The notes under the pieces were generated by a model. The model searched no databases and was not told the DNA's origin. It worked only from the letters and a program-made list of their open reading frames with translations. A program made the position numbers and the translations under genes. 64,000 nt of DNA from Catajapyx aquilonaris (Eukaryota). Positions 1-64,000 of the stretch are shown here, in pieces. Location of the stretch: assembly GCA_000934665.2 (NCBI GenBank), contig JYFJ02000923.1:1-64000 (forward strand), given 5' to 3'. Within the stretch, counting starts at the first letter, position 1. Each line of letters opens with the position of its first letter.

Positions 1-637
1 CTTGGGAGGGGGGCTAAGTAAGCAGCGATGTACTATCAGTCCAACAAGAATTGTCGCAGCGGCAGCGCACGAACTACAATCTACGAGCACAGGTATACGA
101 GAGACTGTAGTTCGTGCGCTGCCGCTTGCGACAATAATTCTTGTTGGACACCAGGTACCGTAGTCAGAGAGGTGGCGCACCCAGTGGGGATAGAGATAAC
201 TTCCAGTGGACATGCAAACAAACATCGTTGACAGTATTAGGTGAAATATTATTGAGAAGATATACCAATAGGACATGTTAGTTGGATGCATTTTTTGACA
301 TACCGTACGATGGGTTTAAAAAAAAATTAAGATCACATTCATTTGTATTGGTAGAACAGCGTCCATTTGTTGTCGAATTATGTTCACGTTTGAAGTGGAG
401 AGGAGCGATATTGTTACCAATAATTATGAATTTGAGCTCATTCTGAAACACCCCGGATAGTACCAGCATGCATCAACCGTGCCTTAGTTTTACTCGTTAT
501 ACTATACAGTACTTTTAACTTGTCTGCACGAGTTTTCCTTGTACAGAGTAGGGCCTACCATCTCATTCCCTTACCATGCGTTGAAAGGCAAATGGTGTCT
601 GATCCCGGTACAAGAATAAATCAGCATTACATGTTAC

Positions 638-896
638 TAATTGAAGGGGTCGGTGCAATACCGCCCTAACCCACCAAATGACACAAATTGAGTTAAGCAC
701 ACTTCCATGTACTACACTCATGTATCTAATAAAATCCATTGAAATTGTGCAGTTTCTGCCATCGGTCACTGAGAAATCAAATGAAATAAGTCACATGGTA
801 TATGGGATGTATATGGCCTCTCAAACTTTCAACTGCAGTTTTCTCAAAATCAGGTTTGGGAGGGTTAGGGCAGTATTGCACCGACCCCTTCAATTA
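638..896. mobile_element. Unclassified MITE with 35-bp inverted repeats
   Basis: TAATTGAAGGGGTCGGTGCAATACCGCCCTAACCC (638-672) vs 862-896, one mismatch. Confidence 0.8.
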
Positions 897-3800
897 TTTG
901 CGCAATTTGTGTGGGTTAGCGTCGTCATGGCGCAGTTCTGTGAAGGTATAGCTGGTTACATTGTATATGGCGCTCAGCTTGCTAAAAATTCCCACGCCAC
1001 TCTACATGCCTAATAAGACACATGATATCATAGAGTAACATCAAAGTGATGGTCACTCTCGCGGGCAGAGCTTGTGTAAATGTTGGGTTTTAAACTCTGG
1101 AGACAACCGTAAGTTGCAATTAACCAGCACCGCTCTCACATGGTGACATCGTAAGCAAAACACATATGCATACAGAACACAATTTCAGGATTTATACGTA
1201 TTTACAGCAAGTGCCTCAGCTTATATCATCATGATGACTAGTAATATTCGTTTGTATAGCTTGGACCCAATTTCTTCTCCTTTTATTTGATCACATCCTC
1301 ACACTGACAGTTGCTTAGGAAAATAGTGTCACAGAGGCATTGTTGAATTACTTTTAGGAACATAGATGTCAGCATTAATATACTGTTCTGGCCAGCTGCC
1401 TGACGAACCAGGCCATTGCGCAAGATTACAATATTACTTGATATATGGGCAGTCGCAGTCGTCACAAGTTGCTCACTGCTCTGCAATCATGCGTGTATAG
1501 GCAACTGCATCACTTTCTATTGTACCATCGTTATCCCAGCAACTTTGTCATGAATGAACATCCACAGGCTATTTTTCTTTGGCTTATGCTTGTTATAGGC
1601 TACTGATATTGCTCTCGCAAGATCCTCTCATAGTAGTAATTGGCATTGTATTTGTTAACAACGTGTGCTTGGAGAGTTAGCAGAGTTTTTGTGAAATGCA
1701 AGATGTTGATTATTATAATTTACTCTACTGTATATGTCAAAAAAGTTTTGTAGCTTGGAAATAAGCAATCATCGACATTCTAGCAAGGTGAAAGTTATAG
1801 AAAAATGTAATTATTTCCCCCTTGTTATGATTGCTGTACTTGTATAATGGCGTGATCCTCTAGGCCGAAACTTTTCTTGGCATATATTAGCACATTTGTG
1901 GCATTACAAAAATTGGTCATGCTGTGTAATGGTTTCCTATCAGCTCTCGTTTTCAATTTTCCCATGCCTCGCCTGGGGGTATTATACTTCACCCTACAAC
2001 TTAATCTTATACTGAGTGAGTCAGATATCCAGATCAATCTCCCGCCAGGGTACTCGTAAGCCCAAAGCAAGTCTAAAATTTAGGGGTTATAAATGTCGAA
2101 AACCCAACCGGTAACGACGTAGACGACGACGAGTCTAAAGGGAAACGAAACTCTCATTGTCGCCTACATCAACTGTAAAGTTCTTCACATTTCTCACCCT
2201 TACACTTTCAGACTTGCATTAGGCCACCCTGGCCCAGTAGATGTGGCTCACCCTGTATAACAATATTCTACAGCAGCATGCAGTACACCCTACATTTCAT
2301 AACGTACGACATGCCAATTGCGGAAGTAGTGGTTGCACAGGCTGCATTTCGCCCGCAACTTATGTCCAACCAGAGTAAAGCACAGCGTTTTGATGCCAGT
2401 ACAAACGCCACAATTTTGTGCAAATTCCTCCTGTTAACACTACATACTGCAGCTTTCAAAACTAAAACTAAACTTTTGTCACATCGAACGGTCCAGCATA
2501 ATTACACAAGTTTCCCCCCCCCCTCCCCATAAAGAACTCCTACTGGAGTGCAGACCCAGCTTTTAATATGCATCACTCTGTAAATTATGTGCAAATGCAA
2601 CATCATCGCCATGTGATGTGTATTTACTCACCAGATTTGTAGCCCCCCCCCTCCTTTTTTAAAAAGTAGGCTCCAGAATAGGCTTAAAATCCCAGCAAAA
2701 AATATGGCATAGACTAAGCGAATCCTTTGAGCTTACGAATTTGTAGAAAGGAGCCATAATTAATCAGCCTGTNGGGGGGGGGGAGGACATGTGTGCGGAT
2801 TTAGGAGGAAAGGGAGGTTCAAAAACTGTTTTGCTTACATGACGTGTTTTTCTCCACATTCGAGCGGATTCTCCCCCTCCCAGGATTTGCCATGCCACAC
2901 TTTTGTTTTATCAGCACAATCCGGTGGGAGGGAGAGCTTCCCAAAATATTCAACCTCTGCTGCAAGAGGGATTATTTTGGCTGCTGAATATAACTAGTAT
3001 CGTTGGGTCTTTAACGTAGTGAACGAGACTGGGAAGAGCACAGGCTGCATTAATATCGATGCATATATTTGGGATCCAAAAAGCGTGTTGGCTCCGAATT
3101 ATCCCTAGCCTTATCTATTATTATTGCGTGATTTTTTTTTTGTATAGTTCAGAGCTGAAATATTTGTTCAGAATAAATGGTGAATAGAGCTGCGGGTGTC
3201 AGATATTGCGGTGTGTATATTGAGTGGTGTTATTTTAAAACTGAATGGGACGACAAGCCTGCGGCAGTGAAATGATGTGCTGTCCAAAAGCGATGAGAGA
3301 ACAGTCACTTTATAATACGGCAGGGTTGTGTGCACCATGTTGTGTTACGGGATTATCACTCGTAAGTAAAGAGAGAATTGGGGAAAATAATTATGGGAAG
3401 ACAACAGAGTTCGTTATATACAGGTTTCATTAGATTGCATAAAATGTAAATAAACTGCCTACTTAGTGCTGCAGAATATGCCAATGAGGCGTTTCTCGTG
3501 AAGTTTTCCCTTTCAATAATATGCGTTCATATAGTGTGTACAGTGCTTCTCGCAGCTTGCAGTTTCCAAAATATTCCACATCTATTTTCATTACAAGGGT
3601 AAACCCTAATTTTACCCCGGCAGTTCGCCACGTGAGACGTGAATATGTCCAGGTGTACAGTATTGTTGCACGGGGATATTTCACTTGGATTTGTGTCAAA
3701 TTATGGTAACAACCCGTCAGATTATAAATACACTGCATTCACCTGTATTAGGACTGTAAAACAAGTCATATTGTCAATTTAGTTGTCTGCACTGATTATT

Positions 3801-6800
3801 ATTTTATTCGTCGGTTTGTGATTCATATTTTACATACAGTATATTGACCATACATGCAGAATTAATTTACTTTGTGGTTTTATCGTCACGGTAAAACAGT
3901 AATTTTATCTGTGACCCGATTACGATCATAGTAGTGGCACATAGTTATTATACAAGCACTGTTATCAGTATTGCTCCTCATCCCACAGCTTCTGACTGTA
4001 GGTTGTATTTTCGGATTATTGTTGCCACCGGTAATTCGGTGACACGGCAACTCGTAAGAGCGGTATCACGCATGTCACCCCCTTTCGGAACAGCGGTAGC
4101 ATAATATTGGCATTTAGCATTTTACAGCCCGCCACTACGCTCTCAAGGTGAACCTCCTGGCTAGTGCACACTGCACAGTGGTATCTAACTCTAGCACCCT
4201 TCAAATGCTGTACAGTACACTTCCTGTGACACACGAGTCACGACTCTATATATTAGCAACCTCAGCTCGAGAACCTAGAGGCTACCACAAAGTAGGGGTT
4301 TGCTCTAGGCCATTGTACTCACCCATCTAATCCGAAATCTAGTGCAAATGAAAAGCGAAACTGTACCAGGAACAAGCTGTTTATTACGTGAAGGCCACCT
4401 GCCAATTTTTCCTCCCTTTTCGCGACATTCCGAATTCAGGCCTTCCCCAGAGGCAATTGGAATATTAACAATAAAAAGGGCCATATTGACTTCTGTTGAG
4501 GCAACTCTGCAGCCAAACCCAACCTTCCTGGCTGCCCTCCCATTTTTGAATAGACTTCTGGGATCCTGCCAAAAGTAGATTTCTCTCCACTTCTTGTCCA
4601 AACACGCGTCAAGAACCCACCTATCACACCTGATCATTGGTGACCCCTTAATCAGGCCCTCCAGCAATCAGAGCTCCTAGAAAGAATTGATTTGGCAGAG
4701 CCTGAGTTTGCATAGGTAAATGAGGAGACACTCCAGGAGTGATAATGAGACGATTAGGACCATTAGTCGGAGAGGAGAGGCATCTTTGATGGCCAACTAC
4801 CTCGCTTGTAGTCAGGTCTTCAAATCAAGCTCCTCCTCCATTTTTTCCTCACCCCCTTCTTCTGAAAGACCACGTTCGAATCCCTTCTCACACAATTGCT
4901 TCATCAAATCAGGATTCTGCTTTCGTCGTCTCTCCACCGTACACTCCGCAACTTTCTTCATCTTACTTGACGATCTCCTCCCTCGCCAGCCTGCTCTTCT
5001 CCAACCTCACTACCAACTCTCTGGAACACTATAGACAAGCGATCTGGTCTTTTGCTCTTGCCTCTTTTGTACGGGACCATACTGCACAAACTAGTTTCTT
5101 AGCAGCCAATTTGCTCTCGGGTTGTGTCGAGCACTTCCTTTTCCAAGGATTCACACCTAGGCTGGATTGTTATTATACTATTATTTGGATTTTAAAAATA
5201 AGGTTGGCGTGAGATGCATACTCGATAGCAGCTATTGTAGTCTCAATTTCCTATCCCGTAGTATTACGACGATTGTGCATCCTGGTTTTGATAATGATCT
5301 GCTCAAATATTGGCGGAGCTCACAGGCTGTAAGATGCAAGTTATCAAACCCACAGAGAGAAAATTATGTAGATCTACCAGTTTCTGAAAGTGACTAATCG
5401 ATTATTTAACCACCAGTTTTACCCCGCCGTTTTTAAATGATTATTTAAAGCACAGGCTAGCGGTCCTACAATGTTAATAAGGGTGTATAATCATGGCTGT
5501 ACATTGCACCATATTTTCAACTTACCATAACCACAGCATCGGACAAGCGCCCACACTGCTTCCACTCAGTTTACTATACAGGGATTTCTACCAGAGGTTA
5601 GTGGATGAGGTTCATCCCAAATCGGTTGCCATGGATTCCCCTCCCTAAAAGGTGGCCTCAGCTAATGAAATTAACCACGCCGCCAGGAAAACTTGCCTTG
5701 ATTACCACTCACTTTTTGCTCATCTTGCAACCATCTTGTGATATGAAGAGTTGTTCACTAACTCACTTTAGTCGGAAGCGCCATTGTGTAACGGGGAGAT
5801 CGGATACAAATTATCTCCCGTTTTGGCCGGATAGGAGGGTTAGGGTTGGATGGTACAAGATGAGAAAAGACGATGACTTTTGTGAGGAATTGGGATGCTG
5901 GCTAGGAAGATGGAGAAAGATGAGAAAGATTAGGGTGGGGTTTTCCCCAGTGGAGGACCCTATTCGTCTTCCATTTTCTTCTGCTTCGGGGGGCAACTAT
6001 CCAAGGTCACCCCTCCTGATTAGGCTTTGTGCAACGACAATAGGCCCACTTTGGATGTCTAACTCTCAGAATTTGTTCAGGGTTATATTCAATGATTTTC
6101 ATTTGGTTTTGTCGTTGGAACGAGGTGTTGATTGGGATTTGATAGGATTGTGCTCCGCCTGTGATTACTGTGCTTGATTGTTAGAGAATGCTGAGAATAG
6201 TGGGTTATACAGGATTCAGAAATGAAGATGACCTACTAAATTGAGGAGTGAAATAGTTGCAACCCACCGGCATCAATTCAATTACGTAGGTTATTGCTAC
6301 CGCCGCACGCTTTGATGGCATATACAGTATTTGAAAATTCGTGTTTCATTATGGCTTCCACCGGCAGAGTTGGTATGCAACGACCATTGATGTCCACGAT
6401 GGCAACATTTAATTCAGCTAATTCACACCATACTGAAAGTTGTGCATTTTATACTCTCTGCAACATTGTTATAAACAATGAAGAAAAATACACAAGTTCT
6501 GCAAATCTTGTCCTTCACAGGGAGCACACAGGTGTTGCTATGAGTCCATGAAAGCTATTTCTGCATAATTTGACCAATCGCATTATCATTACAGTAGGCC
6601 TAAACCGATTATTACCGACTTCACATCACAACCACATCAGTGAAACTTTTTCGGGCGCTAGCCTCAGTCGCCTCATTTTAGCCTCTAATGCGAAAACCCA
6701 ACAAATACTAAATAATCATTTCGGAGATGTGAAAAAACCTCTTGTTTTTATGAAGCCACTTTGGTGAACGGAATAATTGGAATAGAATAGTGAAATTATA

Positions 6801-7194
6801 TGGTACAAAAATATTATAAATCGAGGGCAAGTGTTTGGCTAGTTTTAGCACGTGGCTGGCATGATTTGTCTGGTATTGGCACTGTACTTGAATGTCGTAC
6901 ATCATTCTCGGTCGGGTTTTCGCAATTCTTAATCGTGCCTTTTGTCACTAATTATGAGGTCTAAAGGTACCCTCATCAATAGTCATTTTTATCTATTCAT
7001 GCCAAGCATGTGAAAATAATTAGCACTGTCTTAGAAATGTGCAAGTTTTCACCTGATAATACCAAACTTGGTGACTTCTAGCAACACATTTAATTTCACG
7101 CTACATAATATGGCCTTTTTGAGGCTATAGTGACTGAAGGTCATATAGTAATTCTCAACAGTTTCTAGTCACAACTGTGTATTATAAGAGGAGG

Positions 7195-7620
7195 TGTTAC
7201 CTCAGGAAAATGTCGAGAAGTTTCTTTGATTATGCGAGCTCAAGTCGGCTTTACTCTCTTGTGGCTCGAATTCGGGCGGTTTATGAGCGCAAAACTTGCA
7301 ACAACATTTTGATATGGGTTCCTCCTAAAAGAGCCTGCATATTTGCTTCATCTTCCCGGGGGGCCAGGAAACTCCATACATATCTCAAGAACACCTGACA
7401 TGATCCAGACCGCTCTCCAACGTATCCCACTAAAATCAATCTGTTCTGCAAACAAGGAACTGCACATTCCCAATTCCACTGTCCACAATACTGTCCATAA
7501 GAGCCTTCGACTGCTATCCTACAAAATTCAACTACCGCATGCCATAGGAGCAAACGACCGGAACCTGCGCAAGCAATTAGCCGTGAAAATGTCTCGCATT
7601 GATAGTGACAATGAGTGCAC
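7195..7620 (+). pseudogene. Decayed Tc1/mariner-superfamily transposase, N-terminal HTH region (DUF4817-like)
   Basis: IQTALQRIPLKSICSANKELHIPNSTVHNTVHKSLRLLSYKIQLPHAIGANDRNLRKQLAVKM resembles the recalled mariner pattern RSPxKSxRxASxELxIPxSTVHxxLHKRLxLxxYKIQL. Upstream L*LCELKS and RAVYERK..NNILIW lie in other frames, implying frameshifts and a stop. No catalytic domain seen. Confidence 0.75.
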
Positions 7621-8384
7621 TCTATTAGACGGTCAGCCTCTCTATTTAACAAAACTGCCCAATCCGGCAGCTTTTTCTACCATGAAACTGACATTTTTCA
7701 ACATTCCGGTCTAATGGTAATGATATGCACCATACATATTATTTCTATTCACATCTCTGTAAAATGCGAAATTAATTAATGAACAACTAAACCATGCTAA
7801 AATAATGAAATCTGGTAAAATATGAGTCAATTAATATTTATTACGTAGAGCCATGCATGAAGAGAGTTTGGACCATTTAAACACACCAGAGGGGCCAGGC
7901 AAGTTCGAAGGCCTTGTGGAAAACTCAAGTGTTCGCTAACTCTTTGAAAAGATCTTCCCCAACGCTTCCCAGTCAATGTGAGCAAAAGAGTTGAGCTCTG
8001 GGATGGGAAAAGATCAAGCGAACTTTTTTTTTGCTTCTTCTTTGATGGCAACTTCAGCATGAGGATTAACCGTGCGTATTGTAACACTGCTGCATTATGT
8101 AGGTGTGTGGTGCTTTTTTTTCGTTATTTTTTTTAGGGACGGGTAAAATTGGGAGTCAGTGGTGCGATCTGTGAGGTGGGCTGCAAACGACACTAGAACG
8201 AGTCGCCTCAGAGCACTCGATAATTCGGTGCATCCTACCAGTGTTCTATAAGGTTATGGGTCAGTTGCAAGCTTTTGATGGGGGGTAGGCTCAGCGTCCA
8301 TTTGCGAATTAAAGAAAGTTTTTAGGACTCGACCAATTTTTTACTGAATTTTTACAGTTGAAATTTAGCTTAAATAATACATTT

Positions 8385-8600
8385 TGAAGCGCTTATTGTA
8401 ACAATGGGCTAACCGACATTTTGTAAAATCGGATAAAATTAACTCTAATGTTAACGTGACGGGAAAATGCATTTATTGCACATTTCTACAAATCTCCATA
8501 TTTTGGCACATGTCCGAAGTGACAGTGTATAAGGAATATTATCCATTTCCACCATTACGGCTACGTTGTGGGTTAGCCCATTGTTGCAGTAAGCACTTCA
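8385..8600. mobile_element. Unclassified MITE with ~30-bp inverted repeats
   Basis: TGAAGCGCTTATTGTAACAATGGGCTAACC vs GGTTAGCCCATTGTTGCAGTAAGCACTTCA, 3 mismatches. Confidence 0.72.
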
Positions 8601-11153
8601 TTAATTAATGGATTTGATTATTTACCTTAATTGGAATCATAATTAAAGGCAATGACGGGGAGGGAGAACGGATGTGTTTCAGCAATTATGATGTTTCCAA
8701 TTTACTGTTTAACTGTTTAGATGTTTAACTGTAAACAAACTCTTTCCTTTGGGATACACACTCACGGTCCCAAAACGGCAATACTAAACGCATTTCACCG
8801 TTATACAGTACATTGTGATATGGTGCGAGATATACCGCGTGTACCTGTACTCTTAAGTATTATAAATCGCTACAGTAGTTTCATTTCTGCGTGTACTTAG
8901 CGCATTCGATAAACCAATAAGTGATAATTATCATAGTGTGGATTTATTGGTTCTGCAAATTTGGACAAACTGGTTAGCCATAATTGCCGCAATAATTAAC
9001 AGGACAGAGCAGGTATGGTATTTCCCCGGACATTTGTTTGCTGCCAGGAAGGAACAGGCTTGTGAGTGACATGGACCGAAAATATGAGTTGTGACGGGAA
9101 TCTGGTTGAAATGGTCCCTCGCTCCTGCCTCGTTTGGACAAAGTTGTTTGATGCAAGGTGACAGGTAGTCGAGAGGCATAAGAGAGGAAAGGGGGTAAAA
9201 AATACATGAAGAAGAAAAAAAACGCGCCGAGGCATCTGAGTCAGTAGGGAATTTTTCCAGCGAAAAGCAAGAAAACGGCAGGATTACATCACTCTTCTAA
9301 CAAATAAATCCGTCTTCTTCTCCCTAAAAATATGTCCATCTCGCTGGCCGGGTCCATTTCGAAGTATGAAGCTGGATGTAATTTCAATTTCCTGGCTGCC
9401 CGCTTTTCAATCGCTTCGTCCCTTCCTTTCCGTTCCCAAATCCAGGGTTCCCCGGATGATTTTCCACCCCGATGACCTCCTCCACGCTCAAAGCCTATGT
9501 CTTTTCGCCTGTTTGCTTGTTGGGAGTCACACCCTACTCGAGAACTCCCAGGAAATTCGGGTGAATTGAAAGAAATCAGGTTTGATATATAGGTAGGAAA
9601 GACTCTTGGGAGGTGAAATTATTAGGTAGCTTTGTGGTTTTTGAAGCATGTTGAGGACTTGGCTTTATTCGCGACTGTGATTCCGATAGCGTCAACTGGA
9701 CTTGACACATTTTTAGAACCCAATAAGTACAAAAGTTTAGGACAAACTTATCCTGGCATAGTCGCCAGCACTACACTCTTAACCATTTACCTTATAAATT
9801 ACCTTGTATGTGCAAAATACCTTCTAAATATGGACGGTCAGGAGAAATATAGAAGGTAAGTTCGTGCCTAGAAGGTAAAGAGACACGTGCTACCTCTTTA
9901 TAAAGGGTAACTGGGAGGCGAACATGAGTCAGCGTTATCCTGCGGGTGGCCTACCCTTCAGGATAAACTTGCATGTGGTCTTCTTGTTGATTTGGACTTG
10001 CCGGCTTATGCTTCACGGTTGAGTCACCAGTCACGTAATGAAAAATCTGTAAATGAAATCCTTATCGTGCTGCACACCTTGACAGCTAAGACTCGGGTAA
10101 AAAAAAAAGTAAATTCATCTTTCTTGGCCTTCCCTTTTTTCGTTTTATGGAGTGTCCCAGTTTCGCTGGTTGGTTCCTCAGGGAGCGAAATTATCTGGTG
10201 GGAGTCTGGCGGAAACCATTGGGTCCTATCTCATCAGCCACGTCGAGAGAACTGACAGGTGTCGGGACCAACAAAGACTTGTCGGCGGTGGCACTTGGTT
10301 TTCCACCCATTCCCCCTTGGGAAATCAGCATCTTTCATTTAGGCCTTGAACTGTATAGGAGGGGAAGGAAAGGAAACTATGTGGGGAAGGAAGATGCATT
10401 GATTGCATGCTCGGCCTCCAGGTTCGCTAGAGTCTCAGCAGCCATGTTCTGAGCCGGTTGTCTGAACGTAGGAAAAATACGACAATTGACGAGCTGAGAG
10501 GGGTAGGTTGGGCTCCAAACTTGCGTATAAAAAACCATCTGGAACTTCTTGAGCATCATTGACATTGGTAGGCGAGCTGCGAGTGGACCCCGAAAGTAAA
10601 AATTGCCAGGAGTGAATTTCTCAAAGTGGTCCTTCGGAGCGTCCAATCTAATCAGGAGGAAGCAGAAAATGTGGCAGGGCCGCCTTGGGGATCCGGATGC
10701 CAGCTTGGACCTCCCCTCTTACATTCACCAATTTTCTTCCCTTCGAGTGGACTTCAGCCATAATGTCCTTCAATGAAAAAAGTGGAGGGAAAGAGAGAAG
10801 GGAGCTCGTTAGGACAGTAGTGCTAGCCAAGTGGACCAAAAGGCATGCGCCCCAAGGTTTGCAACTAACGACCATTTTTGGCACATGACTGTATGACTAG
10901 ACAACCTTGGGCGTCGGTTTATGAATGGCGCCGCTGCAGGACACTCTTGTGGATCGAAATTCCCTTCACAAGCTGCGAAAAGCCACACGACAGGTCTATA
11001 TTTGGTGTTAGCAGGTGAGTGACATGGTCGCACGGTTCTTACTGCACAATTTGTCAAAAAAAAAGTGTATTGGCACTATACAACCGTCAGCACTCTTTGT
11101 AGTGCAGGCCAATTTTTTGACATAATACATGACTGTGCAACATGTATATCACC

Positions 11154-11326
11154 CAAACAAGGATTGTCGCATCCTGGCTTGGATGCAACCCATTGCACAA
11201 ATGTGTGTTGCTTATCTGCTTTGCTCGGCATCGGAGCCTCCTTAGCTGTCTTTGTGGACACACACAATGCACAACTGTGCAATGGATTGCATTCAAGCCA
11301 GGATAACCCGCGACAATCCTTGTTTG
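11154..11326. repeat. Imperfect inverted repeat (fold-back/MITE remnant)
   Basis: CAAACAAGGATTGTCGC-ATCCTGGCTTGGATGCAACCCATTGCACA pairs with TGTGCAATGGATTGCATTCAAGCCAGGAT...GCGACAATCCTTGTTTG. Confidence 0.75.
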
Positions 11327-14300
11327 AGCCATAGTACTACACCTAGTAACTATCTAAACCAACGCGAATAATGAGATACCGGAGACATAGGGGTGTGATC
11401 AGCGGAAAACGAATATCTCCTGGAATATTTACAGCGAAAGAGCCAGCTAAAACGCATCGTGGGAATTCTAGCGGCAACCACCGCCCCCAAAAGCCCACGT
11501 AAGACAAAATAAACCTGTCAGGTGTGGCAATTTACTTTATTGCCTGAAGCCAACATTCGCCGCAACTGCGCCCGAAGGAAGTAGCAGTTACACTACACCT
11601 CCCGCCAAAAGCGCGCCTATAAGTGAAAGGAGCGTGTTTTTGAAACTAAGTTGCCTTCTTTTCACATCGGCCTGTGAAAATTGAATTCGTACGTCAAGCT
11701 GAGAAGGCAGGACAGATGCACATTGTTTCTTGCCAACTCGCAATTTTTGTGTGTGTGTGCACTACACCCTACTTGGAGACATGAAATTTGTGGAACTCTG
11801 GATGATGGCAAGGGTGGCTGACGGTTGGTTTCCAGTCGGAAGCCACATGGAGCCAAAATGCTGCTAGCAACAGCGAACCGGCCGGGCTTTTGGTCTGCAA
11901 ATGGAGCCCATTGGGCCTGGCCACAAGCATCCGGCCGGACGCAGAAACTCTTTTGTGAATGTGTGTGGTGGCCGTGAGTTCTTTCCATTAGGGACAACCC
12001 GGACACCCCCTGTTACCCCCATAGCCCCCAACTCCCACTCACCTTTTCCACTTCACCAAAGGGCTCTGATTTAATTAAGGCTAATCGCTTTCCATGTAGT
12101 TCAGTACACCGTGGACTGCCGATACCTGATAGAACAGAATAGGATTTTTTTTCCCCCAGCTACAGGAATGCTGGCGTGAAGAGTTGATTGTGTTTTGTAG
12201 AACCTCGTGTATAGTTGGAAGAGCAGGCTATATACGGACAGTGGGTTCCAATGGGGAGATATCCTGCTGCAGATTTTCTTTCAGGAAGAACTGCGCACCT
12301 GAGCAGCAGTAATCATGGGATCTTTTGCCGGTGTGATTGCCTTTACAAGGACTCTTGATTCAAACATCTCCTCTTCTTTTGAAAAGCTGCGTTAGAGAGA
12401 CTGAATATCGGGAGAGGTTCCTAATTGGAGTCCTGGAGAAGGAGAGGGAAAAGGTAACCATTCACACTGTCGGAAGGATTTTTTGGGGGGGAGAGAAACT
12501 CGACGATTCTCAGGAAGGTAACTTTTTTGCTCTTCGACGAATAGAGGTTATACAGCCTTATTTTTACTGAAAAGAAGGCTCGTACTCGAGGGCATTACAG
12601 AATCTTCTATGGCTGTTAAACTTCCCTTGATAAAATGCCAATGTGGGACAAGATGTGCTTTTCAATTTATGAATAGATTTCGTCGATCGACATATAATAA
12701 AAAATAATTAACTTTAGTATTTCGCAATAGCAGTAATGTAGTTTTGTGGGGGAAAAAGTAACAAGCGGTGCATGTTATGGCAAAGTTTCGGACAAATGGA
12801 TCGTGGCACTATACAACCATCAGCACTTCAGTATGATCAATATTTTTTTTTACATAACCTAAGAGTTTTGTAGCGCCAGAAGAGGATTTTCAGAACCTTT
12901 TTTGATGCCTAGCATATCATCAGGTAGGCCTACATCATATACGCGAAGAATTGCACTTATTAATCACGTGTATAGTGAAAATAAAATCAACATCATCTCA
13001 GTAATGAATTCTAAATCACCAAAATCGACTAGGATAATTTCATTTTTGTATTTTGTAAGGAAGTTGAATCCAAAAGAAAGTTCATACATTTTTCACCACC
13101 CAATATCCCATATGCAAATTTCTAATATAATTCTAGTCTAATCTACTGCATTTCCACCTGAAGGGTATTCCCATGTAGTAATACCTCTTGTCACATCAGC
13201 GCAAAACACATACTATTCTCCCCGATATACTTATTAAGCCAGCCATCTCCGGCTGCATTACATAACACTGGCCCTCACAATTCACCCGGAAAAGCATATG
13301 TAGGTAGGTCCCAGTTAGAAATTGCGGTCACGTTCTTGAGAGACACGAGCAAATGTTTCTTCTCCGACCCACCCTGATTCTACGGGTCAGTTCAACTGAG
13401 TTACTCTCGGGGCCAGCCAGCTAAAGCGACTCTCGGACAAGATAGGGCCTAGATGAGGAGCCCTGTACAGTACAGTACACATTTATTAAGAGCGCTAATT
13501 GGGTGGGAAATGGGCCGGGAATGGCGAGGCGCAGCAGGCTAATTTTGAACGCAGTTTAATCATGCAAGTGAGATTTGCATGATTGAGTCGCCTCGTCCCG
13601 GCCCTTTGCCAGGAGCTGGCAAAGATCACAAAGGTGTAAAATGGAGGTGGGGACAGACTGATAGAGGCTTGTGGACACGATTCGACAATAATAATTCCTC
13701 CTCCCTCTATACCCGACCTTTCCCGCCTCCAATCACTGAGATTAACTCGGTACGCGGTTTTCCCCCCATTCTATAACCTAGTGTCCAGTAGCATTAATTT
13801 TGAGGTGACCGCATCCTTTCGAAGGAGGATTGAGTGTAAATCCAATGTGGCAGGTCACGTACAGAAGGACATGCTGTGTTATTCCCCAGAGAGCTGTGCT
13901 TGTAGGAGGCTGGCAAAATTGGACAGGCAGCCCTAGATGGGCAGCACTCCTGTCAGCGCTATTGACCCTAGATTGCCTGGCCCTCATGCAACGACCTGCT
14001 ACAAACTATTGTCGGAGGTAGAACTGGCACCGAACGCATTTCAGATGCATTGCTATTTTCCTGCGGGGCATACGTGTCCAACACTGTAATGTGCAGTCTA
14101 CCAGCCTGAAAGAGTTCAGTGGACACCTTCATTAACGGTGATTTAGGTACACATGCGGTACATGTGAGAGGTGTCTAACAGCATGTGAAGAATAAACCTG
14201 GTGCTACTTCGTCATTTAGCAGATCTATGTGGAATGTATATCTCGCTGATTCGAGACGGCGCGGCGGAGACAATTGACACCCCTGTATGCATAAAGTGAT

Positions 14301-17300
14301 CCCCCCTGCGGTATCCAATTGTTTACACTAGAAATTTATTTGCATAATTATGAACACCTTGCATGGTGTCAGGAGTAACAAACACGTATTATCGATAGCA
14401 CTAAATTATTGATCCAACCAGAGAATGGTCCTGATGTCACAATTTGCCGTTAATTGTTACGTTCATTGTTGACATGGTTGAAAGTCGTTGTTGCCCATTG
14501 TGTCTTCCGTACTATTCTCTGGTTGAATTGCATGCGTCTGATATATAATTCATGTAGGTAACACAGTTTTGAAAGTCATAATTTTAAAATTTTAATTTCA
14601 AACAAACTTTGTAATTATTTTTTTTGTTTACACATCTGATATGCTCTTTTGTGTTTCCTGCAACACTTTGACATGAAGCCTTCCCTTTCTCATCGGGTCA
14701 CCCTGGGTAACTGAACCACTGGATTATAATTACAGTATAGCAGTGTGTATATAATGATAGAAGTAAGCAACCAGCTCTCCAAGTGGATAAGCTACCCAAG
14801 GCGACCGGACTATGCTGGGCCTTTTGTGTAGAGACTCACTGGATTCATGTATTTCTAACCTTTGTTATTTATAATTTTTTTTCGTTCATAAACACCTAAG
14901 GGCATCATTGTGGCCTGCTAGGATGGTACAGCACCATACAATATAGCATTGTTTTGATTCTATAGCATGGCTATTTTTAACTTTCATCCGGCTTAATTAT
15001 CGTTCCCAGGGCTTAGTTGAGGCAACATGCCTGTGACTGTAGAGCATTGGTGATAAAAGGGTTTGCTGTGTATGAAAAGAAAAAGTCTTGTTAGTTTATT
15101 AATTTTGAACCTCCCCGTTGTAATACCCAACCGGACATCCTTAAGTTTTGACGTCTCGGTGACACCCTGTTTTTTAGTGCATATCCAAACACGACGGTTT
15201 GAATGCCCTCGTCCACTTATTCCTGCTGTTGCTGACGTTTCAATGAGTCCGTCAGTCTTGTTTGCAGGGCTGTTGAAAACGCTCGTGCGTTTCGTGAACA
15301 TGTCCCCCAAACCGGAACAAACACTTTTCCCGGACTTTTTTGGGGGGAGCTGACCAACCCTCCCCCCCCCTCACCCACACCAGATTCAGCCTAGGCGCTG
15401 TAATTAACGCTTTGATGTCACACATTAGAGTAAATAGCTACTTGGGCTGAGTGATATTAGCTATAGCACATACATTTCTTGTGTAGTGTCGGAAACCTTT
15501 TCATGATGTGGTGCGAAAAAGGGCCTTTGTGAGGTGCCTAGGTGATTAACTCTGGGCGTTACGTGCATTGTGTGTGAAGTGTGTGGTTATTATTTTGCAA
15601 CACTGTATTGTATCGGTTATCACTCATCAGACGGTATACTCCGCCTACTCCACAAAAACTTATTAGTATGTAACTCTTTCCAAATATTTTTTTCTCACGC
15701 CAGAGAAATAGAAACCAACGATTGCTCAAAAATTCTGAAAATCACTACTGTTTATTGTATTGTATCTTATATAAATAACATCACGAGAAGATAGGCGTAT
15801 ATGTTAACAAAAGTAACATTGCTGTTGAAATGTGAGTAAACAACCGAAATACGACTTTTCCGTCGGAATATGTCGGACTATGGTCGGACTATATAGTCCG
15901 ACCAAAATGCCACAGGCTTTGGGAAAGTTATTTTGTTACGCCTGCCTTTTGCTGAGAACAGTCCACTTTGTCATACGCCTCCGTTCCATGGTAGGCTAAA
16001 CAGGTCAGTTGAAAACGGCGCACAAAATGCTGAATATTGCCTTTCCCAACCTATACAAGTGTATGATGCAAATCCCTAAAATTCTTTTCCATCCCTTTTT
16101 CAATGTTGGACCGGAATGTCGTTGCTATTGCCGGATTTACGGGCGAGAAAAGAAAGGCGTCTATAAACCCAGATGAAAAGGCTACAGAAAAAGAGCAGCG
16201 TCCGACAACATGGAGCCAGGATTTTCTTGCACTTTTGTTGTCCAGATCCGCAAGTTCTTGGCTTCCAATTAGCATAATCCCTCCTATAGCAGCGCCCGAA
16301 TTCCTCATCTCCGGATATCCACATTGTTATAGGCCCCCGAAAATTTTAAGGGTGTGAATGAACATGCAAGGGCACGTGGCTGATGCAAATGTCGTCGGAC
16401 AGCCTGAATCGATTTTGAAAGGGGGGCCCTTTGTATCATTACTCTGGAGAGGAGGAAAGGGATGGTATGAGTATACGTATAGGTAGAGGGGGGGGGGGTA
16501 CGCGCAAAGTTGCTTTTAACGGAATTAGCCTAACCAGATACATATCAGCGCACAAACGGCCCCGGACGTATAATTAGAGGCGAACCCATCCTGGAAAATC
16601 CGGACCAATTTAGATGACAAGTCCGGGCCGGCAGGACAAGCGCATTGTCCCTATCGTCGCCTTATTCTAGAAGCGAAGGAAAACCGGGACAATAGGATAA
16701 TTATATCAATCACATAGGATTCAAGTCTTGGGAGACCATCTTCCAGGCGGAACTTCCGGAGATATGGCTTGCTCTGCGGGTATATCCCAAGCCTTTAATA
16801 TCGACCGAATGGATGCTTCCGCAATCGGCGAACCATTCGGCCATTAAGGATAAGGAGCCGCAAATAATGACAAGAGATTTGGGCGCGTGATGTACGGTAG
16901 GTTGGACTTGTGCCCATTCAGACCAGGCCAGTTGGGCCTGAATCAAACAGGCCCACATAAGCCGCCATATTGCATAATGGAGGACGTTCCGTGCTGGATG
17001 GGATGAGAACCCCGCAGAAGGCGACGGTTGCATGGCACTAAATCACCGGAACCTATTATGCATTTGGTGGCACACCGATAGTGAGGGAGAGAACGGAGTG
17101 TACTAATGTTTATGTGAGGTGAAAGCTATTATTGAGCTGGTGCTCGGCAGGAAACGGTTTCACACTTTTGAGTCCGATGGTGGTCGAGCTGTTCCAAACA
17201 CGTTTTGGCTATCGAGTCTAAGTTGTACATTCAGCTATTGTGTTTTACACAGTGACGCACTTGAGAAAAATATACTTATCCACCTCAAAGCGAATGTTAA

Positions 17301-20018
17301 GAAAAGTGTCAGCGTATATACAGGGGCAAAAATTACCCAGAAATTAATAAAATTCTCTCCTTGGGTACATATTTTATTTCCAACAGTTTTTTCTAAACTT
17401 TTAGCATGGTCATCTTGGGTAGCACGACAAAGCAAGCATGTGATTTGTATACCATGTTGAGTGTATCCATAGCCATATAGCGTCCCTTATGCAAGAATAT
17501 CAACTGTCGACCTTAACTGTTAGGTTAATTTTTCAGGGGCCAATGGAAAAAGATTCAATTGAAATTAAACCTGGTGATCCAGGAGGCCATACAATTATCA
17601 TTCCTCTATACCTATATCTTCATGGAAGATAGGGGTTTCGTACCTGAACATGCTGGAGAATATATTCTACTCTCTTCCTCGTCAATTACAGCTGGAACTA
17701 ATTCCAACAAGATGTCCCAATCTAATATAACCCCATAGTGAGGAGGCATCTCAATTATGAGTTGCCTAGGAAACAGATTGACATAGATTAAGATGGGACA
17801 ATTGAATGGTTTTGTGAGGGTCTCCTATAGGTAGCCAGACTCTGTCTGGCTGGATTTTTCCTGTGGAGTCATGTGTAAATCAAACTTTGCCTACCAGGTC
17901 AAGGTAAGCAGTTGACAACCCTCATAATGGATGCTGTGTCTATATGGTTACACGCTTACACCCAACAAAACACGTGAATTGAGACAGAATACCGGTATAC
18001 CTGTTCACTTTGTAGGGCTAATGTTGCAGAAAACACTTTGAATATTTATTTTTGAAATTATGTAATCCTGATGTGCATATAGGAAACCAATTTTTAGATA
18101 TGAATTTTTAATTATGTGTCGCAATCATCGGACACCCTGTGATATGCTCAGATGCTCCACAGTTGCCCTCATTCGGAACCGTTACGTTGGTTATCACAGG
18201 TTACCAACTTGTAGGACGTAAAGTTTAGTGACCGACCAGCAAACTCACGTGACCAGTCAAGACTTATTTATTGCCGTAAAAGCACCATGCTGGCAGTAAT
18301 CAAGTTCCTTCAAGCCCAGTATAATTTGCCGCTCCTGGAAATCGTGTTTTCCAAGCACTGATTTTTTGAAAAAAACTTCCTGCCCGTGTGCACATTAACT
18401 TTGAAATATTGCCATATTGTTCATTTCGAACTGGCAGTATAGCACTGACACTCATAAGTGTTGATGATAGACGGGGTGTAGAGAGAGGGGGAGGACACGC
18501 AATTGCACTTGAAAATCATTAGGCTTGAAATTGCTACCTGGGGACCTCGACTCATTTCCGGCTTTAGTGGTGCTGTAATTAACTTGGAGGGTATAGTGAG
18601 AAAGGGTATAGGGTAGGGTAATAGCAAAAAAAAAGCAAAGTTTGATGAAGACTGAACGCATGTGACATGCCTTCCATTTTTGACTCTAAGAAAAGGCTAT
18701 TATGAGTAACAAACAGCTTTTTGGATCTGGTTACATGTTTTGAGGTTTGACCTTTTTTTATGGCGGGAGATTGAACCAGACGGGTAGGCCCCGAAGCTCC
18801 CATAACCCCTGCTTTCCCTCCCACACACCCGCCCCGTTAATCACACGGCTGCATGCATATACACACTTGACGAGAGCGATTCCCTTGCCATCTCGTAACG
18901 CGATTATCACAGAGGGGGGTGGACGGGGGGGGGGGGGTATGGGAGNCTGCTGCTGCAAGGCTTGTTCCCTTATGAATATTTCACATTCACCCATGAGCGG
19001 CTTTGATCAAGATCGCTTTTGCAATCCACCTAATTTGGACCATTGTATTCATTATTTGGAGGGGACCAATTTTCATATGAAAATTAATTTTCCCATCCAA
19101 CGCGTCCAAATCTACGTACCGCGTATATGAGGCAATGTGAGCGTCTCCTTTAAATTTTGAGCACTCGAATTGGATTAGGAACGATACAGAGGCCAAAAAA
19201 AAAGCTGTTCCCACGAGAGAATCGAGAAGCTCATCTTCCTCTTCTTAGAGTGGGGATCAAGTGGGACCTTTTCTTGGTCTCCTCGGATAAGCAAGTTTGA
19301 ACAAAAAGGGAAAAGGTGAAAAAAAGAAAATGGGAGGAAAATACACACCAAATTCTCCTTCCTGTTTCTCTACTGTTGTTGCACCACACTTGGGTACTCC
19401 AGGGGATCCAGTCGTGTAAGGTTACGCCTTGCTAATACTGTTAGGCCAGGGCTGCCATTAGAAACGGGACGTCAGGCGTTGCAGTTGTTCATTTACACGG
19501 GGAACTGCTCGTTTATTCTAGAGAGAAATCCTTCTGTGCCTGGTTCCAATTCATGCTGGGTGGTGTCAAGCATTTGGGGGGAAGGTGTATTTTGCCGCAG
19601 TAGCTTGTTCTGACTTGTGGCTTTAAGGCGTAGTAAATTTGGCTCTTATCGATACTGGTTCTGATCAAATCCTCTTAGGTGCTGTGTATTATAGAGGCAG
19701 TCGAAATATAGCCTTAGTTAAACGTTGTGGGAGTCAAAAGTTTGGTTATCTTGAACACTTGGCACTTGCTGTGTTTTAACGACCTGAGCTAATTTCGTGA
19801 CTGTGCCATGCACGCCAAGTGCTCTTTGTAAAGTAGCGGCTTGCTGGATTATAATACCAACAAATTAACCTGCTATCTGACAGGTGCATTCAACTTAGAG
19901 GACATAGCTCGTGCTTCAAAAGTCTGCTCAGATTGGTATCTACACTTAGGTTGTTGCACGATTCTTACCCAAGATGTCAACTGGAATCACGTTTTGTCAC
20001 AAACTTCATACCGTTATT

Positions 20019-20316
20019 TTTTTATTATTATGTGTGTGTTTTTTTAACACCCCGTGATAGGGCGGAGCCTTCTTAGGGGGGAAGGGAGGTTCCCAAGGGA
20101 GGCCGCTGTAGTTTTTAGTCATTTCTGACTTTGTGAAATACACCAGGCCTTTTCTCCTGGCCCTGGGCAGAGTAGGGAGTGCAATTCTGCCTCGGCATGT
20201 CAGGTGAAAAGCGGAAAAAGACCCGGCCAAGCAGAGGTGACGGGGACGGGATTTGAACCCCGGCCTCCCGCTTGGCTGGCCAGTGGCGTAACCATCACTA
20301 GACCACCATGTCTCCC
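20019..20316 (-). mobile_element. tRNA-derived SINE (family C) with 13-bp TSD
   Basis: Minus-strand head GGGAGACATGGTGGTCTAGTGATGG (A box) ... GGTTCAAATCCC (B box), A-rich tail. TCATACCGTTATT is duplicated at 20006-20018 and 20317-20329. Confidence 0.88.
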
Positions 20317-23070
20317 TCATACCGTTATTATTCGTTATTAATGCCAGGAGCAAATAATTGTCGGAAGTATTTGGATTTCTTATCGAGGCTAAATTGCGGA
20401 AACAATTGACTAAATGATACCTAATGATTGAAATCAGATTAGGACATGGTGTAACATCCCATCATACTTTCACATTAATCAGTAACTGGATGCGCCTGCC
20501 CGGATTATTAGTGGCCTTATCTGATGTCACCGGAAAAAAATGGTTTGTGGACAGTAGCTGCAGTGTTTACCGTCCCCCAAACCGGGGATCGGGCACGGAC
20601 ATTTATTAATAATAACTCCGCCAAAAAAGGCGGACAAAATCGTGATCGTAAAAAAGTGATACGCGCACATCATGAGGTTAAGTAATTGAGGGCAGTTTGA
20701 GCATGTACTGCAAACATTGACTGGTTGTTGACCTCAGCATGGCAGATAAAGCGGGATTACTCTGCTTTAGCTAATCAAAGAAATTATAACCACCTTCTCT
20801 GCACACTCAGCCACCGGGGTTTAGAGCTTGTCAAGGTTTTATGACGCGTCGTAAGTACTTAATGGCGCTTTGGAAATCATGTGGAGTTTGCACTAGAATT
20901 TTCAGTAGTAGCGTCCGCTTATTTAACACTGTTTTTTATGTTCTTGATTATACGGTGCATAATAATTACGCTACCGTTAAGGGATCACGTTGCAAATCAA
21001 AAAGCTGCCCATTCATCTCAAACCCTATCCAAATGAGAATTTCACATAGGAAGCTGATGGAAAGTATCGGCATGTAGCGTGAGTTTCGAGGTTGAATAAA
21101 ACAACCTTTAGAAAGACCAGGCATATTGCTTTCATCAGGACTAACAATTGGGCCAATTCCATATCTTGAGGGAGAAGACAAAATGATTAGCGAATGCGGG
21201 GCAGAGTCGGGACGAGCCAACAGGCTGTTCTAATCACATTTGCAAGTTAATTGGCATTGCTGGCGCTGCTCCGCAAGGAATTCAAGTGAGGGAAAGGAAG
21301 GGGGCTGGGAAAGAGGAGCACTTGGCCTAGGTCTCTCTATGATTATTCTGCATTTCTATTCTCTAATTGCATTATTGCACGGTACATATCCAGGATTCGC
21401 ACGCGGAGGCGCGCCTGCTGCACTAGAGGCTCTTAAATGATGACGTTGGGACACGCCCATTGTTAGTTCGGGACTGATGGGGAATGCTTCCCTTTCTTAA
21501 GTGGAAAGTGGCTATGTCTATTGCTCCTGAGTCTATTAGAGCTTGATCCGATTGTCAGTTGCTGCGTGCTTTCTTTGAATGGGATACTTATGGACGGTTA
21601 CTGCAGTTCTCGCCTTTTCATTCGTGTAGAAAGGAACGGGTGGGGATTGTAGTGTCTTCATGAGTTGGTTAGGTTAAGCACTTGTATTGTGATATCGCAT
21701 AGTATGCAGTCGCTGAGACAAATTAAGTGTACTAGGCTGTCCCAATACAAAAGTGAATTGTATAGCCCTTTTCAGTTGAAATCGTAAAAAATTGAAGATC
21801 TCAGATCAAAAATGTTTTATGTCATATTTTCAGACGTTCTAAGTTATGAGTGGTGGCAACATTTACAAGCCATTATAGTCTACTCATCGTTTGGTGTACC
21901 AAAATCATCGACCTGCTTTTTATTACAAACCAGCATTTTTTAATTTTCAAATATTTGTATTCGGATCAAAGGTATGTACAGTACAGTGTATATCTCGTTT
22001 CATATTTGAACATATTAATACACAAACAAAACGACTGCCATTGATGATATGAAAAGAACTTTACGGTAATTATAAACTCATCATAAAAAGGTGCAAAGAG
22101 AACATGGCCTGCCCCTGATGGCGCCTATACAAACTGACACTATTTTGTACGAATAATTGCCATTAAAAAAAAACTTGGCAAAAATATATCCAGCTCGTAA
22201 CCATCAGCACTCTAGCAAGGTGAAGATATTTGTTCCATATACCTTTCACAACAATGTGCTGACGGTTACATTACCTCCAGAACACGTTTGTCCTCTGAAC
22301 TTGTTTATTGACCTACAGCTTCTTATTCCCAAACATCCAGCCTACTTCCGATCACAATAATGTGATTGTAAACTACACCCACCCATTCAACATCTACATA
22401 GCTCGATACTTGAAAATGACTCCTACAACACATGCTTTTTTTCCCCCCCTCGTCCATACCACAGACCTTGCTGCCGTCTTTTGACTCGCACAGATTGTTG
22501 GCCGTTTTCACGATACAATGTATTAGGTCGTTTGGCAGGCGCGGGAAGCAAATCAGGTGAGACTGCTTTCCCAGCAGAGAAATCGGTAATCAATGCTCTG
22601 CGAGTTTGCTCCCATTTTGGTCCAGAAAAAGGCCGAGATGGAGAGGAGTAAAAGTATACAGCGCAGTGTATTGGAAATGGCACGCCAGGACACAAACGGC
22701 CTTCGGAGAGAATTCAGCCTATAAAAATTTGCATGCCAAGTTTGCAGCGCAGTAGACAATACTGTCGGCGGTCCAAAATTGGCTCGCTTCATGCCCGAGA
22801 TATGAGATGACGAAGAAGCGAACGTGAGAACAATATGCATCAGTACTGGAGGTTGGTCTCTTGGTTCTCTAGACACGCTGAAATAATAATTGGACAGGCA
22901 AAAGGTGGGCACCTAGTCCGAAACATGACAATGTCATCAGAGTTATCGAGTTAGATTCGGCTAATTGGATTACGAGTTCAAAGTTAGGGCTGGAATTAGT
23001 TGGTGTGGAGTGACGAGCATGCATGCTAGTTGCTGACCATTCTTTGTTTTGTCTCTTTATAGGAAGGAGA

Positions 23071-23223
23071 ATGGTTGGGGAGGCCAAAATGGTGGTTTTG
23101 GCCAGCTTCTTGCTGATGGCCACCACTTTCCGCCAATTGCCTGGACTGTCTGCGCAGAGGGCACCCTGCTACGAGTGTGAGATGTATAAGGATGCGCACC
23201 CTGATTCCAACCCGTATGAGGAG
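23071..23223 (+). CDS. Ccn: CCN-family gene, putative coding exon 1 (signal peptide plus short N-terminal extension)
   Basis: Pyrimidine tract and AG at 23061-23062, ATG 23071 (second in-frame ATG 23089). Encodes MVGEAKMVVLASFLLMATTFRQLPGLSAQRAPCYECEMYKDAHPDSNPYEE, with a hydrophobic core and LSA/Q cleavage-like site. Ends GAG|GTAAGT in phase 0, matching the phase-0 acceptor at 50551. The link across the 27-kb intron is inferred. Confidence 0.72.
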
Positions 23224-23519
23224 GTAAGTTGATTTCCGGATGTTGCTTGTATGTAAGATGCAATGTAAGGCCATTTACAGGTCAAGTCAAGTCGACATAA
23301 TTTACTCCAGACCCACTGTTTGCATACTAGGTACAGTGTATTACCAAGCTTGTTCCACAAATTGATCATTTTACTGTACGTCAACATTGTGGCATTCTGT
23401 TGACACTAAACAAATGACCCCGACAGTAACAAGAGAATTTCACCATGCTGATATTTGGCAGATTGTCAATTTGCGTTTCTGGGTTAGTAATACTGTGACT
23501 GTAGCAATCAAATTAGTGA

Positions 23520-23744
23520 AGTGGATCTTGACGAGGTATAGATTAAGCTGTCCTTTGTAAATGGCCCTAACAACCACATAGGTTAGGTCCACACTTATAA
23601 TACACTCTTAACCATTTACCTTCTCTAGAGANAGTGGATCTTGACGAGGTATAGATTAAGCTGTCCTTTGTAAATGGCCCTAACAACCACATAGGTTAGG
23701 TCCACACTTATAATACACTCTTAACCATTTACCTTCTCTAGAGA
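23520..23744. other. 112-bp direct duplication around a single N (probable scaffold-join artefact)
   Basis: 23520-23631 appears identical to 23633-23744; N at 23632. Confidence 0.85.
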
Positions 23745-23763
23745 GGGTAAATGGTTAAAAGTG
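23716..23763. mobile_element. 48-bp palindromic mini-element with CACT...AGTG ends flanked by TA (EnSpm/CACTA-like, tentative)
   Basis: TA|CACTCTTAACCATTTACCTTCTCTAGAGAGGGTAAATGGTTAAAAGTG|TA. The same 22-bp end TACACTCTTAACCATTTACCTT also occurs at ~9772-9793. Confidence 0.6.
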
Positions 23764-25743
23764 TATTGCGGACGACCCTCAAGCTTAATTTATGGGCTTA
23801 TAACAACCCTTATCGTTCAACACGATTACAACGCTCCAGGTCAAGTAGTGGAAACTAGTCATAGTTTTGAGTCTGCAACATTATGGGATATAGTACCGAC
23901 TGGTAAGGGCACAGGTAAGTTAAATGTACTGCACCAAAGTGAATAAACAAAATGTACCGGTACAATTTTCCTGGAACGATATACAGACCACGATGTCACA
24001 AGTTTTTTGAAAAAAGTTACTAGGTTACCTTTTGCTGACGTCTGTACCTGCATCACTTGATACAGTGAAAAGGTTTTCGACGTACCGTGTTATTAGGGGA
24101 TATCATGGTCCACAGAACCCTGGACTTCCGTGACTGAGTGACACTGGGACGTGACTCGCTTTATCGATAGTTTCGTATACTCAGCCGGGTTGATGCTAGC
24201 GAATTTTCTCGGACGCACAAATACTTTTTCTAAGGACCATTTTCTGACAAAATAGATATCACGATGAGTTTGTACAAGATGCTCTTCTGCATACGAAAGC
24301 ATCGCTCACTTTTTTTTTGTTTCTAGAAGTAAACAGGCGATGCCTCCCTGAGAGAATATCGATTCGTCGCAATCAACAAAATGCTCCTTTGGTACTGCGT
24401 ATTCAACCCTCGTTTCTCCATTTCGACTCGTTCCTTTTTATTTATGTACCTACTTGGACTAGAGTAGCTAAAAGTTCTCTCCTATACCAGTCCTTTCCAT
24501 CTGCCTGAATCTGATCAGGCCGAAGTGCAACCTTCATTTAAATCTCCATTGAATGTCGCATACCTCCACATTTTTCTTACTTAGCAATTATCCGATTCTT
24601 GCTAGATCCTCCCTAAACCCCCTCTAGGGTCCGAGGCCCGAATCTCCCACGTGACAATCGCTAATAAATTGAAAGGCTATGCAACTACATCAAAAATGAC
24701 ATATTGTACAGTAGTCCTGAGTGCATAACTAATTTGGACGGGTAATACCAACCATGCTTTTGATTTACAGAGGAGATTTTGGACCACGGACACAAACGTA
24801 AAGATCAGTCTATTAGTGTGGGATTTATGTGCACTCAACGTATCGATTCTCCGTTTATTACATTAATCCAACAAAACTGGTGCGGGAGATTGAATTTCCT
24901 GGGAATAACTGTGATTGGTGGTTTGAAGGATGTGGCATTTTAAGGGCGAATGGTGCTAGGGGTTTTTTTTAACGTTCCTTGGTTTTTTTTTTCTTTTGCG
25001 AAGGAAAAGGGGAGAATGTAAGTTGGGATAGATGACGACTGCCCTCGTCACGAGGCGAGTAGCCATTTTCCAGCTGAAAAGAGATAAAACTGCGACACGT
25101 ATACTCGCAGTTTTGGGGGACCAGTCTTTTGTTGTACCCACCAAGCAGCTCACTTTTATGTGTTTTTTTGTAGCGAGTTTTTTTTCAGTCTGGTGGGGAC
25201 GTGAGGGGCATAAGCCACGTAGTTGGACGTGAATTGTATGAAAGAAGGAGATTATCCAGATAGGCCTTGTGGCGACTACAACGCCAGTGTAGTTCCAAAT
25301 CCGTGCCAAAAACCTCCAGGGCTTATACCAAACGCTCAAAATTGAACCTCACTTTTTTTTTGCAAATTAACTGCGAATTGATGCCGTTATTGTAACCTGC
25401 AATTCAGCACGCTTCAGCGACACGATGCGAACGTATACAGCTGGTCAGGTCGCAAAAAAACTCCCATAAAATTAGCATAAAGCGACTCATTATTCCCAAG
25501 TTTTCCCCAAACTCTACTAACAACTTTTAAAAGTCGAGAGGCAGACCGAAGAAATTCGCTGATTCGCCTCATTTTTTTTTCTCTTCGTTGTACACAACTG
25601 GGAGAAAAACTTTCTTCTTCCTCTTCTTTTGCCTCCTTCTGAATCGTGTTTGGGCTTATTTCCCGAAAGCCCCACCTTTTCGTGAGCACTGTTAGTTGGC
25701 AATTTTGCAGGCTGGAGGAGACACAAAATAAAAATATATAGTA

Positions 25744-26054
25744 CTAGCTGCGGCACCCGGCGTTGCCCGGGAAGAAATGAATGAAGGGAAAACACCTGCC
25801 AGTACCCCCGTCAACTGTCTGTCTTTCTGTGTGTCCGCCCACCAATGCCATCTGAGGTCCTGCTACTCCAACACCTTCAACCTCTCCCGCCTGTATAACC
25901 ACAACCGTCATTTCCCTGCCATCTGTAGTCAACCCCCAACACCTCCATCCTCTCCCGGCCTGGGGCTGAGCACAGATGGCAGGCAAATGACGGTTGGCAG
26001 GCGGACAGACAAACAGACAGACAGACTCACAAACGGCTTTATTTATATAGAAGA
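25744..26054 (-). mobile_element. Non-autonomous Helitron-like element
   Basis: Minus strand starts TCTTCTATATAAATAAA, contains a (CTGT)n microsatellite, and ends with hairpin CCCGGGCAACGCCGGG followed by CTAG|T. Confidence 0.8.
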
Positions 26055-26081
26055 CTAGCAGGTTACCCGGCGTTGCCCGGG
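26055..26081 (-). mobile_element. 3' terminus of a second Helitron-like element abutting the first
   Basis: Identical hairpin CCCGGGCAACGCCGGG plus CTAG. 5' extent not determined. Confidence 0.7.
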
Positions 26082-26565
26082 TATGTTGGGGTGCTGGTAA
26101 AGATAGGGGTACATATCTGTGATAGATTACCTGCTTGTCTTATAGCGTACAGTCGACACGGATATGCTGATTGGATGGGTAAAAGGAGGAATGCGGATGG
26201 AGTTGGCCCAGGAAAAGACTGCACAGCCATGTGTTTTTTCCCCTCCATTTTTGACCCCTTGACCCCCCCCCCTACCCCACTTCACACCCCGACCTCGTTC
26301 CATATGTTTGCTCTGAAGAACTTTAGAAATGTACGTACAGATGTATGATGGGAAATTTTGTTTTCAACACGAAGTAATATTTTGCAAATACTGTGTTATT
26401 TAATTGTATTTACTTAGTCTGGAAGTTTACTTTCAAATCCCACAAAATCCCGGAATTACCATAAGATACGAAGTCACGTGAGGTGGCCAATTAGCGTAAT
26501 TGGTGGATGCGTTGTATTTACTGAGATGGTATTTGCTAGGTATTGTGGCATAAGGGCATTTCCTA

Positions 26566-26776
26566 GGGGAGACAAAGTGGCGCTGCGGAAACGTATGCTC
26601 CCACGGATGTTAAGGTCCTGGGTTCGATCCCAGCCCGGGGTTCCCTCCTTCATCCCGTGCAGAGTTGGGTCGTCTCTGGCTTCGTTTCGGGTGGAATCTC
26701 CTCAGACTAATCCACCCGGGGGAGTTCACAAAATATACCGTTTGAGAATTGCACTTGCACCTTGCATATCCCCTCC
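26566..26776 (+). mobile_element. tRNA-derived SINE (family A), copy 1
   Basis: A-box-like TGGCGCTGCGG and B box GGTTCGATCCC (26621-26631). About 210 bp alignable by eye to the reverse complement of 41696-41909. 3' boundary uncertain. Confidence 0.82.
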
Positions 26777-29700
26777 CAGTCACCCTGCCCGTGGGCCCGG
26801 GCGCTACGTCAAAAACTTCGTTCACTTAACAACTAACGGGGCCGTTTCGTGGGAAAGAACATTTTTGATATTTCCAGTCTTAATAAGTCTATATCGAGAC
26901 AGGGTTGAGTTCATCATATCCAGAGGGGGTTAAACAAAATGGTGGAACTTTTTTTTTTTTGCTATTTTCTAATTGATTTCATGCAGCACTCTGAGAGGAT
27001 ATTTTAAAGCCCATTGTAGCCTGTGACAAAGATGTTAATGTAAATCCATCTTCTCTTGGAAGAGCTGGAGCTGAAAGAAAAGTCTGGTAGGAAAGAGGGG
27101 GAGGGGGGGGGGTAGAGGAAAGAAGAAGAGAGATGCTCTTGATCGTATTTTGATCCAGTCGGGAGGCCAACTGAATTAGACTAAAAACCGATCTACGGGG
27201 AAGGAAAGAGCCAGTAAAGAGAAAGCCAATTCAAATTATTCTGCAAGTTGATTGAGACGATAGCAGAAGGTAGATAACCTATATCCTGCTGGAGAAATTT
27301 GAGACGGGTTTTCTCCTCTCGTTTCCTCCAAGACTCGTCTTTGGAGTTGATTTCGGATTATTTTTTTTTGCATCGTTATCGTGGCTTTGACTAATGGAAT
27401 CGTTGCTCGTCCCGCTTTTAATTAGCTTCCGAGATTCATGTTATCTAAGGAAAGACTGCGTATTGCATCTTCTGGCTCTGTCACTTTCTTGATATACGGC
27501 AGCCACATCAAGACTCAACGGACCTGCTGAGGTGAAAATGTCTTCATGGCGGTGACATAATTAAATTTCACAGATTTCCAGCTTTTACCTCACCTACACT
27601 TCTTGGTAAGCGATTTTGGAAGTTCTGTTTTTTTATTTTATTTAATATCCCAGCAGCAGAAATCTAACCAACAATGGGGCGGAATAAAAGGCTTATTCCC
27701 GCACTCTAGCCTGATGTATACGCAAGCAACTTCCCTTGAAATATGTCCACAACACTGGGCTAAGAACATTAAAAATTTATTTTAAAATGTTCATTTTTCG
27801 CTGTAAAGTTGGGTTACCGAACACACCGATGCATTCAGTGAACACATGTCATTATTCATCAGGTGTGGACTACATTGTTATTCGTGCACGTGAATAAAAC
27901 TATTCTCCTGATGCGTTACGTAATTTACTAAACAGAATCGATCATTTCAGTTCACTGCATATACAGTATATGTGTTATGCACTAGTTAGTATTTTGACAC
28001 ACTCCATGCACATTTTCATGCAGTTTCAGTTTTCAGAAACGGTCGCACAACCGCGGGTATTTTCCGGTCTCTGACGGTGGTGGCAGAATAGAACAGTGAG
28101 CACTTCTAACGTTGTTGTGTCGCATCGCCCGAAACTCCTGCCAGATAGAATATTCAGGTCGAGGGAAAGGACAGAAAATCTGAATACAGTCAGCAATCGA
28201 GTTCCTGTAATGCTTGCATGCTCCACCTAAATTTCAGGCCTAATTCATGCTTTCTAAACAAAGCGCTGAAACCATTTTTAGGAATCCACCCATGTAAATA
28301 AACATAGTATGTGGCATTGTATAAAAGTACAATATACACCTAATTTGAAAATATCCATATACTGTATACCGGTACAGTATGTATGCAAGCAGAAAATCAA
28401 CAATTTGGCTTATATTTTTCTCGCGTGAATAGCTAATTCACCGGAACAGATTTTTCTATTAATATTTTGGATCGAATTACTGTGCTTGTTACATGCAGTG
28501 AAGCAATTTTGACGAATTAAGAAGGTTATTATCAAGTGCATAATATGGGCCTTCGTGTTAGAATATCACTAAAAATATCATTGGATGAATGTTAATTTTG
28601 GCGTGTCACGCGACATCAGGTATATCCCGCAATGTTGACAAAATATTACAGTCCATATTTTAAGAGTAGACATTTTTATAGCGCATTTCATCGAAGTAAA
28701 ACGCATTTTGGCGAATTCCGTTACTTACGCGAGTTGTGCACGAACTGAATTTCCACCATCTAGCTAAACTGCTATCGTAATTAGCCCAGTGCATTATTTG
28801 CTCAATTGTTTGCGTGCCGTGTCTCGACAGATTCAATCCCACCCAATCAGGTTCGACTTTGAATTCACCCCCCTAACCGAAACCGCCATCTGTCGCCACA
28901 CTCCGCACACAAAAGCCTTCTGGCCAACCTGCAGGAAAAGAAATCCCGCACACAGAAGCACGGACTGAGAAAGTTGATCGTGGACCTCGAGGGCACATCT
29001 CGTTATTAATTCACTCCAGCAGTAAGAAGCCGAAAAAAAATCCCTAATAACGAGTCTAAAGTTGGCGAAAAGTGCAATAGTTGGCCCCTTGTTGCCTCCA
29101 TCTTCCTTCGAGTGGTTCGTCTTCTCCAGACCTCTTTTTTTCCTTTTTTCCTTGTTCCGATATTCATGTTTAAAGTCATGAATCCCCAGTCGGCACTCGG
29201 GGAAAGCCTGATGTGATGTTACGGCCAAGGGTTGGCCTGTGACTCTCTGCTCTTCATACATCTCTGGAGAGCTGTAAACATTTTCTCTCCAGCGTCGTTA
29301 AAGCCTAGCCCAAACTCTACCCCCCCCCCCCACCCCCTCCCCCGTGACCANCGTTTTCCTCTTTCTGTGGCTTCGGAGTCTCACACATTTTCATACCCGG
29401 TATCACAATGCAGTTGGAATATGCAGCACGGCGGACAGCAATAATTCAGAAGCGCTCGTTCTACGTATGCTAATTCTGAGCCAAGAAGTGTGTACAATTA
29501 GATGCGCCTCGCTGTTTTTTAATCCGTTGTTAGAGCGTATGATGCCATTTTTTTTTACATATCGTGGGCTTTATGAATCCAACTTCACACATGCGGTACC
29601 ACGCTCGCGGATAAAAAAAAGTGCCGTTTAAAATTTTTTTTTGGTGGACTGCTGCACCGCATAAAGTGTGCAATTTTTTGGCGGGGTGGAGTCATTTGCA

Positions 29701-30533
29701 AAGGGGGCGACGAGTAAGGTTAGGCAACCTATGGTTGTAGGTTGGTGCTGCTTTGCATTCTGTTGAGTTTTAAACATTGACGTTAAAGGTGGTTTTAGGC
29801 GAGATTTACGTGCAGTATGTTATGCAAGTACATGTGTATCTTTGGTATTATGGAAGCTCTAGTCGTGCTCCTAGAGGCATCAGATCGGTTGTATATACAG
29901 GGGAGTAGAGGACCGCTGGGATGTTGGAAGCACTGGATATCACCAAGGGATCTCATATATTATAATAGAATAGTTTGTTAAAAGTGTAAACTTGCACACA
30001 ATTAATGCTATAGAATGCATGAATTTATTTTCAGTGACGCGACGATCTTCCCACTTTCCCCAGCAGTTTTTATGGGAACAGCTCTTCGCCGTCAGCGAAA
30101 GCCACGTCTGCATTATAAATTACGCATCGTCCCAAAATAGCTACAGTATACTATGTAGCTGCAATATGAACTAGTGTATGAGATATTGATCAATTATTAT
30201 TAATCATTTTATTAATGAGATTACAAAAGCGAATTTTATTTCAAATCTGCCAACGTAATAAACAAGCAGCACACCAATCTTATAAGCAATTCCATAACTA
30301 CCATAACAGGCGAACATATCTCTTGTTAATCTGCATAATGCATTTTAATATTATGCAAATATAGAATCATTCTTATTATGCATGTTGTCTGAATCTACGA
30401 ATGAGGTACCGGTATATCTGCACATTTTACTTTTTCCCCAAATAATCCTCTTTGTTTGCAAAAAAAAAGGCAAATCCATTTGAGACATTAATTATTAGCT
30501 GGCACCATTTCTGATATCTCCTTTTCCTTTCTC

Positions 30534-30576
30534 ATCCATCCATCCATCCACCCATCCATCCATCTCTCCATCCATC
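30534..30576. repeat. Imperfect (CCAT)n microsatellite
   Basis: Direct reading. Confidence 0.85.
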
Positions 30577-33500
30577 AATCTCTGGTTCATCATACAGTTC
30601 CGCAGAGAGCCATTAAGAGAGAGACGAAAAGGAGGCCATGAAGACCCGCCAAGAATAGAACTGTCGGCAAATGAAGCCAATTGGGGAATAAAGATTTACA
30701 CCTCCTGGAAAAGAGCTGCATTTTTCGGACTGAAGAAAAGGAACGGGAATAAGTGAGACGCTGCAGGCGTCTTCCCAAGACTTTTTCTTCTGTACTTTTT
30801 TTCCTCTTTCACTTTCTTTTGTCTTATGCAAAATATAGACTATTTGCACAGTTTTGTGTTCGGCGGATATTTTTTTTCGAGAGAAAAAAAAATGACATGG
30901 CACTTGAATCTAAAATGTGGCATTTTTTTTTTTGCTGGAATTTGAGGGTTGATGAACTCTTTAAAAAGATGGCACAGCGCATCAATGGCCTGGGAAAAAG
31001 TCACACTTTGGGCGCAATCTGAATATTGATACGGCATGGAAAAGTTTTTAATTAAGAGAAGTCAGGATGGTGCGCAGTATCAAATGCAGAGAATCTTTTT
31101 TCACTGCCCTTGCATAAAGAAGGAGGTTTTTTTTTCGACTCCCGGGAGCGCAATATCCCTGGCAAAATTAAGGTCGATAATATCTGGCTTTCTAAGTGTT
31201 TAATTAGTCCGGAGTGATACGAACTTTTCGAAGGAAAATTCATTGTCCTGTAAATGGGCCGTAGGCCGGCAAATAAAGACGCCTTTGCCTTGAGAACAAA
31301 TGAAATAAAACTAAGCATCCCAAAGTTCAAGATTTGGGAAGAAAGATTGCGAGCGTATCTAGAGGGAAAATCTAGTTTAGAGAGAATGCAGAGGCCACAC
31401 AGACCTGGTAGAATATTTATTACAATTGGAAATTAAAAGTCTATTACTTTGAAGTTGTTTCACTAGTTTTATTTTGTCCCTACGGGCTTCTGGGTATTTC
31501 CAGTCCTTGTAGTATGGCCAGGTATATGGAGAGGCAGCCTCTAATCTTATACAGCGACCCCTTAAAAGTTATGGGAATTAACTTTACTCGCAATAACTTA
31601 ATGTGTTATGAACGTGTGCATTTGTCGTAAGGAACACGCCTGATGCTGCGAATAATTTAAAACGATATTTGTAATTAATCATGCTGACTAATAACTTGGA
31701 GATGAAGCTGAGCCCGTTCGTTTTGCTTGGGAATATTAGAATTTGTGATCTGGTAACTTTCCGTAATAACTCTTAAATGAAATATCTACTAATTTCTCGT
31801 ATTAATATTACTTTACACCTTGGTTATAAGCTACTGCGATATTACGATAAACACATAAACTACACAATAATTGTCATGTACGATCCAGATTTTGCCAGAC
31901 TGATATACGGTAGACTACCTAACTATACGTAAAATATTTAAAACAAGAACGTATGGTTTTAGGGAACAGTTATCAATATCGCTGTACAGTAATGTATAGT
32001 TAGATTCTATATAACATCCCTAATTCCGTAATGTGCCTTTGTGCCACAAAACCCTAATCCAATCTAATCCATAACGCGGGTGGGTGTGAGAGTAGGAAAC
32101 TCTAGCCGCTACGGGATTATTATTAATTTACTTGCTTTCACCTGAAATTCGAGGGTTTATTAACTTATGCGATGTTAAACCACAAATATGCACTTCGTAT
32201 GATGGCTTGCTTGTAGCCTATAAGGTATGTAGGCCTATATGAGAAGATAAGGGGTGACGCAGCAGACAACATTCAGCTTAAGTGTCACATAGGCCTGTTT
32301 ATTGCCGGAGTACAGTACCAATACTTCTGGTACAAATGTAAAAGCCTGAAATACTGTCACATAAATTCAATTCACTTAGAGTCTTAGACTATGTGTAAAT
32401 ATGTGCACTGTACATTCCAATCATGATCTTCGTCTGGTCACTCCCACTTATCACCTGCCGGGGCGTTTTGCATGAGTGCTCACTTGAGAGCGCCATGAGA
32501 CAGCTTTTCACTGAACCGATATCACCGCGAAGTGTGTATAGTCTATACGCTGACAGCAACCAACTGTATAAATAAACAGAAATGATTTTTTTTGTTAACC
32601 ATTACGATATTAATTTTTAGTCAGATTTCGCTACTGCTCATATAGGCTATACAGCATTTAAGCATGAAATGTAAAAACACTGCATATCGAATGTTCCACC
32701 GGTCCCCTAGTTTTCAAAATATTAGCCTACCAATGAAAGATAAACAATCACCATCGCGATGCCCATGTTCATATACTGCGTACTGTGTTACAAAATGTCA
32801 GGACTCTGTTACGCAAGTTTTCCACCCGCTTGTATTTGCACATAAAAAATGTAAAGGTACAGTACAATAGCCTAGCGCAATTTCAGCTTGTGGCCATGCT
32901 GCACAGTGTGGCCAGATCCCTAGCTAGAAATGAAAAGCGAACGGATGCAACAGATGAATTCCAGTCCCCCGGTGCTTTGTTGGCACGGGCAAGCAAAGGG
33001 CCGTCGTCTTCGGAGCCTCCACTCTAGATAATTCCAAACGGGGGGGCCCCCCTTATATCCAGACCATTATTCTGCTGGGAACAATGAGCGCCCATAAATA
33101 ATTGGGTCGAAATGAGGAAACATTTCTGTAATTAGTGCCCACGTATAAATTACCACAGCTGCCTTGTAAAGGCGCTGCAAAATGGCAACGGTGTGCTGGA
33201 AGGGCCTTTTATAAATGCCCTTAAACTTTGGGCATGAGTGCATAAGGAGAATATTAATATTATATTTATACGTTCGCAACTTGCTCGTTTCAGCTGCCCT
33301 CTCTCAATTTCGTAATATTGAATGCCCACATAGTTCATATTTTGAACATATGTCAATTAATCTCATTTTACACACTTTCAAATCCGGCTATAACTCTTTT
33401 GCATCTGCTCAGTATGAAGGATATTTAGAGCGCTATTAATTGGGATACTAGCATTATAACGAATAGCGCCAGAGGCTACGTCACGCGGGGCTTACTCGCA

Positions 33501-34399
33501 TCATTAATTTGGTTGTTGGATTTAAAATGTCTGCAATGTAATGGAAGATTCTGTCCGTCAATCCTATCTATCACACTGAAAATTTAATTTCGCCCGCACA
33601 TAAGCTTAATGCGACAATTTGCACCTGAGCTGGACCATATATATCTGGGTCATTTCACTGTATCCATAATTTTAAAAAATATATATATTCACCCGAATAT
33701 TTTGAGATAGCTGGCTTGAAACATCCCTGCCCCGGTCAAGAGCCAAATTGCCCACAAAGAATTACGTTGCCCTGTCAGCCTGTTTAGCAATATTAGCCAT
33801 TATGGGTTGCCTCTAATTGCTGCAGGACAAACAAGTTTGCATTCATTACGTGCGGCGGCTTGTGTGTGCCCAATCACCCAAGTCCTAAATCCGACCACAT
33901 TTTTGAGGTTTACCCTCGCAGTTTAAACCCCCCCCCCCCCCAAAAAAAAATGAAATTTGAATATTATGCGTGCTTCGTCTTCATCTATAGAAACAAAAAA
34001 AGGGTTAACTGCGAATCGGCGCAATAAGGCTCCGGAAGATTAGTTATCTAAGCGGTGCAGTTTGTGCTAATAAAGGAGTCCATTTGTCATGCTCATATTC
34101 GGTGGGAGGAGAGCTTTTGGAATTGGTAACCAAAATCCAGCTCGGCCTCTCTCCATTTGGCTAAAACGAGAGAAAACTCAAGTGCCCGATGAAATTACCT
34201 CCTCGGAAGATTGATTATGATTTTTAATGAGCGGAACGCCTCTTTTTTTTGTTTGTCGCACGCTTTTCATTCAGAGGCCTCCAAAAGGAAACGTATGTTC
34301 ACCTTTTTTTCCAAACCAGTATGGCGGTTCCTGGAAAGAATTAAGGAATATTAGAGTTGACTATCGTTAATCGTCGTCTACGTATAGTTAACTGTTGGG

Positions 34400-34486
34400 T
34401 TTTCGACATTGCTTCTACATTTTTGACATTGACATTTTGACATTTGACATTTTTGACATTGTCGACATTGCTCCTACATTTTTGAC
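34400..34486. repeat. Array of short degenerate TTGACAT(T) repeats
   Basis: About ten irregularly spaced (TT)GACATT/TACATT motifs. Confidence 0.7.
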
Positions 34487-36300
34487 TTGTATTATAGCCC
34501 AACAAGTACTTTGGTGGGAGACTGACTTGAAGTTCTGACTCATCCGGTAGCCTATAATACTGTAATTTGCAAATATATCCAACACTGCTACTTTCATATT
34601 GTCCGTATTCTACCAAAGACCCTATTAAGTAATAGGGTGTTTGTTATATCCCAGTGAAAACACCAGGATTTTGGATGTGGAGCGGACTTTTGGAAAAATC
34701 AACACAGGTTATATTGAGCTACTGCGCATTACTAATATCGATATTCGATCAGATATTTCCAGCACTACCTTACACCTTACTACTTAAAGTCAGGGTTCGG
34801 CATTTCGGAAAGTTTGCTCAAAAATTACATATTATAATCACCGACTTAGAATATCTGGTTAATTTCAGTAACAAAAGTAACATGAGCTTAAAATGTCACG
34901 TCAAAGACGATTTTTTTTTGTTGGTGATGGACATCATGCTTGTACTGTACTGTACTTGTAGTAGGCCTACACGTGCGCCGTTAGCCGAGAGATGTCGAAA
35001 AGAATAAAGAACAAAGAGGCCATGCAGCCGACGCGACGCAAGGTTCGTTTCAAATGTTGTGAATCACTCAAGCTGCCGTTTGGTTAACCCGTATTTACCA
35101 ACACGTTCCTAAATTCTGGTCCATGACGTCATAGGTATACGATCTGGTCACCTGTAAACAAGGTAGGTCACTTTTTAAACGTGGCCAAGGAACGACGTTC
35201 ATTTGTCTCCTGGTTGCCCCCCGTTGTTTACTTTTGTTTAACGTTCCATTTTCTGCTGTTGTTGAGTCGAGTCAAGTCGTTGCGTCCAGGGAGAGACAAA
35301 AGTTCCTAGAAATCTGTCCTAGAAAGGGCGTTTCACGTCATTCGACGCTGTATCTCATCACTGGTAGTCGATAGGTCAATCAAGGATCATAAAGTTCATT
35401 GAAAAAGGTAAAGCAAAGGTAAGAAAGGTAAGAAAGGTACTAGGCCTGCCGATAGGGTAGGCGTCCACTGTGCAGTAGTCGACTCTGCAGCTAACAAACT
35501 ACGGCATAGTAATTTTTCTTGTAATATATCTAATCAGGCATATTGATATCAAATGCCAGCAGCTGTCATTGCAGGAAGGGGAATAGGGTGACACAAAAAA
35601 ATGAAAACGCGACTTTGCCAAGCTAGGTTCAGAAAACAAAATAGTTTTTCAAAAATATTTTGTGACATGTACAAAAATACACTGCTTATAATTCAAGGAA
35701 TATCGAGACTTTTAACCATTTGCTGCATTTATGTCATTTTCATCACTTAACCAAGTCTACTGTACATTAATAGCCTACTACATTCTGGGCGTTCCATAAA
35801 GCTCTTGCTACTGTCAGATGGTGTCACGACATAAACAGTAGAGTAGCAGCTGCAAATAACCTCTCCCATACGGGTTGCAGATTACAGCTTCCTTGAAATC
35901 ATGCAGGTGGACACTTATTAAAACCCCGGGGTCTAGGTCATTGACCTTTTCACAGGTGGGCCCCTTTTCGCGACGGCCAATATATCGATTTTATTAGTGG
36001 GATCTGGAATAATAATTGCTACTCAGAAAGTTACGTGGCTTTAGAAAGCTGCTTATTCGAACACATTTGTCAGTTTTCCTCCTTTCTTACCACTTACATA
36101 AACTGGGTAAATTACTGTAGTTATAAATCTCATACATCAAGATTTTGTACAACTAATATAATATTTCGGGTAGGAAATTTGGCAAAGTCGCGTATCAATT
36201 TGTTTGTGACGGTCGTGACTGCTATTCTTTCCCTGCAAGGACCGTACATATACATCAGCACTATAGTGAGGCTCTTTGTACAGGTTAAAAGACGTCAGGT

Positions 36301-36666
36301 ATGGGAGACCATACGTATGCCATGTCACCACCTACGAGGCCAATAAATGGTCTGTGTGACGAAGCCTGGTTATCTTCCGGAGAAAGGGTCCCAGAAAGCC
36401 CCCAGGGAGAAACAGGAAGCCGAGATATGCCAGTACCCCTTCCAGGCACCCCTCCTCCTCAGAACACCAATGGTCCTACCCAGAACACCAATGGTCCTAC
36501 CCCGAACACCAATGGTCCTACCCAGAACACCAATGGTCCTGCCCAGAACACCAATGGTCCTGCCCAGAACACCAATGCTCCTGCCCAGAACACCAACAGT
36601 CCTTCCCAGAACACCAACCGTGCTTCCCAGAACACTGGTAATCCTGTGGAGAGGGCTCTCGAGTAG
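36301..36666 (+). CDS. Possible small ORF (121 aa) with QNTNGP[T/A] heptapeptide repeats
   Basis: ATG 36301, stop TAG 36664-36666, AATAAA 36706-36711. The open frame may simply reflect the stop-free minisatellite. Confidence 0.25.
   Translation: MGDHTYAMSPPTRPINGLCDEAWLSSGERVPESPQGETGSRDMPVPLPGTPPPQNTNGPTQNTNGPTPNTNGPTQNTNGPAQNTNGPAQNTNAPAQNTNSPSQNTNRASQNTGNPVERALE
36460..36636. repeat. 21-bp minisatellite, ~8.4 units
   Basis: Unit CAGAACACCAATGGTCCT(A/G)CC, drifting progressively towards the 3' end. Confidence 0.95.
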
Positions 36667-36877
36667 AGCTTTGGTTAATTATAACTTGTGGAATGAGGCA
36701 TGAGAAATAAAAGTATGTTACGTTAAAACTGGAACAGCACAATGAACTACCCCAAAATTAACAAGCACCAATAGCATATTGCTAAACAAGTACGAGAAAG
36801 CCACTTTTTATAATAACCAAAAGAAATAGCAGTTGGAGTTAGGCCACTTTTGAATTCAGCACTGCAGCGAAGATTAA

Positions 36878-37158
36878 CCCTGGAACCGTGACGTACCTGA
36901 AAGTTACGCTAACCGTGACGTGGGGTCTTTTAGGATCCCATCCATATTTTAATTTTTTAAAATTTTTATATAATATTTTCAATGTATTGACTATATGCAA
37001 TCACTCTTTGAACAATGCCTAAAATGATCGCTAATTCAAAATAAACATGCACTTCCTGTTATATACTTTTTAAAATGGCAACAGTTAATTGTAATTATAA
37101 TTTTAATGCATTTTAATTCCTTTGGGGTCCTAAAAGATCGCACGTCACGGTTCCAGGG
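36878..37158. mobile_element. piggyBac-type MITE
   Basis: TTAA on both sides (36874-36877, 37159-37162), perfect 17-bp TIR CCCTGGAACCGTGACGT, and an asymmetric subterminal repeat (36911-36940 vs 37122-37152). AT-rich interior. Confidence 0.9.
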
Positions 37159-40100
37159 TTAACTACAGTTTTACGACTGTTCATTTCACCACGTTACCAT
37201 TACATCAGCATTCAAAAAATTGAAAAAAATTGAAAGCTTATTAATTTATTCGTACTCCAACAGTTGTGATTTGATATCGGCTTACACAGCTTACCAGCAC
37301 ATAGGCTTAGTGTTGATTTAACACTATATCTGAAAGCTCCGAGGGCGTGGAAACGAGGCAGATACGGCAGAATTAGATGGATGTATACCATCCGAAATGA
37401 TTCGTTTGTTAGGCTCAGTTTGGGCTGCAAGTTTGCGCCCCCCTTGGATTCCACCAGAGTTTATAGACGCAAACAAGCAGACTTGGAGTTGACATTGGGT
37501 GTCTCATGCCTATATGAGCAGGGAACTGAGTTATAGAGTCGGAACCAGCCCTGTAGGGGATAGAGGAAATGTAATCACCGTGACAGCTACGCAGCAACTC
37601 TAACCTGAAATCTACCTTCGGAAAAATATTTTTTTTTAATGGCGTAAAATATGACGAAGATTTATGGCCCTTGACTTCAATGTCCATCACAAGTCAGGGA
37701 GGTCATTTATCACCCTGTATGCGGTCACATATGTCCCTCCCCGTGCATTCATGGAGAAGCTGGACCGAAGTGTTTATACCGCGTTTACCACCCATCATCG
37801 CAACTTTTTTTTAAATGCAAAAAAACCATTTTTGTAAATATTGTTGCGTTCCTGCATAACAATGCTAATGTCATACATAATGCTATAGTTCATATGTCAA
37901 AATATAGGTTGAATCCAGCCACTGCCATCATTTGGTAAGCAGAAGAGGGTTTTCATCATCGCCTGGTTTGACAGGTATTTCAGGTAGAAAAATGCTGCCC
38001 AATCGTAATTCCAGCCCTGTCAGTAATCCCTCAACCTGCCATTGCATTGGAGGGAACGCTCTGAATATCCTATTAGCCCTATTTTGAACAGAAAGATGAG
38101 CAATTCAGTAGTTCCAGCTCGAAATCAGAACTGCTCGCTATGCATGGAGACAAATCGAGGTATTCTTGATATACCAATTCTGGCAGTCATATAGAGCAGT
38201 AGAAGCAGGGTATGAAAACTTGAGCCGTAGGTAATTCGTGGCATTCCAGGCTTTGAAAAGCGGTGGGGTCTGCGAGTAAACAATTACAGCTGAGGTGTGC
38301 AATAAAAGGCTGCCGCCTGGCAGACGTGCAGGCCTCTAATTTCCCTTGAAGGCAAGATGGATACAGTGTCGTAAAGTAGGAAATGGAACCACATTCTGCC
38401 AGAGAAGAGGATGTTGTTGGGTGGCTCTGAGAGTTTGGAAGCGCACCTGGCAAGCATTGCAACATCGCCCAAATGCCACCGACTTATCCCGTTTTATTCA
38501 AGGGCTATGAAAAATGGAGGGAGCCCGGGATTATGAGCCATTTTGGGCCCAATCGATCAAGATCTGAGGCTAGGCCCAGACTCGTTTTTGGTAATGAGAA
38601 GAAAACTGCGCACCTGATACTGGCTAATGGAAAAAGTTGGTTGCTACTCATGCCAGGGTTTGCTGGAGCGAGAGGTGTATGTTGTCCATTATAAACACGG
38701 TTCACGAGGCTGTTTTCTGTCGAAAAATCGACCGTGAACGAAAACGTGAAACATGGTTCCAACAGTGCGCATGCGTTGAAGCAAAGAGGTGGAGACAGGC
38801 TGCGTCGCTATTGGCTGAAGCAAATGAAGTTGCCATGGCTGTGCCATGGTTGCCATATGAGAGCCAGAGGATGAAGTTGTGGGATTAGGACCGGCTAGTT
38901 TTTGGTGGTAAGTTGCTAGACTGGCGAAGGAATTCTATGGCATAGTAGGCGTTTTGTAGGAAATAAGAGAGAGGTTGGTTTTGGGGACGGTAGTATTCCA
39001 GCTTCCTGCTGGAGCCGAGCAGGATAATTTTGTGCCGGGCCGTCATTATTCTGCTGGCACGCCATTTCCTCTTCCGGGAAAGCACCGGATTTCCCCTTCC
39101 TCCGTATTTTCACCTCCCTCGCCCCCTACCCCAACCTGCCAGCCTGCCCTCCAGCGCCCCGAAATGCCATCGCTTGCCCTTTTATAACCCTTCCATCCAC
39201 CCCTACACAAAAAGAGACCGCCTCTGGAGTACTATACCTATATAGGCCTACCGGCTGCGCTCACAATCACCCCCGGATGCTCAGATTTGCAGTGGGCTAT
39301 TATTTCACTCACTATCCTCACTTTGAAAACCATGGATGGACTATATCATCATGGCGGACCGCCAGTTTGGACACACACACAAAAACGTGTAAATAATTTG
39401 TAAGCGCGACCTCAGGAATTGCCTGATTCCTGACCATCCTTTCGGAATTGGGTTTCACTTTTGAACTGGGTTTTTGCATGGGTTGGTTGTTTTTTTGGGG
39501 GGAGAATTTATCCCTAGTTTTGTGAATATTCATTTTCAGTGGACCCCTGCATTGGCGTTGGTGAGGTAATGAGCGGTCGCAAATCAGTTGGGATAGGATA
39601 TTATTTAGTAATGAGGCCTGAGCCCCATACAGATTCAGGGTGGATTTTGAAGCATTTTAAAATGTACATGTGACTAGTACAATATCATCAGTGACCTCTA
39701 TCCAGAATGAGGAATTTACTCAAAGCCACGAAATCTAATAAAGGCGTCATTCTGACCATACTACTGACGGCAATTTTGGGAAGCGATAGACAAGCCTCTC
39801 CAAAATGGATTTTTCTGGCTGGCTGTAGTATGGTGTGTGAATGAGGGAAATAATGTTTTCCAGGCAAACGCATGGTCATTTCCTGCTAGTTCAATCCAAC
39901 GGACGGAATTGGCGATGCGTGGAGGGCGATTTGGGAGGATGGCGGCTACATGCGCTCAAATGAAAGAGTTCCGTGTCGAAAAGGGAAATTTGCTATTGGC
40001 TTTTTTTTTTGTTAGGTGCAAGTCTGTTCCTTTTTTCCCCCTGTATGTTGTGAAAGACAATCTGGTCTCCCATTTTGGAGAATTTGAGCGCTTTACTGCA

Positions 40101-41595
40101 AGAGCTTTTGTTTCTCACAGAGGTATCTCTTTTCGCCCCCCTTTCTCGCGGTTCAATTTAGTTTTTAACCACAAAGTGAAGCAATTTGGACCATATGCTC
40201 GGGTGTAAGTATAGGCAAAATGCAATGTCTACTGGTGTCTATAGTTATGTTCTGTTCGAGTAAGCGTCCAACTATAGATCCCTTCTGATTTGTGTTCAAT
40301 TTGTTCCGTTTGGGTCTCCTCTCCACTTTATGTCCTTTCCGATCTGTGCCTAATTTGTAACACCAGACCCGTGCCAAACACGTCCTTTGTCGTTACATGC
40401 CCAACTAATTACGTTCCGTTCTATTCGCAACTATACTTTTGTTATTTACTATAATATAATATTTGAGTTCATCAGTTCCGTACCCAATATATAGTGTTCT
40501 GTTACCTTACCAGTTCATCTTCTCTAATTAGTTCCGTTCCTCATCCAATATATTTCATTCTGATTCATCCTTGGATTCATCCATTCTCATGATGAATGTA
40601 CAGTACACCAACAAGGTCACCCATCATGCAGCCATACAGCCAAAGGTGAATTTTTATTTCCACATCATAATTGAACGTGACACTAGTATATGGAGAAGGT
40701 TGGCAGTTCACTCACAACATTCGCTCTCTCAAAGGAACCTGTGCTCATGCTTGCACCATATTAATTCTCTTGCTTGCACGCAGCTGAATTGAGCATACGC
40801 GACACGCGATGTTGAACGATATGTCATGACTGCCGGTTATCACGTTTTTGGACTCAACAACCTTCGTCAAGTTAGGGACGAACAGGATACGGAAGGGAAC
40901 TAACATATCTGTCCATAGCTAAATATACATTTAAGTACAATATATCGAGGGTGCACTTCTTCCGCTCGTCTGGATATGCATGTATCATACACCCGCGAGC
41001 ATAAAGATGGAGACAGCATGCCCTCCCCTTCGGCAGGCTGCTCTGCCAATCTCACCTATTACGGTATCAAATATACTGTCATAAATACACGAACGCACGC
41101 CTGAAGCAGCTTACTCGGTCCAAAAATAGTTCATTAATTTGAGTCAGATAAAGAAAGGTCAAAAAAGGGCCTGCCGTCTCCATCTTTACGCTCGCGGGGT
41201 ACATAGTGTACAGTACAGGTACGTATTGTGAGTGGGTGGGCCAGAGAGAATCGTTCTCTAGCTCTCTTGCAGTTAGAAAAACTACTTTAATCCCATTGTG
41301 AAATGCCCATGTATGCATTCGAACGCGATGATGATAACATTACATACGTAATGCCAATTCAATAATGTTGATTAGGTAAGGTTTTCATCAAATGATGAAA
41401 ACATTATTGAATTGGCATTATTACTGAGCAGAAAACGACCCAAATGCTTGTTAAAACATGCTGCCAACTTATCGAAAAAGTCAGATTCGCAGATTCGATA
41501 AGTTGGCAGCACGTTTATAACCTGTATGGTCAAGCCTGCGGAGTTCACTTATTTGTGCCTCTATGCAGCGGGCAAGGCAGCGGGAGCTTGACAGG

Positions 41596-41909
41596 GTGCC
41601 CCATTATCGGGCCCTGGGCCCTTGTTAGGGGAGTGGGATACCACCATTTGTTGGAACCATATACTGGATATGTCTAGTTGTTCCAAGGGTAAGTAGGAGG
41701 GGATGTGCAAAGTGCCAGTGCAATGTCGTATATTGGTCATTTTGTGAACTCCCCCGGGTGGATTAGTCTAGCGGAAATTTCCACCCGAGACGAAGCCAGA
41801 GATGGCCCAACTCTGCACGAGATGAAGGGGGGAACCCCGGGCTGGGATCGAACCCGGGACCTTAACATCCGTGGGCGCGTGCGTTACCGCAGCACTACTC
41901 CGCCTCCCT
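41596..41909 (-). mobile_element. tRNA-derived SINE (family A), copy 2, with 14-bp flanking direct repeat
   Basis: Homologous to 26566-26776. GGGAGCTTGACAGG occurs at 41582-41595 and 41910-41923. Confidence 0.85.
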
Positions 41910-42416
41910 GGGAGCTTGACAGGTTATACAAGTACTACATGTGTTATACAGTGTTCTAGACTACTGGGCATGTGAACAGAAAAAGTTAAGAAAATTTAAA
42001 ATTTAATATCGGGAAATCCCGGGTGGACGTTTCCGTTCCTGTCAAATATTGAAATATAATATTCACGTTTACTATGGTTATTGGTACAAAGTAGTGTCCT
42101 TTGTTACACATTATGCAGGGCACACGAAATCAGATATTGAAATGCAGCTGGAATATTAACTTCGAATAGACTATAATAATTATGTAGGCTAACTAAAACT
42201 GGCTGGCAGCTAAACCAAAGCGACATGGAGACGAGTGCAATAATTCAAGGGCGAAATGCAGCACCTATATTGCAGTAAATCTCTGTTGCCTGTTTTACAT
42301 GTAAGAAATAATTTTGCATATTGAAGAGATGGACGAAAAAACTACCTTCACTTATGGCACTTTCGATATAATCAACTCAATCAATGCAGCTGGACAATAT
42401 AAGGATACCGTATATA

Positions 42417-42797
42417 TACAGGGTGTATCTGAACTCAGTGCCCCGACGTATATGACTGCCTTCCTAGCCACCAGAGGATCCATTTAAGTATAGGAGTCAT
42501 TATGTTTGGCCGCCGCATTACTGAGATAATTGGCCGCAAACATGTAGTACTACAAAATATCCTGTCGGTTAGGCCACCCATCGAACCCTCCCCCAGTCAG
42601 AAGGCTCTGGAAGGTCTGGGGGCGGGACTTTGTTGGTTTGTTGCCCACAGGTGGTAAGGCCTCTTTGGCTAGTTACACCAGAAAATTCTATTTAAAAGTC
42701 AGAAGGAGCGATTAGGCAAAAATCGCTAAAGAGTGTATCTCAGTAATGAGGCTGCCCAGACATAATGACTCCTCTACATAAGTTGATCCTCTGGTGG

Positions 42798-42836
<39 letters not shown>
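42417..42836. mobile_element. Tc1/mariner-like MITE remnant with long internal inverted arms, ending in (TA)n
   Basis: TACAGGGTG left end. Arms ~42465-42527 and ~42737-42800 are imperfect reverse complements. (TA)n at 42799-42836. Confidence 0.65.
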
Positions 42837-42839
<3 letters not shown>

Positions 42840-44814
42840 GGGATCACCTCCTTTTAAACAATAAAACATTACTGTACAAATCATATGAGTCATTTGCGTG
42901 ATGAAGCTATGTTTTTCTTATCCCGAGTACAAATTTAATAAATTAAATGTCAATTTTAGGAGATGCATTTTTCTCCAGCCCGCCCCTTTCAATATTACCG
43001 GTTCGTGTTTATTTTTGCCGTATTGTATGCACGTAGACATAGTTGGTTGTCACTTTCGTCACTTTGGTTGTCAGTTAACCAAGTTTGGACCAGTGCTGAA
43101 TACCTTGAAGCGGCTACTGCATTTGTAACCCACGGAGGCCGTGAGACTGTGTCGTAATTCACACAACTGGTGAAACCTAGCGAAATCGCATTAGTGTCGC
43201 TCGTGTTGCGACTAATCCGAAACTTCATTAACCCTGACTTGCTTGGCCGGTAACTACCACGCATATTGTAATCCTATAATCACTGCCCCGTCGCCGCGCT
43301 ACTTTCACGTGCGCCTCCTAAAAGCTTTTCTTAACTACATCAAACATTACGCGGTTGGAAGAAACCAGGTCATTTTGCCTTAAGTAACGCCCCAACCTTT
43401 CATCTTTAATATAACAATTGCAAGTGTAACAATGTTAGTCCCGGGTGAGGAAATGAGAAAGTCCCGCGGCGCCTGAAAGTCAGCATGATTCAATTAGAGG
43501 CAGACACGTTGACAGATTAGGAAGGACGGCCAATCGTGGCAAAGATTCTCATTTGCATTCCAAATCGCTTCCTCGAATTCGGCTGTCGGTCTGTCTCCAC
43601 GGACGCTTTTTCCTTCTCATTTCTCTTTTTTGTTCCTCGCTTTAATTACCATGTTTTCCAGCGGGAGGAGCGCGAGATGGAAGAGGCTGTTTCCGATCGT
43701 CGCCATTTTTTTTCTTTTTCTTTTTTTTTGTCTAAATCTATTTAATAGAATTTCCTTAGGGCCATTAGTAAGTGTTAGCAGGACTCGGAGCAGGAGCGAT
43801 TGCCCCTGTGGGTTAGACTTTCCGCAGCGGGTCTTGAATCAGCGATTCGCTCGAATAGAATCAGCGAGTCGCCCTACTTGAAGCGGCCAAACTGATTCGG
43901 GTTGATGCGTTAGGGAGGGACAAATGAAGGGATTTGTAATGCGCATTGCTTTCATATCGAGATGACAGAGTGGAGAGAAATCCACTCTGTCTCGGGCGAG
44001 ATTGTCCTGATGATTCCCTGGGCTGGCTCCATCATCAAACTGAAAACGGAGCGGGAGATGCCAGGTAATTGCATTACGCCCTTTGCTAACAAAACACACG
44101 CCGGCACATTTCCTTCGGCCGTAATTCGCCTTCGTCCTCTTGCATAAACAAGCGGAAAATTACGCCTTCCGAGAAAGGCACGGGGTATCTTAAAAACAGG
44201 GCTTCTTGCTTATTAGCTTCAAAGACAAGTAGGCCTGTTCAAACCCAAGAAGCCTGCTACATATAAACTTATTATGCATTTTGCCCTGAATCGTGAATAG
44301 ATTTGGCAGAGGTGGTTAACACTGACCTCGTAACTGGAGGTTTTTGCAAGTTATTTTCTTTGTGCATTATGCATACAGTGGTGTCTTCATGCAAAAAAAT
44401 TAGATGCAGATGAGGTATACCTTCGTTGTTTTTTGACACCATGATTATACTCGTAGTTGGCCAATGATAATGTTATGATCAAAGGAGATAACTATATTCC
44501 TGGAGATTCACCCCCCCCCCCCCTCCAACCCAAAAGAGACCTCAAACAAGATGGCGACTGTTGACGGCGGAAAATTAAGGTGATGTGATGATAGATCCTT
44601 AACTATTTCTTGACCTACACATGTGACATTTTTGCTGGAAATCGACAGTCGTACTGAGTCTATTGTACGTACTATGGTATGGTGTTTTAACACTTTCCTT
44701 GAAAGTTGAAACACTTGGAATTTATACATATAAATTCCGTACACTGTTGGTCATAAATCGAGGCATACTAGCTGCCAGCGACATTCACAGAAGCGGCAGA
44801 AAAAGGAATCTTGT

Positions 44815-45498
44815 TCGCCCGGCTTGGAGTATGCTTATCTTCGATTCCTTCTTCTGCCACTTCGGAAAATGTCGCTAGCAATATGCTTCGATTTATGACT
44901 GATCAACACTGTATACCGTATGCCAATGCAGCCAAAATTTGCACCTCATTTTTTGATTATTTTGCAAAAAAGGACGCCAATAACCCGCCTATTTTTTACC
45001 ATATAGTCTACCTGTTAGATACGAGGGAAAGACTGTCAATTACTTATTAATAGCTTCAAGTAAACATCCTTAATGAAGAGGAGACAACCTCAAGCCAGTC
45101 CAAATCAACATGCACTATCTTTGAGGAGGACTGCCATGCAGAAATTACCGTCAATCTNCTCGCCCGGCTTGGAGTATGCTTATCTTCGATTCCTTCTTCT
45201 GCCGCTTCGGAAAATGTCGCTAGCAATATGCTTCGATTTATGATCAACACTGTATACCGTATGCCAATGCAGCCAAAATTTGCACCTCATTTTTTGATTA
45301 TTTTGCAAAAAAGGACGCCAATAACCCGCCTATTTTTTACCATATAGTCTACCTGTTAGATACGAGGGAAAGACTGTCGATTACTTATTAATAGCTTCAA
45401 GTAAACATCCTTAATGAAGAGGAGACAACCTCAAGCCAGTCCAAATCAACATGCACTATCTTTGAGGAGGACTGCCATGCAGAAATTACCGTCAATCT
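44815..45498. other. ~340-bp direct duplication around a single N (probable uncollapsed haplotypes)
   Basis: 44815-45157 vs 45160-45498, N at 45158. Seen differences: two substitutions and a 4-bp indel. Confidence 0.85.
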
Positions 45499-48163
45499 AC
45501 TGAGATCTTTGATGACAACGACGTCATGCATCACGGTAGAGGGTGAGACAAGATTTCAGGTGCACCTATTTTGCATTCTATATGCAAATAACTTCGGACT
45601 TAGAAAACAAGGTAAATTAATCGCTCAATAAATTAATAATGCACACTCGACCGTCGAAAATACCGCTGAAAAGGCAAAGTCATTTTTTGACATGCCACAT
45701 TGCACTGTGTGAATGAAATGAGTCGTTCGGAGCAGTCATACAGCTAATCTTTCATCGCCTCTAGCTAAACCCCTCACAAACTAGCGTGTGTGAGTTGGTT
45801 GTGCAATTGTTGGACCATCAGATATCCGAATGGGGTCTGTCGCTTACGCGTGTTTTACCACTTAACTTACTTTATTGCATCGATAGGTGACCTCGTCGAC
45901 AGCGCTCAATATTCCGGAACGAGGGCAGTTGAATCCTCAGGGCAGCAGGATGACCATAGAAGATACAAAGAGCTTATCCTGTGAAATTAATATATGAACA
46001 ATATTCTAGTAACGAAAATAAAATCCAAGTGTGGGGATACCAGGACTTTGAACACGTTCACTCACCGAGATCAAAACGGGCAATGTGTACTCCGATGATC
46101 CACGGAATACAGCCGACAAAATAAAGTTACACCAGCACCAACCACCAACAGACTATACACTCCGGAATGGGCAAATATGCCGAATCGTTGTGTTTATCTA
46201 GGGGAAAGCAAGCAGATGATTAGCTAGATGCCTCCCATTGGTTCAGGTGATCTTGGGAGGGCGTAAGCAATAAGTTATCGTCCTGCATCGGGGTATGGAG
46301 AAGTACCGATATCAGGGTTAATATTCCCTCATAGAAATGGCATGAGCATTGGCCTGTTTCATCCGGCGCATTTTACCATGAATTTGTTAAAACTACAGTA
46401 TACGTACTGTACTACATACGGAAACGTTACTATTGCCTATAAGAGTTGGTCGGTGTAGCGCATGATGCCACTTAAACGGAAAAAACTATCCACCTACGAA
46501 TTTGGTGTTTTGAAACACAAGTGCATTAATAATACCTACACCACTAAAAGCAGGGCTATTATTTCATCAAAAGGGTAACAACATTGGAAAATTTAGCGTA
46601 CCGTATAGATTTGACTGATTTGGTAGGTACAGTACGTACGTAATTTATTTCCTGATTGTTCATATATTTTTTTAATAATTTAATATTGAAAGCGGATTTA
46701 AGGAGCCCACATGGGGCAGTTCTTAATTCATCAAATTTTAAAGACGGTATTATTTTGAAATTGTCATAATGGAAAGGTTCCTCTGATACACTGACTCGTA
46801 TACCTATTCCTGCAGCAGATTTGGCATAATAGTGGTTATTCCTCGGTAATAATGCGTGAGGTTATTTAGGATCCTCGATCGACGCACTACGCATCTTCTT
46901 CTCGACTTAATTTTTGGCATCATTACAATGCCAAAACTCTATAATCAGTCATGACAGGTCGGAAAAAGGCATCCAAAAATGCCGAATAGAAGTCAAAAAA
47001 ATGTTCCTATATAAACTTAGGTCGGTGTATACTACTTGTTGTAGTACCGGTATATTACATGATTGTACAAAACAGCCTGTGAAACCCCAAAATGTGGACT
47101 TTGAGGCTCTATAAACCCTTAGTTATTTAGGCCCTGGACTGAACTTACGAGGTGGATAAATATAACTCGAAGTCATCACCACGCTCACAAAGGACGAAAA
47201 AGGCTTTTATCAACAAATCCGGCCTGTAATGATAACACAGCTGTACGTATAGAACATTCTGCATCATACCGGCATTTTAACTCTGGTTGTCAAAATAATG
47301 CTAAGAATTTTACACACATATCAAATTTGGCATAAGTTACTTGTTACTATGCTAGTGGCATTGTTGTCAAGTGAAATTTGATGCGGTCACATCTTCGGTT
47401 ATTCGATAATATTTTGTGTAATACACCAAGCCACACAACGTGGTCTAGACTAGAGTATACAGTAATGGATGGTCATCAGTTAGTTTGAGGTAGAGAGTGG
47501 AGAGAGCGCATTAACCAAATTACTAAAGAGTCTCTTGAGCTGTAGTATACTACAGCTGGCGGAAAGGGCGGACAGTCCCAATTGACATCCAGGAGAGGAA
47601 TGCCGTTTGGAGAGTTACATTACATACCGGTACTGTACTATTTGTCGTGGAAAAAAATCCAAATGTGTCCTGGCGCTATACAACCATCAGTACTGGTGTG
47701 TACATTTTTGAAGGCGCATTTCTCATATTTCCAAGTTGCTTATAACTAAGCAATATTTTCTACTTGCGAATGCAAAATACTTTTACGTTTATTTTTATAT
47801 CATTTATGATAATGGGGCGGTAACGACAGGAGGACCCACCCTGGTGCCAAACACTTCAGGTACTCTCCTATATGTCTTTGATGAAGTTCCTCGATGCAAT
47901 CAGCACCTTAAAATGGAAGCCGTGTTAGTTAAATCCATATGTATAAGCTTCGAATCATGGTTATTTACGAAGCCAAGAAACAACTTGTTGGCCTGTTGCG
48001 TATTACAGTACATTTTGATTGCATTCAAAGCAGTTGGCTCTAATATTAGAAAGCTATACCCTACTCATCAAATGGTCCGAGAGGAGGCAGGCTGCATATT
48101 GGTAACTGCCTGAGATAGTAGGAGGGATGTCACACCTGAAGGCTTCCCGGACTGGATGTGCTA

Positions 48164-48390
48164 CAGAGTGTTCCAAGTATTGGGATCCTTTTAGGTTATC
48201 GTTTCGCCCGAAGTTGTTATTTTTGTGCAGCTTTTTGCGTTCCGATCAAAGTGCCCAACTATTCCCAGGTGTGGTCGAATGTAGCAACTGGTGATATCAT
48301 GGGCACCTCTTATCAGGTCGTGAAAGGCTACACAAAAATAACAGCTTCGGGCGAAATTTGCGATAACTAAATGGACCTCAACACTGTACA
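48164..48390. mobile_element. Diverged second copy of the 60138-60374 MITE
   Basis: TA|CAGAGTGTTCCAAGTA left end and shared interior (GAAGT.GT.ATTTTTGTG..AGCTTTTTGC ... TATTCCCAGGTG..GTCGAAT). Right end degenerate. Confidence 0.55.
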
Positions 48391-48621
48391 GTACTATACC
48401 AAAGAAAAGTTTCGAACAAAAGTATTCTGGTGCGCCTTAAGCACTGTCTTGTCATAGTGGAGATCAAAAATGGGTGTCTGATTAGTTCTGCAGTAATAAA
48501 ATAACGTTCAGCTATTCAGGAAAGAAAGCACGCCATGCGCCTAATACTCACACATTAGCTAGCACTTTCTCACATGCCGTGAGAGCAATGAAAATGGCCT
48601 AAAGGTAGAGCTTCCTCTTTT

Positions 48622-48643
48622 TCATCATCATCATCATCATCAT
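48622..48643. repeat. (CAT)n microsatellite
   Basis: Direct reading. Confidence 0.85.
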
Positions 48644-50550
48644 CCATTCAAACTTTGTGGGTGACTTCTGGGCATTTACGCAATCCACTACATTTATTGA
48701 ACTAATCTTTTATGGAGTTTGCTTTTATACTGTCAAATAGCCCCACGCTGTTTGAGCAGTATGACAGTAGTCATACAACGCAGGTTCAAATGATTATTTA
48801 ACTTGAGCAAACTGTCGTGGTATCCTTATTCATATATTAGCCTCTCAACCTAAATTGAACCCGAGATGTGAGGTCCGCCAGGTTAGGTTGGTTCTATTGG
48901 ATTTTTCCAAGCACAGCGTCACAACATATAGGCCTTTTTCCATGTTATTATGAGGGCTATAAGCAGAAGCCGACTTTCTCTTATGCACTAGAAATCACTC
49001 CGCTCAAGAAAGACGCTTAGATTGCCGTCACTCCAGGATAAAAAAACTACTTTTTTCATTCCCTTAGCTTCCAGTCAAGGGGACCAATGTGATTTACTGA
49101 CATATGTGACATTTCCACCAGCCACTAGAGTGCGTTGAAATATAACACACATTCATTACAGTCATAACCAACACATATCTCTGTGAAAAGGATAGCCTGC
49201 AATAAAGGGGCAGATGCATTAAGTTGATTCACAAATATGATTTCACGATAACGTATATGAAACTTTCTGCTAGCGTATGATCAATGATATGCATGAAATT
49301 ATTTCTTTTTATCGTGCGAGAAATGGGCAGATCTAGAGTTATACATTAGAATGTTTATGGCCTTCCGGAACGAGAACGACAAGAAAGATATAGGCTCCGC
49401 CCCTTGGCTCCTTCTATTTTCATGTTATCCGAAAGCGAGCCGGAATTGGATTTGGTATTTAGGATATTTTGGGTCAAATAATTTTAATAATCCATTGGTA
49501 TGTCTAACTACTAGCCGCCTCACGAAATACATTACTTAACTAAGTCTGTACAATTGGTGTAATATTCATCAACGATACAAGTCAATTGCATGTTAGATGA
49601 GAACAACGGAACACCAACACGGGTTTCGTGTAATAAATTAGCCGTGGCAAATATTGGATTGGCATAGGGTTTCTCTCCCTCTCCCCTTCCTTTTACCCTC
49701 TCAGCTTGAGTTGAGAAACGACTTCGTTGTGGCGAAGTTTCGTTGCAAGAAGGAAAGTGAGAGGAAGTTGCCTGCAAGTCCCATTCAAGGGTTTGGGGTA
49801 TAATTATTCCGACGGGAGGCGTGTTATTGCCATTGACACTACACTGCTGCCCGAGGAACCAAGATTCTAATTAAGGAATGCGAGGCGGTTTCTAAATGCT
49901 GAAAGCCTAGCCTGGAAGCAGGAAGAAGTAGACAGAGGGTAGGGGGTAAAAGAGTGGGGAGGTGTTTTAGAACTCAGATGCATTTTATATACTTAGTCAA
50001 CTAAAGTCTCATTAGCATCCAGAAATGAAAATTAAGATATCTTCTTTGGCGGGATTTTATAATGAAGTTCTAGTCTTAACAGATTGGTCATTCTGGGTCG
50101 ATGTTGTCAAGAGGTATAGTTCCTGGAAAATGCTGGTACAATATTTAAGTACTGTAGAATAATAGTTTTTAAAAACTCGCTCAACCAATAAGTAGGGCTA
50201 TACTCATAGCCAGTGAAAAGGGTACATTTCCTCTTTAAGTGGTTTTAAAATGTGAATATGGATTATCAGACTTATGGTATAATACATGCCCTTCAGATCC
50301 GGAGTAGGCCATCCCAGAGAATCGTAATATGACAAAAGCAAGCAAATTGGATTTTGCAGTATGCTCTAAAGACTTCATAAGGACTGCCATGTTTCACATT
50401 TAAGTGCACCCTGCTTCACCCTGCAATGCTTCTGACTCAAAAACAATCGATATTTTTTGGGATGGTCCAACCAGGCTTTGAGGGACTAAAATGTCACCCT
50501 AGAACTCACGCACCTTTCCTGTACTGCAGCAAACCCATTTGATTCCACAG

Positions 50551-50758
50551 ATCAGATCCCACTGCACCTACCCGTGTCAGTGCTCGGGAGCTCCCGTGTG
50601 TCCTCCAGGTGTGGCTCAGGTGGTAGATGGATGCGGATGCTGTCGCGTGTGTGCCCGACAAGCAGGAGAAGAATGCGATGGTACCCGACTCTGCGACGAA
50701 GCTCAAGGATTGGTATGTCAGTACCCTGGGCATTTGGCAGCGACTGGCACATGCCGAG
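50551..50758 (+). CDS. Ccn: CCN coding exon 2, IGFBP domain
   Basis: ttccacAG|ATC... encodes IRSHCTYPCQCSGAPVCPPGVAQVVDGCGCCRVCARQAGEECDGTRLCDEAQGLVCQYPGHLAATGTCR. Contains the GCGCCxxC motif and 12 Cys. Donor G|GTGAGT, phase 1. Confidence 0.95.
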
Positions 50759-50822
50759 GTGAGTGATAATGGCAACATTGTGTATGACTGAAGCTAATAT
50801 TTGAATCTTTTTTGGTGCATAG

Positions 50823-50914
50823 CTATCAAAGGACTGCCATGCCAAGTGAACAACCGTACTTACGACAACGGCGAGACTTTTCTACTAGACTGTCGGACGC
50901 AGTGCACGTGTCAG
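50823..50914 (+). CDS. Ccn: CCN coding exon 3, N-terminal half of VWC domain
   Basis: Follows a 64-nt intron (catAG|CT). Encodes (A)IKGLPCQVNNRTYDNGETFLLDCRTQCTCQ, resembling CCN Y..GE.F...C...CTC. Donor CAG|GTATGT, phase 0. Confidence 0.95.
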
Positions 50915-51280
50915 GTATGTTCAATTGACCCTATTTTTGGGTGACTGGAAGTGCCACCAATCAGTGTGATCGAGTCGCGCTTCAGAGGCTAGTGGCTCTC
51001 ATTACTTTCACGACCTTTCCCCCCTCCGAACCCTTACCCACCTACCCAATTGCCTTCATCACTCTTGGTCGACGTCGCAGTTCATCGCCCTTTTCTTTAG
51101 TTCTGCAAGCCTATGGACTTGGTCGCATGCTTCGTGCTGTTCGAATTATATAGGACATACTGTATTTCATTTGGATGTATCAATGGGAGAGAACATCGGG
51201 AATGTTTTAAGAACAAAATATATATTTTAACCTTTTGAACATTTTTTAAAACATCTGATGCACATGCTGTGCAGAAACTG

Positions 51281-52084
51281 TTAAAACAAGTCGGGAAGGT
51301 TTCGGGGTAGCTCGATTGGGGTACGGTGATGATTCCGATGGAGTAGCTTCATTAACTTTGGAAGGGACACCTCGTATGGAGCCTCTTCGAACTCTACTTC
51401 CACTTTTTCTTCGGACCCACTGCATCCTTCTTTCAAAGCGACCTTTACGGGATGGGGTACTAGGGAAAGGCGAAGTTGTGGCATTCCTGGAAGTGTCGAA
51501 TTCTGGGAGTTTCTGGACACCCGAGGATTAGCTGCCAGGCGTTCATCGTACTTTTTCATGATCCTTTGTTCCGTGTTCAAGTATTCGCTCATTGAATCCT
51601 CCCATTCATCGCGACAATACTTTTCGGCTTTCCGGTTTCCGGTTACAAAAGAGGCACTAAGATGCCCTGCCACAATCACGTCCTCCTCTTCTTCTTCCGA
51701 GTCATCTGATAGCAGGTTATCTCGGAAGGTGGAATTCAGGACGCCTTTTTTGGTTGTGGTGTCGGAATGGACTAGGTCAAAGTTCATAAAGTCGAGGTAA
51801 CTGTCTGGGACAGATAGCATGTCTACAGGCAGAGGATCAGACACATTTCCCTGGAATTCTGCTGTTTGATCTTCTTCCTTCGAGTCAGTGTCAACATCTA
51901 CTTGCAACTGGATGTCTCTCGATGTATTCGGAGACTCCTCGGATGTATTGCAACTTCGTAGCTCACTCCAGATGGTAAGGTCGTTTGCAGTCGACTCCTG
52001 GGTTGTCCCTACAATCGTGTGCATTACTTCAACCTCCTCCGAACCGTCAAAGTCCACCTCCGGAATACTTGTTTTAGTCGCCAT
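51281..52084 (-). CDS. Candidate nested antisense gene, 267-aa acidic protein of unknown function
   Basis: Uninterrupted ORF inside the CCN intron 50915-54629. ATG in GCAATGG context. On the minus strand a CTAAC branch-like motif (52116-52112) and CAG acceptor (52097-52095) lie just upstream. No family recognised. Confidence 0.55.
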   Translation of the reverse strand: MATKTSIPEVDFDGSEEVEVMHTIVGTTQESTANDLTIWSELRSCNTSEESPNTSRDIQLQVDVDTDSKEEDQTAEFQGNVSDPLPVDMLSVPDSYLDFMNFDLVHSDTTTKKGVLNSTFRDNLLSDDSEEEEEDVIVAGHLSASFVTGNRKAEKYCRDEWEDSMSEYLNTEQRIMKKYDERLAANPRVSRNSQNSTLPGMPQLRLSLVPHPVKVALKEGCSGSEEKVEVEFEEAPYEVSLPKLMKLLHRNHHRTPIELPRNLPDLF

Positions 52085-52631
52085 TGCGACCTTGCTGATG
52101 GGACAAATTATGTTAGTATAGCAGTCTTCCCAGAAGTGCTTAAAACAATGATTTAAGAGGAACAACAACAGTATTTTTGTCTATTTTTTCTGACTACTGT
52201 AGTCTAAGTTAGAACCGGTCAGAACTCTAATAGATGTCGAATAATATCAAAGAGGTTTACTAGCCCAGAATTGGTATTCTTCCCAGAAATGACTATTAAT
52301 TAGTGTAAGTTAGGCCTACTTACAGAGTGTCTGGCGTTTGGGTCACCTTGATGGTTTTCACCACTATGACGATCTGTCACTGGTCTGCTGGTCACTTGAT
52401 CCGGAATGAATGTAGCATTATTATCTCCTCTGTTTATAACATTCACAGATGTACACTGGAAACAATAACAGACACGTGATTGAGGCAGAAAGCAAGGCCA
52501 ATTATAAAATTCATCTTTGTTGCAACTTCTAGGCCATTCAAAAGAAACAGAGACGCAAGAGAGTCTATGCGGTTGAAACTTCTTTATTTTAATGAAATTG
52601 CTAATAAATTTACGACTACTAGAGTCAGTAG

Positions 52632-52633
<2 letters not shown>

Positions 52634-52697
<64 letters not shown>

Positions 52698-52948
52698 GAT
52701 ACCCCGTGATAGGCCCCTTGGGCCTCTTAGGGGATCATCTTTTCGTGAACCGTCTTTAATCATTGCCTGCGTGTGATGGATTTTGATTGCAGGAGGAAAC
52801 GGGAGAACCCCGAGAAAACCCACGCGAACACGGAGAGAACCCATCGAAACTCTATCCACATAAGCATCCTTTGCGCGACCCGGGGATCGAACTCGGGACC
52901 TTAGAGGTGGAAGGCTGTGGCGCTAACCACTCCGCCACCGTGTCGCCC
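52634..52948 (-). mobile_element. tRNA-derived SINE (family B, V-domain-like), (TAT)n tail, 13-bp TSD
   Basis: A and B boxes, central GTTCTCTCCGTGTTCGCGTGGGTTTTCTCGGGTTCTCCCGTTTCCTCC, and (AAT)n ~52634-52696. AGAGTCAGTAGAT occurs at 52621-52633 and 52949-52961. Confidence 0.9.
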
Positions 52949-53047
52949 AGAGTCAGTAGATTATGTTAGCTAGCTGGCTGGAGTGTGGATTCTCTGTACT
53001 ATTCACTAGCTATTCCTTACACATAATTGGTTTAATATTAGCCTGTG

Positions 53048-53311
53048 AGGGCGACACGGTGGCGTAGTGGTTATCGCCGCAGCCTTCCACCTCAGAGGTC
53101 CCGAGTTCGATCCCAGGATCGAACAGAGGATATTTATGTGGATAGAGTTTCGATGGGTTCTCTCCGTGTTAGCGTGGGGTTTCTCGTGGTTCTCCCGTTT
53201 CCTCCCACTATCAAAATCCATCATAGCTCAGCAGGCAATGATTAAAGACGGTAGGCTACATGAAAAGATGATCCCCTAAGATGCCTAAGGAGGCCTAATT
53301 ATTATTAATAA
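53048..53311 (+). mobile_element. tRNA-derived SINE (family B, V-domain-like), 17-bp TSD
   Basis: GGGCGACACGGTGGCGTAGTGG ... GAGTTCGATCCC; homologous to 52634-52948. TTTAATATTAGCCTGTG occurs at 53031-53047 and 53312-53328. Confidence 0.9.
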
Positions 53312-53686
53312 TTTAATATTAGCCTGTGCTTTTACACAACAAACCAGCTAGGAATTGCTGATGTATGATTCATTACTAACGCACAAAAATATGAAAATCA
53401 CAGATGTGACTTGGTGCCACGGAGATTATTTACACGCATAGTGCCTGTGAGGCACCGGCCATCCGAACGAATTCGAACAGAAATGAACATATTGTTGTTC
53501 CGCAAGACACCAAGTCGTGATCATGTATAGACTGTGTGACTTAATAATTATGCTACACGGTATATTTCACTTACCTTTGAAACTTATGAGAGTAGTTTCA
53601 AGAGATTATATTCATACACGACAGCGTTCGAATTGTGTCAGGTCCTGTCAGAACATCCTTCTGCTCTCGTCAGAGGTTGTTGACCT

Positions 53687-53824
53687 GGGGGTGGGTTCAT
53701 CATAATTAATGTCGTAAGTCAAATTTTCGTCGTAACCGGTAGTAACCATTGTTACTAATAATTAACTAACTATGGTTACGACGAAAATTTGACTTACGAC
53801 ATTAATTATGATGAACCTACCCCC
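53687..53824. mobile_element. MITE with 51-bp inverted repeats (PIF/Harbinger-like ends, tentative)
   Basis: 53687-53737 is the reverse complement of 53774-53824 with one mismatch; 36-bp spacer. Confidence 0.85.
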
Positions 53825-54002
53825 GGATTCACAGTTGCCAGATGCACAGGGCGGTAAGAGAAAATGCGCGCTATTTGAATAACGTAAGCGCTATTAATAG
53901 TTCTTATTATGCTGTATTATTGTTAAGTATTGTGTATCAGTGTATGCCTATGTAAATATCGACCCGTCATTATGAAGCAGCGATTACAGTAAAATATGAA
54001 CT

Positions 54003-54030
54003 CAATAATAATAATAATAATAATAATAAT

Positions 54031-54086
<56 letters not shown>

Positions 54087-54240
54087 CCTAATAATAATAA
54101 TAATAATAATATTTATTTATTTATTTATTTATTTATTTACCACCCCGCGAGGCATATTACATCAATAAGGGGGGTGTCTCACAAAACAATATCGCAAAAT
54201 TTGAGTGATCTCGCCAGCCCACAAAAGAAAAAAAATACAC
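54003..54240 (-). mobile_element. Short 5'-truncated retroposon insertion with compound microsatellite tail
   Basis: GTAAAATATGAACT is duplicated at 53989-54002 and 54241-54254. It encloses (AAT)n(CAT)n(AAT)n(TTTA)n plus ~100 bp of unique sequence. Confidence 0.65.
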
Positions 54241-54629
54241 GTAAAATATGAACTTGTATACATATCAGGTCCGAATGCCTCCGTTGTGTAAATATTATTC
54301 CTTCCACTTAACTGGTGTATTTGTACGTACTATACAGGTCCTCGAATTTACCGTGCCAATTTGTTAAAATATCAACCAATCTGTTGTATTCATTTGCCAC
54401 TATTCCGAGTATAAATGCCGAACCCATTGATCAGTATTAGCCGGGGGTCTATATAATTATTGTAATAAATAATGTAATGTATAAATATTGTAAGTTGTTG
54501 TGAAAACTGACAGTACAATACGTTTGGAATTAAATACATTTTAATATTCATGCTGAAGTGTTGTAAACACACCATTTGGCTGATTTAAAAGGCTTCTAAT
54601 ATTTTGTCTTCTCTCTTTCTACCATTCAG

Positions 54630-54759
54630 AATGGCACCTACGCTTGTTCATCATTATGCCCAGATGAAGCATTAGTGCCAGGTCGAGAGTGTCGCCACCC
54701 AAGGTTGGTGGAAGTTCCCGGAAGATGTTGCAGGGAGTGGATGTGCGACGGTGAGCCAG
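54630..54759 (+). CDS. Ccn: CCN coding exon 4, C-terminal half of VWC domain
   Basis: Long pyrimidine tract then cAG|AAT. Encodes NGTYACSSLCPDEALVPGRECRHPRLVEVPGRCCREWMCDGEP, matching CCN PR.V..PG.CC.EW.C. Donor CAG|GTGAGA, phase 1 (alternative donor after 54750). Confidence 0.93.
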
Positions 54760-55648
54760 GTGAGAAACTCTTTTTCACCTCCGAATTACTTCCGCAAAAG
54801 TAACTGTATCATTCAGGAGACACTTGGATGTACTTGTGAAACTTTAAAGTAGGCTACCCTTGGGGAGTGCTCTACCTTCCTGCCAATGGGCAGAACACCT
54901 GAGGGAGATGGGAAAGTATCAAATTCAGTAGATAAAACCAGTGTGATAATAGACGTAAATCCTGTGAATAGCCAATCTATCTGCACTATTGTTAGGCTGT
55001 CCTCTTTTACTGCAACAACATAAAGGCTGGGTGTGGTTTTGAGCTTGTAAACCTGGAAGAGACATAGAAGTCTTGCCGTGGCCAACCGCTTTCAAGCGCT
55101 TGGAAATCGATCTGTTGGAAACCACCAGAAATTGGTTGAGCATGGCAGTACCTCCTGTATAAGTAGGAGTTTCTATGAGTCTGCGGTTTGCTCGGATTAG
55201 AAGTATAACGCCTCCTAAACATTCTGAGAGCGGAATAGTACTGAGCGGAATTGAATCACCTCTCCAGAGAAACCACATGCTATGTGTTTAGCTTTTAGAT
55301 AGTGCAAGTTGAGATGTAGAGGAGGAAGCAGAGAAACACTGCAACTTTATTCTATTTGTTGCATACTTCAATGCTGCTGCTTGAAGGCACAAAATGCGAT
55401 ATTCCACTAGGGTGAAACGTTGCAGAGCACCATTAAAGTCATACAGTGCTCGTGAAGGAATGCAATAAATCTTGAAATACTGTGCCCGTTTGGTATAGCA
55501 GCTCTTATTACAATTTTTTATTCTTTATTCTTTTGAAACACACTGTACTGTATGCATGGATAGAGCACCAAAAATTTCTGTTTTTTAATGTCCACTTTGG
55601 TTGAGTGATTGGGCGGATAGTAATGTTATGGTACCTATACTCTTGTAG

Positions 55649-55860
55649 CATGGACTCTTCTCCCTTGCCCCGCATCTTTGGTGGACTGGAGCCCATGTTC
55701 AGCCCCATGCGGACTTGGTCTATCAGTACGGACATCCAGTCAAGTTGACCTCTGTCGCCCTCGAAACGAAACCAGGTTGTGTCAGATCAGACCCTGCAGT
55801 GGTGGTCACCCTCAAGGCGAAATTGACGAAGAAATTCCTGCCCATCACCACCATCTGAGG
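55649..55860 (+). CDS. Ccn: CCN coding exon 5, thrombospondin type 1 domain
   Basis: tcttgtAG|CA, phase 1. Encodes (A)WTLLPCPASLVDWSPCSAPCGLGLSVRTSSQVDLCRPRNETRLCQIRPCSGGHPQGEIDEEIPAHHHHLR, with WSxCSxxCG and ETRLCxxRPC and 6 Cys. Donor AGG|GTAAGA, phase 0. Confidence 0.95.
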
Positions 55861-56389
55861 GTAAGAACTTTTTTTCTGCCACTTTAGATCGTGGATGGTC
55901 ATCATTCCACACAGCATTAAATTATCATGTAACTTGGCCCAATAGTCCGCTTATGGCGGTGACGTGGACTAGTAATGAGGCTGTCCGGCCCGTATCTGAC
56001 ACAATAATTGTCGCTATCAAAAAATGATGCCAGTCAAACTGCAAATCAATTGCATCGCAGGCCGTTGTTGTTGAATAAGGGACGCCTATGGCCAGTGGCG
56101 TCATGACCCTTGATTTACACCCGTATCCCACCACACTCTGAAACGGTTTTGGGGAACGGCCAAACTGGATTAACTTTTGCGTTTGGGGCGCCATTTCATG
56201 GCCCATTCGCGCAGCTTTTAAAACTGCCCGCCTAAGCCTGTCCTCGACTTACAGATTATTATTTTTTAGGCCTGGTTAGCTCTAGATCCTGCCGGTGCTT
56301 ATACTTTTTTAGATACCAATCGACGAGGCAATTCGGCAGTGTCTGGTGATGGATTAGTACTCTGCGTTCTAAAAAAATAATAAAAAGGT

Positions 56390-56460
56390 GCACTCATAGC
56401 TCAGGTGGAAGAGCAACGGCTTAAAGCTGGAGGTCCCGGGTTCGAGTCCCGGTGAGGGCA
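56390..56460 (+). pseudogene. tRNA-like sequence with defective anticodon arm (tRNA pseudogene or solo SINE head)
   Basis: Acceptor stem GCACTCA/TGAGGGC (1 mismatch), D stem GCTC/GAGC, T arm CCGGG-TTCGAGT-CCCGG. The anticodon arm is ~2 nt short, so identity is not assignable. Confidence 0.65.
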
Positions 56461-57248
56461 CTACTCTATAGCTTCATCACCAGTACCTGCAGGCATCGTA
56501 TATATTTTTCAAACCTGTCGTTTAATATCGGAATGGGGATGGCGTGCCTCAAATGTTGATAGATAATGAAGACAGCAGGCTTGAGTGGTGGGGGGTTGGG
56601 GGAACATGGGAGGTAATATATACTGCGCTCTGAAAAGGGAGTTGAGGATATCCGTTTCGCGCGATAAACGTCGGATGTGATTGGAGCCTCATATTTCAGG
56701 ATAGATTCATACCTGGCGATTACATGGGGAGTGCCTGCGGTCATTTTCAGAGAGGATAAAGCGATTTTGCCTGGAAGCCCATATTCAATTGCTCAAATTG
56801 TCCTAAAAACATGTAAAATGCTCTAATTAGCCTACACAGCATTGATTTCATTGGGCGCTACTACATAGAGGCGGATCAAAAAAAACATCACACCTGTGAC
56901 ACTACATTTTTGTGATGGCTAGAAAATTACCAAATTTTCTATTCTTCCGATCCGCATTCTTGCCATCTGTTGCGCACCACTAGAATCACTTGATAGCCTA
57001 GGATAGTCGAGCTGTAACTTTCCTGAAGACAGACTAGATGGCCTCAGATGGCACCACTGGGACCCCTCTTTTTCTCTCCCAGGACGATGACAGATGGGCC
57101 ACTTGTTCGCATTTCTAATCGTGCGAGGTGGGGGTGTGACCCGGCAAATGGCTGATTCCACACACCCTGGGGTTGTGTGAAATTACCACCATTTGCGGGT
57201 CCAAAGTTGAGTCGACAGTCAGTCCTGTGCCCAACATGATCTTTGCAG

Positions 57249-57632
57249 AAGGGCCGCTGGTGCAAGGCTACCAGACGGGTGTCCCGACCCGTCTTCCTGC
57301 ATGTTGGGGAATGCCAGAGTGAGCGGAGGTACCGGCCAAAGTTTTGCGGATGGTGTGGTGTGGGGTCACCTGCTCCTGAGTGCGAGCCGCAGCTTAGCAC
57401 CACCATCATGGCAGACTTCTTCTGCCCAGCGGAGGCAGTAGAGCGGCTGCAGGATCAGGAGGAGATGTCGGCTGAAGCAATGGTCAGGGTCATGGGGGTG
57501 TCATGGCCGCAGAATATGTGGAGACGGGAGGAGAAGATTTTGAGGGAAGAACTCATACGGCAACAATTGGCTGAGCAAGAAGAGGAGGAAGAAGAGGAGG
57601 AGGAGGAAGCACTGGAGGAAGAGGAAGAAGAA

Positions 57633-57663
<31 letters not shown>

Positions 57664-58046
57664 CTGAGGAGGAACGGAATCGTCGCCGACGGCGGAGCGC
57701 AAACTTTGCAAGCTGGACCGACTATGGCGATCATGACGAAGAGATTTTTGGAGAACCGGAACCGTTATTCCCAGATATGCCAGAATCAGAAGTGGAGTCG
57801 ACCAGCACTACAACCACGGCACCAAGCACTACCACGGTACAAGTCGAGGATGAAGATGAGGATGAGGATGAGGAGGAAGAGGATGGTTTGGAGACGTACC
57901 GCCGGGTCACCCTGAAGGTTCAATGGATTTTGAAGTGCAGCTGCGAAGTAGATCCAGTGGGCCAGACCGAAGAAACAGTGCGGCGCAATCAACAAGGCGA
58001 GGTCTTGCTGCACCGTGTGCACAGGACTGCGCAATCACAACCTTAA
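57249..58046 (+). CDS. Ccn: CCN terminal coding exon, CT cystine-knot domain interrupted by a large acidic insertion
   Basis: ctttgcAG|AAG. KGRWC...EC...YRPKFCGWC...EC.P..STT...F.CP matches the first part of the CCN CT domain, and VQWILKCSC matches its end. 265 aa to TAA 58044-58046. Confidence 0.93.
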
Positions 58047-58460
58047 TTCAAACTGTGATTCAGACTGAGACATTGGACACGAATGGGAATCTGCTAGTAG
58101 TTTTGCTGCTATTGCATTTTAGTGATTTCACGTCACTGAAAGTTCTTCCATAACATTGCACACTTTCAGCTAGCAACTGGAATCGTATATTGCAAGTCAG
58201 ATTCGACATATCAGTTGCAAACGCTAGTTATCAGTTAGTCAAACACCAGCAAATTCCCATTCCAGACGTTGACAATACGACCTTAGGCTGACATTATTGT
58301 CGAAATTGATAGCCAGTGGACGAATTGACTTTATCCGTATACGACCCCTTGCTCCATCCCGAAACCCTACAGTGGTAGTGCAGAACCAGTGGGAAGTGGA
58401 CCAAAACCCACCTCACAAAATGAAACAAGAAGAAGAAAATATGCGTGTGAATGGTTTAAA

Positions 58461-58466
58461 AATAAA
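58461..58466 (+). terminator. Candidate polyadenylation signal of the CCN gene
   Basis: AATAAA ~415 nt after the stop codon. Further AATAAA at 58900-58905 and 59029-59034; which is used is unknown. Confidence 0.35.
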
Positions 58467-60137
58467 GTATGTTACCTAAAATAGGGAACGACAAGAAAGC
58501 TACGTATAGGGACATATCCTCGTGCTACATGTGCCTCAATGTTGCCCCAAAGGGCAGCTGAATTATATTCCTTGTGTCTCTATCCCTTACCCATTCCTAA
58601 ATATTTACCCCTACAGTTTTCAGTGTACCGTAATTTCATTCTGTCATGGCGTCCGAGTGGAAATACGCTCATGGACTTTGATTGTCTTGGTGGGTAACAA
58701 AGAAGTATCATTGGCGTCTGCACTTTCCTCCCAAATACTTTCTTCCTTAAAATATAGCGGGACCAGTGAGACGTCGGAGAAAAATGTATCATGTCTTTGA
58801 ACTGTCTTCTTATTACAGTACACTGTTCTAGAGCCAGAACATACAATATACTGTAGGTGGTTGTGTCGTTCTCTGTCTATCACGTGAATCTACCAAAAAA
58901 ATAAATATATAGTACAAAATCAGTAATACACTCTTAATGCATACATCATTCATAAATGTCCGGGCTAACAATATGGCATGCTCTACCATAATGAACCTTT
59001 TATTCAAATGGCAGTATTAAACAGATTCAATAAATTTTCCATTTGGAATGTAATAATTGGGGGTATATACTGTAGTTCAGCAGCAGTTGACATTTCCTGG
59101 TTGTGCGCTGCATTTTTAGATATCGACTTCGTGTAAAATTCATGTCACGTTGACGAATTAAAATGTGAAAATGCGTGCATTGTGCAGCTTGTTATGATCT
59201 GTACGGCTTTTTACATTGTGTCAAATGGGCACTTTTGCCTCGGTTGCATTCGAAGGCTTCATTACTTTCCGTAATTGTTAAAACCAGTTGCTGTACAAAA
59301 TCACATTATGGTAAATCATAACTCATAAGCATCTAGTTCGATGTGCCATATCTGATCATTTGTGTAAATCAAGCTTCAAATTGTCCGCATTTAAAAAAAT
59401 TAAATAAGTTTGCGAATATACTTTATTAATAATTATGTAAACCGTGACCTGAACAGTGAATTACATGAGAGATTTGACTCGAGCAATTCGAAGCACATAA
59501 GGTTATCATAATCTGGACAACATTTCAGAAACATTAATATTTTTTACATTCCAATTACAAAATTGCAGAATATCTTAATGAGCTCAACTTCTGGGAAAGA
59601 TTTCGAGTTTTTACCTATAAGTCAATAGATCTATCCCAGTCAGATAAGGCAACGCTTGACAAATGCAGGCCAGTGACCAGCAACTTTATGCATAGGGTGG
59701 TTGGGTGTCAATATTTTCAGCCATGTGTCTCATTAACTTCAACCATCTTACGGAGGTGAATCAGACACCATATGGCAAGGTAAGTGGCGTCCAATATCCT
59801 GAAGAGAACTTCACATCACTAAGCGTGTTCCTGACTTCCGTATGACTTGTGGACAATACAGCTAGACAAAATAATATAATTCCAAAAGAAAGTACCCCTT
59901 TGGTAGTCTCTGGTAGTAATAGCCCTCTCGGCCTTGAATTCCTTTCACAAGACCTTGCGCCTGCAGGTTATGCTTCACATGCGACAAGGGTGCGGTTTCA
60001 TAACTGGTCGGGATAAAGGCGATTGCCTGAGTGACACCACATCAGGACGGGACGGACCCTTCAATGAACCACTTGCTTATTATTAGTTAATCATTCAAAT
60101 GACATCATTATATCCTCGCCGTCACATGTAGGCTATA

Positions 60138-60374
60138 GAGGGTGGTCCAAGTAATAGGGTTGTTTTTAGTTGTGGCTAATATCGCCAGAAGTAGTCATTT
60201 TTGTGTATAGCTTTTTGCACCCCCTATCCAGGCACCCAATTATTCCCAGGTGGTCGAATATCAACTGCTATAGTAGACTATATAATAGGGCATCTGGAGC
60301 TGGGCGCAACATGCTATAAAAAATTGCAGCTTCGAGAGGAATAACTAAAGCGACCGCGTAGTTGGAACACCCTG
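60138..60374. mobile_element. Tc1/mariner-like MITE
   Basis: TA|GAGGGTGGTCCAAGTA ... TAGTTGGAACACCCTG|TA. Interior resembles 48164-48390. Confidence 0.65.
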
Positions 60375-63300
60375 TATATAATCGATATTGATGGGAATAA
60401 AACGATCACGTTCTTCAAGATATAAGTAAGCCAATTCCGGAAATTAGAACGAGTACGGTATGCCTTTAAATCCGAATCAAAACTTATCACGCTTTTGATC
60501 TCGACATTGGCCATGATCGCTGATTGCAACCCGCCACGTGAAAGGATCAATGAAAGGCAAGGGGTACCATCGATCCATTGCAGAAGTTACACTGGAATTT
60601 CAAATTTCGAAGCAACCAATTTGGCTTCTACTCGACTCACGCCTGACATCACTGACCAAAGTGGAGTAGACGTCATGATCAGGGTAGTGTTTCTGGTATA
60701 AGTGGATTAGTAGAGTACAAAATATTAGTAGACTCATTTCAAGCGCAGACTGATCCTGAGACACTTTTCTACACAAACTTGTGAACTTCGCAAGTCTACA
60801 GATCAAGACGGGGATAAAGGAAAGACTGTACCAAGGACTGTACAGTACTCCATCCAGAATCAATCAGGGCAGCAGGTGTTGCATCGCATGTGGTACTGAG
60901 AGTGAGTGTTTCTTCCAACAGGTTGTTAATTTTTCAAATGGCTTCTGGGCGAAGCCGTCCATGACTTCTTCTCATCTACTTCATGCACTTGGGCAACGCA
61001 CCTCCAGGTATATACCACACCTGCCAGGCTGCCAGCTAATATGAAGATATTGCAATCAACAATCACCTATATATTGAAAATAATTTTAAAATGTGTCAGC
61101 ATTCTGTCATTTACTTTATCTTACAGAGTGTTCTACTAGAAATTAAAATATCCTTTGTGGCTCTCGATTTTTGACACTAAGATGCTTATTTTTAAGCAGT
61201 TACTTTTATAGTGGTAACCAAGAGTATTAGCAGCTTATGGTAGGTTACGTGGACTCATCCTTTTTAACGCCTACAAATGGGGCCTGGCCTACATAATATG
61301 AGTTCTATCATTGACTCTCGTTGCCAATTGTCCCAATGGGCCATTCCCAATCGGAAATTCATTGCAATTCCGAGTCTGCGGATATTCAATGTGGCCTAAT
61401 AATAGCAGCTAATACTTTTCATAATCTTTAGAAGTAATTGCGTAAGTGCGACTGCTTAACACATAGAAGCTTAGTGTCAACAATATATTGGTATAACTAC
61501 TTGTAAAATAAACATTCCAATTGGAACAACCTGCATGTTTTAGGAAGTTTTCGCCAATAATTATTCTGACGCTATATACAATCATCAGCACACCAGCAGG
61601 TGAACGTTATTGGGGAAGTGTTAATAGTCGTATATTTGGCCGAGCTAGCTAATCTCGAATGTATTCAGCCTCACAATAGCATCACAATAGGCAACAATGG
61701 CTGCCAACAATATCCACATGGTAACCTAACTTATTTTTAAAAGATGTGCATCAATACTTTTATAAGAATATACCGTATACAATAGTAGAGTAGATAGAAA
61801 ACAAGGTTTTCAGATATTGTAATGGACTAATGGAGCTAGCGCCCAAAAGTGGCGAAATAATACAACATGCTTCGTCTTCCAAATATTATTGCGATCAAAT
61901 AATATTTATGTCATCAGCCAGGCAACAATTATTTCACCAATAATATTGCAACCACACAGGTGTTTCATAATGATTCAAACTCCCAGTGTACATAGTGTGC
62001 ACCATGCATAATCCACGTTCTGCCTCAAAATATAGCAGCTTTCTCTCCTCCACCCTCCGGTCACAGCTCATTTTGCTCCAACTTCCTCTCGCGACATGAC
62101 TTGTTAGTGCGAATAAGCCCTTTCAACATGGCGGCGCCCCAAGATATTTCCGGCGTCCCGCCTTAGGCCCTGGCATAATTAACACCGTTTTCCAGCGGCC
62201 TTCTTTCCGCCAGGCCACAGCAATACTGCAATAATGATTGCCAAGTGGATGGATTGAGATAATGCACGTTCCACTGGCTGGGACGGTGTGTGAGATGGGC
62301 TCATCTGCGTGTTTGCATCCGCGAATAATAAGGTGGAGGAAATTGAGGAGCCTAGGAAAAAGGGAGGATAGAAGAGTGGGGATGTGATGGGAGGGGTCAT
62401 TCTGGAGAGCCTCGGCCAGCTTTGCATGGAAATTGACTTCTTTTCGGCCTCATTTATTCCAGCCCCAGTTGATTCTGCTGAAGCGCATTCGCTCACTTCT
62501 AGCTTGCTTGCAGGATGACAATAATAATAGTTAGTGACAAAAAGGAGCAGGGGGTTCATCCAACAGATTTTTCCAGAGAGCATCGCTATTGGGACGGATC
62601 GTCCCATCATTATTTCGGTGGAAATGGACTGGAGTGGCGCTGCAGGAGAAATTGGAGAGGAGACAAGAGAGATGCTTTCGACACGGGGGGCCCAATTAAT
62701 CAATCGATCCATATGTCTGTTTGCTCTGTCACTGTGGGAAACCTCCTATCCTGACTTCCCGCACAATGGTACCAACCTTATTAGCGGAATTAAATTCCCC
62801 GGAGGAGTCTGTACCGGCAGAGACGGACAGGTACTGATCAGGCTTCTGTCCGGAGCAATCGAGCTGCCCTAGAAGACACTATAACCTATAGTGTCACATA
62901 TTATGGGGATATTACCTCACATTCCGCATTAACTGAATAATTACATGTTAAAATTAACACATTAGAGCCCACGTTCTTATTAGATTTATAGGCAATGAAT
63001 ATCGAAAAGGTGGGCCAGAATGTGCCGTATATAGGTGGGGGTGAGATTGTTTTTGGAGGCCAGTCTCGATGATAAAGTGGCGGTGATGGTGCTCGTTATT
63101 GGGAATTTGTGCAACCGAGTGGAAAGGGAAGGAACGAAGGCACTTCGGAGGGGAGGATTTTACCTTCAGGCCCTGGAATGAATAGCAATAAGCACGGACA
63201 AGAGGAGCTGCGGTTTGATAATTACACTAAGCTTCTAATCCGGAACAACTACCCGCATCGGTCCTCTCAGAGAGGATCTAACTTCCCACATGGCCTAACT

Positions 63301-64000
63301 CTCATACTTAAAAACAGGACGGTCCTATATACAGTACAGGGAGTGATTAGTGCTTGGCGGGAAGTCGAAATTAAGTCTGGGGGGGGGGGGGTTAGTTAAG
63401 CATTGGCAGGTTCATTCAAAAGTTACGAACAGGCTAGAAAATTCCTGTCTGATGATCACCCCGTATCGTCGTCAATTAGCGTCCAACGTGAAACTCCACG
63501 GCAGATTGTCCCAGTCTTTAATTAAAACCAGTGGCGGACTTTGAGTGCGGTGCAACACCCACCCACCAACCCCTCGGCATCCTACCCAATACCGCCATCA
63601 CTTTTCCTCCCGTTGCTCTCACTTCTCTATCTGGCCGCTAATTAGAATCCAGGAATTCAATCAAACTTTTCGCTGTTTGACCAGGCATCGGTCGTATTAG
63701 ACTTCGCTAGACTCGTTCTACTGGAGGTGATCATTAAGGAGGATGCAAAAAGTTCTGATTTTTCATCAAGCTGCATCAATTTGTTCATAACAGTAGTTTC
63801 GTCCGGACGTGAATAGATATGTGAAGTATGTCATAATTACAATTGCTGGAATTTCATTTGGACGATTTTTGAATATGTAACTGTGCTACATAAGGCGGTA
63901 TCAATGCATTATTTCCAGTCTGCCTTGCCCTAAATTCATGGTTAACTGGACGATCTTAGTTGGACCAGGTATATTCATTCTGAATCATTATTAAAAGACT

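What the first reader, a model, noticed from the sequence alone, without database searches (positions are those of the whole stretch)
57429..57900. CCN cystine knot split by a ~155-aa acidic insert carrying a furin-type site: candidate proinsulin-like two-chain CCN
Seen: 170 residues separate the Cys of FFCP from the first Cys of KCSC within one exon. The stretch holds a charged helix-like segment, a poly-Glu tract (~57579-57674), RNRRRRR/S (57675-57698), a Thr-rich stretch, an Asp/Glu run, and RR pairs (WRRE early in the insert, YRRV at its C-terminal edge). Known: in vertebrate CCN2 this spacing is about 15 residues (CPDGEVMKKNMMFIKTC), the CT domain is basic and binds heparin and integrins, R-X-[K/R]-R is the furin consensus, and the terminal CxC bonds to the CGxC ring. 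Inference: the insert loops out of a knot finger and could mask the basic CT surface. Convertase cleavage would leave the C-terminal strand attached only by disulfides, possibly releasing an acidic peptide. A Ca2+/mineral-binding role is an alternative. I do not recall this being described for CCN proteins but cannot exclude that it is known in invertebrate orthologues.
Basis: partly seen in the sequence, partly recalled or inferred. Interest (0 to 1): 0.85.

Follow-up and report, generated by a model that had tools for sequence, protein, structure and literature searches.

The report
Insect CCN with cleavable knot loop
This is the last exon of an insect CCN (matrix signalling protein) gene whose cystine-knot domain carries a long acidic loop; such a loop is general in insects and crustaceans, but here it holds a strong protease cut site that could turn the protein into two disulfide-linked chains, which is predicted and not yet shown.

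Summary
A six-exon, 530-residue CCN gene ends in an exon where 170 cysteine-free residues (net charge -48) separate the two cysteines that lie 15 residues apart in CCN2. An exon-only, spliced run holds the insert unspliced from 57442 onward. The knot is intact: models put the insert at the tip of finger 2, and an accessory cysteine pair is lost in step across it. The insert is not peculiar to this gene: 81 of 81 named insect and crustacean CCNs have one (38-316 residues). The furin motif is patchy: 4 of 4 damselfly genes, 1 of 2 mayflies, 4 of 15 malacostracans, 0 of 60 neopteran insects. The RNRRRRR/S cluster is beyond chance (shuffle p about 0.001) and uses mixed codons. The best reading is one furin cut giving a nicked, disulfide-linked two-chain CCN (about 44 + 13 kDa) that keeps both acidic arms. 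Proinsulin-like excision is unlikely here, because the flanking RR pairs are poor sites and one lies in a knot strand. Cleavage is untested and no function is shown. A new variant of a known kind, of moderate interest.

The parts
23071..23223 (+). Coding exon 1: signal-peptide-like N-terminus and a Cys-x-x-Cys segment
   Evidence: tblastn with damselfly and orthopteran CCNs, E 2e-9 and 3e-10; GT donor; signal peptide judged by eye and homology
50551..50758 (+). Exon 2: IGFBP domain
   Evidence: Pfam PF00219 E 8.9e-10; X5 contig 15 covers 50549-50689
50823..50914 (+). Exon 3: first half of VWC domain
   Evidence: Pfam PF00093 E 0.014, below cut-off; tblastn 67-88% identity
54630..54759 (+). Exon 4: second half of VWC domain
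   Evidence: Pfam PF00093 E 0.027, below cut-off; X5 contig 19 joins it to exon 5
55649..55860 (+). Exon 5: TSP1 domain
   Evidence: Pfam PF19035 TSP1_CCN E 1.1e-16
57249..57425 (+). Exon 6, N-half of the cystine knot: six Cys (57261, 57312, 57345, 57354, 57381, 57423); a single Cys where most CCNs have CC
   Evidence: alignments A1, A2, A4; model strands up to residues 46-60
57426..57935 (+). 170-residue Cys-free stretch, net charge -48, of which the last 13 residues are the returning beta-strand
   Evidence: transcript-like contig from 57442; model
57519..57530 (+). WRRE: Trp conserved in insect inserts, followed by a weak dibasic pair
   Evidence: alignment A1
57579..57674 (+). Poly-Glu tract, mixed GAA/GAG codons
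57675..57698 (+). RNRRRRR/S: predicted furin site, four different Arg codons
   Evidence: cleavage inferred, not shown
57798..57884 (+). Thr-rich stretch and Asp/Glu run
57897..57944 (+). Last knot strand, from YRRV to the CxC (57936, 57942); no further Cys after it
   Evidence: model strand at residues 217-231, pLDDT blocks 74 and 91; W and both Cys invariant in A1
58008..58046 (+). C-terminal LHRVHRT motif and stop codon
58047..58905 (+). Probable 3' untranslated region; AATAAA at 58900
   Evidence: X5 contig 20 ends at 58897

Best explanation
The gene encodes a full four-domain insect CCN. Its cystine knot folds normally as one chain, with the insert looped out at the tip of finger 2 (supported by models and cysteine pattern). 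In the secretory pathway a furin-type convertase cuts once after RNRRRRR (inferred). The product is a nicked two-chain CCN: an N chain of about 44 kDa and a C chain of about 13 kDa held by two knot disulfides. Both acidic arms stay attached and nothing is released. The likely effect is to turn a closed acidic loop on the finger tip into two free arms, changing access of partners or heparan sulfate to the knot (weakly inferred; about 0.3 on its own).
For: Signal-peptide-like exon and intact 530-codon frame with GT-AG introns. Insert present unspliced from 57442 in an exon-only run. Model: strands 46-60 and 217-231 flank the insert; best Foldseek rows are sclerostin and the vWF CTCK domain, E 0.05-0.2. 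The mayfly orthologue's model matches sclerostin (Z 7.2, rmsd 3.4, 78 aligned), vWF CTCK (Z 6.4, 2.3, 75), and its top 36 rows are cystine-knot proteins. The accessory Cys before the insert and the one after it occur together in 58 of 95 rows, are both absent in 34 (window included), and disagree in 3. The basic cluster is beyond chance and uses mixed codons. Furin motifs sit in identical blocks between two damselfly genera while acidic parts diverge; their superfamilies are each dated over 100 My (PMC8586788, passages). Motif clusters: 14 in 6,697 insert residues, 0 in 4,092 tail residues of the window and named rows (not composition-matched).
Against: No cleavage data. 0 of 60 neopteran CCNs have the motif, so CCN function does not need it. 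Damselfly inserts are arginine-rich, so 1.4 of 4 motifs are expected by chance; malacostracans 4 of 15 against 1.0 expected, at scattered positions. The site's position is not alignable between lineages: tblastn paired it with the damselfly A site, MAFFT with a B site. The model draws residues 88-156, site included, as one helix, which could hinder cleavage. The cysteine covariation gives only 4 of 4 independent pairs on starred branches, p 0.125. Both Foldseek searches had no row at E 0.001 or better, and Z 7.2 is in the range the tool calls common. The damselfly conserved blocks hold many other arginines and could be binding patches.
Confidence: 0.5

Rival explanations
1. The loop is a tolerated low-complexity expansion and the protein stays mostly single-chain. 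The arginine run pairs with the adjacent poly-Glu in a helix or binds heparan sulfate, or any cut is incidental.
For: Insert length varies from 38 to 316 residues across 81 named rows; no other of the 95 rows has an acidic run above 8 against 16 here; motif absent in 60 of 60 neopterans; predicted helix covers the site; long branch of the window gene (0.87).
Against: Cluster p about 0.001 with mixed codons; motifs kept in damselflies; an exposed R-x-R-R/S in a secreted protein is usually cut (recalled).
Confidence: 0.3
2. Proinsulin-like processing: two or more cuts remove an acidic connecting peptide and leave a compact two-chain knot.
For: Dibasic pairs at 57522-57527 and 57900-57905. Damselfly paralogue B has 3 furin motifs in each species, two of them shared.
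Against: In the window neither pair has a P4 arginine; one is followed by Glu-Glu, the other by Val inside the predicted strand, where cockroach and termite CCNs also have basic residues.
Confidence: 0.1
3. The main role of the insert is calcium, mineral or cuticle binding through its acidic tracts; cleavage is secondary.
For: Most acidic insert of 95 rows (-48; next -23). 77 of 81 named inserts are net acidic.
Against: Damselfly and mayfly inserts are near neutral (-2 to +5); the extreme acidity is not shared by any relative found; no test was possible.
Confidence: 0.07
4. The insert is an assembly artefact or is spliced out, or the gene is decaying.
For: The transcript-like contig does not cover 57249-57441; the knot N-half has changed at otherwise conserved positions.
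Against: DNA and transcript-like contigs agree in length; no donor-like site; open frame with 38 Cys; termite loci L001-L006 carry the insert in one open exon.
Confidence: 0.03

Closest known systems
CCN family (CCN1-6; Drosophila Ccn)
   Same: Signal peptide, IGFBP, VWC, TSP1 and CT domains in order; eight CT cysteines that map on CCN2 C256, C273, C284, C287, C293, C307, C323, C325 (numbers from PMC10326224, section 12).
   Different: 170 residues instead of 15 between the C307 and C323 equivalents; lacks the C292/C329 pair; VWC split over two exons; a convertase motif inside the knot. Known CCN processing is in the hinge between VWC and TSP1 (PMC10326224, passages).
Damselfly and mayfly CCNs (Ischnura, Hetaerina, Ephemera, Neocloeon; names from the sources)
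   Same: Insert at the same place; furin motif in 5 of 6; C-terminal HRVHR in 5 of 6.
   Different: Their inserts are near neutral; they keep the accessory Cys pair; site position cannot be aligned with the window's.
Sclerostin, vWF CTCK, Gremlin, Norrin, NBL1
   Same: Cystine-knot fold; best structural matches.
   Different: Single-chain knots; the matches cover about 75-82 residues and leave out the loop.
Proinsulin / relaxin (recalled)
   Same: Single-chain folding followed by convertase cleavage to disulfide-linked chains.
   Different: Different fold; two cuts release a C-peptide; only one good site here.
Horseshoe-crab coagulogen (fold match Z 2.6; processing recalled)
   Same: Arthropod cystine-knot protein that becomes two-chain on proteolysis.
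   Different: As recalled, the cuts lie N-terminal to the knot and are made by a clotting enzyme.

Membership tests
CCN | N-terminal signal peptide | tested here: inconclusive
   Hydrophobic N-terminus homologous to annotated insect CCNs; no signal-peptide predictor available
CCN | IGFBP domain | tested here: met
   PF00219 E 8.9e-10, above cut-off
CCN | VWC domain | tested here: met
   Two exon halves hit PF00093 positions 1-27 and 25-56, each below cut-off; 65-88% identity to insect CCNs
CCN | TSP1 domain of CCN type | tested here: met
   PF19035 E 1.1e-16
CCN | C-terminal cystine knot with six knot cysteines | tested here: met
   Six knot Cys plus the finger pair present and aligned with vertebrate-like CT rows; fold matches. 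Pfam gave no knot hit
CCN | Four domains in order in one transcript | tested here: inconclusive
   One open spliced frame predicted; only the exon 4-5 joint was seen directly
Furin substrate | R-x-[K/R]-R motif | tested here: met
   Three overlapping matches at 57675-57695; consensus recalled and quoted in PMC12649860 (passage)
Furin substrate | Site exposed and flexible | tested here: inconclusive
   Outside the knot but drawn as helix in the model; coil of low confidence in the mayfly model
Furin substrate | Cleavage in cells | not testable with these tools
   Needs expression and proteomics
Proinsulin-like precursor | Two convertase sites flanking a removable peptide | tested here: not met
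   One furin cluster; the two other RR pairs lack P4 Arg and one lies in the knot strand
Proinsulin-like precursor | Chains joined by disulfides across the cut | tested here: inconclusive
   Follows from the CCN2 connectivity (PMC10326224) and Cys pattern; bonds not measured

The most novel reading that the evidence does not exclude
In early-branching winged insects, and separately in some decapods, CCN has become a convertase-processed precursor: the cystine knot is matured to a two-chain form by a cut in finger 2 that switches its activity, and in forms with several sites (damselfly paralogue B, one site with a Gly-Lys-Arg amidation-type signal, recalled) peptides are released from inside the knot.
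Probability: 0.15. Interest if true: 0.8.

Novelty: new variant of a known kind. Interest (0 to 1): 0.5.

Why it matters
If the cut is real, it is a second way to control CCN proteins by proteolysis, inside the knot rather than in the hinge, and a rare two-chain cystine knot that tests what finger 2 does in a family without an agreed receptor. Two by-products hold regardless. First, insect and crustacean CCNs keep a complete CT knot interrupted by a loop, whereas PMC6610741 concluded that arthropods lost the CT domain. Second, the C292 and C329 equivalents are lost together, which favours an intramolecular bond over a dimer bond, a point PMC10326224 calls unresolved.

Tried and rejected
No whole genome is held, so paralogues outside the window could not be sought; tblastn found one CCN gene in the window. 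Pfam and PDB sequence searches with the whole exon gave only poly-Glu noise. Homolog search among longer proteins with residues 1-62 was empty. The wide structural search of the full exon model was filled by long helices. Protein Atlas gave no usable hit. The complex prediction of the two predicted chains gave no answer (score 0.02, no alignments); it is evidence neither way. No run was listed as RNA. Five ATG-started forms of the exon product are not in the collection (0 of 5). The metagenome scan gave 9 loci, 8 termite-like by sequence and 1 partial, no closer relative. Earlier findings: nothing by sequence or words, one unrelated neighbour. The lineage was not fixed: sister to Ephemera at SH-aLRT 83, unstarred, on 72 columns; with both mayflies at 87 when insert columns were kept. 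Charge complementarity was not supported. No dragonfly, silverfish, springtail, Lepidoptera, Hymenoptera or named Drosophila sequence came up, so the origin of the motif is open. The fly Ccn paper (Garrett 2023) is not held.

Full report
Observation. Between the Cys at 57423-57425 and the Cys at 57936-57938 lie 170 residues without Cys, net charge -48. In 20,000 shuffles of this stretch an R-x-[K/R]-R motif appeared in 8.7%, five basic residues in a row in 0.1%, six in seven in 0.03%. The six arginines use four different codons and the poly-Glu mixes GAA and GAG, so neither is a fresh pure microsatellite.

The gene. tblastn with insect CCNs located six coding exons. Joined at GT-AG ends they give 530 residues with 38 Cys (one search was a first try with wrong ends). 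Pfam finds IGFBP and TSP1_CCN above cut-off, VWC as two sub-threshold halves, and no knot model. Run X5, of another study and of unrecorded kind, covers exons, 3' end and repeats only; contig 19 joins exon 4 to exon 5, so I treat it as RNA. Its contig 20 runs from 57442 to 58897 and keeps the 102-base distance across the masked poly-Glu tract (3 of 5 listed runs were laid, and the table of pieces is cut). It does not reach 57249-57441. No donor-like site lies in 57380-57900. The insert is therefore real and most likely translated.

Relatives. Searches returned 29, 118 and 56 proteins, overlapping. I gave 96 rows to the count: the window, one row per named species or paralogue with both knot halves, and 11 unnamed rows; fragments, five non-CCN hits and most unnamed rows were left out; 95 parsed, Halyomorpha did not. 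Species names come from the sources; the orders are my assignment. All 81 named insect and malacostracan rows have an enlarged spacing, 38 to 316 residues, Cys-free, net acidic in 77. Two Limulus rows have 19 and three vertebrate-like unnamed rows 15. Seven rows are longer than the window's, but the window's is the most acidic. The furin motif occurs in 4 of 4 damselfly genes (1.36 expected from shuffles), 1 of 2 mayflies (0.14), 4 of 15 malacostracans (1.0), 0 of 60 neopterans (0.3) and 2 of 11 unnamed rows, one of them in a 15-residue vertebrate-like turn. On a quick tree of 49 of the 95 rows without the insert it needs 5 changes; the window sits beside Ephemera without firm support, and Diptera are misplaced, so such counts are rough. 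Between Ischnura and Hetaerina the blocks holding the motifs are identical while acidic parts diverge. Whether the window's site is homologous to either damselfly site cannot be decided.

Structure. PMC10326224 (abstract, passages, section 12 part 1) gives CCN2 bonds C256-C293, C284-C323, C287-C325, C273-C307 (the last found by mass spectrometry) and a predicted C292-C329, and calls the role of the extra cysteines elusive. By order and alignment the window has the first eight and lacks C292 and C329. Across 95 rows these two are both present in 58, both absent in 34, and only the first is present in 3; on the tree 8 and 9 changes, 4 of 4 independent pairs on starred branches, p 0.125, too few for significance. 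The AlphaFold2 model of the exon has strands at 46-60 and 217-231 around the insert, one long helix at 88-156 that includes the arginine run, and low confidence after it. Foldseek ranks sclerostin and vWF CTCK first, without reaching E 0.001. The mayfly orthologue, with a 55-residue spacing, matches sclerostin, vWF CTCK, Gremlin, Norrin and NBL1 at Z 5.6-7.2. The insert thus lies at the tip of finger 2 of an intact knot.

Mechanism. Shown: sequence, gene structure, transcript-like cover, family-wide insert, patchy motif. Inferred: secretion, single-chain folding, one furin cut after 57695. That would give chains of 386 residues (43.8 kDa, 36 Cys) and 116 residues (13.2 kDa, 2 Cys), taking the signal peptide as 28 residues by eye, joined by the two ring disulfides. 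Each chain keeps an acidic arm (-33 and -21). Excision needs further cuts; WRRE and YRRV lack a P4 arginine and YRRV is in the strand. Masking of the basic knot is possible but unsupported: the knot is +6 against a median of +10 and charges do not correlate clearly. Against cleavage stand the predicted helix and the absence of the motif in most insects. I put one cut at 0.5, uncut or incidental at 0.3, excision at 0.1, mineral binding at 0.07, artefact at 0.03.

Literature. Ten searches listed no paper on an insert or convertase site in an arthropod CCN knot; most subscription papers are outside this library. PMC6610741 (passages and part of Table 1) lists fly CCN without a CT domain, says arthropods lost it, and mentions unknown insertions in extra exons; 17 of 17 named dipteran rows here keep the knot with a 50-residue spacing, though Drosophila itself was not among the named rows. 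In PMC10326224 the word furin occurs once, about vWF, and insect or invertebrate not at all. The fly Ccn paper (Garrett 2023, seen only as a reference in PMC10274667) is not held and may describe the loop. PMC8586788 (passages) dates the two damselfly superfamilies at 112 and 107 My. PMC12649860 (passages) was used for the furin motif only. No supplements were read; alignments in them could show the insert. Insulin, coagulogen and amidation rules are recalled.

Verdict. Observation confirmed, interpretation partly supported. A CCN with a lineage-general knot loop and a lineage-limited, probably cleavable site: new variant of a known kind, interest 0.5.

Noticed in passing
window 58008-58028: A C-terminal HRVHR motif occurs in 47 of 95 rows, all named ones insects; absent from 17 Diptera, 15 Malacostraca and 2 Limulus rows. 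Role unknown.
   Followed up: partly
window 57519-57521: A Trp in the first third of the insert, usually in a PGxDLW-like motif, is kept across insect orders, so part of the loop is conserved.
   Followed up: partly
P0094, P0097, P0110, P0111: Both damselflies have two CCN paralogues with identical knot N-halves, and the two Hetaerina copies share a stretch not shared with Ischnura: possible gene conversion.
   Followed up: no
P0110, P0111: Damselfly paralogue B keeps two furin motifs about 50 residues apart, the second ending in Gly-Lys-Arg: a better candidate for peptide release than the window's gene.
   Followed up: partly
malacostracan rows, e.g. P0095, P0100, P0163: Their inserts end in a conserved acidic, Tyr-containing block before the last strand; candidate sulfation sites by inference.
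   Followed up: no
window 55649-55860: The TSP1 exon is 212 bases, the size PMC6610741 reports as fixed in vertebrates; the VWC domain is split by an extra intron (50915-54629).
   Followed up: no
window 23224-50550: First coding intron of 27 kb; an acceptor-like site just before the ATG suggests a non-coding upstream exon.
   Followed up: no
window 51281-52180, minus strand: Intronic open frame of 299 codons, acidic; no Pfam hit, no Atlas hit, no cover by run X5.
   Followed up: partly
window 52750-53300 and 56390-56461: High-copy repeats (summed depth above 100,000 in DNA runs) that look tRNA-derived; ARAGORN calls a tRNA-Leu(TAA) at 56390-56461, possibly a SINE copy.
   Followed up: partly
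window 23514-23744, 36453-36635, 44815-45498: Tandem repeats of 113, 21 and 341 bases; the near-identical two-copy ones could be assembly duplications.
   Followed up: no
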